Of a DNA stretch of 64,000 nucleotides, positions 1-64,000 are shown in pieces. How positions within the stretch are numbered: the stretch's first letter is position 1; each line of letters starts with the position of its first letter. Made by a program: the position numbers and the translations under genes. Source of the stretch: Macrostomum lignano (Eukaryota); NCBI GenBank assembly GCA_002269645.1, contig NIVC01001297.1, positions 62,001-126,000 of the forward strand, given 5' to 3'. The notes beneath the pieces were generated by a model. That model worked only from the letters and a program-made list of their open reading frames with translations. It was not told where the DNA came from and did no database searches.

Positions 1-168
1 TACAACTATAAAAATGCATTTTTGTAAATTGAAAATAAAGTTTTTTGTCAACTGAAAGTTCAGCTGAATTTGTATCTGCTAAGAATTCCAATTCAAGTGA
101 ATTTAAATAACAATAAATACAGTTTTTAAGCTTCAATTACTGAAGGAAATTCCTTCATATTATTATTA

Positions 169-1486
169 CGAGGGGTGATCAAAAAGTTCTGCAAGTGACC
201 TCACAACTCTGTGCTACAGCAGCCGAGGCGTCTAATCAGTGTCACATTCCCTTAAAGTACTTTCCACCACTATCTATGCACCATCGCAATGCGTATGCAC
301 CATGTCTGAAAGCAGTCATGGTACTCCGAAGTTGGTATACCCTGTAGAGCTGAATTTACCGCTTGGGCAAGGTCTTGCATGCGTGAAAACGGCCTCCCAG
401 AAATGACGGATTTGATCCTCGGGAACAGCCAAAAGTCGCACGGTGCTAGGTCTAGAGAGTAGGGTGGATGGGGCAGCAGCCGGACCCCCTGCTGCTCCAG
501 GTACGCCATGGTTGAGGCCGCTCTGTGCGGTGCCGCATTGTCATGGTGCAGCAGGAGTCGAGGTCCATGCCTAGTTCGCGCACGTTCCTGCCGCTCCTGC
601 AGCACGCCTGGCAGAACAGTGTCTGTGTAGTACCTGGCAGTCACTGTGGCACCCGCTGGAAGGATGTTCACCGCTACAACACCCTGAGAGTTGAAAAAAT
701 GGTGAACATCCGCTTCGGACTGCGGAATCCGGTCTTCAGCACCTCAGGCCTTGGCTCATCTTCTGCTAGCCAGACCATGTTGGACTGCTTATCCTTCATG
801 GTAAAGAAGGAGATCCAACATTCGTCTCCTGTGATGACATCCGACAGTTGTCGTGGGCCGTGGGGCTCAAACATTTGCAGCCACAAGCGACAGATGCGCA
901 CCCTCTCTGCTTGCTGCTCCGGAGTGAGAAGATGGGGTACCCACCGAGCGCAGGTCTTTGTGCGGCCCAGTTGCTCATGCATGATGTTATGGGCACTTCC
1001 ATAGCTGACACCAAGCTCATAGGCAATGAATCTCAGCATAATGCTCCAATCCTCACGAATTATTGCATCGGCATGGGCCACGACATCTTCGGTCACAGAT
1101 GTCCGGGGTCGGCCAGACCTCGGTTCGTCGTTGAAGCTGTCCCAGCCTTCCAAGAAATGGCGCAGCCAGCGGGCAACCGTGTCAAATGATGGAGCAGAGT
1201 CAGCTAAAACATTCACCAGATCGGTGTGAGTCTCAGTCACTTTGCAACCAAGTTGCATGCGCATAAAGATATAGAAGCGAACACTGTCTTTTGATGTTTC
1301 CATCAGCTACTGAAAACACATGGAAAATATATGGCTGTGAAATTTTACTGGAGCACATTTGGAAGCCAAAAATGCATATAAATATAGCAAACAGATATAG
1401 CCGCATATGTGTAAGTTTTTGGCTTTTGCCGATTCTATAACTAAAAGCTATAACAAAAGGTTGCAGAACTTTTTGATCACCCCTCG
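169..1486 (-). mobile_element. Tc1/mariner (DD34D-type) DNA transposon, full length (1318 bp)
   Basis: Perfect 26-bp TIRs: cgaggggtgatcaaaaagttctgcaa (169-194) and its reverse complement (1461-1486). TA flanks both ends (167-168, 1487-1488). Internal transposase homology. Confidence 0.97.
250..1303 (-). pseudogene. Mariner transposase with two frameshifts
   Basis: ORFs 674-1303 and 270-671 carry PRSGRP, WVPHLL, TGDE, HDNAAPH and PPYSLDLAPCDFWLF. Adding one A to the A6 run at 694-699 restores MFTIFFNSQGVVAVNIL. Removing one base near 290 restores a typical ending (..CIDSGGKYFKGM*). Confidence 0.92.
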
Positions 1487-2334
1487 TATTAATAATATCC
1501 ATAGTGCTAATAGGAAAGAACTAAATAAAATTTTAATGACAGCTCAGAACTGCACGGCAGATTGTGTGCTTTTATATTATATCGCAAGTATATTGTGCAC
1601 ACACTGCTGGGCTGATGCTGTGGGCTATGAAGAAGCATGCGCTGGTTAATTAAACTTTGCAAGGAATGAAATAACGATGAGGGAATCCTTTGCTTTGCTT
1701 CCTTACCTGTGTGTAGGGAATTGTAGGAAACTTGTCAGCAGATTGATGGGTGATGCAACCCGGACAGGCTCCCTGTATTCGCAGCCTTGTGTTATCAAAC
1801 TGACAACCGCCGGCCGGACAAAGGTCCCGTCCGAGCTCTCCATGCAGGAGGCCCAAGCGCGCGTGTCAAACGCTCTTCAAGTATTCAAACATTGGTCGAG
1901 CTCAATACTTGCCACCACCACTCAGGGTAAACACTATTATATATATATTAGATATAAAATTGGTAAGGTTCATAGAGCTAGTGCTTATATTAGTCTGAAC
2001 TTTTAATAAAAACGATTCCAAATAAGTGTCTGCCTATTGAGCTGAGCTAAGAGGGGTTCAATTTCTTGTATATAAGTCGCTTATAGAGTGACACGTGTCC
2101 AATGCCCTTGCTTGCGCTTGAAAGATCAAGTAGGATATATCAGCAGGTACTTGAAGTATTGTCTGCAGCTCCAGTTATCAATAGTTATTAATTATTACTA
2201 ATACGAAAAAAGTTTGAACCACTCGCGATAGCTCATTATTGTCTGTAGCAAATATGGTGGACTTAAGAGGCCTTAATAATTACTTCTCAATAATTAAAAA
2301 CTTTTAAAACATTTAAGGCAGGTCAGAGAAGATC

Positions 2335-2530
2335 AAGGGGTTCGATTCCTGACCCACTCGGGACAATCTGTGTCCTTGAGCAAGACACTTAACTCTGCAT
2401 ATTGCTTCAGTTCACCCAGCTGTATAATGGGTGCCAGCATTAGCTGGGCCGCTGGGGTAATTGAGGGGATGTGTGGTGACCCCCCAGTCCTTGGACTGAA
2501 CAGCCGTACGCAGCCTTCAGATGCGCCGCG
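2335..2530 (+). mobile_element. tRNA-derived SINE fragment (CORE/MIR-like central domain)
   Basis: Pol III B-box GGTTCGATTCC (2339-2349), followed by gtgtccttgagcaagacacttaac...cagctgtataatgggt, which resembles the CORE-SINE domain. No A-box seen. The 3' end is approximate. Confidence 0.6.
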
Positions 2531-3994
2531 CAATAGCTGCGGCGCAAACTTCACAGTTTCTGAAAGTGTAGGATTATGGTTACCGAAAAAATTCAGATTT
2601 ACGTCAGTTTTTCAAAGCCAATTTGAAACAATAATTTCTATTGCTAATCGAGCTTGAGATTTTGGCATTGAGTTGGCCGGAACACTGCTGCACCCATCCA
2701 TCTATAGTTAGTGCAGGGGTTGTAAAACTTTTTTACCTCAAAGTCCAGATAGAGAACCCAGCGCATGATTATGGGGCCATGGAAGAAGGAGAGATAGGAG
2801 AAAGGAGAGGCAAGGGAATAAAGGAGAAGAGAGAGAGATGAAATAGGATAGGAGAGAGGAGAGAAGGGAGAGGAGAGGAGAGAAGAGAAGAGAGCTGAGA
2901 AGAGACAAATCTTGATCAGGCCGGATTGCTATTGTGAAGTTTCAAGGGACCCTTGGACCCTTGACCGGAGTTTGCCAATCCGCGAGTTTAATGTCTATAA
3001 AATTCTCTGCCAAAAAAGCAATAAAAAACTTGCGCTAAATTGGCATTAAAATATTTTTATTCATGTTTAAAATGAGACCAAACTACAGGCAGTTATGAAA
3101 ACACTCACATAGGTAAAACTTCATTAATATACGTTTGTGTGCTGAAAATGACACTGTTAATAGTGTTTGAGTAACCAGAGATGGCGCGCTCTCTCAGACT
3201 CCAGTTCAATGTCTTCCTGCATCCTTGACTGAGTTCAGGCCAGCGGTCGCGCAGCTCCCATTGGTCCGTAGCGGGCCGGTGGGGATGGCCGCGCGCGGTC
3301 ACCCCCTGGTTCCCTCGCAGCGACAAGCCAGGGAAGCCCATTAGCTATGATTTGGGGGCGACAGGGAAAAGAGGGGATTGGGAGAACTGAGAGGGGAATC
3401 GAAAGCGGATGAGGCGGCCTGCTCCATCCACCCCAGCCGCCGCTGAGCCCCACCCCACAAATATTGACTGAGGTCCCAATTTAAAGTGTTGGAAGTTTGA
3501 ATTATTCAGCCCAGCTAAATTATTCACTTGGCCCCGGCCTCAGCAGCGGTCCGACCCACCCATCCACCCGGACACCGGCAGTAACCCTGCTAGCCTGCAG
3601 TCTGCGAACATTTGCACCCGCGGACCCTTAGTAGCAACAAGCTCTCAGCGCTAATCCTTCAGCATTCCCCAAGGCCGCGACCTACCCAGTTTGACCGGCA
3701 GGTTTGAAAGCTGAACAAAGCATCACGGCGCTAACGGGCCCGCATTCTTGGCGGTTCAACCAACCACCAGCCAACACGTACGGTCAGAGGCCCGACAGCA
3801 GCCGCAGCCGCAGCAGCAGCAGCAGCAGCGGAAGCAGCGGCGCAGGCGCCGGCGGCGGCGGGAGAGGCTGCGGCGGCGGCGGCGGCATAAACGTTTGGCC
3901 AGCAGCTGTGGACGACTGGGGACCGTCAGCTGCGGCGGCGGCGGCGGCAGCGGCGGCGGCCGCGGCAGCTGCGGGAGCCAACCAGCACGACATA

Positions 3995-5441
3995 ATGGAC
4001 GGTTTGTACCCGGGCGCGGGCGGCCCGCACTACAGGAGCTCCTGGGAGGCGATGCGACGCTGCGGTCCCTCCGTGAGTGCCCGACTAAACTATACTGTTT
4101 TAAAAATCTGACCCTGAATAAACTTCTGCCTCGCGAACTCGCTCTCGCCCTCCCTCCAAGCATGCGTGCGCCGCTTTGTTTGCTCAAGGCCACTCCTCTC
4201 CACACAAGTTTCAACCGTAAGCTCACTCGACACTTCCCTTCCCTTTCCCTTAACAACAGGCCGCAGCCTTCGGCCTGGAGGACAACATCCTGGTTCGAGC
4301 CGCCAACCTCGTCGACACGCACGCTGGCGGAGTCGGCAGCGGCGACGTCAAGCCCGGCGGCATGTCGGTGCCGCCGTTTCTGCGGCATCCGCAGGACGGC
4401 TTGCAGTACGCGGCGGCGGCGGCAGCCGCGACTCCTCCTGGCTTTGACAGTCAGGGCAGGCCGGCCGCCCCGCATCCGCAGATGCAGCCGCAGGCTCAGC
4501 ATCAGCATCAGCAACAACAACAACATGAGCACACCCAGCAGCTGTTGCAGCATCCTTCCCAGCATCATCATCAGCTTCATCAGCAGCAGCAGCAACAGCA
4601 GCAGCAACATCTGCAGCATCAGCAGCAGCAACAGCAGCAGCAACACGCCCTGTACATGCACGACATGCACCACGGCGCTGCGGGGTTCGAGTCCCACCTG
4701 CACGCCATGGGCGCCGTGGCCGGCTACGCCTACCCGACCTCCGCCTACGCCGCCTCCGTCAATTCCTCCTCCCCCTCGTCCTCGCAGGCGGCGGCAATGG
4801 CAGCAGCGGCCGCGGTCACCTCCAGCGCTGCCGCAGCTGCAGCCGCCGCCGCCGCAGGCCAGATGGTCGGGGACGCCTGCGCCGTCGGTCCCTACGGCAT
4901 GCCGCAGCTGTCGCAGGCGCCGCAGCCGCCAGTCGGCGAGCTGGACTACGATCCGCGCGAGCTAGAAGCCTTCGCCGAGCGGTTCAAGCAGCGCCGGATC
5001 AAGCTGGGCGTCACCCAGGCAGACGTTGGCAAGGCGCTGGGCAACCTGAAGCTGCCTGGAGTCGGTTCCCTGTCGCAGTCGACCATCTGCCGGTTTGAGT
5101 CGCTGACGCTCAGCCACAACAACATGATCGCGCTCAAGCCGGTGCTCCAGGCCTGGCTGGAGGAGGCCGAGCACGTCGCCATGGAGCGGCTGAAGAACCC
5201 GGACTTCTACGGCGACGGGCTGGACAAGAAGCGCAAGCGAACGTCCATAACGGACGCGGAGAAGCGCTCGCTGGAGGCCTACTTCCACGTGCAGCCCCGG
5301 CCGTCCTCGGAGAAGATCTCCCAGATTGCCGAGAAGCTCAACCTGAAGAAGAATGTCGTCCGAGTCTGGTTCTGCAACCAGCGCCAGAAGCAGAAGCGAA
5401 TGAAATTTGCTTCCCCGGGCATGCACCCGAGCCCGATCTGA
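3995..5441 (+). CDS. POU4: Class IV POU homeodomain transcription factor (Brn3/unc-86/acj6 family), copy A, two coding exons
   Basis: Exon 1 is 3995-4072 (MDGLYP...YRSSWEAMRRCGPS), followed by a GT-AG phase-0 intron 4073-4259 and exon 2 at 4260-5441. The split POU-IV box reads SSWEAMRR | AFGLEDNILVRAANLVD. POU-specific domain ELEAFAERFKQRRIKLGVTQADVG...SQSTICRFESLTLSHNNMIALKP; homeodomain KKRKRTSI...VRVWFCNQRQKQKR. The true N-terminus may lie further upstream. Confidence 0.95.
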
Positions 5442-5656
5442 CTCTCCCTGTCGGTGACTGCTGGATTATTTTCTTACACCTGAACCTGGGACGGTGGGCA
5501 GCTAAGCCTACAGATGCTCATGCTGAGCACGAGGAACCCCACGCTATTCTTGTCGTTCGAATTTGTGGCACACACGAGGTCTGCCCGATGGTTCCTGTTG
5601 AATCCTTTGTCTGAATCTTTATGCGACTGTCTCACTGTTTTTTGCTATCTAGTTCT

Positions 5657-6290
5657 GTCTCTCTCTAGGTCTATCTCTCTGGGTATATCTCTCTAGGTCT
5701 ATTCCTCTATAGGTCTATCTCTCTGGATCTGTCTCTGTCTAGGTCTATCTCTCTGGGTCCATCTCTCTGGGTCTATATCTCTCTAGGTCTATCTCTCTGG
5801 GTCTGTCTCTGTCTAGGTCTATCTCTCTGGGTCTATCTCTCTGGATCTGTCTCTGTCTAGGTTTATCTCTCTGGGTCCATCTCTCTAGGTCTATCTCTCT
5901 GGGTCTATATCTCTCTAGGTCTATCTCTCTGGGTCTATCTCTCTGGATCTGTCTCTGTCTAGGTCTATCTCTCTGGGTCTATATCTCTCTAGGTCTATCT
6001 CTCTGGATCTGTCTCTGTCTAGGTCTATCTCTCTGGGTCCATCTCTCTAGGTCTATCTCTCTGGGTCTATATCTCTCTAGGTCTATCTCTCTGGGTCTAT
6101 CTCTCTGGATCTGTCTCTGTCTAGGTCTATCTCTCTAGGTCTATCTCTCTAGGTCTATCTCTCTAGGTCTATCTCTCTAGGTCTATCTCTCTAGGTCTGT
6201 CTCTCTGGGTATATCTCTAGGTAGATCTCTCTATGTCTATCTCTCTACTTCTATCTCTCTAGGTCAATCTCTCTGGGTCTCTATATCCCT
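5657..6290. repeat. Minisatellite, ~14-bp unit ctatctctctaggt and variants
   Basis: Tandem repeat read directly; boundaries approximate. Confidence 0.9.
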
Positions 6291-6839
6291 CCCTATCTGT
6301 GTGTCAGCTGTTCGTTGCATTTGTGTGCTCAGACTCCGCACAAGCCCCTTTGCACCTGCAGTCCAATGCATGGACTCGCACAGCACTTGCACCCTATATT
6401 GATTCCTCATTCGAACAAATTTTCTGTTACCTATTATTAGCAGTCCCTATACCACTCGGCTGGACTTTCATCTATCTAGTCTTTGTTTGACTCTCTGTTT
6501 GACTCTTGCTCTTTTTGACGGGTATGGTTTCATTTTTTAAATTTAATCCTAAAACATTTGTCTATTGCTTGCTTGCTGGGTTCTCCGCTTTAAAATTTTG
6601 CTTTTTTGATCTGAATTGCAAGTTGTTATTAATATATATATATAATTAAAAATTAATCTTAAATTAATTATTCGTATGCATTAGTAAAAAAGTGAAAACA
6701 AATGAAATTCATCAAGTTTGAGTAGCTGACTCAGATTAGACAGTACTTAGCATTAAAAACTATATTTAATATCACTTTAAATAGGTTTTGAAAATGCCCA
6801 CAAAATCATAAAGCTTTGCACAGACTCACTAAATGTCAA

Positions 6840-8160
6840 ACAGACCCATAAAGCTTCACGCAGTTCTACGAAGCTTCACACAGACACTCAAAGCTTCACG
6901 AAGTTCTGCAAAGCTTCACACAGGCACTCAAAGCTTCACACAGACACTCAAAGCTTCACACAGATACTCAGAGCGTCACACAGACCCGTAAAGCATCACA
7001 CAGACCCATAATGCGTCACAAAGATCCATAAAGCGTCACACAGACCCATAAAGCATCACACAGAAACCCATAGAGCATCACACAGACCCATAAAGCATCA
7101 CACAGACCCATAAAGCATCACACAGAAACCCATAAAGCATCATACAGACCCATAAAGCATCACACAGACCCATAAAACATCACACAGACCCATAAAGCAT
7201 CACACAGACCCATAAAGCATCACACAGACCCACAAAGCATCACACAAACCCATAAAGCATCACACAGACCCATAAAGCATCACACAGACCCATAAAGCAT
7301 CACACAGAAACCCATAAAGCATCACACAGAAACCCATAGAGCATCACATAGACCCATAAAGCATCACACAGACCCATAAAGCATCACACAGACCCACAAA
7401 GCATCACACAGACCCATAAAGCATCACACAGACCCACAAAGCATCACACAGACCCATAAAGCATCACACAGACCCATAAAGCATCATACAGACCCATAAA
7501 GCATCACACAGACCCATAAAGCATCATACAGACCCATAAAGCATCACACAGACCCATAAAGCATCATACAGACCCATAAAGCATCACACAGACCCATAAA
7601 GCATCACACAGACCCATAAAGCATCACACAGACCCATAAAGCATCACACAGACCCATAAAGCATCACACAGACCCATAAAACATCACACAGACCCATAAA
7701 GCATCACACAGACCCATAAAGCATCACACAGACCCACAAAGCATCACACAAACCCATAAAGCATCACACAGACCCAGAAAGCATCACACAGACCCATAAA
7801 GCATCATACAGACCCATAAAGCATCACACAGACCCATAAAGCATCATACAGACCCATAAAGCATCACACAGACCCATAAAGCATCATACAGACCCATAAA
7901 GCATCACACAGACCCATAAAGCATCACACAGACCCATAAAGCATCACACAGACCCATAAAACATCACACAGACCCATAAAGCATCACACAGACCCATAAA
8001 GCATCACACAGACCCACAAAGCATCACACAAACCCATAAAGCATCACACAGACCCAGAAAGCATCACACAGACCCATAAAGCATCACACAGAAACCCATA
8101 GAGCATCACATAGACCCATAAAGCATCACACAGACCCATAAAGCATCACACAGAAACCAA
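6840..8160. repeat. Minisatellite, 20-bp unit cacacagacccataaagcat
   Basis: Tandem repeat with a homogeneous core and degenerate edges. Confidence 0.95.
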
Positions 8161-9025
8161 ACACCCAAAGCTTGTCTATCGCATGTCTCTCATGAGAAAA
8201 AGCCAATCCAATTAAATGCCCATAGGCTTGCATCCAAGTCAATTTATAAAGTTAGTGAAAAAAACAAATTTCACAGAGAACTGACACGTGGCAGTTTTGA
8301 GAAGCTGACTGCCGAAGCACTGCCAAGTTGAATCATGCATCTTCAGCTTCTCAGATCGCAACGGTTGACTTTGTTTGCTCAAGAAGCTTCTGCAGGCAAA
8401 CTAAAGAATAACAGAGCCTGCAGCAGCTTCCAGTCCACCGCAATCTCTTAGCCAATGCACCTTTTGCCAAGCTAATATATTGATTGATCTTGGAAGGCTT
8501 TTTTGAGAGTTGGTCAGCCTCCGTCGCCTCCGCCATCATCTCAGTTTGCAGGAGGGAAAGAAAGAGAGAAACTACATCTAGTTCAGGGACTCCTTAATAA
8601 GAGGTCCATGCCTCAACAGAATTTTTTTTTAAATAAAGTTCGTTGGTAGGGCATTTCCTACGGAGAAACTGTGTGTGTGTGTGTGTGTGTGTGTTTCTCC
8701 CCCTAAAGTCTTTGCTAAATGGAAAGCATTATAGTAAGGTGTAGTAAGTCAGTAGTAAGTAAGTAAGTAGTTGGTAGCTGGCAGCAGAGCTGATTGAATG
8801 CCTGTGAGCAGGAAATACACACGGAGGTACACACAAGAGAGCTACATCCATGCTTCCCTCCCGCCGTTTGCGGCATGTCCTCAGGTACATAGTGGAGGGG
8901 CATTGTTTAATCTAGCGGGGGGGGCTTAGCGGGCGATGGGGGATGGGGGGGGGAAGGGCCTGCAGAGTCGCCAGCCAGCATAAATATTTCACACAGCTGC
9001 GCAATTCTCACAGGCCAAGTGTGCC

Positions 9026-9064
<39 letters not shown>

Positions 9065-9524
9065 AAAAACCCACCGTTTTTTTACACTAATACTACGGCT
9101 ATATAATAACTCTAGAATTATTTCAGCAAGAGAGCTCATTAAATGGTGCCGCCATGCTCAGCTTTAGATTAGATGGGGGGGGGAAGGGGTGAGGGGGAGA
9201 GAGAGGAGAGACTCAAACAGGCGATGGCGGTGGGAGGCTGGGGCAACATCTAGAAATTCTTAGTCTTAGTAACTATAATGCAGACTATTTAAATAATCAT
9301 TTTTGTCTGCAAATAAACCGATTAAACTTTGAATAACAATACTTGAAATATGGGAATTATAGTAACAGGGCTGGGTTTTCAGCTGCGCATTATAATTTTT
9401 TGACATGCATCTTCATCTTTTTGTGAGGTTAAACAATCCATAAATTTTCTATTTTTAATCCCGGAGTAAATGAGTTCGTTGAGAGTGGAAGCGGGAGAGA
9501 CCGACTCCTAGGGAGAAGAAGGAG

Positions 9525-10198
9525 AGGATGAGAAGAGGGGGAGGATGAGAAGAGGGGGAGGATGAGAAGAGGGGGAGGATGAGAAGAGGGGAGGATGAGA
9601 AGAGGGGGAGGATGAGAAGAGGGGAGGATGAGAAGAGGGGGAGGATGAGAAGAGGGGAGGATGAGAAGAGGGGGAGGATGAGAAGAGGGGGAGGATGAGA
9701 AGAGGGGAGGATGAGAAGAGGGGAGGATGAGAAGAGGGGGAGGATGAGAAGAGGGGGAGGATGAGAAGAGGGGGAGGATGAGAAGAGGGGGAGGATGAGA
9801 AGAGGGGAGGATGAGAAGAGGGGAGGATGAGAAGAGGGGAGGATGAGAAGAGGGGGAGGATGAGAAGAGGGGGAGGGTGAGAAGAGGCGGAGGATGAGAA
9901 GAGGGGGAGGATGAGAAGAGGGGGAGGATGAGAAGAGCGGGAGGATGAGAAGAGGGGGAGGATGAGAAGAGCGGGAGGATGAGAAGAGGGGGAGGATGAG
10001 AAGAGGGGAGGATGAGAAGAGGGGGAGGATGAGAAGAGGGGAGGATGAGAAAAGGGGGGAGGATGAGAAGAGGGGGAGGATGAGTAGAGGGGAGGATGAG
10101 AACAGGGGCGGATGAGAAGAGGGGAGGATGAGAAAAGGGGGGAGGATGAGAAGAGGGGGAGGATGAGTAGAGGGGAGGATGAGAACAGGGGCGGATGA
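9525..10198. repeat. Purine-rich minisatellite, ~17-19-bp unit ggatgagaagag(g)n
   Basis: Tandem repeat; source of spurious ORFs 9455-10213 and 9508-10269. Confidence 0.95.
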
Positions 10199-10994
10199 GG
10201 TGAGAGTGGCCACCTCAAAGGCCTTCCAATCCTCAATCTGGGCTCACAGCTCCAGTTTCTCAGCCGCATCGCGTATAAATGCTCACAGTTCTATCATTCT
10301 TGTGCCCTGTAGACCTTAACTCTTTGCCTGTAATGAAATGTCAACAGTTGAACAATACGGTGAGATCGCAGGCTGTACAGAGAAAAGACAATGATAACAA
10401 GAAAAGAAGCTACATTGATAGATTTATTGCCATAACCATAATTTCTTGTTCCACAAGCCTGCTTCTTTGACGACTTGAACGAATGAGCTTGATGGGAGAA
10501 ACTCCCCCCCCCCAATTGATTGATGACTTGTGACTTTTTGCAAAGCTCTGGCTTGTTTTTTTATCCCCTCCTCCGCACCTGAATGCCCCCCAACCAAAAA
10601 ATCCTCAACCAGCAGCCTCTCAGCCTCATCATTATCAGAGACAGAAATATGGAAGTCGCTAAAGTCATGAGCTGGTGGTGTGTAGCTGTTGGGATAATTT
10701 CCCCTAACAAGAGCCCGCGCCTACCCGCCTCGGCCATCATCAAAAAGTCAAGCTATTTGTTTCGCTATTCTCATGCCATAAAATAATATATCAATTTATG
10801 CGAAGGATTGTTCCCCAACTTCCCAGCATGATCCATGGGGCAAACAAGTGGCGGTGCCGGTATGATGCGGGCTTGGCCTTGTAGAGTCCTGCTGAGAACA
10901 CTGAAAACTCACGCGCAGACTCTGAAATGAGAGACAGGCTTCACGAAACTTCACAAACAGGTGGCAGATACATTATGCAGAGTCTTAAACTTTC

Positions 10995-13010
10995 ACAAAG
11001 ACCCCAGAAACTTCGCACAGACCCCAGAAGATTCACGCAGACCCCAGAAGATTCACACAGACCCCAGAAACTTTCACACAGACCCCAGAAACTTTACACA
11101 GACCCCAGAAGGTCCATAAAAAATCCAGAAACTTCATACAGACTCCAGAAACTTTATACAGACTCCAGAAACTTCACACAGACTCCAGAAACTTTACACA
11201 GACCCCAGAAGGTCCATAAAAAATCCAGAAACTTCATACAGACTCCAGAAACTTTATACAGACTCCAGAAACTTCACACAGACTCCAGAAACTTTATACA
11301 GACTCCAGAAACTTCACACAGACTCCAGAAACTTTACACAGACCCCAGAAGGTCCATAAAAAATCCAGAAACTTCACACAGACTCCAGAAACTTTATACA
11401 GACTCCAGAAACTTCACACAGACTCCAGAAACTTTCACACAGACTCCAGAAACTTTATACAGACTCCAGAAACTTTATACAGACTCCAGAAACTTCATAC
11501 AGACTCCAGAAACTTTATACAGACTCCAGAAACTTCACACAGACTCCAGAAACTTTATACAGACTCCAGAAACTTCACACAGACTCCAGAAACTTTATAC
11601 AGACTCCAGAACTTCACACAGACTCCAGAAACTTTCACACAGACCCCAGAAGGTCCATAAAAAATCCAGAAACTTCATGCAAACTCCAGAAACTTTATAC
11701 AGACTCCAGAAACTTTATGCAGACTCCAGAAACTTTATACAGACTCCAGAAACTTTATGCAGACTCCAGAAACTTTATACAGACTCCAGAAACTTCACAC
11801 AGACCCCAGAAGGTCCATAGAAAATCCAGAAACTTCATACAGACTCCAGAAACTTCATGCAGACTCCAGAAACTTTATACAGACTCCAGAAACTTTATAC
11901 AGACTCCAGAAACTTTATACAGACTCCAGAAACTTTAAACAGACTTCAGAAACTTCACACAGACCCCAGAAACTTTCACACAGACCCCAGAAGATTCACG
12001 CAGACCCCAGAAACTTTCACACAGACCCCAGAAACTTTCACACAGACCCCAGAAGGTCCATAAAAAATCAAGAAACTTCATACAGACTCCAGAAACTTCA
12101 TGCAGACTCCATACAATTTATACAGACTCCAGAAACTTTATACGGACTCCAGAAACTTTATACGGACTCCAGAAACTTTAAATAGACTTCAGAAACTTTA
12201 AATAGACTTCAGAAACTTCACACAGACCCCAGAAGATTCACGCAGACTCCAGAAATTTCATACAGACTCCAGAAACTTCATACAGACTCCAGAAACTTTA
12301 CACAGACCCCAGAAGATTCACGCAGACTCCAGAAACTTCATACAGACTCCAGAAACTTTACACAGACCCCAGAAACTTCACACAGACTCCAGAAACTTTC
12401 ATACAGACCCCAGAAACTTTATACAGACTCCAGAAACTTCATACAGACTCCAGAAACTTCATATAGACTACATAAACTTCACACAGACTCCAGAAACTTC
12501 ACACAGACTCCAGAAACTTCACACAGACTCCAGAAACTTCATACAGATCACAGAAGATTCACGCAGACTCCAGAAACTTCACACAGACCCCAGAAGATTC
12601 ACGCAGACTCCATAAACTTCACGCAGACCCCAGAAACTTCACACAGACCCCAGAAGATTCACGCAGACCCCAGAAGATTCACACAGACCCAGAAACTTTC
12701 ACACCGACTCCATAAACTTCACACAGACCCCAGAAACTTCACACAGACCCCAGAAACTTCACACAGACCCCAGAAGGTCCATACAAACTCCAGAAACTTC
12801 ATACAGACTTCAGAAACTTCATACAGACTCCATAAACTTCATACAGAGTACAGACTCTAGAAACTTCACACAGACTCCAGAAACTTTATACAGACTTCAG
12901 AAACTTCACACAGACCACAGAAGATTCACGCAGACTCCAGAAATTTCATACAGACTCCAGAAACTTCACACAGCCCTAGAAAATTCCCACAGACTCCAGA
13001 AGCAGACTCA
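10995..13010. repeat. Minisatellite, 20/21-bp unit cagactccagaaacttcaca
   Basis: Tandem repeat with recurring variant units (aaggtccataaaaaatcc). Confidence 0.95.
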
Positions 13011-14924
13011 TAAAGCTTCTCACAGACTCAGAGCTTGCCACCAGGATCAGGATGTAGCCCGATTCTCTTCCCCAAATTCAACTACCATTCACCGTTGCCA
13101 ACTCCGGACAAACCTGACTGACACACCTGACACCAATTAACCGCTGGAATTCCCTGCCATATTGCGTCACCACCCCCACCCCGTGCAGTGAATTCCATAA
13201 GGAATGAAAGTGAGCGCCAGGCGTATGGGAGTTGGAAGGGCCAAGATCCTCATTTTCGGGGAAATTGACTCACCGCAGTCTTCATGCTCCCCCCCCCAAC
13301 TGTGCGGACCCCGGCCGCCTCAAGGGAACAATAAAACAAACCGGCGGGGGGTCACCTTCTGGTGGTCGGTCGGGACTGGGCCTGAGACGCTGCTATATAC
13401 TGATAGTTAGAACTGCTCAAGACTGTTGATGCAGCTTAATAGCGGTCCAGCCAGACTCTCCAACTCCAACGCAGCTGTTCCCATCCAGACAGACTTCCCA
13501 GGGATGTTTTTGCGTGTAAAACAGGCCAAGGCATATAATCCCAGCCTTGCCCCTAATAAGCTTCAAGAGAGCTTTGGTATGCGCTGAGTTCTGGGGGGGG
13601 GGGGCGGGGTTCGCGGTGTGTGTGCGGTATGTGTTTGCGCGTGTGTCCTGCAGTCGCTCTTCCCTTGGAACAGAAAATCTTTTTACAATCCTATATAGGA
13701 TTTTTTGTAGAATACAAGCGAATAAAACAAGCCTGTCCCTCCGCGTCTTGGGCCGATCTCAGCGAGACAGGGGGACATCACCTCAGAGTGGCTGCGGCCT
13801 GTCGCTGCGGCGGTGTCATTACTCAATCGGTGCGTATGATGGGGTATAAAACACGGGCCAAGGCTCAAGACCAGATGGGCAGCGGGAGACGGGGGATCGG
13901 AGCGGACGAGAGCAAGCGAGAGAACATGTGCAATGCGACCCGACTCCTAAGCTCTGCCTACCCCCGCCCCCGCTCCTTGAGCTTGATCCCCTCCCCCCAA
14001 AGCCATGGATCCTCGCGAGTCACCTGGACTCATCTATCTGATATCTATCTGAATGCGGCTGGATTAGATTTTTTATAGTTATTCATTGTTAAAAGCAAGA
14101 GATTCAGTGTTCGTGCCTCCACCCCCGCTACCGGTGGCCACATGTTATCAAAGTTTAGGCCTAGACTGGCCGCTTATTTGGCTCTTGACTGCGGGTCAGT
14201 GCTGTCAGAGGGAGAGAGGGAGAGGGGGATAGTGTAGAGACGGGTTGGAGACGAAAAGAGGAGAGGGGAGAGGGGGGAGAGAAGAGATATAGGGACAAAA
14301 GATGAGAGGAAGAGACAAGAGAGAGAGAGAGAGAAAGAGCGAGTGGAAAGAACAGGGCTCAGCAGGTGGCGCATGCCCAACATTGAAAATATTGCATTAG
14401 CATATCAAGGCGAGCACTGCACGCACCCGAGTGAGCCGCATTGCAATACTAAAGGATGCTAAAGTGCTTTAGTACGTGTAAAAGTATGTAAGAAGTATTG
14501 AAAAAAGTTATTTTTTAAAATCGTTGACAGATCATAGTCGCCACACAGTTTATTATATATTAGCTACAGTTAATATACAACCGCAATTAAAGTTGGACCC
14601 CCTGATGTGCAGTCCAGCCAGTGAAAGCCGAAATTTCTCTTTAAACATTTAGTAGATGGAGCAGATTGACAGGTGAAAGTGACCCGTCTGTCCGTTCCAC
14701 ATGGAGTTATAATGACATTCGCTACGCTCTGTTGAGCAAATCTTTTTTAATCGCCATTTTTATTGCCAATCAGAGCTGACTTCCAACCCGGCTAATTGTA
14801 CAGCAACTGCGGCGGCTGTGGGAGAATTCAGGTGAACTGCTGTTTGCCATTCATTTGGCAGCTGGCCAGTGCGTTCGGGTGCGCCTGCCGCTGTCCTCTA
14901 GCAAGAGATACTTGAGATGAGAGT

Positions 14925-15560
14925 ATCTCTTCTCTCCTCTCCTATCCTCTTATCCTCTCCTCTCTCCTCTCTCCCCTCCTCTCTCCTCTCTCTTCTCCTC
15001 TCTCCTCTCCTATCCTCTTCTCCTCTCCTCTCTCCTCTCCTCTCTCATATCTCCTCTCCTCTCTCATATCTCCTCTCCTTTCTCCTCTCCTCTCTCATAT
15101 CTCCTCTCCTTTCTCCTCTCCTCCCTCCTCTCTCCTCTCTCTTCTCCTCTCTCCTCTCCTATCCTCTTCTCCTCTCCTCTCTCCTCTCCTCTCTCATATC
15201 TCCTCTCCTCTCTCATATCTCCTCTCCTTTCTCCTCTCCTCCCTCCTCTCTCCTCTCTTTTCTCCTCTCCTCTCTCATGTCTCCTCTCCTTTCTCCCCTC
15301 CTCTCCTTTCTCCTCTCCTCTCTCCTCTCTTCTCTCCTCTCTTATCCTCTTCTCCTCTCCTCTCTCCTCTCCTCTCTCATATCTCCTCTCCTCTCTCCTC
15401 CCTTCTCTCCTCTCCCCTCCCCTCTCCTCTCTCCCTCTCTTCTCTCATCTCCACTCTCCTTTCTACTCTCCTCTCTCATATCGCATCTCCACTCACCTCT
15501 CTCCTCTCCCTCTCATCTTCACTCTCCTCTCTGCTTTCCTCTCTTCTATCTCTCCTTCTC
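14925..15560. repeat. CT-rich low-complexity tract, (ctcct)n-like
   Basis: Nearly pure pyrimidine on the + strand. Confidence 0.9.
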
Positions 15561-15941
15561 CTCTCTCATCTCCTTTCTTCCTTCTCCCCAGTCTCATCTC
15601 ATTTCTCTTATCTCGCTGGGTCTTTCCCCATTCATCTATCTCACATTGCCCGCTAATGTACACCTGTAACTCTTCTCATCTCTGTCTCACTCATCTCGAT
15701 ACCACTCTCAGTATCTACTTCTTCAACTCCCATTACCGCTCTTTATGGTAGAGATTAATAGCTTGAAAGCTGAGGGCCAAAAATGAGAGACCTGGATAAA
15801 CACAGAGAATAATTCATCTTAGCCGCGTTTGCTGGTTTGACAAATCCCCATTTTACATTAAGAAGTGGAAAGCAGATATCGTATGGTTTGGCTTCTACAG
15901 ACAGACCGGTGGGCATTTGATCGAGCGCGAGCTGCCTTTTA

Positions 15942-16607
<666 letters not shown>

Positions 16608-17204
16608 TCACCCCTCTCCCCTCTCTTTAATCCGCTTGAGAACTGCAACGGAGGCCCTCGCGATTCCTAGGAGGCGCTGCAGCCTCATCAAGCGCAGGCC
16701 TGCAGCCGCCTTCGGATTGGCGCATTAATTATTAACTGTTTTTTTCTCTCCAGGAGCTGACAGCGGGGCTGCAGCGACTGAACAGTGGCTGCCACCGCCC
16801 ACTCTCAAGCGACGACAATTTTTGCGAGTAGCTATGGGGTGGGGACAGATGCAGCGTCCCCCAGCCTCCGCTCCTGGTCCCGCTGCTGCTGTTGAATAAT
16901 GCAGCATCGAGGGGGCCAAGCCAATCTTGGCTGCAGAGGGGGGGGGGGCTGAAAAATGCATGAGCTTATATATGCGAATGAGGAGGCCCGGGTCGGTATC
17001 TGTACTCGGGAATTAAATCAATTCTCTCTCTGTTTACGCCTCTTGTTTTTTTGCATCTTGCCCGAGCGTGTTCTAAAATTTCATCTTTCTCTACTTCTCA
17101 AATCTTTGACTTTTTCAAATTTTGGCTAATTGCTTCGCTATAATTGATTCTTACTGTAGGTTATTGGTCCTGAATTCTAGCTCAATATTATTGAATAGTT
17201 ATTG

Positions 17205-17500
17205 GTCTTAGCTCTTGGTTCTTAGCTCTTGGTTCTTAGCTCTTGGTTCTTAGCTCTTGGTTCTTAGCTCTTGGTTCTTAGCTCTTGGTTCTTAGCTCTT
17301 GGTTCTTAGTTCTTGGTTTTTAACTCTTGATTCTTAGCTCTTAGTTTTTAGCTCTTGGTTTTTAGCTCTTGGTTCTTAGCTCTTGGTTCTTAGCTCTTGG
17401 TTCTTAGTTCTTGGTTTTTAACTCTTGGTTCTTAGCTCTTAGTTTTTAGCTCTTGGTTTTTAACTCTTGGTTCTTAACTCTTTGCTCTTAACTGTTTCTG
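17205..17500. repeat. Minisatellite, 14-bp unit ttagctcttggttc
   Basis: Tandem repeat read directly. Confidence 0.9.
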
Positions 17501-17875
17501 TTCTTACCTCTTGGCTCTCTAACTTACTGATTACTAACTCTTTGTTCGTGTTCAGTTGAGCTCATCTTTCACTCAAATACGCGGTTCTGAACTGTCTGTA
17601 TCGAACTGATTCGCCTTTTATCTGTAAAACTCAATCGCTCCCGATTCGCAAATCCTCAAACGTGACATTTTGCTTCAAGCGTGACTGTTCGCGTCAAAAA
17701 TAGTTTTGCGCAACCTTCAGGCCATTGAATTGAAATCGATTATACAGATTTATTTTATCCCCAAGTCCAGAAACGGGAGCAGGAGGGGCCTGATGTTGGG
17801 GATATTGTGAATCCCATCGTACGCTCGTATTAACAGCCATAGTGTTTTTCAGTCGTTCTTATTCCACAGGTTTAT

Positions 17876-18955
17876 TCACATGTCCAGCGTCTGGCCGCTG
17901 TCCTCGTCGGTGCCAACTTCGAAGTCTTCGGCCTCGCCCGGCGGCAGCGGGAGACGCCGGCAGGTTGGCGTCGGCGGCGCCTGGTCGGCCTGGCAGTTGC
18001 CGATCTTGATTCTCTTCTGCTTCTGGCGCTGGTTGCAGAACCAGACTCTCACGACGCTCTTCTTTAGGCCGAGCTTCTGAGCAATGTCGCCGATCTTGTC
18101 CGAGGACGGCCGGGACTGCACGGCGAAATAGGCTTCGAGAGAGCGCCGCTCCGGCGTTGCTATGGAAGTCCGGCGCCGCTTGGCCTCGCGAAGGCCCGAG
18201 CACAGCCTGGACTGGTACTGCCGCTCCGCGTGCACCAGCCACTGCTCCAGGATCGGCCGCAGCGCCAGCATGTTGTTGTGGCTCAGGGTCAGCGACTCGA
18301 ACCGGCAGATGGTCGACTGCGACAGCGAGCCCATGCCGGCCACGTTCAACTGGGCGATGTCGCGGCCAACGTCGGCCTGGGTGAAGCCGAGCTTCACTCG
18401 GCGCTGCTTGAACGCCTCGGCGAACTGCTCCAGATCGCGGATGGTCTCCTGGCTCAGCGTCTGGCTGATGGCTCTGGCCTCCTCCAGCCACTGGATCCCG
18501 CTTGGTGAGGAGCCGCCGCCGTGCATCGGCGAGGACTGGTGCACCTGCTGCTGCTGCTGCTGTTGGGCCAGATGAGGCGGAGGCTGAGTTGGTGCCTCAG
18601 CGGCAGTCGAGTAGCAGTGGAATCCGAAGACTGCGGCCGCAGCGGCTTGCTGGCCGAAGTCGAGGCTGTTGCCGGTGTACCAGCAGCTGGGCTGGCTCTG
18701 ATGGTGATGCTGCTGCGGCTGCTGAGGCTGATGATGCTGGTGCTGATGGTGCTGAAGATGGTGATGATGCTCCTGGTGGTGACTCGAGTAGCCGTGATGA
18801 AGGCTGTGCTGCTGATGCTGCTGATGCTGCAGGTTCCAAGCTGCTGCGGCGGCTGTCGCGGCCGCGGCCGTGAGGCCGAAATGCTGCTGCAGATTGTCTG
18901 CAGGTGGGTGTTCCTGTCTGACAGATGGACAGGCTCCACCGTTGGTGGTTGCCAT
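17876..18955 (-). CDS. POU4: Divergent class IV POU homeodomain transcription factor, copy B, single coding exon (359 aa)
   Basis: POU-specific domain DLEQFAEAFKQRRVKLGFTQADVG...SQSTICRFESLTLSHNNMLALRP; homeodomain KRRRTSIA...VRVWFCNQRQKQKR. The ATG is in a strong context (gtcaccATGG) with an in-frame TAA 11 codons upstream. A probable 5'UTR intron runs from a donor at 19916 to an acceptor near 18998. Confidence 0.93.
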   Translation of the reverse strand: MATTNGGACPSVRQEHPPADNLQQHFGLTAAAATAAAAAWNLQHQQHQQHSLHHGYSSHHQEHHHHLQHHQHQHHQPQQPQQHHHQSQPSCWYTGNSLDFGQQAAAAAVFGFHCYSTAAEAPTQPPPHLAQQQQQQQVHQSSPMHGGGSSPSGIQWLEEARAISQTLSQETIRDLEQFAEAFKQRRVKLGFTQADVGRDIAQLNVAGMGSLSQSTICRFESLTLSHNNMLALRPILEQWLVHAERQYQSRLCSGLREAKRRRTSIATPERRSLEAYFAVQSRPSSDKIGDIAQKLGLKKSVVRVWFCNQRQKQKRIKIGNCQADQAPPTPTCRRLPLPPGEAEDFEVGTDEDSGQTLDM

Positions 18956-19079
18956 GGTGACTAGATGAGGCGACGCGTAGGATGCTTAGCTGCGATCCTG
19001 GGATAAATTAATAAAGTATTATAATATGACGTATGATATTGTGAAAAGTTATTTGAAAATTTCATACTTAAATTTAGTA

Positions 19080-19900
19080 ATGCCATAGACTACTAGAATA
19101 AAACCAATGCCATAGAATACAGACTCAAATCAATGCCATAGACTATAGAATCAAGTCAATGCCATAGAGTATAGAATCAAGTCAATGCCATAGACTATAG
19201 AATAAAATTAATTCCATAGACTATAGAATAAAATTAATTCCATAGACTACATAATCAAATCAATACCATAGACTACAGAATCAAATCAATGCCATAGACT
19301 ACAGAATCAAATCAATGCCATAGACTACAGAATCAAATCAATGCCATAGACTATAGAATCAAATCAATGCCATAGACTATAGAATCAAATCAATGCCATA
19401 GACTATAGAATCAAGTCAATGCCATAGACTACAAAATCGAATCAATGCCATAGACTATAGAATCAAATCAATGCCATAGACTACAGAATCAAATCAATGC
19501 CATAGACTACAGAATCAAATCAATGCCATAGACTACATAATCAAATCAATGCCATAGACTATAGAATCAAATCAATGCCATAGACTACATAATCAAATCA
19601 ATGCCATAGACTACATAATCAAATCAATGCCATAGACTACATAATCAAATCAATGCCATAGACTACATAATCAAATCAATGCCATGGACTACAGAATAAA
19701 ATTAATTCCATAGACTACAGAATCAAATCAATGCCATAGACTACAGAATCAAATCAATGCCATAGACTACAGAATCAAATCAATGCCATAGACTACAGAA
19801 TCAAATCAATGCCATAGACTACAGAATCAAATCAATGCCATAGACTACAGAATCAAATCAATGCCATAGACTACAGAATCAAATCAATGTCATAGACTAG
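19080..19900. repeat. Minisatellite, 26-bp unit ccatagactacagaatcaaatcaatg
   Basis: Tandem repeat within the putative 5'UTR intron of POU4 copy B. Confidence 0.95.
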
Positions 19901-21249
19901 ACTCAAACTGACTTACCTCCTGCTGATTATCAATTCAGCTATAAACTGTTTTCGAATCGTGCGTTTTTAAATCCTAATAAGGGAAGGCGTTAATTGGAAA
20001 ATAGGTTCGTCAGCTCAACAGGTTAACAGAGCAGGTATCGGATGCCTGTCGTGACTTGTCTCTAAATTTACCAGGCCTAAATACTCAGAGGAATGCCCTG
20101 AAGCTAATCCTCTTCTGCTGGGAGAAAGACAGAAGAGACAGAGAAGGCAACAACAAAAAGCGGCTTTGATGATAGAGGCAGACTCAAGCCGGAGCTAAAA
20201 CAGAAAAATGGAAGAAATAGAAAGACAGGTGAGTTTAGGTGAGAAGTGTGCGTGTGTGTGTGAGTGTGTGTGACGCTTTGGGCAAAAAGTGGAGTAGAAC
20301 AAGAGGGGAACAACCGGAGTCACCTAGGGCAGAGGAGTCACTCCCTTCTAAATATTAAGAGCAGTGTCTGGCACCTGTTGCTGAATGCATTTCTCCAAGC
20401 CCACCTAAGCCCCCACCCCTGACTTGGCCAGAGATGCCTTCAGATGGGCGGCTGCCTTCGTCCATCCAGCAGCTATAAGTCCCAGAAGCCACTCGAGAAT
20501 TAGCCGCGGCGGGACACAGCGGGGGGTCCCTGGCGAGATGAGGAGAGAAATAATAATACGCGAGCTGCCTCGCATGCCACCGCACAGACGGCACCTTTTC
20601 CCACCGCTTGTGCTCAGCTGCATAGAGCACGGAGCAGCACAAAACGGCTTTAAGAGTTTTTCCCAGCCCCAGGGCGCAACAACTCGCAGTGTCCCGCCCT
20701 TGTCTTTTGGCTCTTTTACTGTATGCTGCTGCTGCTGCTGCTGGCAGAGTCAATTGTGATGGAGAGTCCCCCCTCAAGAGCGGCTTGGCTCCTCAAACTC
20801 CCCACCATCGTCTCTTCTATTACCCCCACCCCAACCACTCCGCTTAGGGGCCTCCGCCACCCCGCAGTTTCCAGACTGCAGCAGCAGCAGCAGCAGCAGC
20901 AGAAGCCAACAGCGCGGGAGGCAGCAACACTTTATTGTGCGTCTTCCACAATTCTCTTAGTAAGCAGCGCTTTATTTTACTGCGCGCCCCACTGCCCGGT
21001 GTAGAAATCCGTCCGCTGGCTTTTGAGTAGGGCTGGAGGCTGGAGAAGCCAGGCCGGGGCCCTCCTGCTGGCCCGCAGGGGTGAAGAGGCTGCTGCGCTG
21101 CGTGGCGCCAGCAGGTCTGGGAACTGGGCTGAGCAGCTCCCTAGGTGAGGGAAGGAGCTGGGAGTTGCGCTGGACTCAGTGCACCTGTGCTGTGGCTTGC
21201 TACACCTGTGGCTGATCCGTAGTGTGATAGAGTCCCGATCCTATTGCTG

Positions 21250-21900
21250 AAGCTGATTATTAATGTTTTGAGGGCCGATTATCAAATGTCTTGAAAGCTG
21301 ATTATCAATTGTTTTGAAGGCCGATTATCAAATGTTTTAAAAGCTGATTATCAATAGTTTTGAAGGCCGATTATCAAATGTTTTAAAAGCTGATTATCAA
21401 TAGTTTTGAAGGCCGATTATCAAATGTCTTGAAAGTTGATTATCAAATGTTTTGAGGGCCGATTATCAAATGTTTTAAAAGCTGATTATCAATAGTTTTG
21501 AAGGCCGATTAACAAATGTCTTGAAAGCTGATTATCAATTGTTTTGAAGGCCGATTATCAAATGTTTTAAAAGCTGATTATCAATAGTTTTGAAGGCCGA
21601 TTATCAAATGTCTTGAAAGTTGATTATCAAATGTTTTGAGGGCCGATTATCAAATGTTTTAAAAGCTGATTATCAATAGTTTTGAAGGCCGATTAACAAA
21701 TGTCTTGAAAGCCGATATTATCAAATGTTTTGAAGGCTGATATTATCAAATGTCTTGAAAGCTGATATTATCAAATGTTTTGAAGGCTGATTACTACGAG
21801 CGTAATTGTTTTGAAGCCGATTATCAAATATTTTGTGGACCGATTATCACCTTTTTGAAGGCCGATTATCAACTGTTTTGAAGGCCAATTTTCAATTTTT
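21250..21900. repeat. Minisatellite, ~23-bp unit gccgattatcaaatgttttgaag
   Basis: Tandem repeat with alternating variants. Confidence 0.9.
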
Positions 21901-22854
21901 TGAAGTCATTTTGCTGACTGAATATCAAACGTTATAAAGGCCGATGATCTTTACATGCATAATAGGCATACCCCGCGTAGATACAGTAAAGGCATAGCTA
22001 CAGATCCATTCCGGCTGTGTTTTATTACGCGCAGTCTGGAGAGTTCAAGAGTCATATTCAGTCATGAAATTCCGGGCCTAAAATCCATGTATATGCAGTC
22101 TGTATTCTATGTGGCACAAGAGGAGCCCCGACAGATGCTGCTGTCTGTCCCCCACCATCATTCTTGCTCATTCTCTCTCTCTCTCACTCTCTCATTTCTC
22201 TCATCGCGACAGCCGCTGTTTCACGGCGTTTGGAAGCTGGCAAAAATCTATAATACAGAGAGGAGAGAACCGAGGAGTCAGCGAGGAAGATCCATCTCCA
22301 TTATGAAACTCCCATCCGAGCCGCTGCTGCCGCTGCCAACACACCCGGACATCCCCCTGGGAGGCGTAAGCTGTTGCCTTGCCAGCAGCGACTTATTAAG
22401 TTAATAAATTAGCGCTCAGTCCCGGGAGGCCGCGCTGAGAACAGAGAGAGAGAGAGAGGCGGAGAAGGGATCAGAAAAGGCTGGGGTAGCCCGATCCTTG
22501 GCAACTCACGGTAGATGGAAAATCTACATCAAGTCAATGATATACCCGTTCAATGCTTACTAATCTGCCTGTTGGAAACTGGGGGGGGGGTTAGGAACAG
22601 ACAGCGGATTTCCGGTAGTGGACCGGCAGGGAATCGATCAGCAGCATGTCACCACCTCAACCTCCCGGAGGGCGAATCCAAGCGGGAGAATTGAGGCTGA
22701 CACTGATTTCGGTACTGCTAAAAAACACTTTGAGAAGATGAAAAATACATTGCTGACACAACTTGGCTGAGAAACTTTGATAGGAACGGGAGCAATGAAG
22801 ATTAGGGGAGTATTAGCGGAAATATTGATATATTGATACAGACAGAAGCACCGA

Positions 22855-24585
22855 GACAGGAATGAACAGGCAGGAATGAACAGACAGGAATGAACAGGCA
22901 GGAATGAACAGGCAGGAATAAAGAGACAGGAATGAACAGACAGGAATGAACAGGCAGGAATAAGAGACAGGAATGAACAGACAGGAATGAACAGGCAGGA
23001 ATGAACAGGCAGGAATGAACAGGCAGGAATGAACAGGCAGGAATGAACAGGCAGGAATGAAGAGGCAGGAATAAAGAGACAGGAATGAACAGACAGGAAT
23101 GAACAGGCAGGAATGAACAGGCAGGAATAAAGAGACAGGAATGAACAGACAGGAATGAACAGACAGGAATGAACAGGCAGGAATAAAGAGACAGGAATGA
23201 ACAGGCAGGAATGAACAGACAGGAATGAACAGGCAGGAATGAACAGGCAGGAATGAACAGGCAGGAATGAACAGGCAGGAATGAACAGGCAGGAATGAAC
23301 AGGCAGGAATGAACAGGCAGGAATGAACAGGCAGGAATGAACAGGCAGGAATGAACAGGCAGGAATAAAGAGACAGGAATGAACAGGCAGGAATGAACAG
23401 ACAGGAATGAACAGGCAGGAATGAACAGGCAGGAATGAACAGGCAGGAATGAACAGGCAGGAATGAACAGACAGGAATGAACAGGCAGGAATAAGCAGGC
23501 AGGAATGAACAGACAGGAATGAACAGGCAGGAATGAACAGGCAGGAATAAAGAGACAGGAATGAACAGGCAGGAATGAACAGGCAGGAATGAACAGACAG
23601 GAATGAACAGGCAGGAATGAACAGGCAGGAATGAACAGACAGGAATGAACAGGCAGGAATGAACAGGCAGGAATGAACAGGCAGGAATGAACAGGCAGGA
23701 ATGAACAGGCAGGAATGAACAGGCAGGAATAAAGAGACAGGAATGAACAGGCAGGAATGAACAGACAGGAATGAACAGGCAGGAATGAACAGGCAGGAAT
23801 GAGCAGGCAGGAATGAACAGACAGGAATGAACAGGCAGGAATGAACAGGCAGGAATGAACAGGCAGGAATAAAGAGACAGGAATGAACAGGCAGGAATGA
23901 ACAGACAGGAATGAACAGGCAGGAATGAACAGGCAGGAATGAACAGGCAGGAATAAAGAGACAGGAATGAACAGGCAGGAATGAACAGACAGGAATGAAC
24001 AGGCAGGAATGAACAGGCAGGAATGAGCAGGCAGGAATGAACAGGCAGGAATGAGCAGGCAGGAATGAACAGACAGGAATGAACAGGCAGGAATGAACAG
24101 GCAGGAATGAACAGGCAGGAATAAAGAGACAGGAATGAACAGGCAGGAATGAACAGACAGGAATGAACAGGCAGGAATGAACAGGCAGGAATGAACAGGC
24201 AGGAATAAAGAGACAGGAATGAACAGGCAGGAATGAACAGACAGGAATGAACAGGCAGGAATGAACAGGCAGGAATGAGCAGGCAGGAATGAACAGACAG
24301 GAATGAACAGGCAGGAATGAACAGGCAGGAATGAACAGGCAGGAATAAAGAGACAGGAATGAACAGGCAGGAATAAAGAGACAGGAATGAACAGGCAGGA
24401 ATAAAGAGACAGGAATGAACAGGCAGGAATAAAGAGACAGGAATGAACAGGCAGGAATAAAGAGACAGGAATGAACAGGCAGGAATGAACAGGCAGGAAT
24501 AAAGAGACAGGAATGAACAGGCAGGAATGAACAGACAGGAATGAACAGGCAGGAATGAACAGGCAGGAATGAACAGGCAGGAATG
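22855..24585. repeat. Minisatellite, 14-bp unit caggaatgaacagg
   Basis: Tandem repeat with variants caggaataaagaga and caggaatgaacaga; source of the spurious 699-aa ORF. Confidence 0.97.
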
Positions 24586-25419
24586 AAGAGAGTCAGAGAG
24601 AGACTAGAGGCAGACAGAGAGAAACTAAAATAGAAGTTCAGCAACGAGAATTGCGCTCGAGTTAACGGACTCGCAGCACCTGAGTTATTTGCAGCACCTG
24701 ACAGTTTTATTTGAGGCCCGCAATATGGTCTCTTCAACTCCCGTGGAACCAGTTAAAAGACCCTGAGTTTTGCCCCAACCGCCTGAAGTCAATGAGGGAT
24801 CAAAAAAAATTTTGCTCTAAAAAATGAAATTCAGAACAGAACTCACCGCAGAGGTTCGGCCGGAGCCAGAGACGAGCAAGTTAAAGGCACACAGCAGAGA
24901 ATTAAAGTTGAGTTTGCCTGCTCTACAACCCTCTCCCCAACTTTAAAAAAAGAAGCAAACGTGCAGTCCTGGCTGGTAGGTAAAAAACCTGCAGCAAATT
25001 GATGATTGCAGGCGCTAAAAAGTCGCGGCTGCTGCCCCTAGGAGGGAATTGTTGCAGTCGGGATCGGGGGGGAGGGGGCAGTGCAGGCATCGTTCATATG
25101 GGGGTGGCAAACTGAGACCAGCATGAAGTCTGCAGCAGCAGCCTAAAGGGATAATAATGAGGACACCATAATTAGGGCATTGTGAATATGGGAGGGCTTC
25201 AACTTGATAGAGCAGCAAGTCAGGAGAGGGCGCAGGCCTGCAATCCTGAGACCGAAAAAATAAACTTGTGAAGTAGAATGCTTTATTCTCTGCTAGACAA
25301 TCCCCCTCACAGAGTCTGTGCTCAGTGCTGAGACTGGTGGAGTCCAGCGTCGAGATGGAGTGGAATAAAACAAAATGAGAAACTTTGAAATGAGATGAAG
25401 TGAGATCAAGTTGATAGAG

Positions 25420-26340
25420 AAACAGACACAAACTAAGATGAAGAGACACAAACTGAGGTTGAGAGACACAAATTGAGGTTGAGAGACACAAGCTGAGGTT
25501 GAGAGACACAAACTGAGGTTGAGAGACACAAGCTGAGGTTGAGAGACACAAACTGAGGTTGAGAGACACAAACTGAGGTTGAGAGACACAAACTGAGGTT
25601 GAGAGACACAAACTGAGGTTGAGAGACACAAATTGAGGTTGAGAAACACGAACTGAGGTGGAGAGACACAAACTGAGGTGGAGAGACACAAATTGAGGTT
25701 GAGAGACACAAACTGAGGTTGAGAGACACAAATTGAGGTTGAGAGACACAAACTGAGATGGAGAGACACAAATTGAGGTTGAGAGACACAAACTGAGGTT
25801 GAGAGACACAAATTGAGGTTGGGAGACACAAACTGAGATGGAGAGACACAAATTGATGTTGAGAGACACAAACTGAGGTTGAGAGACACAAATTGAGGTT
25901 GAGAGACACAAACTGAGGTGGAGAGACACAAATTGAGGTTGAGAGACACAAACTGAGGTGGAGAGACACAAATTGAGGTTGAGAGACACAAACTGAGATG
26001 GAGAGACACAAATTGAGGTTGAGAGACACAAACTGAGGTTGAGAGACACAAACTGAGGTTGAGAGACACAAATTGAGGTTGAGAGACACAAACTGAGGTT
26101 GAGAGACACAAACTGAGGTTGAGAGACACAAACTGAGGTTGAGAGACACAAACTGAGGTTGAGAGACACAAACTGAGGTTGAGAGACACAAACTGAGGTT
26201 GAGAGACACAAACTGAGGTGGAGAGACACACTGAGGTTGAGAGACAGACACTAAGGTGGAGAGACACAAACTGAGGTGGAGAGACACACACTGAGGTGAA
26301 GAGACACAAACTGAGGTTGAGAGACAGACAGATACACTGA
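25420..26340. repeat. Minisatellite, 20-bp unit gagagacacaaactgaggtt
   Basis: Tandem repeat read directly. Confidence 0.95.
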
Positions 26341-26999
26341 GGTGCAGACCCGAGCATCGAGTGGGTGGCATATGAAAATCCAATAACTTGAAAGCCAATG
26401 GGTCAACTCCGCTCTGGAAGCGCACTGCTGCACCCAGGGTCTCGGGACTGGCAGAAGCAGAAGCTGGCGAGATGAAAAGATTCGAGAGCGAGAGCAGATG
26501 GACAGATGGCGGGCGAGGGGGTGCAGACAGTCCATTAACTTCTACATTTGACCACATACACCCGCGCGATCGAAAACCAAAGCGACTCCGGGGAACAAAA
26601 TTTGTTGCGAGTGGATAGCGGAAGCTCGCGGATCTCCGAGTCCAGTTGTTGCTAGGGCATTCCCAAGCCGGGCCCATGCAAGAGGAGGAGATGAAAGGAT
26701 AATGGAGATCTGCAGCTCCAGTCGAGCACAGTCGCACACGCGAGTTAAAAAGTCAAGAGAGCTGGAATAGCGACCATCCCAGAGGAGTTGGGCGGGGTTG
26801 GGGTGGGGTGGAACTCTGAAAGCGATCCCTGGTAATTACATACAGCAAAGATTGACGAACCACTCGGCTCGAGACTCTCCGCCTCGGTTACAACCTCAAC
26901 AGAGACAGAGATCGATAGGCATGCTTGGAATTAGCGGTACGCGATAGCACTTGACAGACTACTTAGCAGTAGGAATACAAAATCACCAGTCTAACTCCG

Positions 27000-28280
27000 G
27001 TGATAAACACAAAGCTTCACAAGCTCTAACATCATAAACAATAAGCTTCACAAACCCTAACATCATAAACACGAAGCTTCACAACCCATAAACATCATAA
27101 ACACGAAGCTTCACAACCCATAAACATCATAAACACGAAGCTTCACAAACCCTAACATCATAAACACGAAGCTTCACAACCCATAAACATCATAAACACG
27201 AAGCTTCACAACCCATTGCATCATAAACACGAAGCTTCACAAACCCTAAACATCATAAACACAAAGCTTCACAAACCCTAAACATCATAAACACAAAGCT
27301 TCACAAACCCTAAACATCATAAACACAAAGCTTCACAAACCCTAAACATCATAAACACAAAGCTTCACAAACCCTAAACATCATAAACACAAAGCTTCAC
27401 AACCCCTAAACATAATAAACAATAAGCTTCACAAACCCTAACATCATAAACACAAAGCTTCACAAACCCTAAACATCATAAACACAAAGCTTCACAAACC
27501 CTAAACATCATAAACACCAAGCTTCACAACCCCTAAACATCATAAACACAGAGCTGCACAAACCCTAAACATCATAAACACCAAGCTTCACAACCCATAA
27601 ACATCATAAACACGAAGCTTCACAAACCCTAAACATCATAAACACGAAGCTTCACAAACCCTAAACATCATAAACACCAAGCTTCACAACCCCTAAACAT
27701 CATAAACACGAAGCTTCACAAACCCTAAACATCATAAATACGAAGCTTCACAAACCCTAAACATCATAAACACCAAGCTTCACAACCCATAAACATCATA
27801 AACACGAAGCTTCACAAACCCTAAACATCATAAACACGAAGCTTCACAACCCCTAAACAACATAAACACAAAGCTTCACAAACCCTAAACATCATAAACA
27901 CCAAGCTTCACAAACCCTAAACATCATAAACACCAAGCTTCACAACCCCTAAACATCATAAACACGAAGCTTCACAAACCCTAAACATCATAAACACGAA
28001 GCTTCACAACCCCTAAACAACATAAACACAAAGCTTCACAAACCCTAAACATCATAAACACAAAGCTTCACAAACCCTAAACATCATAAACACAAAGCTT
28101 CACAAACCCTAAACATCATAAACACAAAGCTTCACAAACCCTAAACATTATAGCTCGTAAACACTATGCTTTACAACCCCTTAAACACAATAAAAAAAGC
28201 TCACAAACTCTGAACATCATAAACACTAAGGCTCACAAACTGAACATCATAAACACTAAGGCTCACAAACTGAACATCAT
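27000..28280. repeat. Minisatellite, 32-bp unit aaacacaaagcttcacaaaccctaaacatcat
   Basis: Head-to-tail tandem repeat with no spacers. Confidence 0.95.
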
Positions 28281-28813
28281 GAACAAAGCTGTGAACGGTT
28301 TTTTCGGAATTTATACGCGTCAGTGCCTACTGAAAGTAACAATTCAGGAATAAAGAATCCAAATTTTACGAATAAAATCGCATGAAAATGATAAAAAATT
28401 GCGGGAATTACATTTCGTATTGCCCTACTGACAGTAGAAGCACTGAGCGGCGGTGTATTTTTTTGCAATTAATAAAAATTCAGTTAGAAAAATGATTGAA
28501 TGCAATTAGTTTGACTGCCAATTAAGACAATAGAAAATAGCAGAGCAGACAAAGTCAATGCCAATTCTGGCCTAGGGAACAAAGAGACTAAGAATATAAA
28601 AACAACAACCAAAAAATGCTAAGCTTTCTTACAGAATCGGAGCGCGTGAATAATAAGCTAGTATAAAAATAAATATTTCAGCTGACGACATGCAGATACT
28701 TTAAGCTACGAATATTAGTACTTGCAGTAGACAGGTTAGAAATGAATAATAGAAGTATCCACAGGTACTAACATATATTAGACCAGGTAATTATTATGAT
28801 GATTTATAGCCAA

Positions 28814-31800
28814 TCAATCGCTAAGCTCGAACCGGGTTAGGCAGTCCATTAGCCAGTCTACAGATTTGTACAGTACGCCTTCGATTTCTGGCCGATTGGT
28901 AACCGGTCCAGCGGCTCCGCCTTTCTTCTTTGAGTTCTGCTGCTGCTGCTGCTGCTTGGCATCGAACAGGACGACAACAGCACAGGAGGCCAGCTGAGAG
29001 TCCTTAGCCGCGTGGTACGGCACTGTGAACACGAAATCCTGCAGGAAGCCCGGCTTGGGCTCGCGGGCAATCAGCTGTGCGCCAGCCAGAGTGAGCAGGC
29101 GGCTCAGCTCCTGCCTAGACGGATTGGCGCCCGGCCCAATGCTGGCGCTGTCCAGGTGGAAATGACAGCCATTGAGCAGCGGCGGCAGGCCCTGTAGTAG
29201 TTGAAAAGCGAGTTTTTCATTAACCTCCCAGAGTCACTTGCGTTGTCCCAGAGTCCTTTCAAGGTCGTTGCAGGCAACCCAGGTAAAATAGGTAAGAAGT
29301 GACTTTAAAGATGGACGGGAAACCTCCGTTTCTTGGAAAATTTAGGAGGCAGGCCCAATGTTCATTTTTTGATATGTTGTGCCTCTCTTATAACACTATT
29401 GATATTCATAAAGCTTCTCGTTCAGAAAGTTAGGATTCTATGTTAATTCTTATCCTACGTACATTCCCTGTACCTGAAAATCATAAAAATGCATGGCACA
29501 GCTCGACTCGTTGGTTTTATGAATCTATTTTACCATCTCTGTTACACATATTGTTACACAGTCAGCTAACAATGACAAAATAGATTCATACAATTAATGA
29601 GCTGTGCCATGTATTTTTATGATTTTCGACCGCTATCGAAAGCAATAAAATTTTTTGTGCTGAAAAAATGAAAACTTCCTGGCTCTGACTCTGACTTTGA
29701 AACGGCCCTGACTTTCTAATACGCACAAGGACAAACGGATTCGAACCCGCGACCTCTGACGCGTTAACCGCCGAGAGCAAATCCGCCCCGTTGCGTGCAC
29801 CTTGGCGCACTTCAAGCGACATTGTCACACAACCGGCGAGAGGCATTACTGGCCATTCCGCCGACTCCCCTGAGCAGGCACACACACAGGAGTGTACAGC
29901 GGCCCTAACTTTATTTATCGTTATGCATGCATGTTAGATTGGCCCTCAATTGCGTTAATTGCACGAGCAGAGCCAAGCCGACATTCCAATTCAGCCTCAA
30001 ATTAATGTGACTGCACTTGGAATCGAGCCTGGGCCGCTGGCACATCGATGGCAAACCCACAGAAAGTGCAGTGTACATAAAGGAGTCAAAAGCCAGCTCA
30101 CCTGCAGCCGGTTCAGCCTTGACCGCCTGGGCCCGCCCGTGTCCGGTAGGGTGCAGGTGCCGCCAACCTCGAACGGCTCCTCGGCAACCCGAGCCTTGGC
30201 GTTGGCGCACTGCTGCACCCATTCGAAGCTGACAATCCAACGGCCGAGGGCGGCGGCCTCAAGGAACTTCAGCGTGCGGGGGGCCGAGCCGCGCTCGTCA
30301 ACTGACGTCACCAGGTGGGTGACATCCGGGCCCACGTTCTGGCGGGGGCGGGGCGGGGGCCAGGGATTAGCCTGGATATGAACTGTGCCATCATAGATCA
30401 TACCAGAGATTAGTGGGGTACCGAAATCTACCCCACTAATTAGAGTGCTTAGAGTGAGAGACACAGAAATCTCACCCATGAGAGTGGAGACTCAATTCTA
30501 GAGATTCTCAAGACCTATTTTTCAGTAATAAATGAGTTAAATAAAGTTATTCAACTAAAATTTTCGCACCTGAACGCAGGTGCCGCCAATCATAGCAGCC
30601 AGCTGGGCAGTCAGCTTCCTATCCTTCAACGACAGTCCTGTGCTGACTAACTGGGGCGGACGGGCAGCAGCTGAAGCAGCGGCCGCGGCAGCGGCGGATT
30701 CGACAGACGATGACGCAGTGGACTGAGTGGTCACAGGCAGGCCATCCCGCGGCTTCGTGTTATCGATGATCCGGCGCATGGCCTGGCCTCGGCACAGCTG
30801 CCTGTAAGGATTAAGGATTAATTAGTATATGGATTAGGGTTTGGAAGAAAGTAGACAGATATTACAGAGCCCACAAATCACCTACAGGTATTATAAAACC
30901 CACGAATCCCCTACAGGTATATTACAGAATTCACAAACCACTCACAGATATGACAGAATTCACAAACCACCCACAGACATTACAGAACTCAAAAACGACT
31001 CAAAAATATTACAGAATTCACAAACCACTCACAGATATTACAGAATTCACAAACCACTCACAGATATTACAGAATTCACAAACCACTCACAGATATTACA
31101 GAATTCACAAACCACCCAGACATTACAGAACTCAAAAACGACTCAAAGATATTACAGAATTCACAAACCACTCACAGATATTACAGAATTCACAAACCAC
31201 TCACAGATATTACAGAATTCACAAACCACTCACAGATATTACAGAATTCACAAACCACCCAGACATTACAGAACTCAAAAACGACTCAAATATATTACAG
31301 AGTTCACAACCCCCCAGATATTAGACACAAAACTTAGAGCTTACCTGGGCGCCCGACCCGCTAGATTAAGCTGATCCGGGTCGGCACCGAACTCCAGCAG
31401 CAGACGGGCCACCTCCAGCTGGTCGGATTCCACGGCATCGTGCAGCGGAGTGTCGTTATCGCCTCCTGGCATGTTGGCATTGGCGCCGCTCTCCAGCAGC
31501 AGGCGGGCCAGGGCCACGTGACCGCGGGTCACGCATTCGTGCAGCGGAGTCCAGCCGGCATTGTCCTTGCTGTTGGGATCGGCGCCTTCAGTCAGCAGCT
31601 GGGTAGCCTTGGCAAGGTCGCCTCGGATGCAGGCCAGCTGCGAGATGAGTAACCAATAATAATACAGGTATTAGTAAGGCCATAATAATACAGGAACCAT
31701 CGAGTAAGCCATAATAATACAGGCATCAAAGTCACACAGGCGCCAATCACACTGAAATCAGCAGATTAACAGTAGAACTACCAAGAGGGGGGGATCCCCC

Positions 31801-34800
31801 CCTGACAATTTCTTTTGCTGCGCCGGAACGGAGCAACGCAGGCACACGAAATTCAAGAACACTGGCTAACTTTTTGTTGCGCACCTTCTCAAACAAGAAT
31901 CAAGTCGCCAGCTGTCCGAACCATCAAGATATTCGAAAACTCTGCCAGAAGGTCGGATTTTTCCCATAAGCGCCAGTGTATTCAGTACAACCCATGTGCG
32001 CCAATTAACACTGCGCCTCAGTGCAGCCTTGCCAAGTCTCCAAATTTCATCAGCACGTCAATCATATGTCTGCATCAGCTCTGACTTTGTTGGTCACTGG
32101 TTTTTACCCAGGCGGAGCTTCTGGGCCCTCAACAGGTGGCACCAGGGGAGTAAGGAAACCTGACATATTTGCAACAGGATTTCCATAGTCACCTGGTGTA
32201 ATCTGTTGAGGGTGCCGACGGCGTCCGGGTGATGGCTGAATGCTTGACTGACTAGCTGAGGATGTCCAGCAGCTGAGGTTTGCCCACTGTCGAGGCTTGA
32301 TCGGCGAAACTAGAGAAATCCGCATCAGGGTGTCCATAGTCACCTGGTACCACCTGTTGAGGGCCCAGAAGCTCCACCTGGGTGAAGGCTAGTGACCAAC
32401 GAAGTCAGAGCTGATGCAGACACTGAGGAGATTTTGCAACGCTGCACTGAGGCGCAGTGCTGATTGGCGCACAGGGGTTGTACTGAATACACTGGCGCTT
32501 ATGGGAAAAATCCGACCTTCTGGCAGAGTTTTCGAATATCTTGATGGTTCGGACAGCTGGCGACTTGATTCTTGTTTGAGAAGGTGCGCAACAAAAAGTT
32601 AGCCGGTGTTCTTGAATTTCGTGTGCCTGCATTGCTCCGTTCCGGCGCAGCAAAAAAATTGTCAGGGGGCGGGGGGAATTCCCGCCCTCTTGGTAGTTCG
32701 ACGGGCGGAAAAATGGCTTGGCATTCCTACTGTTAACAAACAGCAATCTAACCTGCAACAGAGTCTCCCCTTTGCGATTCCGTTTATCAATATTGCCGAT
32801 GCTCCGTTGAGAATAATTCAGTCCGGGACTCTGCGATATGCGCGCCTCCTTGGCCAACCGTCTGCCGGTGCGGGGCGCGGTGGCTGCAGTTGGCGCATTG
32901 GCCGGCGCGCGCTCTTGCAGTGGCGTCACGGGCGGACTGCAGCTGGATTTCAGAGCGGACTTTCTTTCCCCAGTTTGAGACTGGGCTGCTGCCGGCTTTT
33001 TCTGCTCTTTGCGATTGCTTCCGCCTGCGGCTTTCTTCTGCAATGGTGGCGGTAGGGGTTGAAAGAGCGCTGGTTCTTTTGTGTCATCTAGGCATGCCAT
33101 GACATGTCGAAATTAAAAATGGCATAACAATTTTCTGCCATTATGCCATCGCAAAATTGCCAATGCTGAATCCCCAATTCCAAATATCGGTTTTGCTTTT
33201 AAATTTGTTCAAATATTACCTTGTTTGTCGTGACAGTTGCATGATTTAAAATTTGCACTTTACGATCAACGGCAAGTTGCATTTCATTATTTTACATTTT
33301 ATGTCAATGGCAAGTTAAAACTGAAAATGGCGCAACGATTTTGACGAAAAAAAACCAGGAAAGGGGAAATGCTTATTGAAGAGTGGGTTGGAGGGGATTC
33401 TAATGGAGGGTTTATGGGGATTCTAATGACGGGTTTATGGGGATTCTAATGACGGGTTTATGGGGATTCTAATGACGGGTTTAAGGGGATTCTAATGGTG
33501 GGTTTAAGGGGATTCTAATGACGGGTTCATGGGGATTCTAATGACGGGTTTAAGGGGATTCTAATGACAGTTTTATGGGGATTCTAATGACGGGTTTAAG
33601 GGGATTCTAATGACGGGTTTAAGGGGATTCTAATGACGGATTTATGGGGATTCTAATGACGGGTTTAAGGGGATTCTAATGGTGGGCTTAAGGGGATTCT
33701 AATGACGGGTTTATGGGGATTCTAATGACGGGTTTATGGGGATTCTAATAGAGGGTTTAAGGGGATTCTAATGACGGGTTTATGGGGATTCTAATGACGG
33801 GTTTAAGGGGATTCTAATCACGGGTTTATGGGGATTCTAATGACGGGTGTTACGGGATTCTAATGACGGGTTTATGGGGATTCTAATGGTGGGTTTAAGA
33901 GGATTCTAATGACGGGTTTAAGGGGATTCTAATGACGGGTTTAAGGGGATTCTAATGGTGGGTTTAAGAGGATTCTAATGACGGGTTTAAGGGGATTCTA
34001 ATGACGGGTGTATGGGGATTCTAATGGTGGGTTTAAGAGGATTCTAATGACGGGTTTAAGGGGATTCTAATGACGGGTGTATGGGATTCTAATGACGGGT
34101 TTAAGGGGATTCTAATGACGGGTTTAAGGGGATTCTAATGACGGGTTTAAGGGGATTCTAATGACGGGTTTAAGGGGATTCTAATGACGGGTGTATGGGA
34201 TTCTAATGACGGGTGTATGGGATTCTAATGACGGGTGTATGGGGATTCTAATGACGGGTTTAAGGGGATTCTAATGACGGGTTTAAGGGGATTCTAATGA
34301 CGGGTGTATGGGGATTCTAATGACGGGTGTATGGGATTCTAATGACGGGTGTATGGGGATTCTAATGACGGGTTTAAGGGGATTCTAATGACGGGTGTAT
34401 GGGGATTCTAATGACGGGTGTATGGGATTCTAATGACGGGTGTATGGGGATTCTAATGACGGGTTTAAGGGGATTCTAATGACGGGTTTAAGGGGATTCT
34501 AATGACGGGTGTATGGTATTCTAATGACGGGTGTATGGGGATTCTAATGACGGGTTTAAGGGGATTCTAATGACGGGTGTATGGGGATTCTAATGACGGG
34601 TGTATGGGATTCTAATGACGGGTGTATGGGGATTCTAATGACGGGTTTAAGGGGATTCTAATGACGGGTTTAAGGGGATTCTAATGACGGGTTTAAGGGG
34701 ATTCTAATGACGGGTTTAAGGGGATTCTAATGACGGGTTTAAGGGGATTCTAATGACGGGTTTAAGGGGATTCTAATGACGGGTTTAAGGGGATTCTAAT

Positions 34801-35899
34801 GACGGGTTTAAGGGGATTCTAATGACGGGTGTATGGTATTCTAATGACGGGTGTATGGGGATTCTAATGACGGGTTTAAGGGGATTCTAATGACGGGTGT
34901 ATGGGGATTCTAATGACGGGTTTAAGGGGATTCTAATGACGGGTGTATGGGATTCTAATGACGGGTGTATGGGATTCTAATGACGGGTGTATGGGATTCT
35001 AATGACGGGTGTATGGGGATTCTAATGACGGGTTTAAGGGGATTCTAATGACGGGTTTAAGGGGATTCTAATGACGGGTGTATGGGATTCTAATGACGGG
35101 TGTATGGGATTATAATGACGGGTGTATGGGATTCTAATGACGGGTTTATGGGGATTCTAATGACGGGTGTATGGGGATTCTAATGAAGGGTTAAATGGAA
35201 TTCTAATGACGGGTTGGAGGGTATTCTAATGGCTGAGCTTCAAAGCCGTCAGTATAGGGCAAAGAATACACTTACAATGCTAGACGTGGTTTTCTTGTCC
35301 TCTCGCTGCTGCTCCGGCGTGGCAGGCGGTGTAACAGCAGCAACAGAAATCCTACCAGACTGCCGCTTCTTCTGCTTGCTAATCTTTACCGGCGGTGTAG
35401 CCGCCGCCTCAGCCGACTCCTGTTCTTCCTCCTTTGTTGTTTCCTCGGCAGTGCAAGCCTCGTCATTACCCGCATCGTCTCGCTTGGCCGCCGCTCCGCG
35501 TTTCCTACTAGCAGGGCCAGACAGTTTCTGCAGCTGGGGTATCAGGCTGCGCATTTGTTCGATAGACGAGTGGACTAGCTGGTCTTCTGCACCTTCATCT
35601 AGCCGACCGGCCAGACTCCAGACTAGTGACAGAACTTCAGTAAGGGTGTCGGAACTCTGTATAGACTTTGAGCCGCCCCTGACTAAACTTTTGCACTCTG
35701 GACAGTGGAATGCGCCGTTTGGTCGCTTGCTAGACAGACAGGTTGTACAGATTGAGTGGCCGCAGGGCAGCACCTGGGTGGCGGGGCTGTCTGCGGTGCA
35801 ACAGTCGCTGCCTGAGCAGCAGGATGTGGCCTGGATTACCGAGCTCAGCGTCTTGCGCAAGTTCCACCATTCAGACAGTGACATTGCTATTGGTGGCAT
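28814..35899 (-). CDS. BARD1: BRCA1-associated RING domain protein 1 (RING - ankyrin - tandem BRCT), six exons
   Basis: Exons (minus strand): ~35899-35356 (or to 35276), 33087-32753, 31637-31345, 30801-30570, 30338-30102, 29191-28814. Exons 2-6 join in phase at GT-AG sites. RING ...CGHSICTTC...CPEC. Ankyrins KRNRKGETLLQ|LACIRGD...AGWTPLHE...DTPLHDAV. BRCT RTLKFLEAAALGRWIVSFEWV...GPRRSRLNRLQ|GLPPLLNGCHF...WLMDCLTRFEL. The start codon and exon 1 donor are uncertain. Confidence 0.9.
29695..30045 (-). mobile_element. SINE-like repeat in the last BARD1 intron (same family as 51957-52277)
   Basis: About 270 bp aligns by eye, inverted, to 51957-52255. B-box-like GGCTCGATTCC, plus a second GGTTCGAATCC unit near 29735-29745. 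Confidence 0.75.
30850..31325. repeat. Minisatellite, 29-bp unit cacaaaccactcacagatattacagaatt (BARD1 intron 3)
   Basis: Tandem repeat filling the intron. Confidence 0.92.
31775..32699. mobile_element. Foldback / long-TIR non-autonomous element in BARD1 intron 2
   Basis: Arm 31775-~32145 is the near-identical reverse complement of ~32342-32699 (gaactaccaagaggg ... ccctcttggtagttc), with a ~200-bp spacer. No TSD recognised. Confidence 0.8.
33395..35225. repeat. Minisatellite, 22/23-bp unit ggggattctaatgacgggtttaa (BARD1 intron 1)
   Basis: Tandem repeat filling most of the intron. Confidence 0.97.
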
Positions 35900-36211
35900 A
35901 AAGATCAATTGAAATTAATGGATTTATTCTGTATAGAATTTTTATACAATACTATAGGTGAGTGTATTTTAGCTATCCGCGCTCATATAACTAAATCCAC
36001 AGATAGACAGCCAGGCGCGTCGCCACTAGGGGGGGGGGGGACAGGGCGGACATGTCCCCCCAGTAAAAGCTCTGGGGGACATGCCAATGCTTTGTCTTCC
36101 CCACCCCACCTTGTGACTCGTGGTAATCAATAATTTTTCTTCAGGGCGCCAAAATATAGCGCCTTTGGCGCCAAAATGAGTGCCTGCGGCGCTAAAAGGA
36201 ATGCCTACGGC

Positions 36212-36383
36212 CATACATGCGCAACCTTGGGAATCACCCGGCCGTTTCTATTGGCAAAACATACATGTAAGTCGCTATTGGCTGAGAGCAGTCACGTGAC
36301 TACCATTCCGTCCAATAGCGACTTACATGTGTGTGTTGCCAATAGAAACAGCCGGATGAATCCCAAAGTTGCGCCCAAGCATG
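36212..36383. mobile_element. Palindromic hAT-type MITE inserted in a 21-bp minisatellite (ggcgccaaaatgagtgcctgc)
   Basis: 8-bp direct repeat cctacggc at 36204-36211 and 36384-36391. The left end catacatgcgcaac is identical to the TIR of the element at 38566. Internal inverted arms are ~60-70 bp. Confidence 0.75.
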
Positions 36384-37198
36384 CCTACGGCGCCAAAATG
36401 AGTGCCTGCGGCGCTAAAATGAGTGCCTGTGGCGCCAAAATGAGTGCCTGCGGCGCTAAACTGAGTACCTGCGGCGACAAAATGAGCACTGACAACACGA
36501 TTCTCAAAAAAATGGAAATGTAGGAATTTAGTCATGAACATGTTGAATTCTTGGCTTTGTCCCCCGACCATAAAATCAATGGCGACGTCCCTGTAGTCAG
36601 TTAGACAGGGTTGCGCAACTCGTCCAACACTTCTATGTTAACGTTCATAGAAGTGGCATAAAAATACAGAATTTATGGCATTTAATTTTTAGCTGTCAAA
36701 ATAGCAAATAATACTTTGTACTTTTTATCTCTTGATATATTCTGCTCTCAATCAAATCTCAGCTTTCATTTTATGCTTATGGTCTAATTTTGCTTTTGTA
36801 ATTATTCAAATTATATTTAGACTTCAATTCAAGGATAGAACATGGTTCCATCCAAGATTAAAGTATCTCTTTTGTCATTAGTTAAAAAAGTTGACTATAT
36901 CATTTTTCAATATACTCATTGTTTATACTGTCTATTTACATTTTTGTATACTAGAGTTTTTTCCCATCAAGGCCATGGATAAATGGTATCACAGATTGCT
37001 TATCTGAAAAATGCCTGTGGTCCCTACCCACCCCAATATTGGGATAGTCTCTATTTCAATTAGATTGGCTATGTGCATTTATTAATATTTACCCTGAATC
37101 AACTATATTGGTATTAGCTTGAATGCTAAAGGACTATAAAAAATCTTGCCTTGAGAGTTTGGATTTTGTTTTCTTTCATTTTTGGACTTCAGGGACAT

Positions 37199-37199
37199 T

Positions 37200-37270
<71 letters not shown>
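37199..37270. repeat. Compound (CA)n(CT)n microsatellite
   Basis: Read directly. Confidence 0.95.
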
Positions 37271-37273
<3 letters not shown>

Positions 37274-38565
37274 ACTCTCCCTAACAGCATAACTTAGTAT
37301 GAAAAGGTAAGCAACCCAATGCTGCTAAGATGTTGTAATTTTAACAATTTCTTGTGTGCCACTGAACTTAGCTAAAAGAGTAGAGTAGTACAAAGCTTTT
37401 GAAAGCTATAGAAAACATTTTATTTGCTGAGTGGGTTTGTCTTGGCTGCCTTTCTAGGCAGAGTATAATATTCATCTTTAATATCAAGAGTGACAAATAT
37501 GAGGACATATTTTTAACTCAGTATTAAAAAATCTTGAGATATCACTCACAAGTTCATTTTTTCACTAAGCCTCAATGACCAATGTCTCTTTTTGTCTTGT
37601 TATTGTTATATAAAAATGATTTGTTAGTTTGCTGGCTTAAAAACTTTTTTCATGCTTTGGTCCTTAAGATAGCAGTCACTACTTTCATAAAAATGTTAAT
37701 AGTCTAATTAAAAGCCTATAATCTAAACAAGTTTAAAACAAGTATTGCCATTGAATAAAGACTAGTTTAAACATATTGTACATATAATAATAGACATTTA
37801 ATGTTCTAAAGAAATTGGTAATAATATAAAAAAAAAATAGAAAAAAATATGAATCATTTTAATTTCATTTAAGCTAAAAAGCAATAGGTTTTCCATATGC
37901 ATAGATACAATTTTTTATTTGTTTACAAATTTATTAATTAGTAAAGGATGGACAAGCAGAAATTTTGGTCAGCATGAATTTTTTGAAATTTTCAAAGTCA
38001 GGTATGATTGTGATTGTGAATATGAATTTATATTAATATTAATAGTTATACAATACAAGTACAAGTTATAGGCCTACTCCTGCCAAATTCATGTTAAAAT
38101 GAACACTGTGTTATAACCACAACTTGTATATAATTTTATTTCTAAATTTAGACTTTACAATACATTTTAAAAACAATCTTTTCATTCTCTTTCATTTACT
38201 ATGACAATATGTATTATAAGCTTATAAGTTACAAGTATAGAAAATAACAAAACAAGAAAAGAAACCAATATATATTAGATAATAGATACTCAGTAATGCT
38301 GTCAAGTCAACAAATATAAAATATACTATTGCTTTACTCATTTGTGTTCACATTTTTATTTCAGTAAATCAAATAGAAAAGTTATAATTTAAAAAAAATA
38401 AGCAGAAATCCATGACCTCATAAATACATTTCAAAGAAATCACAATTATGAAAAAATGGCTATAAATTCATAAAATAATATCACAATTATGATCACATCC
38501 AACCCCTATTAATTTGTTTAGTTTGTTTACTGAAACTAATATTAAAAATTATAAAGCTATATAAC

Positions 38566-38869
38566 CATACATGCGCAACAGTCGGCCGAGTCGGCCGATC
38601 TGGCCGACCGCCGACCAATTTGGCAGCCAACCAAGGAAGTCGCAAAAATGCCCACCCAAAAAAACACAAAGTAGTAGTACTAAGTAGCTGACGAAGCATT
38701 TTGGCCTTATAAGACAGTCATAGTTACTCCTGCCGTTTACCCAAAATTGCATAAATTTTGCTTTCGGGTTTTTTTACATGTAAGTCGCATTTTTGGCCAA
38801 AAACTACGTCGCATTTTTGTTAAAACTAAGTCGCACGGCCGACCAAATTTTGGAGGTTGCGCATGTATG
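38566..38869. mobile_element. hAT-type MITE (304 bp)
   Basis: Perfect 14-bp TIR catacatgcgcaac / gttgcgcatgtatg; 8-bp TSD tatataac at 38558-38565 and 38870-38877. Confidence 0.9.
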
Positions 38870-41800
38870 TATATAACAAAAAATATAAATATAGGCCTAC
38901 TTACAATAATATTATTGTTATTAAATGATATGAAAGATTTCTATGTAGTAGTATATGGACATACCCTTTGGCTTTGGTAATAGCCATTTTGTTTTTAAAT
39001 AGTTAATTACTTTATCTTAAGGGATATTGAACCTTAACTTTTATAATTTTCTGCAATGGTTAAGTATTGCTTTATTCAATTTTGTTTATTTATAATTCTA
39101 AAGTTGCAATCTTTTGAATTTATGTTTTCCAATCCAAATCTAATTATATCTTTGCTTTTCTTATAGTTGGCATTTTATGAATAGATTCTCTATAGGTTTA
39201 TGGTATATGTGTCTAAATATTTTGGGAAAATTCAAAATGATTTGCACGAAAAAACCATAGGCCTATAATTAGTTTTATTTTTTTCTTACATATGCTAATA
39301 TTAATAATCTTTTTAAAGAAATTTTTAAATATGAACAAAACAAATCTAAATATGAACAAAACACAAAATAATTACAACTACAAGCTGATATTTTGAAGCA
39401 CCTCCTATCACTAAAATGATTATACTCATGAAATCTTTATTTTTTTTATCAAAAATGAAATGTGTTTATAACAAAAGCAACTTGTAACTGAAACAACTAT
39501 ATGTCACCCAGGGTCAGGATCGTGTACTGCTGTACACTGGAACAAAAATTGCTTCTGTAGCTCATGCATGCCAATGTGCCAACGAACTTTTTATTGCATA
39601 CAAAAATACGCCAAGATAAAAATAACAAACTACAACTAATATTAAAAGCTTGCAAAATTTTAATATTCAAACAACCTATGTGTTAAAACTAAAAATCTTT
39701 TTACTAAACTGTAAAGAAGTAGTTCACTTTAACTATTTTGGTTTTACTTTTATTTTCTTGGAAAAGTTAAACCTGGTTTTTTAAATTTAGTTTTCCGTTT
39801 TTTTTGTAACGGGCTGGCTATTCTTTCTGATCAAAACTTAGCTATATTGTAACTATGTACATGGAAACTATGCCAAATGCAAACTCAATCATTTTTGTAT
39901 GCTAATTATATAGATTGATTGTTGGGACTCGGAACTTTTGGTCCCACATGCTGGTCTCGGCAATCTTTATATGCCAAGCTGTATGCCAAGAGGGCACACT
40001 AGGCGCCTTTGTATGCCAATGTGTAATCCAGGTCCCTCTGTACGCCAGAAAATTCTGGCGTACATGTATACCATCCAGAGTCTGGTATGTCACCAAAATT
40101 TCTGTCACCAAAACGACTTGTCACTAAAACGATTAGTACCCATATAAATTTGTATAGGCCTTAGTCATAAATGTACCGAGTCTCAAATTTTATCAAGTCT
40201 AGCAACTATGAGTGACTATTGACTAGCCCATATTGCAATTTTACACCCTAAGATTAAAGAATCAAGATTATTAGATTAAAATGTCATGCATATTGCAGGT
40301 ACATTTCATAGCCAAAATTATACTAAGATCAAGAGAAGGGGGACAAAGACTTTAAATTATCTCCAATGCTAGCACTGGAAGCAATTAGCAAAATACAAAA
40401 GCAGTAAAAAATTGCCTCCCTCCAGGTGGCAGGGGAGCATGTCCCCAGTGTCCCCCCTTTGGTTATATCCTTGGCTGTCAGTGCTCATCTTGTTGATTCT
40501 TGTCTTTCCTCTTGTTTCTTGGTTATGATTTTATATTCAGTCCCTGACAGTCACAAAGAAACACGGCCAAGTATGACTAAAAAATATTGAATACTAAGCT
40601 TAGTTTAACTGGTCAAGTAGAAAGGTACTAGTAAAAAAAGAATTTTACATTTTACATTAAATAATACATCAATAATTTTTTTAAAAATTAAATCTTAAGT
40701 CGAAAAAAGCATCTTAAGGAGTTGAAAGTTAAATTTTGATGAAAAACAAAATGGCAATAGAATATTTTATCAGGAAATAAATACTGCAGTCTCCACGCCA
40801 AGCATGTTTTTATTATTTCAGGTACATTTATTTTTAGCATATGAGCTCGCGCATGCATGCACGCATATAATTTTAAATGTGGCGTTTGTAAAGAATTTGA
40901 CTTTAAAACAAAGACTGTTACTTACAATTTTAAAGAGCCGTTTGGATCTACTTTATCAAAGCAAAAAAGGCCAGATAGAAAATACAAGATTATTATTTTA
41001 ACAGTTTACTTCATACCACGATGAACATACGTAATTAATTTTATAGATGGACGTTCTTCAATTGATCAAAGGCCAACTAAGTTCTTAATTACATCTGATC
41101 TTAATTAGTCAACTTTCATCGACTAAGGACACTTTTTCTTTCACTGTACGAGCCTAAAAAAGCAAGGCCGCGGTTGGGTTTGCAACAATTCATTGCATTA
41201 GCTCGTATGAACGTGCTTACAACTGAGAGGCGCAATTTCTTACAACTGAGTGTATGAATATAAAGAATGAACTGTTTAGAGTCGAAAGTAATTAATTGTA
41301 TGCCTTACCGCTCTGTTTTTAATACATAAAAACAGGAGATACACTAAATACAATAAAATATAGAGAAAAATCATTGGAAGAAAGTACGTTCCACTGAAGC
41401 AAATTACTATAAAAGCGTCTACTTGGAGGAAAAAAGCGATGTTCTCCGCTCACTTACTAAAAATACGGGGAGAAATCTTATTAGAAACACGCACACAGTA
41501 TAAAACAGCACAACATTAACATGCCTCGCTATCACGACAGATTCGTGACAGAGAGGACCTTGAAATTTTCTTTACTTCTGATCTTTTTTATATTTTTCTA
41601 AAAGTACTATCCACTGCTTGAGCTTTTGTCCTTTTGAAGCTCGAATTGCATGTATATTTGACCCTCATATGCAATCAGTGCATGCATTTTCTGGATTTGT
41701 AGTCTCTATGATTCTAGTAGAACTTAGAAATCGAAGTAAGGGTTAATTGAAATTAATTGTAATTCATATTGATCGGGTAGAATCAAGACAAGACTTTTTG

Positions 41801-42039
41801 TCTAGGCGAATGATTTATTAAGAGATGATTATCCAACTTTATAAATCACTAATAGAGAGACAGCATGCATTACCTTACCTCTATTTAGGTAAGTGATGGC
41901 CTTCTGTGACAGCAGAGCAGCTCAGCGATAAACGCGTCTGACTCTCGCGCCACGATCCCTGCTGCAGATCACATTCAGTTGGGGCAATTGTGCACGAAAA
42001 TTGGCCTTGGCTTGTTGTGCGCGATTCACACCTATAATG

Positions 42040-42200
42040 GCCAGCCCCTAAGGCGCAGAGAGTGTACATGACTGACAATTAGAAAGTCAGGGCCGCTGTG
42101 CACCCTGTGTGAGGGTGTGTACATGAGTGCGTGTCTGCATACAGTACCTGCGGGCGCTTCACGTGCTCAGGAGTCAGCGGAACCGAGGCAGAATTGCCTG
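42040..42200 (+). mobile_element. Diverged fragment of the SINE-like family at 29695 and 51957
   Basis: Shares cctaaggcgcag...gtgtacatg...aaagtcagggccgctgtgcac...tgctcaggagtc with 52060-52190. Confidence 0.6.
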
Positions 42201-42864
42201 ATCGGAGCTGGTTCTGGGACGCTGTCGCCGAAGGTACGACATTAGCCCGCAGGAAATTTGCTCGAGGGAGGTTATATCCCGCTTTGCCCACAGACATTTG
42301 GCGCTCTAATTACAGTATAACCATTAAGCCCAAGACAGAATTACTAGTGTTTAAACTTGGTATTACCGGTAGATAATAATGTAATCATAATCATCGTTAT
42401 TAGCATATAGTGCGCATTTCTGCGATGAGACTGCAGGACAGCTGGAGCAGATCAGGTTACTACTACAGGATAACAACGGAAATTGTGTTTTCATACTCGA
42501 GATTTGGTCGCAGTTTTTACTAAGGAACTGCGTTCCGCTGATTGACTGAATTGACTGCCAAATTACCTGCAATGGATTGGAGTTTTGTAAAATCTAGCTC
42601 TTTGTGAGTCTGCACGTGTGAATGGAGTTTGAAAAGGTTGGAACTATTTGAGGAACTGCACTATCGAGAAGAAAAAATCAAGGAAATACATCATCCTGAA
42701 CAGGCAGTGAAGTCTTTTATGATTTAAACCATGCATAACAATGTAACTGGACAGTTAAATGTCTGCAAGAAAGTTTCATACGGGCCAATGTCATAGACAC
42801 GTCCACAAAAATGTTACGCCAGGGTGCCCACAATCCTCCTGCGAGTATCTATTTTACTGGATCA

Positions 42865-43380
42865 TAAAGTTACTGGAACTACAGCAGTACTCGAGCATCA
42901 AGTGACAGGAAATACAGCAGTACTCGAGCATCAAGCGACAGGAAATACAGCAGCACTCGAGCATCAAGTGACTGGAACTACAGCAGTACTCGAGCATCCA
43001 GTGACTGAAACTAAAGCAGCACTCGAGCATCAAGTGACAGGAACTAAAGCAGCACTCGAGCATCAAGCGACAGGAACTACAGCAGCACTCGAGCATCAAG
43101 CGACAGGAACTACAGCAGTACTCGAGCATCAAGCGACAGGAACTACAGCAGCACTCGAGCATCAAGTGACTGAAACTACAGCAGCACTCCAGCATCATCA
43201 AGTGACTGGAACTACAGCAGCACTCCAGCATCATCAAGTGACTGGAACTACAGCAGCACTCCAGCATCATCAAGTGACTGGAACTACAGCAGCACTCCAG
43301 CATCATCAAGTGACTGGAACTACAGCAGCACTCCAGCATCATCAAGTGACTGGAACTACAGCAGTACTCGAGCATCAAGT
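42865..43380. repeat. Minisatellite, 33/36-bp unit actggaactacagcagtactcgagcatcaagtg
   Basis: Tandem repeat; unit lengths divisible by 3 keep ORFs open on both strands. Confidence 0.9.
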
Positions 43381-45925
43381 GCCTGAAACCTGCGCGAAAT
43401 CATACCACCGTAAAACACACTAAACTATGCAGCAAGTTTTTAGCGTTGAAAAAAATAAAGCTAAAAGCGGAGTCGCGCTGAGTGTAACACAACAGCTGCT
43501 ATAATTAGATTCAGTCCATACATGGTCCTCATGATGGGGTGACTACGAGCTAATTGTTAGTAGACTCATAAAATGCTCCGCCGTCTATCTTGTAAGCATG
43601 CGGCGGCAAGTTTTAAGCGTATAACAGAATTTTTTATGACTGAACAAATTAATCTGCGTAAATTGTTAATTTGTTTTAATTAAGTGGGCAGCAAATTGTA
43701 GGCAGTGGCCCCACCTCAAACTCATTGGTCACTTTGGGGGCGCTGCATGGTGACTATTTTTATTATTTTTATTTTTATTAGACTAGATGCTATATAGATC
43801 TCGCAGTTTTGCCCTAGCCCGTTAGGGGCCAGCAAAAAAGATCGGTGCCAAGGCCCAACATTCCGGGCCATCATATTCCCCAGCCTCTAGCCAGCATCGC
43901 GCCATGAGTCGCTTAATTACCAACCGCAGATTCTACTGCCAAGCAGCTGCCGCCTCCGCCAGTGACGGCTCTCAAACATTGCCATCTGCCAAGCCGCACC
44001 TCGCAGTCTACAGCCACTGCCAGCGCTGACTGTATGGAGCCGTTGGTTAATTGTCAGTTAAATTGAGGGTCCGCCGCGCGTCACGAAACAAAACTGCCTC
44101 TCGGAATAGATGGAGATAGGAGAAGGGGGGAGACTGAGCGTCAATGAGGGAGGGGACACTCCAAAATAGACAGAACTGGACTCAAGTCACAATGGCCCGC
44201 AGAAAATGATGACGATAATCACACGGGAGGAGGGGTGCAGGGGGTTTGGAAGTCAGACCCTGGCCCAGTGATCATCATTCATTACCAGGCGAATGAAATA
44301 TTCATTTGGCTGCTCCACCCCGCGCGCGGAGCCTGGATGATGGAGCTGGGGAAGGTAAGAAGCTGCCCCATTCCGAGATCCAACACTAACTAATTAATCG
44401 CGATGGACTGCTCTCCTGAGTCCCGGCCAAGCCGAACACAAAACGGAACTCTTGCACTGGAAGCTGTTTAGTGTTTTTCAGCTATCTCAACCCCTCTCTG
44501 CATCGCTGGTTCCCCATATTACCAATTTTGTCACAATTTGATGAAGGAAAGAAGCCCCCCCTCCAACCACCCCCTCTGACAAGTGCGGCAAGTGTGCTCC
44601 CCGATAGTCGTCAAGAGGAGGTCGCATGGCAACTATTATCTGTGGGAGAGGGAGGGTTGGCTACCTGGAGTGTGACTACAGCAGCCTGGTTGGCCCAGCT
44701 GGGACGCAGGCTTAGCGCCTCCCAGCAGTGCCGATTGGGTGCCGGACGAAGAGGGGCTGCGAGGTTGCTGCGGCGGCGATGGGGCAGCAGCGGCTGTCAG
44801 CATTTATGCTGGCACCGGGGCCCAGCGATGCGGGCACTTCGCCATCTCTTCTCTGTCTCGACCGGAGCATAGGCATCAAGGTTGACTGACAGCAACATTC
44901 TTGAATAGGACGCCTCCCAAACCGCCCTGAGCGTTGGTGTTTAAATTCTACCTGTCATACTTGACACAGGTGAGTTAAGAAAGTTGTTTATGCATTCTAT
45001 GAGCTAATGCCTCTTTTGTCTATATTTGTCTTTGTAGTTCCCTTAGCCTAAAAAGCGAGGATGCAAAGCAGTCGTTATACAATAGGCTCTTGGGCAACTC
45101 TGAGTGGGGCGAGTGCATGGGCATGGCTAACTCAGCAGGGTAGCTGGCGCAGCATGCGACGTCCAGATGCGGAGTTGCTAAGCACAGAATAATGAGAGTG
45201 AAAAGGAAGACGCAGGAGTAAATGAAGTGGGAGGGGCCGGCAGAGAAGGGAAAACGAAAAGACAGCTTTGGGATTTGGATTTTTGCAAGTTTTTTCTCAT
45301 AAAAACAGGAGCTACCTTTCTACACTATTTTTTTACACGATTGGGCTGCCACTCCTGCCAGGAAGGCTGTTGCCAAGGCTTGGAGCAGCTTCACCTTCTT
45401 TCTCTGAAGAGTAAAACCTCATGTATGGATGAGAGTTATGTCATCGATGCTCCACAATAATCTACTGGATAAAATATTGCCAATTGTATTTGACGCAGCA
45501 CTGCGGAGCCAAAAGGAGGAGATCAATTCCAGCTGCGCAATCCGGGTCTAGGCTTGAAAAGGGAGAGACTAAGCACACATTGGATTCAAGCCTATTGAAT
45601 CCTAACTTACAATGTGTGACAGGTGGGCAAACATACGTCTAGAAAGGATTTAAGCCATTTTGCAAATGAGGGATCTTAAATAAAACATCAACAGCGACAA
45701 TTAGACAGACGCCCGATCGGCCCCCTCTAGGATCAACGGAGCTTCAACCTGCAGACCTCATTTCCCTGTGTTTGTCCCTCTTGATTGTTCTCAATCGGAT
45801 GAAAGGGCAATCCTGATGTAGCTAAGGAATTCCTCAGCACACACCATTAGTGGGCAATCGTTCATTCCGACAATGTGAGGACAACAGGCGTCTTGGCGTC
45901 TGCTCAGAAGAATCTTTTCCGAGTA

Positions 45926-45933
45926 TATATAAA
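45926..45933 (+). promoter_or_regulatory. Candidate TATA box of the neuropeptide gene
   Basis: TATATAAA ~80 nt upstream of ATG 46009, with Inr-like TCAGTC at 45969. Confidence 0.5.
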
Positions 45934-46008
45934 TTTCCAACGCTGGCCTCAACTCCATCTGCCAATTTTCAGTCGCAACGAAGGTCGAAGCTGAAACCGC
46001 GAGAAACT

Positions 46009-46797
46009 ATGAACTGCGCACTTCAAGTCTGCCTTCTACTTGGTCTTCTGGTGTCCGTCACCAGCGCGGAGGTAAGTTTGCAACTGATTTGCATTCTTTT
46101 CAGTTCCATTGTGTAGCAAACTTGAACCCTGAAAATGCAGAGGCCGCACCACGAGTACGGCGGAGAGTACCACGCCGCTAAACGGGCCGCCCTTGCCGAC
46201 TTCCGCAAGCGCTTCAACGGCTGGTACAACGTCGACGCCGAGGAGCGAGGCCGCGCCGGCCATCACCACCGCCATGGCAAGGGCGAGCATGAGGAGAAGC
46301 GCGCCGCCCTGTCCGACTTTAAGCGCGCCGCTCTGTCCGACTTTAAGCGCGCCGCTCTGGCCGATTTCATGCGCGCCTCGCTTGCCGACTTCAAGCGCGC
46401 CGCCTTAGCCGACTTCAAACGTGCCGCTCTGTCCGACTTCAAACGCGCTGCCCTAGCCGATTTCAAACGCGCCGCCCTAGCCGACTTCAAGCGCGCCGCT
46501 CTGGCCGACTTCAAGCGCTCGCACCACCGCCACTCGGAGGGCCACAAAGGCGCCAAGGGCCACCATGTAAGCTGATTGAATGTTGCCTGCAGAACAACCT
46601 TGACAGTTGGAACTAGGACCAATAAAGAAACAGCATAACCTTATATTATGTATAATATTGAATAATTATTCGCTGCATGACCACTTCAGCACGCCGGCAA
46701 GCACCACGGCGAGCACAAACGGCAGCTGTACTGGGACATCTGCACCCGCATGGAGAACGGCGAGGAGAAGTACTACGCCTGCCAGAAGAGCCTCTAA
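46009..46797 (+). CDS. Multi-copy neuropeptide prohormone (198 aa), three exons
   Basis: Exons 46009-46071, 46141-46566 and 46690-46797, with phase-0 GT-AG introns. Signal peptide MNCALQVCLLLGLLVSVTSA. Ten copies of A(A/S)L(A/S)DF, mostly flanked by KR. His-rich spacers. C-terminal KR-QLYWDICTRMENGEEKYYACQKSL*. Confidence 0.9.
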
Positions 46798-48619
46798 GGA
46801 GACGAACGGCAGTCACGGAGCGTTTTGAAGACACAAGCCACAAGAAAATCAAATTTGTCCACAACGAATTAGCAACTCACAATTTCTATATCTTACTTTT
46901 TTAAAGGTGCGCATGGTTAATCCAAGATGGTGGAGAGTCCTCCCCGCAAGCTGGGAATATTTTAGAACCTGGCCTAGCTAAAGCTGTTGTCTTTAAAACC
47001 AAATTACAAACTCTGCAATACAGAACGGACTGAAAATCCAAGACCTTTTACGATGTCAATGCTGTTTGCCGTTTCTTATTTACTCCTTTCGTTTTGATGT
47101 GCAAGCATGCCATTCAGACAAGGGGCAGAAATGAATCATGAAGTCAACCCACCATTGAAAAATAACCTTGACGTGATCCCTGTGTGAAATACTATGTATA
47201 TGCGCATGCAAACGCAATAATATTTATATAAAATCCCTATTCAACAGAACAATACCATTTCTATCTAATATTCCGTTGCAAACGCCAATTCATACCCCAG
47301 CCTGAGACAGCAGCCTCCAGGACTATCGGCCTGCCACTATCTTAAGCTCCCAATAATAAAGCAAAATTTCTCAATAAAGCGCCAAAAAGTTGAATAAAAA
47401 TATGAAAAAAACAAGTTTTCCGCAAGCACGAGTGCAAAGTGACCTCTTTGTTAATATTTTCCTTGACTATTATTACATCGCTTTGATATAGAATGGAACC
47501 CTCATTTCTTATGGGAGGCTTATATACCTGGCTGTCAGTCTTCACACAGATAATAACTACCTGCGGCTATGCAGCCCACACCTAATAGGACCTTAATAAC
47601 GGATGCCAAGATGGGAAGCCCAAAACTGCATTGCTGTGATGGATGCACTTTGATCACAAGCCGGGGCCAACCGATCCGAGCTCGTTATGCCGCGGCTTGG
47701 GCTCAGACAATCTAGAATCCAGAATCTGACAGGCTGTTAAAAATCTGTCAATTGATTTTTTGAAAAACAATCTTAATGACCCAAGGGACAATGCAATCAC
47801 CGGAATGAGATCACCTCCATGTTCTACAAACAGCGCTGAGGCTAATTCTGCCCATTCCGCTGCCCAACTTTCGTGTAAAAAGTTCCAAACTAATACAGCC
47901 AGAATGAGACAAAACTCCATGACAAGAAGTAAACAAACTCAGCGACCGGAATGAAACGAAACTCCATAACGTCATAACCGAAGATCTGCATACTATAATA
48001 CAACTTCTATATTTATTTATTAGGCACGGGGAGTGGATAAAAATAGAAGCAACGAATGCTTTAGATCAGCTGTGCGACAAGCCATGCGAACACAAGAAGA
48101 CACTGCTGTCTTCATCAAGCATGATCTGGGCAGCTGGGCTACCCACTGATATGTCAGCCATCTGATCTCAAAACATTCATCATTGCATATGATATGTGTG
48201 TTGTCAGGTTGATCGCTCCAGCGAATAATGAGAAAAGGCTAGGCGGTAAATTCATAGGTATTTCTCTCAGAGCAATGGGGAGTGAAGAGATGATTCAATT
48301 AGGGCGGCTGTATGAGTGCCAACGCTAGTAGCCTATTCAGCTGAGTACTGACTAACCACCACAAGCTCCGCTTAACTTAGCAATATAGGAGTCTACAGTA
48401 AAACATCAGTTAAATTAAAAAGCAGAACTTTTCTAACAGCAGAATAATGTTTTCCAATTGCCAAAAATATAATTTATGTACGCTTCGTATATTCTGGAAA
48501 ATCAGAAGTCATCAGTCATGTTCACAACTGGTCATGAGAAGATTTAACAGTGCCAAAATTATGCATGATATCAAAGTATTAAGCATTACCATTATCATTA
48601 GTACAACTGCGCCAATACC

Positions 48620-49335
48620 ACATCTACTCTCTCCTCTACATCTCTACTCTATCTGCATCTACTTCTCTCCTCTATATCTACTCTCTCCTCTACATCTACT
48701 CTCTCCTCTACATCTACTCTCCCATCTACATCTCATCTCTTCTCTGTATCTACTCTTTCCTCTACATCTACTCTCTCCTCTACATCTCTACTCTATCTGC
48801 ATCTACTTCTCTCCTCTATATCTACTCTCTCCTCTACATCTGCTCTCTCCTCTACATCTACTCTCTCATCTACATCTACTCTCCCATCTACATCTCATCT
48901 CTTCTCTGTATCTACTCTTTCCTCTACATCTACTCTCTCATCTATATCTACTCTCCTATCTACATCTTATCTCTTCTCTATATCTTCTCTTTTCTCTACA
49001 TCTACTCTCTCATCTATATCTACTCTCCTATCTACATCTCTACTCTATCTGCATCTACTTCTCTCCTCTATATCTACTCTCTCCTCTACATCTACTCTCC
49101 CATCTACATCTCATCTCTTCTCTGTATCTACTCTTTCCTCTACATCTACTCTCTCATCTATATCTACTCTCCGTTCTACATCTTATCTCTTCTCTATATC
49201 TACTCTTTCCTCTATATCTACTCTCTCCTCTATATCTACTCTCTCCTCTATATCTACTCTCTCCTCTATTCTATATCTACTCTCTCCTTTACATCTACTC
49301 TCTCCTCTACATATACTCTCTCTTCTACATCCCTA
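48620..49335. repeat. Degenerate TC(T)A-rich minisatellite (~18-bp tctacatctactctctcc)
   Basis: Tandem low-complexity repeat. Confidence 0.88.
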
Positions 49336-49734
49336 CTCTATTTGTTAAATAAAAATGTAAGTACTAGAAAAATGGATAGTCAATTATTAAAAAAGAGAAC
49401 CTCAGCAAAAAAGCAAATTGGTGTGCACATGCAGACAACAGAGCTCACCGAAGCGAACTAGCAAAACGCATAGATTTCAAATTAGCAATTGTAATGGAAT
49501 GACTTTAATTAGATAATACTAATGCTAACACGTGACAGTATCATAAACATCAACTACGTAGATTTAATCAACTCTAAAATAGCACTGGACCACTTCATTG
49601 CGTTCAAAATTTAATTAAAAATCCTTGATAGCTACAAATTAAAAAAACAACTGCTACAGTCATTCTAGACAATTGTACTATATACTTACTTATACACACA
49701 AAGACCTTCACCTATTTCACCTTCACCTGAAGGC

Positions 49735-50130
49735 ACCTACAGACCCTTCTACAGGAACTTACAGACCGTTCTTCAGGCACTAACAGACCCTTCTAGAGGC
49801 ACCTACAAACCCTTCTTCAGGCACTTACAGACCGTTCTACAGGAACTTACAGATCCTTCTACAGGCACTAACAGACCATTCTACAGGCACTAACAAACAC
49901 TTCTACAGGAACTTACAGATCCTTCTACAGGAACTTACAGACCGTTCTACAGGAACTTACAGACCGTTCTACAGGAACTTACAGATCCTTCTACAGACAC
50001 TTACAGACCCTTCTACAGGCACTTACAGACCCTTCTTCAGGCACTAACAGACCCTTCTACAGGCCCTAACAAACACTTCTACAGGAACTTACAGACCCTT
50101 CTACAGGCACTTACAGACCATTCTACAGGG
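49735..50130. repeat. Minisatellite, 22-bp unit cagacccttctacaggcactta
   Basis: Tandem repeat read directly. Confidence 0.9.
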
Positions 50131-50160
50131 TTAAACAGCCAATCCAGTCAGGTTAGACAG

Positions 50161-51759
<1,599 letters not shown>

Positions 51760-51819
51760 CTGTCAAGCGGCGGTTTGCGGCTGTTTTTAATGATGCCTTT
51801 GATGTTTTATTATGCTACC

Positions 51820-53050
51820 TATCCACTGATTAGAAGTTTTCACACCTCATCTATCCACGGATTAGAAGATTTCACACCTTACCTATCCACTGATTAGAAG
51901 TTTTCACACCTTATCTATCCACTGATTAGAAGATTTCACACCTTATCTATCCACTGCCGCGACCCAGGCTCGATTCCAAGTGCAGCCACATTAATTTGGG
52001 GCTGGATTGGAATCTTGGCTTGGCTCGCTTGTGCAATTAACGGCCTTGAGAGCCAACCCCCCAAGGCGCAGTGAAGTGTACATGCCTAACAATTGATAAA
52101 AGTTAGGGCCGCTGTACACTCCTGTGTGAGTGTGTGCCTGCGTAACGTATCCGCGCGCTTGTATGCCTGCTCAGGAGAGTCGGCGGAATGGGCAGTAATG
52201 CCTCTCGCCGGTTGTGTGCCAATGACGCTTAAATTGCGCCAGGGTGCACACAACCCCCCTGCCTCTAATAAAAAAAATCCACTGATTAGGAGATTTCACA
52301 CCTTACCTATCCACTGATTAGAAGTTTTCACACCTTACCTATCCACTGATTAGAAGATTTCACACCTTATCTATCCACTGATTAGAAAATTTCACACCTT
52401 ATTTATCCACTGATTAGAAGATTTCACACCTTATCTATCCACTGATTAGAATATTTCACACCTTACCTATCCACTGATTAGAAGATTTCACACCTTATTT
52501 ATCCACTGATTAGAAGATTTCACACCTTATCTATCCACTGATTAGAATATTTCACACCTTACCTATCCACTGATTAGAAGATTTCACACCTTATCTATCC
52601 ACTGATTAGAAGTTTTCACACCTTATCTATCCACTGATTAGAAGATTTCACACCTTATCTATCCACTGATTAGAAGATTTCACACCTTACCTATCCACTG
52701 ATTAGAAGATTTCACACCTTATCTATCCACTGATTAGAATATTTCACACCTTACCTATTCACTGATTAGAAGTTTTCACACCTTATCTATCCACTGATTA
52801 GAAGTTTTCACACCTTATCTATCCACTGATTAGAAGTTTTCACACCTTATCTATCCACTGATTAGAAGTTTTCACACCTTATCTATCCACTGATTAGAAG
52901 TTTTCACACCTTATCTATCCACTGATTAGAAGTTTTCACACCTTATCTATCCACTGATTAGAAGTTTTCACACCTTATCTATCCACTGATTAGAAGTTTT
53001 CACACCTTATCTATCCACTGATTAGAAGTTTTCACACCTTATCTATCGCA
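51820..53050. repeat. Minisatellite, 32-bp unit atccactgattagaagatttcacaccttatct, interrupted by a SINE
   Basis: Head-to-tail tandem repeat with no spacers. Confidence 0.95.
51957..52277 (+). mobile_element. SINE-like retroposon, probably 5'-truncated, with A-rich tail and TSD
   Basis: B-box-like GGCTCGATTCC near the 5' end; tail taataaaaaaaa; atccactg duplicated on both sides; homologous to 29695-30045. Confidence 0.78.
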
Positions 53051-54136
53051 TTGATTGGAGGGTTTCACACTTTTATCTGCTTTTTAAAACCGTATCAATC
53101 TATTTACTGATAATTTTTCCACAAAAAAGCTTTTCATACTTTGAGTACGCAGAATATCCGCAAGAAAGGCGACTTATGTCACACAAGTTGCTACCCATAA
53201 TTGCGAAGTAAGTTGCAATTCTTTTTTTAGTACAGTAGAAGACATTTAAACCCGAAAGACTGACAGTTTCAAGTTTGGCTCCCAATTTCTTCTTAATTGT
53301 CTTCTTTCACCCTTCAGATTCTTCCATTTTGAAGCAAGAAGAAGTCACTCGCATGAATTTGCATCCTCAGCATAGCTTTTCAAGAATTTTAGCACCGAAT
53401 GAAGCTGAGCACCTGCGACTGGCAAGACAGATTCACACGCAATCCAACTGTCACTGTTGCCAGGGTGGCATATCCTTACTAGTGAATTAAAAGAAGCTAC
53501 AAAAACTCTTTCAATCCACGAAAAGGCTTCAAAGTTGCTGCGAGAATAAAAAACTGCTTTTAGAAGAACCCCGAAAAGTGTCCCGAGTGCCGGGGCAAGG
53601 CAATTGTTCCAAACCATGCTTGGAGCAGGTAAAATTAGTACTGAGGCATCCCCGAGGCCACGGAGCGGAATAAAACGCATTAGCAACAGTTGATAGATGG
53701 TAAAAAACAGCAGAGTGCAACCAGCTAGATTGATGCACCTCGGTAAGGTAAGCCTGACGCAAATAAAAAACCAATCAAGCGTTTTGAGCAAGAGAGCAAG
53801 AGATCTGCTCAGCATCAATATCATTCCATGCGAGTAGTAGAGGATAACACAACTCTGCCGCAGGGAAAGCCACGGAAATTCCGTGGGCCCGGATCAGAAG
53901 GGCGCCTATGTGTTTGCATGGCTCAACTCTGCCGCAGGCAAAGCCATGGGAATTCCGTAGACTCCTAATGAGAGTACATAGGCACCTGTGTTCCATAGGG
54001 GTAGGCCCCCTAATGTGAATACATAGACGCATGTGTTTACATAGGAGATATTTGTATATAAACCAGAAAATTTGTTTTCACAAATAATAAAATTTTTGAA
54101 ATTCTCGCTCCGTTACATCGTAATAACTAATTAATA

Positions 54137-54880
54137 ATGGTCGATATTGGAGAAGGCTACAAACTTCAAGTACAAGAGTATGAAGGAGTACAGTTTATTG
54201 CGATTCGGAAATTTTATCGACATGGCAGCACAGCAAGTTTAAAACCCGGCGTTCCCGGATTTAACCTCAACATCCGACAATGGGAGAAGTTGAAAGAACT
54301 GAAGCGAACTCTCGTGAAGGCGGCCCTAGGCGGGCAACAGAGGATCATCAAACTCGGTTTTGATAAGTTTGTTGAGGTTAAGAACGGCATCATCTGGCTA
54401 AGACGGCTTCCAGAAGATTGCTGCGAAGAATTTTTGAAGCGAAACACTGTGGCCTTGGCACCAGCTCTGTGGCGAAAACTGTGGGAGCAGGCTGCATGGA
54501 TCGACGAGCAGCTGTCTGCCCCACGCCAAATTTCTGATGTGTATGAGCTGGAGTCGGGATCTTCGAGCGAGAGAAACGGTGATGATGATGACAACAGCAA
54601 CAAGGACGACACCATGCGGCTTGCGAAGACTGAGGATGAGGGCGTCCAATCAAGCACTCTACGCATCGACGATGAAGTGGTCACATCAACGCCTCTACCG
54701 GTGACAAGTGCTGCAGCTGGCTTTATCCCAAAGCAGGATTCGGATTTGCTGCAGGACCCAGTCTGGTATCGCTTCCGGGCTGAAGCAGCTGCGGTCGAGA
54801 ACGTCAGGAAGCGCAAGCAACCATATCCGCTGCGCAGGCAGAATGCCATGAGACTGCGCCTCAATGAGGATGAGGAGTGA
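54137..54880 (+). CDS. Polinton protein with two tandem PC4/Sub1-like domains and an acidic/basic tail (247 aa)
   Basis: YKLQVQEYEGVQFIAIRKFY...KPGVPGFNLNIRQWEKLKE parallels PC4 YVSVRDFKGKVLIDIREYW...KPGRKGISLNPEQWSQLKE. A second, weaker copy reads FVEVKNGIIWLRRL...VALAPALWRKLWEQAAWIDEQL. Confidence 0.75.
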   Translation: MVDIGEGYKLQVQEYEGVQFIAIRKFYRHGSTASLKPGVPGFNLNIRQWEKLKELKRTLVKAALGGQQRIIKLGFDKFVEVKNGIIWLRRLPEDCCEEFLKRNTVALAPALWRKLWEQAAWIDEQLSAPRQISDVYELESGSSSERNGDDDDNSNKDDTMRLAKTEDEGVQSSTLRIDDEVVTSTPLPVTSAAAGFIPKQDSDLLQDPVWYRFRAEAAAVENVRKRKQPYPLRRQNAMRLRLNEDEE

Positions 54881-55326
54881 AGAAGAAGAATAAGAAGTGC
54901 TTTGAAGAACTTTGGTGACTGGTGACATACTTAAATTGGCTCATTTAACAATTTCTATAATTAACATTGCTCATTTATCCAGAAAACTTAATTAAGTCTC
55001 TCCATTTAAGAAAATCATGCAACTTATTGTTTCTTATCCGCTAAAAAATATAAAAGCTTCTTTTCATAAAAAAATTGTTTTCCTTTGTTCTTGTGCTTAA
55101 GAAAAAATTAGACTGTTGACTTTTGTTTCTTGAGAAAATGGAAAAAAATTATTTGCTCCTGGCCAACCAGCTAGTTTTTCAATTTGCCCAACAGCTGCTG
55201 CATCAAGTTAGAGAAGAGGGTGGGCATAAAAATTGAAAGAGCATTGAACAGTGGCTCAATGAGCAAACCGCGAAAAGAACTTAAAAAAAATTGTTTTGCA
55301 GGCTTTCATTCAGCTTGATTTTGATA

Positions 55327-56397
55327 ATGGAAAAGATCTACTACAACCCTGCTCAGCCTGCCAGTTTCTCGGGTGTCTCAAAGCTTCTGCACGAGCTCAA
55401 GAAAACACAGGATAATCGTGAATCTAAAAAGAGCATCGGACAATGGCTGACTGAGCAGCCTGTGTACACACTGCACAAGCAAGCTAGGAGACGCTATCCT
55501 ATGGCACCAATCATTGTTAGGGCTATTGATGATCAGTGGGAACTTGACCTGGTTGAGATGATACCATTTGCAAAATACAATAACGGCTACAAGTATATTC
55601 TCACATGTATAGATGTCCTCTCTAAATCTGGTTGGGCCAGGCCTCTAAAAAACAAATCAGCTGCGGAAGTCAAGTTCGCATTCGAGAGTATCCTGAGGTG
55701 CTCAAAGCGCCAGCCACGCACAGTCCGCACGGATCAAGGAAAAGAGTTCATCAATACCAATTTTCGGGAGCTCTGTATAAGCAAGGGAATTTTGGCATTC
55801 CCCACTAATAGTGAGCAAAAAGCAGCCATCATAGAGAGGTGGAATAGAACTTTGAAAAACAAAATGTGGCGATATTTCACCCACAAGAGCACTTTGCATT
55901 GGGTTGATGTGTTGCCAAAGCTGGTCAAGTCGTACAACAACACTTACCACAGAAGCATCAAAATGGCACCGACTAGCGTATGCAAAGAGAATGAGACTGA
56001 GGTCTGGATGAACCTTTACAATGGAAGAGCCATTGAGACTGTAAATAAGCCAAAGAAGCCCAAATTCAGTGAAAAGCAGTCAGTGAGAATTTCCAATGCA
56101 CCCAGGCTATTCCACAAAGGATACAAGGCCAACTGGAGTGAGGAGGTGTACACTGTAGTATGTAGGGCACCGAAGCACTATCCGTACATGTACAAGATTA
56201 GGGACATAAAGGGTGAGGAGATCCGGGGTCTCTTTCATGAGCATGAGCTGCAGGCGGTGCCGGACTCACAGCGACTGTATGTGATTGAGAAGATTCTGAA
56301 AACGGAGAAGAGGAAGGGAAAAATTCGCTATCTGGTGAAGTGGGCCGGCTACGACTCGACAGGCTGGGTGGATGAAAAAGACTTAAGAAAGGTTTAG
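55327..56397 (+). CDS. int: Retroviral-like (rve) integrase with C-terminal chromodomain
   Basis: First ATG at 55327. DDE triad WELDLVEM / RTDQGKEF / IIERWNRTLK, with D-x33-E. Chromodomain YVIEKIL...YLVKWAGYDS..WV.EKDL. Confidence 0.96.
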   Translation: MEKIYYNPAQPASFSGVSKLLHELKKTQDNRESKKSIGQWLTEQPVYTLHKQARRRYPMAPIIVRAIDDQWELDLVEMIPFAKYNNGYKYILTCIDVLSKSGWARPLKNKSAAEVKFAFESILRCSKRQPRTVRTDQGKEFINTNFRELCISKGILAFPTNSEQKAAIIERWNRTLKNKMWRYFTHKSTLHWVDVLPKLVKSYNNTYHRSIKMAPTSVCKENETEVWMNLYNGRAIETVNKPKKPKFSEKQSVRISNAPRLFHKGYKANWSEEVYTVVCRAPKHYPYMYKIRDIKGEEIRGLFHEHELQAVPDSQRLYVIEKILKTEKRKGKIRYLVKWAGYDSTGWVDEKDLRKV

Positions 56398-56416
56398 CTT
56401 TTGCGCATCTCTTCTC

Positions 56417-57244
56417 ATGAGGTTTAACATTATAATGCGAACTATTTTGATTAACAGTGAGCATGCTGAAGGTACTCCTAGTGACTTTAATTTTTACTTG
56501 CCTTCACCTATTTACTTGGATCGAAATGTGGACTATGAGGCAGGTCTGGCTGAAATCCATCTGCCTGCTGCATGGTTCAATGTTGACGAGCCTTACTGCT
56601 TCACTGTCTCAGATGGAAGAGAGCATGAGGCCCTGGTTCTTCAACCCGGACGCTTTGCTAGAGTGGAGGAGCTGGTGGAGCGTTTGAATCAGCTGCTGGC
56701 CAACTCTGATTCGCTATTCTTTGATGCAATGAGTGACAGGGAGTCTGAGATGGAGGCTGATGAGTCCGGCCTGATGGGGCGTAGTGGCAACAGGGAATTC
56801 GGTATGAAGTTCGAAATCCGCAACTCACGAACTGTGGTGCACAACAACACTGCGAGAGCAGAGATGTTTCTCCCATCCAGCAAAATTCTGCATTGGCTGG
56901 GATTTGGAAACCAGGCTGTGAAAATCCAGCCAGGGAGCCGCGTGTCCGAGCACTGCATTGGCTGCCCGCGCACCAGCTTAATCAATGTGCACTGCAGTAT
57001 CGTTGAGTCAACTAATTGCAACTTGGGCTCCCTGTTGAGAACAGTTGGAATGAAAGCCGGCATTGAATGGGGCAACTATCAAACAAAAATATTTAAGAAA
57101 ACAATATTCTTCCCGATTCAACGAATCAGTCTTCTTCACAGCATTCGAGTTCAGCTGCGTGACATCTATGGTTGCCCACTGATTGCCCAGACACTCAGCC
57201 CTGTTCTGCTCACAGTTCAGATTCGGGAGAAACGCATTCAATGA
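56417..57244 (+). CDS. Polinton minor capsid protein (penton, single jelly-roll)
   Basis: SDFNFYLPSPIYLD...YEAGLAEIHLPAAWFN and INVHCSIVE...SLLRTV...FPIQ...IRVQLRDIYG match Polinton penton motifs as I recall them. Confidence 0.82.
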   Translation: MRFNIIMRTILINSEHAEGTPSDFNFYLPSPIYLDRNVDYEAGLAEIHLPAAWFNVDEPYCFTVSDGREHEALVLQPGRFARVEELVERLNQLLANSDSLFFDAMSDRESEMEADESGLMGRSGNREFGMKFEIRNSRTVVHNNTARAEMFLPSSKILHWLGFGNQAVKIQPGSRVSEHCIGCPRTSLINVHCSIVESTNCNLGSLLRTVGMKAGIEWGNYQTKIFKKTIFFPIQRISLLHSIRVQLRDIYGCPLIAQTLSPVLLTVQIREKRIQ

Positions 57245-57630
57245 ACTACCAGCAGCTGATCCAGCAATATTCGGGGGTGAGGACAGGACACGAAAAGCCT
57301 GCACTCTATGGCTGTGGGAGCTTTCCGGGGATCATGACATACCAGCCTCCGCCAGCGGCTACATCATCATTCTCAACGCATAGCAATGTCAGGCGCAAAA
57401 GAAATACTGAAGCAAGTCCGAAACGATTGAAGAAGAAGAAGTACACCCGAAAGGCAACTGGTAGAGATCGCACCAATAAGAGGTGCAATGAAAGAAATCC
57501 GAGCAAGGCTAGTAGGAAAAAGCTTAAGAATAGGAAGACGAAAGCAAAGAAGAATGCAGCAGGCGGAGGAAAGCGAAAGCGAAAAGTCAGCAAGAAAACT
57601 GTGAAACGCGTGCTCGACTCTCTGTCATAG
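57241..57630 (+). CDS. Small Lys/Arg-rich putative virion core (DNA-condensing) protein
   Basis: ATG overlaps the penton stop (ATGA). Very basic C-terminal two-thirds. Lies between the penton and major capsid genes. Confidence 0.65.
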   Translation: MNYQQLIQQYSGVRTGHEKPALYGCGSFPGIMTYQPPPAATSSFSTHSNVRRKRNTEASPKRLKKKKYTRKATGRDRTNKRCNERNPSKASRKKLKNRKTKAKKNAAGGGKRKRKVSKKTVKRVLDSLS

Positions 57631-57632
57631 AC

Positions 57633-58916
57633 ATGGCTTACGGATTCAATCCCAGACTTGATTTATTTAAGACGCCTGTTCTACAAACCTGCATTGAAAA
57701 AGCTACTTATGTTGATATTCACCCAGTAAATTCCATTACTGCAAACTCCCCCATTGAATTTGACTGCCACCAATCTGCCGATGAATACACTGATTTGCTT
57801 AATTCTTTTCTTTATATTCGCTGCCGCCTTGTGAGACTGGATGGGGGTTTGCTGAGGGAGGATGTTCGAGATGGAGATGGCATCATCACCGAGCGCAGAG
57901 ACAGTGACGTGCACCCAGAAAACTTTGTTTTGTCTACAGCCTTCTCAGATGTAATTGTGAGCATTAACCAGCGAGTGGTATCTGGTGGAGACCAGCTCTA
58001 TCCCTACCATGCGTACTTCAAAGCACTAATGAGCTCATCTGATGCCCAGCAACTAAAACTTTACCCTGCTGGCTTCCTGGAGCCGAACTCGGCAGCTGAA
58101 AAGCACACGGAGAGCCACAGGGAATCCCGATGGATGGAGTATGCGGGACCGCTCTTCAGCGATGTTTTCCAATGCCCAGTGTTTCTGCTAAACAATCTGC
58201 ACTTGCACATCAAACTGGTGCCCAGCGATGGGGCCTTTGCCATCAGAAGCCCGAATGCAAACAACGCGGCATACCGCATGGAAATCTCTCACTGCATTTT
58301 GCATCTTCGCCGAGTCAAAGTGGTGCCCCACATCAGCCTGGCCCACGAGCAGGGGTTGACAAACCAAAATGCACTGTATCCCATCGAGCGAACTGAAATG
58401 CAGAACTTCATCCTACCCCAGGGCATTCAATCTAAAAACATTGAAGGATTCACTCATGGAAAATTGCCGAAGTTCATCATGCTGGCCTTCGTGAGCCACC
58501 GTGCATTCAACGGTCATCATCACGCGAGCCCGTTCCAGTTCCAGAGCTTCAACCTTAGCCAGTTGGCTCTAAAGAAAGGTGGGGAAACCGTGTGTCACGG
58601 TGCCTTCACACCTGAAAACAATTCCTTTGTAAGAGAATACTTACACTACCTGAAAAGCTGTCAATCTGCAAGCCACACGAACTCGGTTCCGTGGATCCCT
58701 TACCAGCTCTTCTCCAACAACAGCACGGTGTTTGCATTCGATCTCACACCAGAGGGAGCGGCTCTGTGGTACGGACAGAAGGAGGGCAACCTGCGGTTGG
58801 AGATTCGCTTCCGACAGGCTCTGGACGAAACGGTGTCCCTGATCGCTCTGTGCCTGTATGACTCGCTGATTGAGGTCACCAAGCACCGGGAGCTTTTGCT
58901 GGACTATTCCTCTTAA
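57633..58916 (+). CDS. Polinton major capsid protein (double jelly-roll)
   Basis: LDLFKTPVLQTCIEKATYVDIHPVNSI...PIEFD...DEYTDLLNSFLYIRCRL; LPKFIMLAFV...AFNG...PFQFQ; FAFDLTP; GNLRLEIRF. Confidence 0.93.
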   Translation: MAYGFNPRLDLFKTPVLQTCIEKATYVDIHPVNSITANSPIEFDCHQSADEYTDLLNSFLYIRCRLVRLDGGLLREDVRDGDGIITERRDSDVHPENFVLSTAFSDVIVSINQRVVSGGDQLYPYHAYFKALMSSSDAQQLKLYPAGFLEPNSAAEKHTESHRESRWMEYAGPLFSDVFQCPVFLLNNLHLHIKLVPSDGAFAIRSPNANNAAYRMEISHCILHLRRVKVVPHISLAHEQGLTNQNALYPIERTEMQNFILPQGIQSKNIEGFTHGKLPKFIMLAFVSHRAFNGHHHASPFQFQSFNLSQLALKKGGETVCHGAFTPENNSFVREYLHYLKSCQSASHTNSVPWIPYQLFSNNSTVFAFDLTPEGAALWYGQKEGNLRLEIRFRQALDETVSLIALCLYDSLIEVTKHRELLLDYSS

Positions 58917-58921
58917 CTGGC

Positions 58922-59431
58922 ATGGAAGCAATTCAACTACTCCATCTCGCCAGAAAATTTTTGTCTTGCCGAAAATTCTTCATCATTACTTTACATTCAC
59001 GCTATAAAAATGTATTGTCTTTGAGTCTAAAAAGAAAATATCGATCAATTCCCTTTGAAAACAAGTTTGTGTTTATCCTACTACAGCACAATGGCTCATT
59101 TGGTCATTGGGTGGTGTGCTATGCTGGGCAAGGAAATTGCATTGAGCTGTTCAACTCCCTCGGCTGGGAACCTGAAATTTTATCTGTGGTTTATAATTTG
59201 TTTCGAGAGATTAAAACAACTGGCTTTTATCTCCGAAGCAATATAAACAGATTTCAATGTGCTAACTCTAATAAATGCGGAGTGTTTTGCATCTATTTTG
59301 CTTATCAAAAGTTGCTGATCAATCGGTCATTTGAGGGTATTTTAAAGAGTTTGCACTCTAATGAAAAAAATCATTTGAATGATAGAATCTTACAGAGGTT
59401 TGAAGCCAACTTAAGAAAAAGATGTCCGTGA
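58922..59431 (+). CDS. Adenain-like (C5) cysteine maturation protease
   Basis: GHWVVCY...ELFNSLG and FQ...SNKCGVFCIYF (His, oxyanion Gln, catalytic Cys). Confidence 0.88.
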   Translation: MEAIQLLHLARKFLSCRKFFIITLHSRYKNVLSLSLKRKYRSIPFENKFVFILLQHNGSFGHWVVCYAGQGNCIELFNSLGWEPEILSVVYNLFREIKTTGFYLRSNINRFQCANSNKCGVFCIYFAYQKLLINRSFEGILKSLHSNEKNHLNDRILQRFEANLRKRCP

Positions 59432-59460
59432 TTTTCTAGAACTATATTTATGCATTAGAC

Positions 59461-60108
59461 ATGGGAGAAAAGCGAGTTTGCTACGATATCCGCCTCAGGC
59501 AGGGAAGCTGCATGATTGTCTGCGGGCCCACCAATGCAGGAAAAACAACCTTTGTCAAACACCTGATCCAGTACAGAGACGTCATGTTTGATGTGAAGCC
59601 TGGCAGAGTTCTGTGGTACTATGGGATCTCACAGGCAGGCCATGCAGAACTGAGCAGCCTAGGTGTGCAGCTGCGCCAGGGATTCCCCACCAACATCGAG
59701 GCAGCACTTAGGCCCAATGACCTGGTTGTTTTCGATGACTTAATAGAGGAAACTTCAAATTCTGCTTCAATGCGAAATTTTTTCACAGGAATCGCACATC
59801 ACTTGCCGTGCTTTTTGGTGATGCTGACTCAGAATATATTTTTCAAGGGAAAAGAGTCGCGAACAATGAGCTTGAATGTAATGTACTTAGCTATCTTGAA
59901 AAACCCCCGAGACCAGCTGCAGATTGCAGCACTGGGCAGGCAGTGCTTTACAGAGAAGCCCGGCTTTCTGCTGTCAGTGTTCAAGCACGTGACCGCGCAG
60001 AACAGGGGAGCCTACCTGTTCCTAGACTTTCACCCATCAACTCCCGATGAGCTGCGAGTGCGGGCCAGAATTTTGCCCAACCAGCGACCCCATCTTGTAT
60101 TTGCTTAA
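59461..60108 (+). CDS. A32/FtsK-HerA family packaging ATPase
   Basis: Walker A GPTNAGKT, Walker B LVVFDDL, then MLTQN and KNPRD motifs. Confidence 0.95.
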   Translation: MGEKRVCYDIRLRQGSCMIVCGPTNAGKTTFVKHLIQYRDVMFDVKPGRVLWYYGISQAGHAELSSLGVQLRQGFPTNIEAALRPNDLVVFDDLIEETSNSASMRNFFTGIAHHLPCFLVMLTQNIFFKGKESRTMSLNVMYLAILKNPRDQLQIAALGRQCFTEKPGFLLSVFKHVTAQNRGAYLFLDFHPSTPDELRVRARILPNQRPHLVFA

Positions 60109-60150
60109 GAAAGTGAAGCTTGTTTTTTATCGGCTATTGTTTTCATCGCT

Positions 60151-60489
60151 ATGGAAGTGCTTGATTCACATGCAAGTCTTTTTGCGGTTCTTGCGTCACC
60201 TAAATATACCGTGCGCTTCAAGCAGCTGTTGATAAAAAATTGTCCAAAAGAAGTGCGTTATTTTCTTGTTGAGGCCTGTCATAATCTCTTACAAAACAAT
60301 TTATCGTTTTCGATCGATGAAAAAGCTGTTCTTGCAAAGTCAAAAGAGATAATTCGAAAAATTACTCAGCAGAGAAGAAAGATAGACTTGTTAAAGGCTG
60401 GCTTCATCAAAATACTCCCGATTCTGCTTAAGCTGGTCAAGAAAAAGAAGCAAAATGAACAAATTTTCAGAAATGGTTCTGATTTCTAA
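60151..60489 (+). CDS. Conserved small Polinton protein with C-terminal amphipathic helix
   Basis: LVEACHNLLQNNL...KIDLLKAGFIKILPILL resembles a recurrent Polinton ORF (CECxxNxLxGNxxL...GGFLxxLL). Function unknown. Confidence 0.65.
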   Translation: MEVLDSHASLFAVLASPKYTVRFKQLLIKNCPKEVRYFLVEACHNLLQNNLSFSIDEKAVLAKSKEIIRKITQQRRKIDLLKAGFIKILPILLKLVKKKKQNEQIFRNGSDF

Positions 60490-61147
60490 AGCAGAGTATG
60501 AGATGTTAGTGCAGAATTTGAAGCCAAATGAGACTAGCACTGACGCTGACTTGAAGCAGGCTCAGAAGAAATGCGATGATATCTTGTATGCCGAGGATTA
60601 TCCAGAAGATGTGAAAACCGCCATGTATCAAAGTGCAATGCAAAGTTTGCTGGCCAAGCGCAAGCACGCTGGAAAAGAAGGATCACGAAATACTGAAGCC
60701 AAGTTGATGAAAATAGAGACACCCCAGATGAACACCTGGGAAGAGAAGATCAGCAAGTCGGTGCCACAGAAATTCAAAACCAGGGCTCGCAGTCTATGGA
60801 CGATCCTGTCCACCAATCCAGAGCTGATTGGAGTTTGTGAAAACGGAGAGGTGGAAATCGCAGGCACGTCAATCCCTTCCTCAAACATACTGGACTTGAT
60901 TCAGCACGCAGTGAGGGATTCGTCATGTGAGCGTGAACCAGTTGGGTGGAACGAGTTCATCGATTTGCTGCAGCAGAAAAAGCTTAATGTTCCGCTTTCC
61001 GCTATTGGTAAATCAGTTAAGAAGAAAATGGCAACCAGCAGAGGGGGTGAACTGGAGAAAGAACAGGAGAGTCTAGTCAAGGGGTACGGGAGCAACACAG
61101 CCTGGCTGAAACTGCCTGGCAGAAAAGTATATAAGAAGGTGGACTGA
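60455..61147 (+). CDS. Conserved Polinton hypothetical protein (230 aa)
   Basis: EMVLIS...DDIL...EDVKTAMYQSAMQ and KTRARSLW...GEVEIAGTSIPSSNILDLI resemble a recurrent Polinton ORF. Confidence 0.7.
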   Translation: MNKFSEMVLISKAEYEMLVQNLKPNETSTDADLKQAQKKCDDILYAEDYPEDVKTAMYQSAMQSLLAKRKHAGKEGSRNTEAKLMKIETPQMNTWEEKISKSVPQKFKTRARSLWTILSTNPELIGVCENGEVEIAGTSIPSSNILDLIQHAVRDSSCEREPVGWNEFIDLLQQKKLNVPLSAIGKSVKKKMATSRGGELEKEQESLVKGYGSNTAWLKLPGRKVYKKVD

Positions 61148-61175
61148 CTCCGAAATTTCGAGGGAAAGCTGCATC

Positions 61176-62027
61176 ATGAACTACATTGACTTCCAAGGAT
61201 TCCCGTGCAACAGCACAAGCAAAAACTTTGTTGTGAAGGAGTTGGCAGTTGTTCAAGTCAGAGCGGGAAGCTACCGAATTGCTCACCATGTGTACGCACC
61301 TCCGTATCCATGGGAGAGAGTCTCACCTGACATGCGAGTTTGCTACAGACAGCTATCAAAGAGTCTGCACCAGTTTAAGTGGAATGATGGAACCCGTCCG
61401 TACATGGAACTGGCGGAAGACATTCTGAGGATTGCCAGTGGTCCGATCTGGACAAATGGGGAAAGGAAGTCTATTTTCCTGACTGAGCTGCTTGGTAGAC
61501 AGGTTTATAACCTAGAAGATTTGGGAGCACCCTCGACTGAAGATTCAGATACTGGCTGTGCAGTGAGAAATTCGTTGCTGCACTACAGTTGGCTTAAGCC
61601 AAAGTTCTGCATCAACTTAAGAAGCGAGCAGTGTCCGTGGCACACGAGCAGTAAAGTTGGCAGAAGCAGATTTGGTGAAGAAGTTGACGATCGAAATGAG
61701 CCCACCAGCTACAGCCCTAAGAGTGAGCAATCTGGTTGGCGGAGTAGATCTGAGGCTGGATGGTGGCAGGGGCGCTCAGCTACCTCTACGGGAACTGGCT
61801 CTCAGCATGGCTCATGTGATCTACCGGCCCGTCTGGCCCCGGGTGCTCATCAAGCGGATGCGAAGTCCCAGAGTGACTCTGCTACTCTACCCTACTGGGC
61901 AACTGAGCATCTGCGGTGCCAAGACCCACGCAGACGCCAAAAGGGCTGCCCGTCGCTTCGTGGCTATGCTGCATCGGAGAGTGCCAGCTCAACTGCTGCC
62001 TCCTCAAGCCATTTGTGTTCGGATTAA
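61176..62027 (+). CDS. DnaQ/DEDD-fold exonuclease-like Polinton protein; conserved part ends ~61600
   Basis: YIDFQGF...FVVKELAVV...APPYPW...HQFKWNDG..PY...VYNLEDLGAP...CAVRN. The distal ~120 codons overlap the TBP-like ORF. Confidence 0.65.
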   Translation: MNYIDFQGFPCNSTSKNFVVKELAVVQVRAGSYRIAHHVYAPPYPWERVSPDMRVCYRQLSKSLHQFKWNDGTRPYMELAEDILRIASGPIWTNGERKSIFLTELLGRQVYNLEDLGAPSTEDSDTGCAVRNSLLHYSWLKPKFCINLRSEQCPWHTSSKVGRSRFGEEVDDRNEPTSYSPKSEQSGWRSRSEAGWWQGRSATSTGTGSQHGSCDLPARLAPGAHQADAKSQSDSATLPYWATEHLRCQDPRRRQKGCPSLRGYAASESASSTAASSSHLCSD

Positions 62028-62286
62028 AACTATTACTGCTCATGGTAAATTTAACTTCTGCAATGCTTTGTCCCTCACAAATCTTGCTGCCTCTGGCATA
62101 CTGTCTTACGCTGAGTATGAGCCCGAGTCGTTCTCTGCTCTAATTTATACATTACGTTATTGTAAATGCTTGTTATTTCATACTGGTTCTTTTGTTCTTA
62201 GTGGAGCAAAATCTATGAGCATGTTGCGCTTCGACCTTTCTACGTTACATAGTTTAATCAGCCAGTTTATCACCTATCAAAAATAA
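61696..62286 (+). CDS. TATA-binding-protein (TBP)-like protein encoded inside the Polinton (196 aa from first ATG)
   Basis: Two TBP repeats: VSNLVGGVDL...LRELALSMAHVIYRPVWPRVLIKRMRSPRVTLLLYPTGQLSICGAKTHADAKRAARRF and IKTITAHGKF...AEYEPESFSALIYTL..CKCLLFHTGSFVLSGAKS. These parallel TBP LQNIVSTVNL...YNPKRF...IFSSGKMVCTGAKS...AARKY and YEPELFPGLIY...IFVSGKVVLTGAK. AATAAA overlaps the stop. Confidence 0.9.
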   Translation: MSPPATALRVSNLVGGVDLRLDGGRGAQLPLRELALSMAHVIYRPVWPRVLIKRMRSPRVTLLLYPTGQLSICGAKTHADAKRAARRFVAMLHRRVPAQLLPPQAICVRIKTITAHGKFNFCNALSLTNLAASGILSYAEYEPESFSALIYTLRYCKCLLFHTGSFVLSGAKSMSMLRFDLSTLHSLISQFITYQK

Positions 62287-63016
62287 ACAAAAAGTGTGTT
62301 CCGTTTGTTCTTGAATGTTTGCGTAAATTCATTACGGAAAACCGCATCTTTAAATTATTTATTTTTATTTTAAAAAATAAGTTTTAACTAAAAAATTAAA
62401 GGTGAAATGAGCATAGAATAATTGAAAACTGGGAGCTAAAACGCGTAATCAGATCTCTCCCCTCACAAAAACAGAAAAAGGGCATAGAACCCATTCCAAA
62501 AAGGTTCTGCCAAAAGCGAAATTGCTTAGATTGATACACGTGAATGAAGAAATTAATTAATCAAACTCGACTGACACTCATACATGTAACTGGACCGCAA
62601 AATTACAAGATAGAGGCAAGAAATTTCAACAAAAGCAATGCAAAGAAATGTTTTAGCATCATGTTAAAAAATTAATAAATGAACATAAAACTCAGCAATA
62701 AAAATTTCAATACATTAAATTTACTGACTTTGCAATTTAATATTACGAGTAGAAATCGTGCAGTTACAAGGTACTGAAATAAAATTACTAATAAATTAAT
62801 AGCTAGCATTAAGACTTCAGACAAAAAGTTCAAAAAGACACTAAAATTACGGTGAAACAGGGGAGGCAAATTGCTGCAACTTCTTCTATCTGAGATAGCA
62901 AAATTGAGACAGCATATAATTTAAACGGATAAAGGCGAGTATATGTTTGAAGAAACCAAAGACTAAATATTCAGAATAAAATGTGTAGAGGCCGTGTGAT
63001 AAAAAGTTATACTCAG

Positions 63017-64000
63017 TCACTTATTAAATTCGTAGTCTTCTTCCCGTCGCCGCTTTCGGGAGGCTGTAGCATTCACGTGCTGTTGCAGCTGCGACGACTC
63101 CGGATGAAGAAGTTGAAAATGGCCAAACGGGAGACTGTAGTTCGGTGCAAGCCAAGCGCGCTTGTCCTCCCAAATGCTTAAGGCACACTTTCGCTGCTGC
63201 AGCGTGAATAGCCTGTGTTGGATGCTAGCGATCCTGTGGATGATGACGGACATGCTACTCAGATCATTGAAGACTCTCAAGTAATCACTATGCGCAATCT
63301 CCTTCTTGACAACACATCCTTGAATGCCTTTGGCTTTTTTCTTTTCAGCAGTTGCAGTGCTAGCGAGAAAGGAATACAGCTTTGGTCTCAAAAGCAACCA
63401 TTCGAGATAGCGAGCTCCAGCTCCTTCGTCCTTGATGCAACCGAGGCGAGCTTTCAATTCATTTGAGAACAGCGGGTGCTCAGGTGAATAGTTGGAAGTG
63501 TCAAGGAGTTTCTTTGCTTTTAGCAGTGGAAGAACTTCCGACTGCACATCCATATTCTGAATGCAAAGAAAGAGCGAGTCGGTGTCTCCACCACAGAGCC
63601 GAACACGGGCACCCTCTTGCTCAAGCCAAGGCTTCAATTTGTCGTAGAATAACTCGTACATGATTAGCTTCGAATAGTCAAGAACACACTGGCCAATAAA
63701 AATCGGACGATCAAGCTTGACCTTAGTCTTCTGGAATTCAATTATGCTCAGTGAGTCGGTAATTATGATAAAGTTCTTAATGGATGGTTTTGAAGCCAGC
63801 ACCTTTGCTTTTGCAGTGTTGGTGCAAATCCGAATGTCACGTCGCTTACGCACGTTTTCCATTGTTTTTCCGAAGAGCGCATTGTTTTTTAGTTTGTAGT
63901 AGTCTTTCTCGAAGCTGTTTGTCGCAGCAGCTCTTTTCACGCTGTTCATGTTAACATAGTCAGCAAATATCGGCTCCTGTTTGTACTCAATCATTCGATT
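63017..64000 (-). CDS. polB: Protein-primed family B DNA polymerase, C-terminal part (5' end outside window)
   Basis: KLKNNALFGKTMENVRKR (motif B), GDTDSLF (motif C), LGCIKDE, LRPKLYS, KAKGI. Confidence 0.95.
   Translation of the reverse strand, partial: NRMIEYKQEPIFADYVNMNSVKRAAATNSFEKDYYKLKNNALFGKTMENVRKRRDIRICTNTAKAKVLASKPSIKNFIIITDSLSIIEFQKTKVKLDRPIFIGQCVLDYSKLIMYELFYDKLKPWLEQEGARVRLCGGDTDSLFLCIQNMDVQSEVLPLLKAKKLLDTSNYSPEHPLFSNELKARLGCIKDEGAGARYLEWLLLRPKLYSFLASTATAEKKKAKGIQGCVVKKEIAHSDYLRVFNDLSSMSVIIHRIASIQHRLFTLQQRKCALSIWEDKRAWLAPNYSLPFGHFQLLHPESSQLQQHVNATASRKRRREEDYEFNK

Follow-up and report, generated by a model that had tools for sequence, protein, structure and literature searches.

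A Polinton/Maverick element at the right end of the 64-kb stretch of DNA analysed here (the window) encodes a divergent TBP and carries a non-canonical, strand-specific motif, (Y)WTAAGAA, 34-159 nt ahead of most genes of its virion block. The motif is kept in both families of the element that are present in the host genome. Judging from the sequences, we consider it fairly probable that TBP and motif form a private late-promoter code, in which the element TBP would read TAAGAA and recruit host TFIIB and RNA polymerase II (Pol II), and the PC4-like protein of the element would be a separate ssDNA-binding factor.

The element, a Polinton/Maverick, is about 15.96 kb long and intact, with terminal inverted repeats (TIRs) of 156 bp (97% identity between the ends) that start with AGT, and with the 6-bp target-site duplication CATGCG on both sides. 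Its integrase (INT) combines an rve domain (PF00665, E 2e-12) with a chromodomain (PF00385, E 1.7e-5). The Pfam matches of the ATPase and protease fall below the cut-offs, and the capsid proteins are putatively identified from position and homologues. PolB motifs are recognizable by eye in the 1277-aa ORF, which is homologous to ORFs of Polinton loci and gave no polymerase match in Pfam. No RNA polymerase-like ORF was found between the TIRs in the ORF list or by Pfam, in agreement with the preliminary description of this DNA, and the TBP-like and PC4-like genes reported there are confirmed by matches to PF00352 (two repeats, E 4.8e-26) and PF02229 (E 4.8e-7). The host genome contains more than 100 TBP-bearing element copies, many with intact frames. 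A second, distant family (family II) in the same genome also has TBP and PC4, and its proteins are about 40-55% identical to those of family I. The two genes bracket the virion block, as had been proposed, in family I only: the PC4 gene of family II is found beyond the 3' end of TBP and is encoded on the other strand. The ORF before TBP, which we take to be DEDD-exonuclease-like from a motif, overlaps the TBP frame by 110 codons. In both families it lies before TBP, as it does in the three distant TBP loci (in two by direct search, in the third by iterated search). Scans of IMG/VR for relatives returned none with the major capsid protein (MCP) alone or with the TBP alignment, and one with the MCP alignment.

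Table 1. Features of the element within the window (positions count from the first nucleotide of the window).
Feature	Position	Strand	Basis or remark
Target-site duplication CATGCG, 6 bp	53827..53832		identical hexamer right of element
Left TIR, begins AGTAGT	53833..53987	+	partner L016:7638-7793, beyond window
Canonical TATA box before PC4	54055..54062	+	TATAWA kept in 12/13 family-I copies
Tandem PC4-fold protein (aa 1-130), acidic then basic tail	54137..54880	+	Pfam, predicted structure
TATAAAAG, second box of the preliminary description	55049..55056	+	present, position not conserved
CTTAAGAA motif	55096..55103	+	distance to INT 230 nt here, 38-57 nt in six further copies
rve integrase (INT), C-terminal chromodomain	55327..56397	+	Pfam
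CTTAAGAA motif	56382..56389	+	within INT coding sequence, 34 nt ahead of putative minor capsid gene; present in family II too
Putative minor capsid protein	56417..57244	+	position, homologues in Polinton loci
TTTAAGAA motif	57092..57099	+	148 nt before basic-protein gene
K/R-rich small protein, putative core protein	57241..57630	+	sequence
CTTAAGAA motif	57523..57530	+	109 nt before MCP (family II, 106 nt); missing in two family-I subfamilies
Putative MCP	57633..58916	+	no Pfam match; homologues in Polinton-type loci
Adenain-like protease, no upstream motif	58922..59431	+	PF00770 E 0.003, below cut-off
CTTAAGAA motif	59410..59417	+	50 nt before ATPase
A32-like packaging ATPase	59461..60108	+	weak Pox_A32 match, Walker A
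CTTAAGAA motif	60104..60111	+	46 nt before 112-aa ORF
Conserved Polinton ORF, 112 aa	60151..60489	+	homologues in Polinton loci
Conserved Polinton ORF, 230 aa, no upstream motif	60455..61147	+	homologues in Polinton loci
TATATAAGAA, canonical TATA overlapping TAAGAA motif	61128..61137	+	45 nt before exonuclease-like ORF
DEDD-exonuclease-like ORF	61176..62027	+	no Pfam match
CTTAAGAA motif	61616..61623	+	79 nt before TBP ATG
Divergent TBP core, 196 aa	61696..62286	+	Pfam, predicted structure; AATAAA overlaps stop
Family-B DNA polymerase, 3' part of 1277-aa gene	63017..64000	-	motifs read directly; remainder in L016

TTAAGAA ranks first among the 7-mers of six family-I blocks, with 48 occurrences vs 3.8 expected in related copies, and ATAAGAA among those of four family-II blocks, with 18 vs 1.3 expected in near-identical copies. 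In the 10.2 kb of element within the window, WTAAGAA is found 12 times on the plus and twice on the minus strand; the corresponding counts in the 53.8 kb of host DNA are 2 and 8. The signal is one of confinement to a single element strand, and CTTAAGAA is not enriched over the entire window (6 vs 3.98 expected). Motif sites fall into the interval 30-160 nt ahead of an ATG in 8/11, 9/10, 7/8 and 7/7 cases, and such intervals cover 18% of the block (p between 1e-4 and 1e-6, for a motif and a window picked after seeing the data and for copies that are not independent). Before INT, the distance of the motif follows the ATG (38-57 nt) and not the upstream stop codon (129-434 nt) in 6/6 copies. The motif is not tied to one reading frame; one instance reads TTA-AGA, and TTA accounts for 8% of Leu codons. 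The spacing is loose across the 34-159 nt, one family-II site lies only 11 nt from the ATG, and some sites read TATTTAAG. The motif is missing before the protease and the 230-aa ORF, and before MCP in two subfamilies.

The three TATA-like boxes of the preliminary description are present exactly at 54055, 55049 and 61128, but only the first is a well-conserved canonical box, and the main promoter-like signal of the element is the TAAGAA motif instead. The 54055 box is likely an early promoter for host TBP; the family-II PC4 gene is also preceded by TATATAA (4/4 shown). Before INT, TATAWA occurs within 330 nt in 8/13 family-I copies, at scattered positions. The 61128 site reads TATATA in 6 of the 13 family-I copies; the remaining 7 have TATTTAAGAAG or CATAAGAAG, and the TAAGAA core alone is kept in all 13. 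On the plus strand between 54001 and 62286, TATAWAWR occurs 4 times vs 0.76 expected (2/200 shuffles reach 4); over the whole element, 4 occurrences vs 2.06 expected are not significant (P 0.135). Canonical boxes stand before the end-proximal genes, namely PC4, the 345-aa Zn-finger ORF and, in family II, polB, and also before the family-II TBP. The family-I TBP gene is itself located behind a TAAGAA motif, with no overlapping canonical TATA in 7/13 copies, so that the priming of the element TBP is unexplained in these copies.

The protein itself has the two-repeat saddle of the TBP family, as judged by Pfam, by the AF2 model (full saddle, pLDDT 90.1) and by Foldseek matches of this model to cellular TBPs (TMq about 0.8). 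Purifying selection acts on TBP and PC4, in many copies as well as in the second, distant family. For TBP, dN/dS is 0.13-0.35 in 6/6 pairs, with the proviso that the overlapping ORF and recombination both confound the low divergence of the N-terminal half. Residues E142, E144, F146 and F161 are invariant in 8/8 element TBPs; by offset, we take them to be the equivalents of yeast E186, E188, F190 and F207 and to share their roles. The predicted TFIIB-binding acidic stirrup (E186/E188) is thus invariant in 8/8 proteins. The DNA face is reshaped: N95R, F99P, A100R, F116Y, V122S/T, T124C, N159T, V161T/S, P191S/N and V203K are found in 8/8 element TBPs and are absent from host TBP. Canonical TBPs contact DNA through four intercalating Phe, N69/N159 and T124/T215. 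The element TBP keeps F190, F207 and N69 of this set, and has F99P, F116Y, T124C, N159T and T215S/C/A. Loss of F99 could alternatively mean weak DNA binding, as in TRF2. TBP sequence searches returned a Macrostomum-like clade and one JGI protein only, followed by ordinary TBPs. In a quick tree of 50 rows (including 32 extra rows from hits P0015-P0099), the TBPs of both families form one side of a branch with an SH-aLRT of 99. The host TFIIB core is interrupted by an intron.

Residues 1-130 of the PC4-like protein are predicted to form two beta-beta-beta-beta-alpha repeats, and both Pfam and the predicted structure point to the ssDNA-binding PC4 fold. The first beta-strand of this fold stands at the very start of the ORF, which has no N-terminal regulatory region. 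In PC4/Sub1, this serine/acidic and lysine-rich region is regulatory and needed for coactivation. The element protein is probably a tandem ssDNA-binding protein, separate from the TBP function.

A possible course of events can be outlined on this basis. Host TBP would transcribe the end-proximal genes, i.e. PC4, the 345-aa Zn-finger ORF and family-II polB. The element TBP might be primed by the canonical TATA before the exonuclease/TBP pair (6/13 family-I copies; likewise for family-II TBP) or by leaky transcription. It would then initiate a nested series of transcripts, each some 30 nt downstream of a TAAGAA and all with their 3' end at the AATAAA that follows TBP, and thereby direct the integrase, capsid and packaging genes via host TFIIB and Pol II. 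PC4 would coat the displaced strands in protein-primed replication. The earlier proposal of a promoter-recognition factor supplied by the element gains support from the purifying selection, the invariant TFIIB-stirrup glutamates, the reshaped DNA face and the private motif, but with a promoter other than the listed TATA boxes.

Among distant relatives, the correlation between motif and TBP across elements is small. Several loci in which no TBP was seen have an excess of canonical TATAWAWR (seen/expected: L098 7/0.8, L115 7/1.1, L132 6/0.9, L144 6/1.4), whereas the TBP-bearing L079 and L089 have an excess of YATAAAC (4/0.6 and 4/0.8). However, L089 is also rich in canonical boxes (6/2.4), L070 is weak (4/1.6), L082, L117 and L123 contain little of any motif, and L064, complete and TBP-less, has no motif in excess over an AT-rich background. 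Non-canonical motifs also occur where TBP was not seen, YTTAAGC in L087 (7/1.1) and YATAAAC in L114 (7/0.9), on contigs that stop short of the TBP slot.

It had been suggested that the element TBP and PC4 act together in preinitiation at element promoters. The two genes are indeed paired in this genome, where PC4 accompanies 63/81 eligible TBP hits and the pairing is found in both families, and PC4 lies behind a conserved canonical TATA and would therefore be present early. Elsewhere the pairing is not seen: among 81 distant loci, PC4 occurs in 16, full TBP in 3 (plus 1 fragment) and both in none, although most contigs are short, and those with TBP too short to exclude PC4. L064, a complete TIR-bounded element, has PC4 without TBP, and the PC4 ORF lacks the N-terminal region required for coactivation. 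A phage ssDNA-binding protein, Drc, is described as an RNA polymerase cofactor (PMC7145618), but the PC4 homologue of phage T5 is described as a replication factor (PMC7549692). We regard the joint module as weakly supported, and joint action in preinitiation as unlikely.

The other explanations separate motif and element TBP altogether. As a decoy, the element TBP would titrate TFIIB or other host factors, and TAAGAA would be the target of host TBP, of TRF2 or of some other factor. The invariant TFIIB stirrup, the loss of F99 and the TRF2-like paralogue encoded by the host would fit, but ten DNA-face substitutions fixed across TBPs that are about 32% identical are needless for a decoy, and the motif is not enriched in the host DNA of the window. 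Moreover, family II does not keep the basic face of helix 2, and the mini-TBPs lack most of it through deletion, which disfavours the proposed sequestration of TFIIA/NC2 in particular. A decoy function thus appears quite unlikely. The motif could also act at the RNA level, as a trans-splice acceptor or as a signal for cleavage or translation, by which a single long polycistronic transcript would be resolved, with another role for TBP. The genes are densely packed on one strand with a single AATAAA at the end, several motifs share bases with the stop codon of the preceding gene, and flatworms do trans-splice. Against this, the motif follows the downstream ATG and not the stop, it is a poor splice acceptor, and TBP-less relatives have canonical TATA boxes before the same genes, all of which makes an RNA-level signal very unlikely. 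Still more far-fetched is a late promoter borrowed from a helper large DNA virus. The motif core does resemble the baculovirus TAAG late element, and virophages and PLVs sharing promoter motifs with their helpers appear in the literature sampled, but the element has its own TBP, the lineages with TBP do not share one motif (TAAGAA in one, ATAAAC in another), and no helper was seen.

If the element TBP does read TAAGAA, Polintons would have a concrete late switch, and the protein would be a natural TBP of altered specificity, from which the residues that determine TATA specificity could be learned in a simpler setting than the six-protein complex of herpesviruses. This would bear on how Polintons time their genes and on whether they make virions. 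More tentatively, and with slightly less than even confidence, some animal Polintons may have captured TBP repeatedly and re-tuned it as a one-protein specificity switch. Each lineage with a TBP would have shifted the promoters of its structural genes away from the host TATA consensus, with TAAGAA as the private code here and ATAAAC in the mini-TBP lineage. The outcome would be a herpesvirus-like early/late programme, run by an orthogonal TBP-promoter pair with host TFIIB and Pol II. As a side result, Polintons often encode a tandem PC4-fold protein, which is a candidate for their ssDNA-binding protein in replication.

With cellular TBP and TRF2/TBPL1, the element TBP shares the saddle and the equivalents of N69, V71, E186, E188, F190 and F207. 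It is 27% identical to host TBP in the alignment, has a 7-residue insertion, and sits with its relatives on a separate long branch of the quick tree, grouped with neither host TBP nor the TRF2-like paralogue. NCLDVs and mirusviruses also have TBP-like folds (BFVD matches, best E 1e-10), but at 8-22% identity, and the element model is closer to cellular TBPs; most of these viruses encode a polymerase or TFIIB themselves. The PC4-like protein resembles the C-terminal domain of PC4 (TMt 0.81-0.86) and, over its full length, repeats I-II of PURA, all with E > 0.001. It keeps the residues equivalent to R86 and G102 of PC4, in what we take to be the PC4 numbering. It differs from PC4/Sub1, the phage T5 homologue and PURA in having two repeats per chain (an intramolecular dimer) and an acidic tail, and in lacking the N-terminal regulatory region.

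With adintoviruses and Polintons, the element has in common TIRs starting with AGT, a 6-bp target-site duplication, an rve integrase with chromodomain and, as putative genes, polB, the ATPase, an adenain-like protease and the capsid genes (Starrett et al. 2021, PMC8502044). A TBP gene is already on record there in MELD viruses with adintovirus-like PolB; the relevant passages of that paper give no function, promoter motif or PC4 for such viruses, whereas the element has both motif and PC4. The literature excerpts consulted contain no account of an element-specific promoter motif or a reshaped TBP DNA face, and the sole match for 'polinton' together with 'PC4' uses PC4 as a cluster label. A likely functional parallel is late transcription in beta- and gamma-herpesviruses, where the TBP mimic ORF24/BcRF1/UL87 is described as acting on TATTWAA (PMC12529657). 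Common to these viruses and the element are the lack of a viral RNA polymerase, a TATA of host type at early genes (likely early ones in the element), a divergent TATA-like element ahead of structural genes and a viral protein of TBP fold with a more polar DNA face. The element TBP may read its motif as in the herpesvirus vPIC. In the general annotation of the element ORFs, no partners of the vPIC were recognized. ORF24 is described as a large protein with a Pol II-binding N-terminal domain, acting in a six-subunit complex, whereas the element protein consists of no more than the 196-aa TBP core; and the ORF24 model is incompatible with TFIIB binding (PMC12529657), whereas the element TBP keeps the TFIIB stirrup.

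The TBP and PC4 genes are real, are under selection, and lie within an intact Polinton/Maverick. The element starts at window position 53833, ends about 5.8 kb beyond the window and is about 15.96 kb long, with terminal inverted repeats (TIRs) of 156 bp (97%), AGTAGT ends and a flanking CATGCG target duplication. It is placed between two host exons that we take to be GALT-like. The plus strand encodes, in order, PC4, integrase-chromodomain, putative minor capsid protein, basic protein, putative major capsid protein (MCP), protease, ATPase, a 112-aa ORF, a 230-aa ORF, an exonuclease-like ORF and TBP. As the preliminary description had it, no RNA-polymerase-like ORF is found among the element's ORFs. 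The polB ORF contains an endonuclease-VII-like zinc motif (residues 478-516; PF02945, E 3e-6), and its Pfam search gave no polymerase match. The Cys/His-rich ORF, for which Pfam returned no match, combines an N-terminal Cys/His cluster with acidic repeats, has a canonical TATA box upstream, and is a candidate early regulator.

Coordinates of features in the element and related loci (L016, sequence past the window; L019, family-II locus; L087 and L114, distant Polintons)
Feature	Location	Strand	Size or remark
polB	L016:1017-4850	-	1277 aa
Cys/His-rich ORF	L016:6064-7101	-	345 aa
Spacer before integrase	window 55096-55326		
First acidic motif, exonuclease-like ORF	window 61176-61200		D-x-Q
Exonuclease-like frame open into TBP, family I	window 61696-62027		110 codons
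Exonuclease-like frame open into TBP, family II	L019:695-1083		129 codons
YTTAAGC excess	L087:4500-10628		7/1.1
YATAAAC excess	L114:1000-6371		7/0.9

The element TBP has two repeats (Pfam E 4.8e-26) and is about 30% identical to solved TBPs. Its AF2 model (pLDDT 90.1) resembles cellular TBPs (Foldseek TMq about 0.8), which rank above every viral TBP model; the nearest named homologue is a Macrostomum lignano protein (83%). The PC4 ORF (Pfam E 4.8e-7) lacks the coactivator N-terminus. Modelled over residues 1-130, the protein shows two repeats. The model is matched by the PC4 C-terminal domain (TMt 0.81-0.86) and by PURA repeats I-II, each with E > 0.001.

Both genes are common in the host genome, where essentially all scored candidates matched (150 of 227 scored for TBP, 150 of 280 for PC4). 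After removal of 15 matches too near a contig start from 96 near-full TBP matches, at least 63 of the remaining 81 are preceded by PC4 on the same strand, at a distance of 4-17 kb. All 22 examined elements, which were picked by their TBP, carry both genes; 13 belong to the family of the studied element (family I) and nine to a distant family II, with identities between the families of 31-35% for TBP, 30-36% for PC4 and about 55% for integrase. Family II has polB at the left end, and PC4 at the right end on the opposite strand. The dN/dS of TBP is 0.13-0.35 in all six pairs; for PC4, dS is saturated in five of six pairs, and the remaining one gives 0.14. Mosaicism in family I is strong: the stretch from the capsid genes to the N-terminal half of TBP is near-identical between subfamilies with saturated PC4, integrase, TBP C-terminal half and polB, and the apparent breakpoint falls inside TBP. 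Family-II copies on host contigs C110 and C592 (L020-L023) are shortened by internal deletion but retain TIRs, integrase and PC4; a reverse-transcriptase ORF adjoins one copy. An apparent GT..AG intron of about 100 nt is present in the 5' part of the family-II integrase on C291 (L050-L051) and C2485.

In both families, the exonuclease-like frame stays open into TBP, and the relation between the two reading frames is the same. Under synonymous recoding, the chance of this is 0.03, 0.035 and 0.008 for three copies, and the open stretch may be an overprinted extension. The first acidic motif of this ORF is D-x-E in family II and in distant loci with mini-TBPs; because family I has D-x-Q instead, its protein may be catalytically altered.

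The preliminary description had proposed TATA boxes at 54055, 55049 and 61128. All three strings are present, but as a canonical box only the first is conserved (54055, in 12 of 13 copies); the position of the second is not conserved, and the third retains only a TAAGAA core (13 of 13). Canonical TATATAA precedes the 345-aa ORF in four of the five copies shown, and the family-II PC4 (4/4) and polB (2/2) genes; CTATAAAAG lies upstream of the family-II TBP. Inspection of the regions upstream of genes revealed that (Y)WTAAGAA recurs there. In the family-I blocks it ranks first among 7-mers (48 versus 3.8 in six related copies), and ATAAGAA is in excess in those of family II (18 versus 1.3, four copies). 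In the window, the element has 12 sites on the plus and two on the minus strand, and the 53.8 kb of host DNA two and eight. In four family-I copies, 8/11, 9/10, 7/8 and 7/7 sites lie 30-160 nt before an ATG, a range picked after inspection that covers 18% of the block. Both families have the motif upstream of integrase, minor capsid protein, basic protein, MCP, the 110/112-aa ORF and the exonuclease-like ORF, the MCP site being absent from two family-I subfamilies; neither has it upstream of the protease or the 200/230-aa ORF. A variant (CATAAGAG) stands before the family-II ATPase. In six of six copies, the motif lies 38-57 nt from the integrase ATG and 129-434 nt from the PC4 stop. Together with AATAAA behind the TBP stop (5/5 copies), this placement would fit nested, 3'-coterminal transcripts from internal promoters. 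The spacer before integrase resembles a decayed duplicate of the motif and integrase start (a 40% match is also found in contig C211), which would account for the 230-nt motif-integrase spacing in the studied subfamily.

Eight element TBPs were mapped onto the host TBP, using yeast numbering by offset and presumed residue roles. Each of them retains N69, V71, E186, E188, F190 and F207. Common to all eight are N95R, F99P, A100R, F116Y, V122S/T, T124C, N159T, V161T/S, P191S/N and V203K, although TBP identity between the families is only about 32%. Of the two families, only family I retains the helix-2 basic residues, which are used by TFIIA, NC2 and Mot1. The TFIIB stirrup is thus fixed, the DNA face is rebuilt alike in both families, and the regulatory face is free. 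A promoter reader with changed specificity would be expected to look like this. A general decoy for host factors, the other role considered for the protein, would not need such a pattern. A quick tree unites the TBPs of both families (SH-aLRT 99); their long branch is separate from the host TBP and a TRF2-like paralogue, and the grouping could reflect long-branch attraction.

An MCP alignment search gave 81 distant loci (27-34% identity; one from IMG/VR and the best 80 of 374 metagenomic ones), most of them short. Three (L070, L079, L089) have a full TBP and one a fragment. The three are mini-TBPs (about 150-165 aa, without most of helix 2), placed behind MCP, protease and exonuclease-like ORF as in the Macrostomum element. 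Tandem PC4 is present in 16 of the 81, and none has both genes, the TBP-bearing contigs ending too early to rule out PC4. L064, which is complete and TIR-bounded, has PC4 and lacks TBP. The tandem PC4 of distant Polintons (L098, which has two PC4 genes, L115, L143, L144 and others) ends in a C-x-H...CxxC tail that is absent from families I and II. Among 22 loci in which no TBP was seen, eight have a clear to moderate coding-strand TATAWAWR excess (L098, L115, L132, L144, L141, L127, L143, L121). L087 and L114 have private upstream motifs and end before the TBP slot; we predict that these Polintons carry TBP. The rest, including L064, are uninformative. The three TBP loci show YATAAAC (4/0.6, 4/0.8, 4/1.6), L089 with canonical boxes as well. 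The relation of TBP presence to motif class is a trend rather than a test, as classes were defined after looking.

The most likely mechanism, which we favour with some reserve, is that host TBP would drive the end-proximal early genes, and that the element TBP would read TAAGAA and recruit host TFIIB and Pol II to integrase and the virion block. PC4 would most likely act as a replication ssDNA-binding protein, since it is widespread without TBP, is devoid of the coactivator N-terminus, and has a phage T5 homologue with a described role in replication (PMC7549692). PC4 may also have a role in transcription, in line with PMC7145618. The core idea of the preliminary description holds up in modified form: the element probably provides its own promoter recognition, but at a promoter other than the listed TATA boxes, and probably without PC4.

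TBP in MELD viruses is already on record in a figure legend of Starrett et al. (PMC8502044), and one supplement file of that paper contained no matches. The searched passages of other Polinton papers contain no mention of TATA and nothing on Polinton promoters; those of a coral Polinton paper note VLTF3 and co-regulated capsid genes. The literature searched did not pair Polintons with a PC4 protein. Subscription papers, Repbase annotations or bioRxiv supplements may mention the TBP and PC4 genes. The closest working analogue is the herpesvirus TBP mimic that acts on TATTWAA (PMC12529657).
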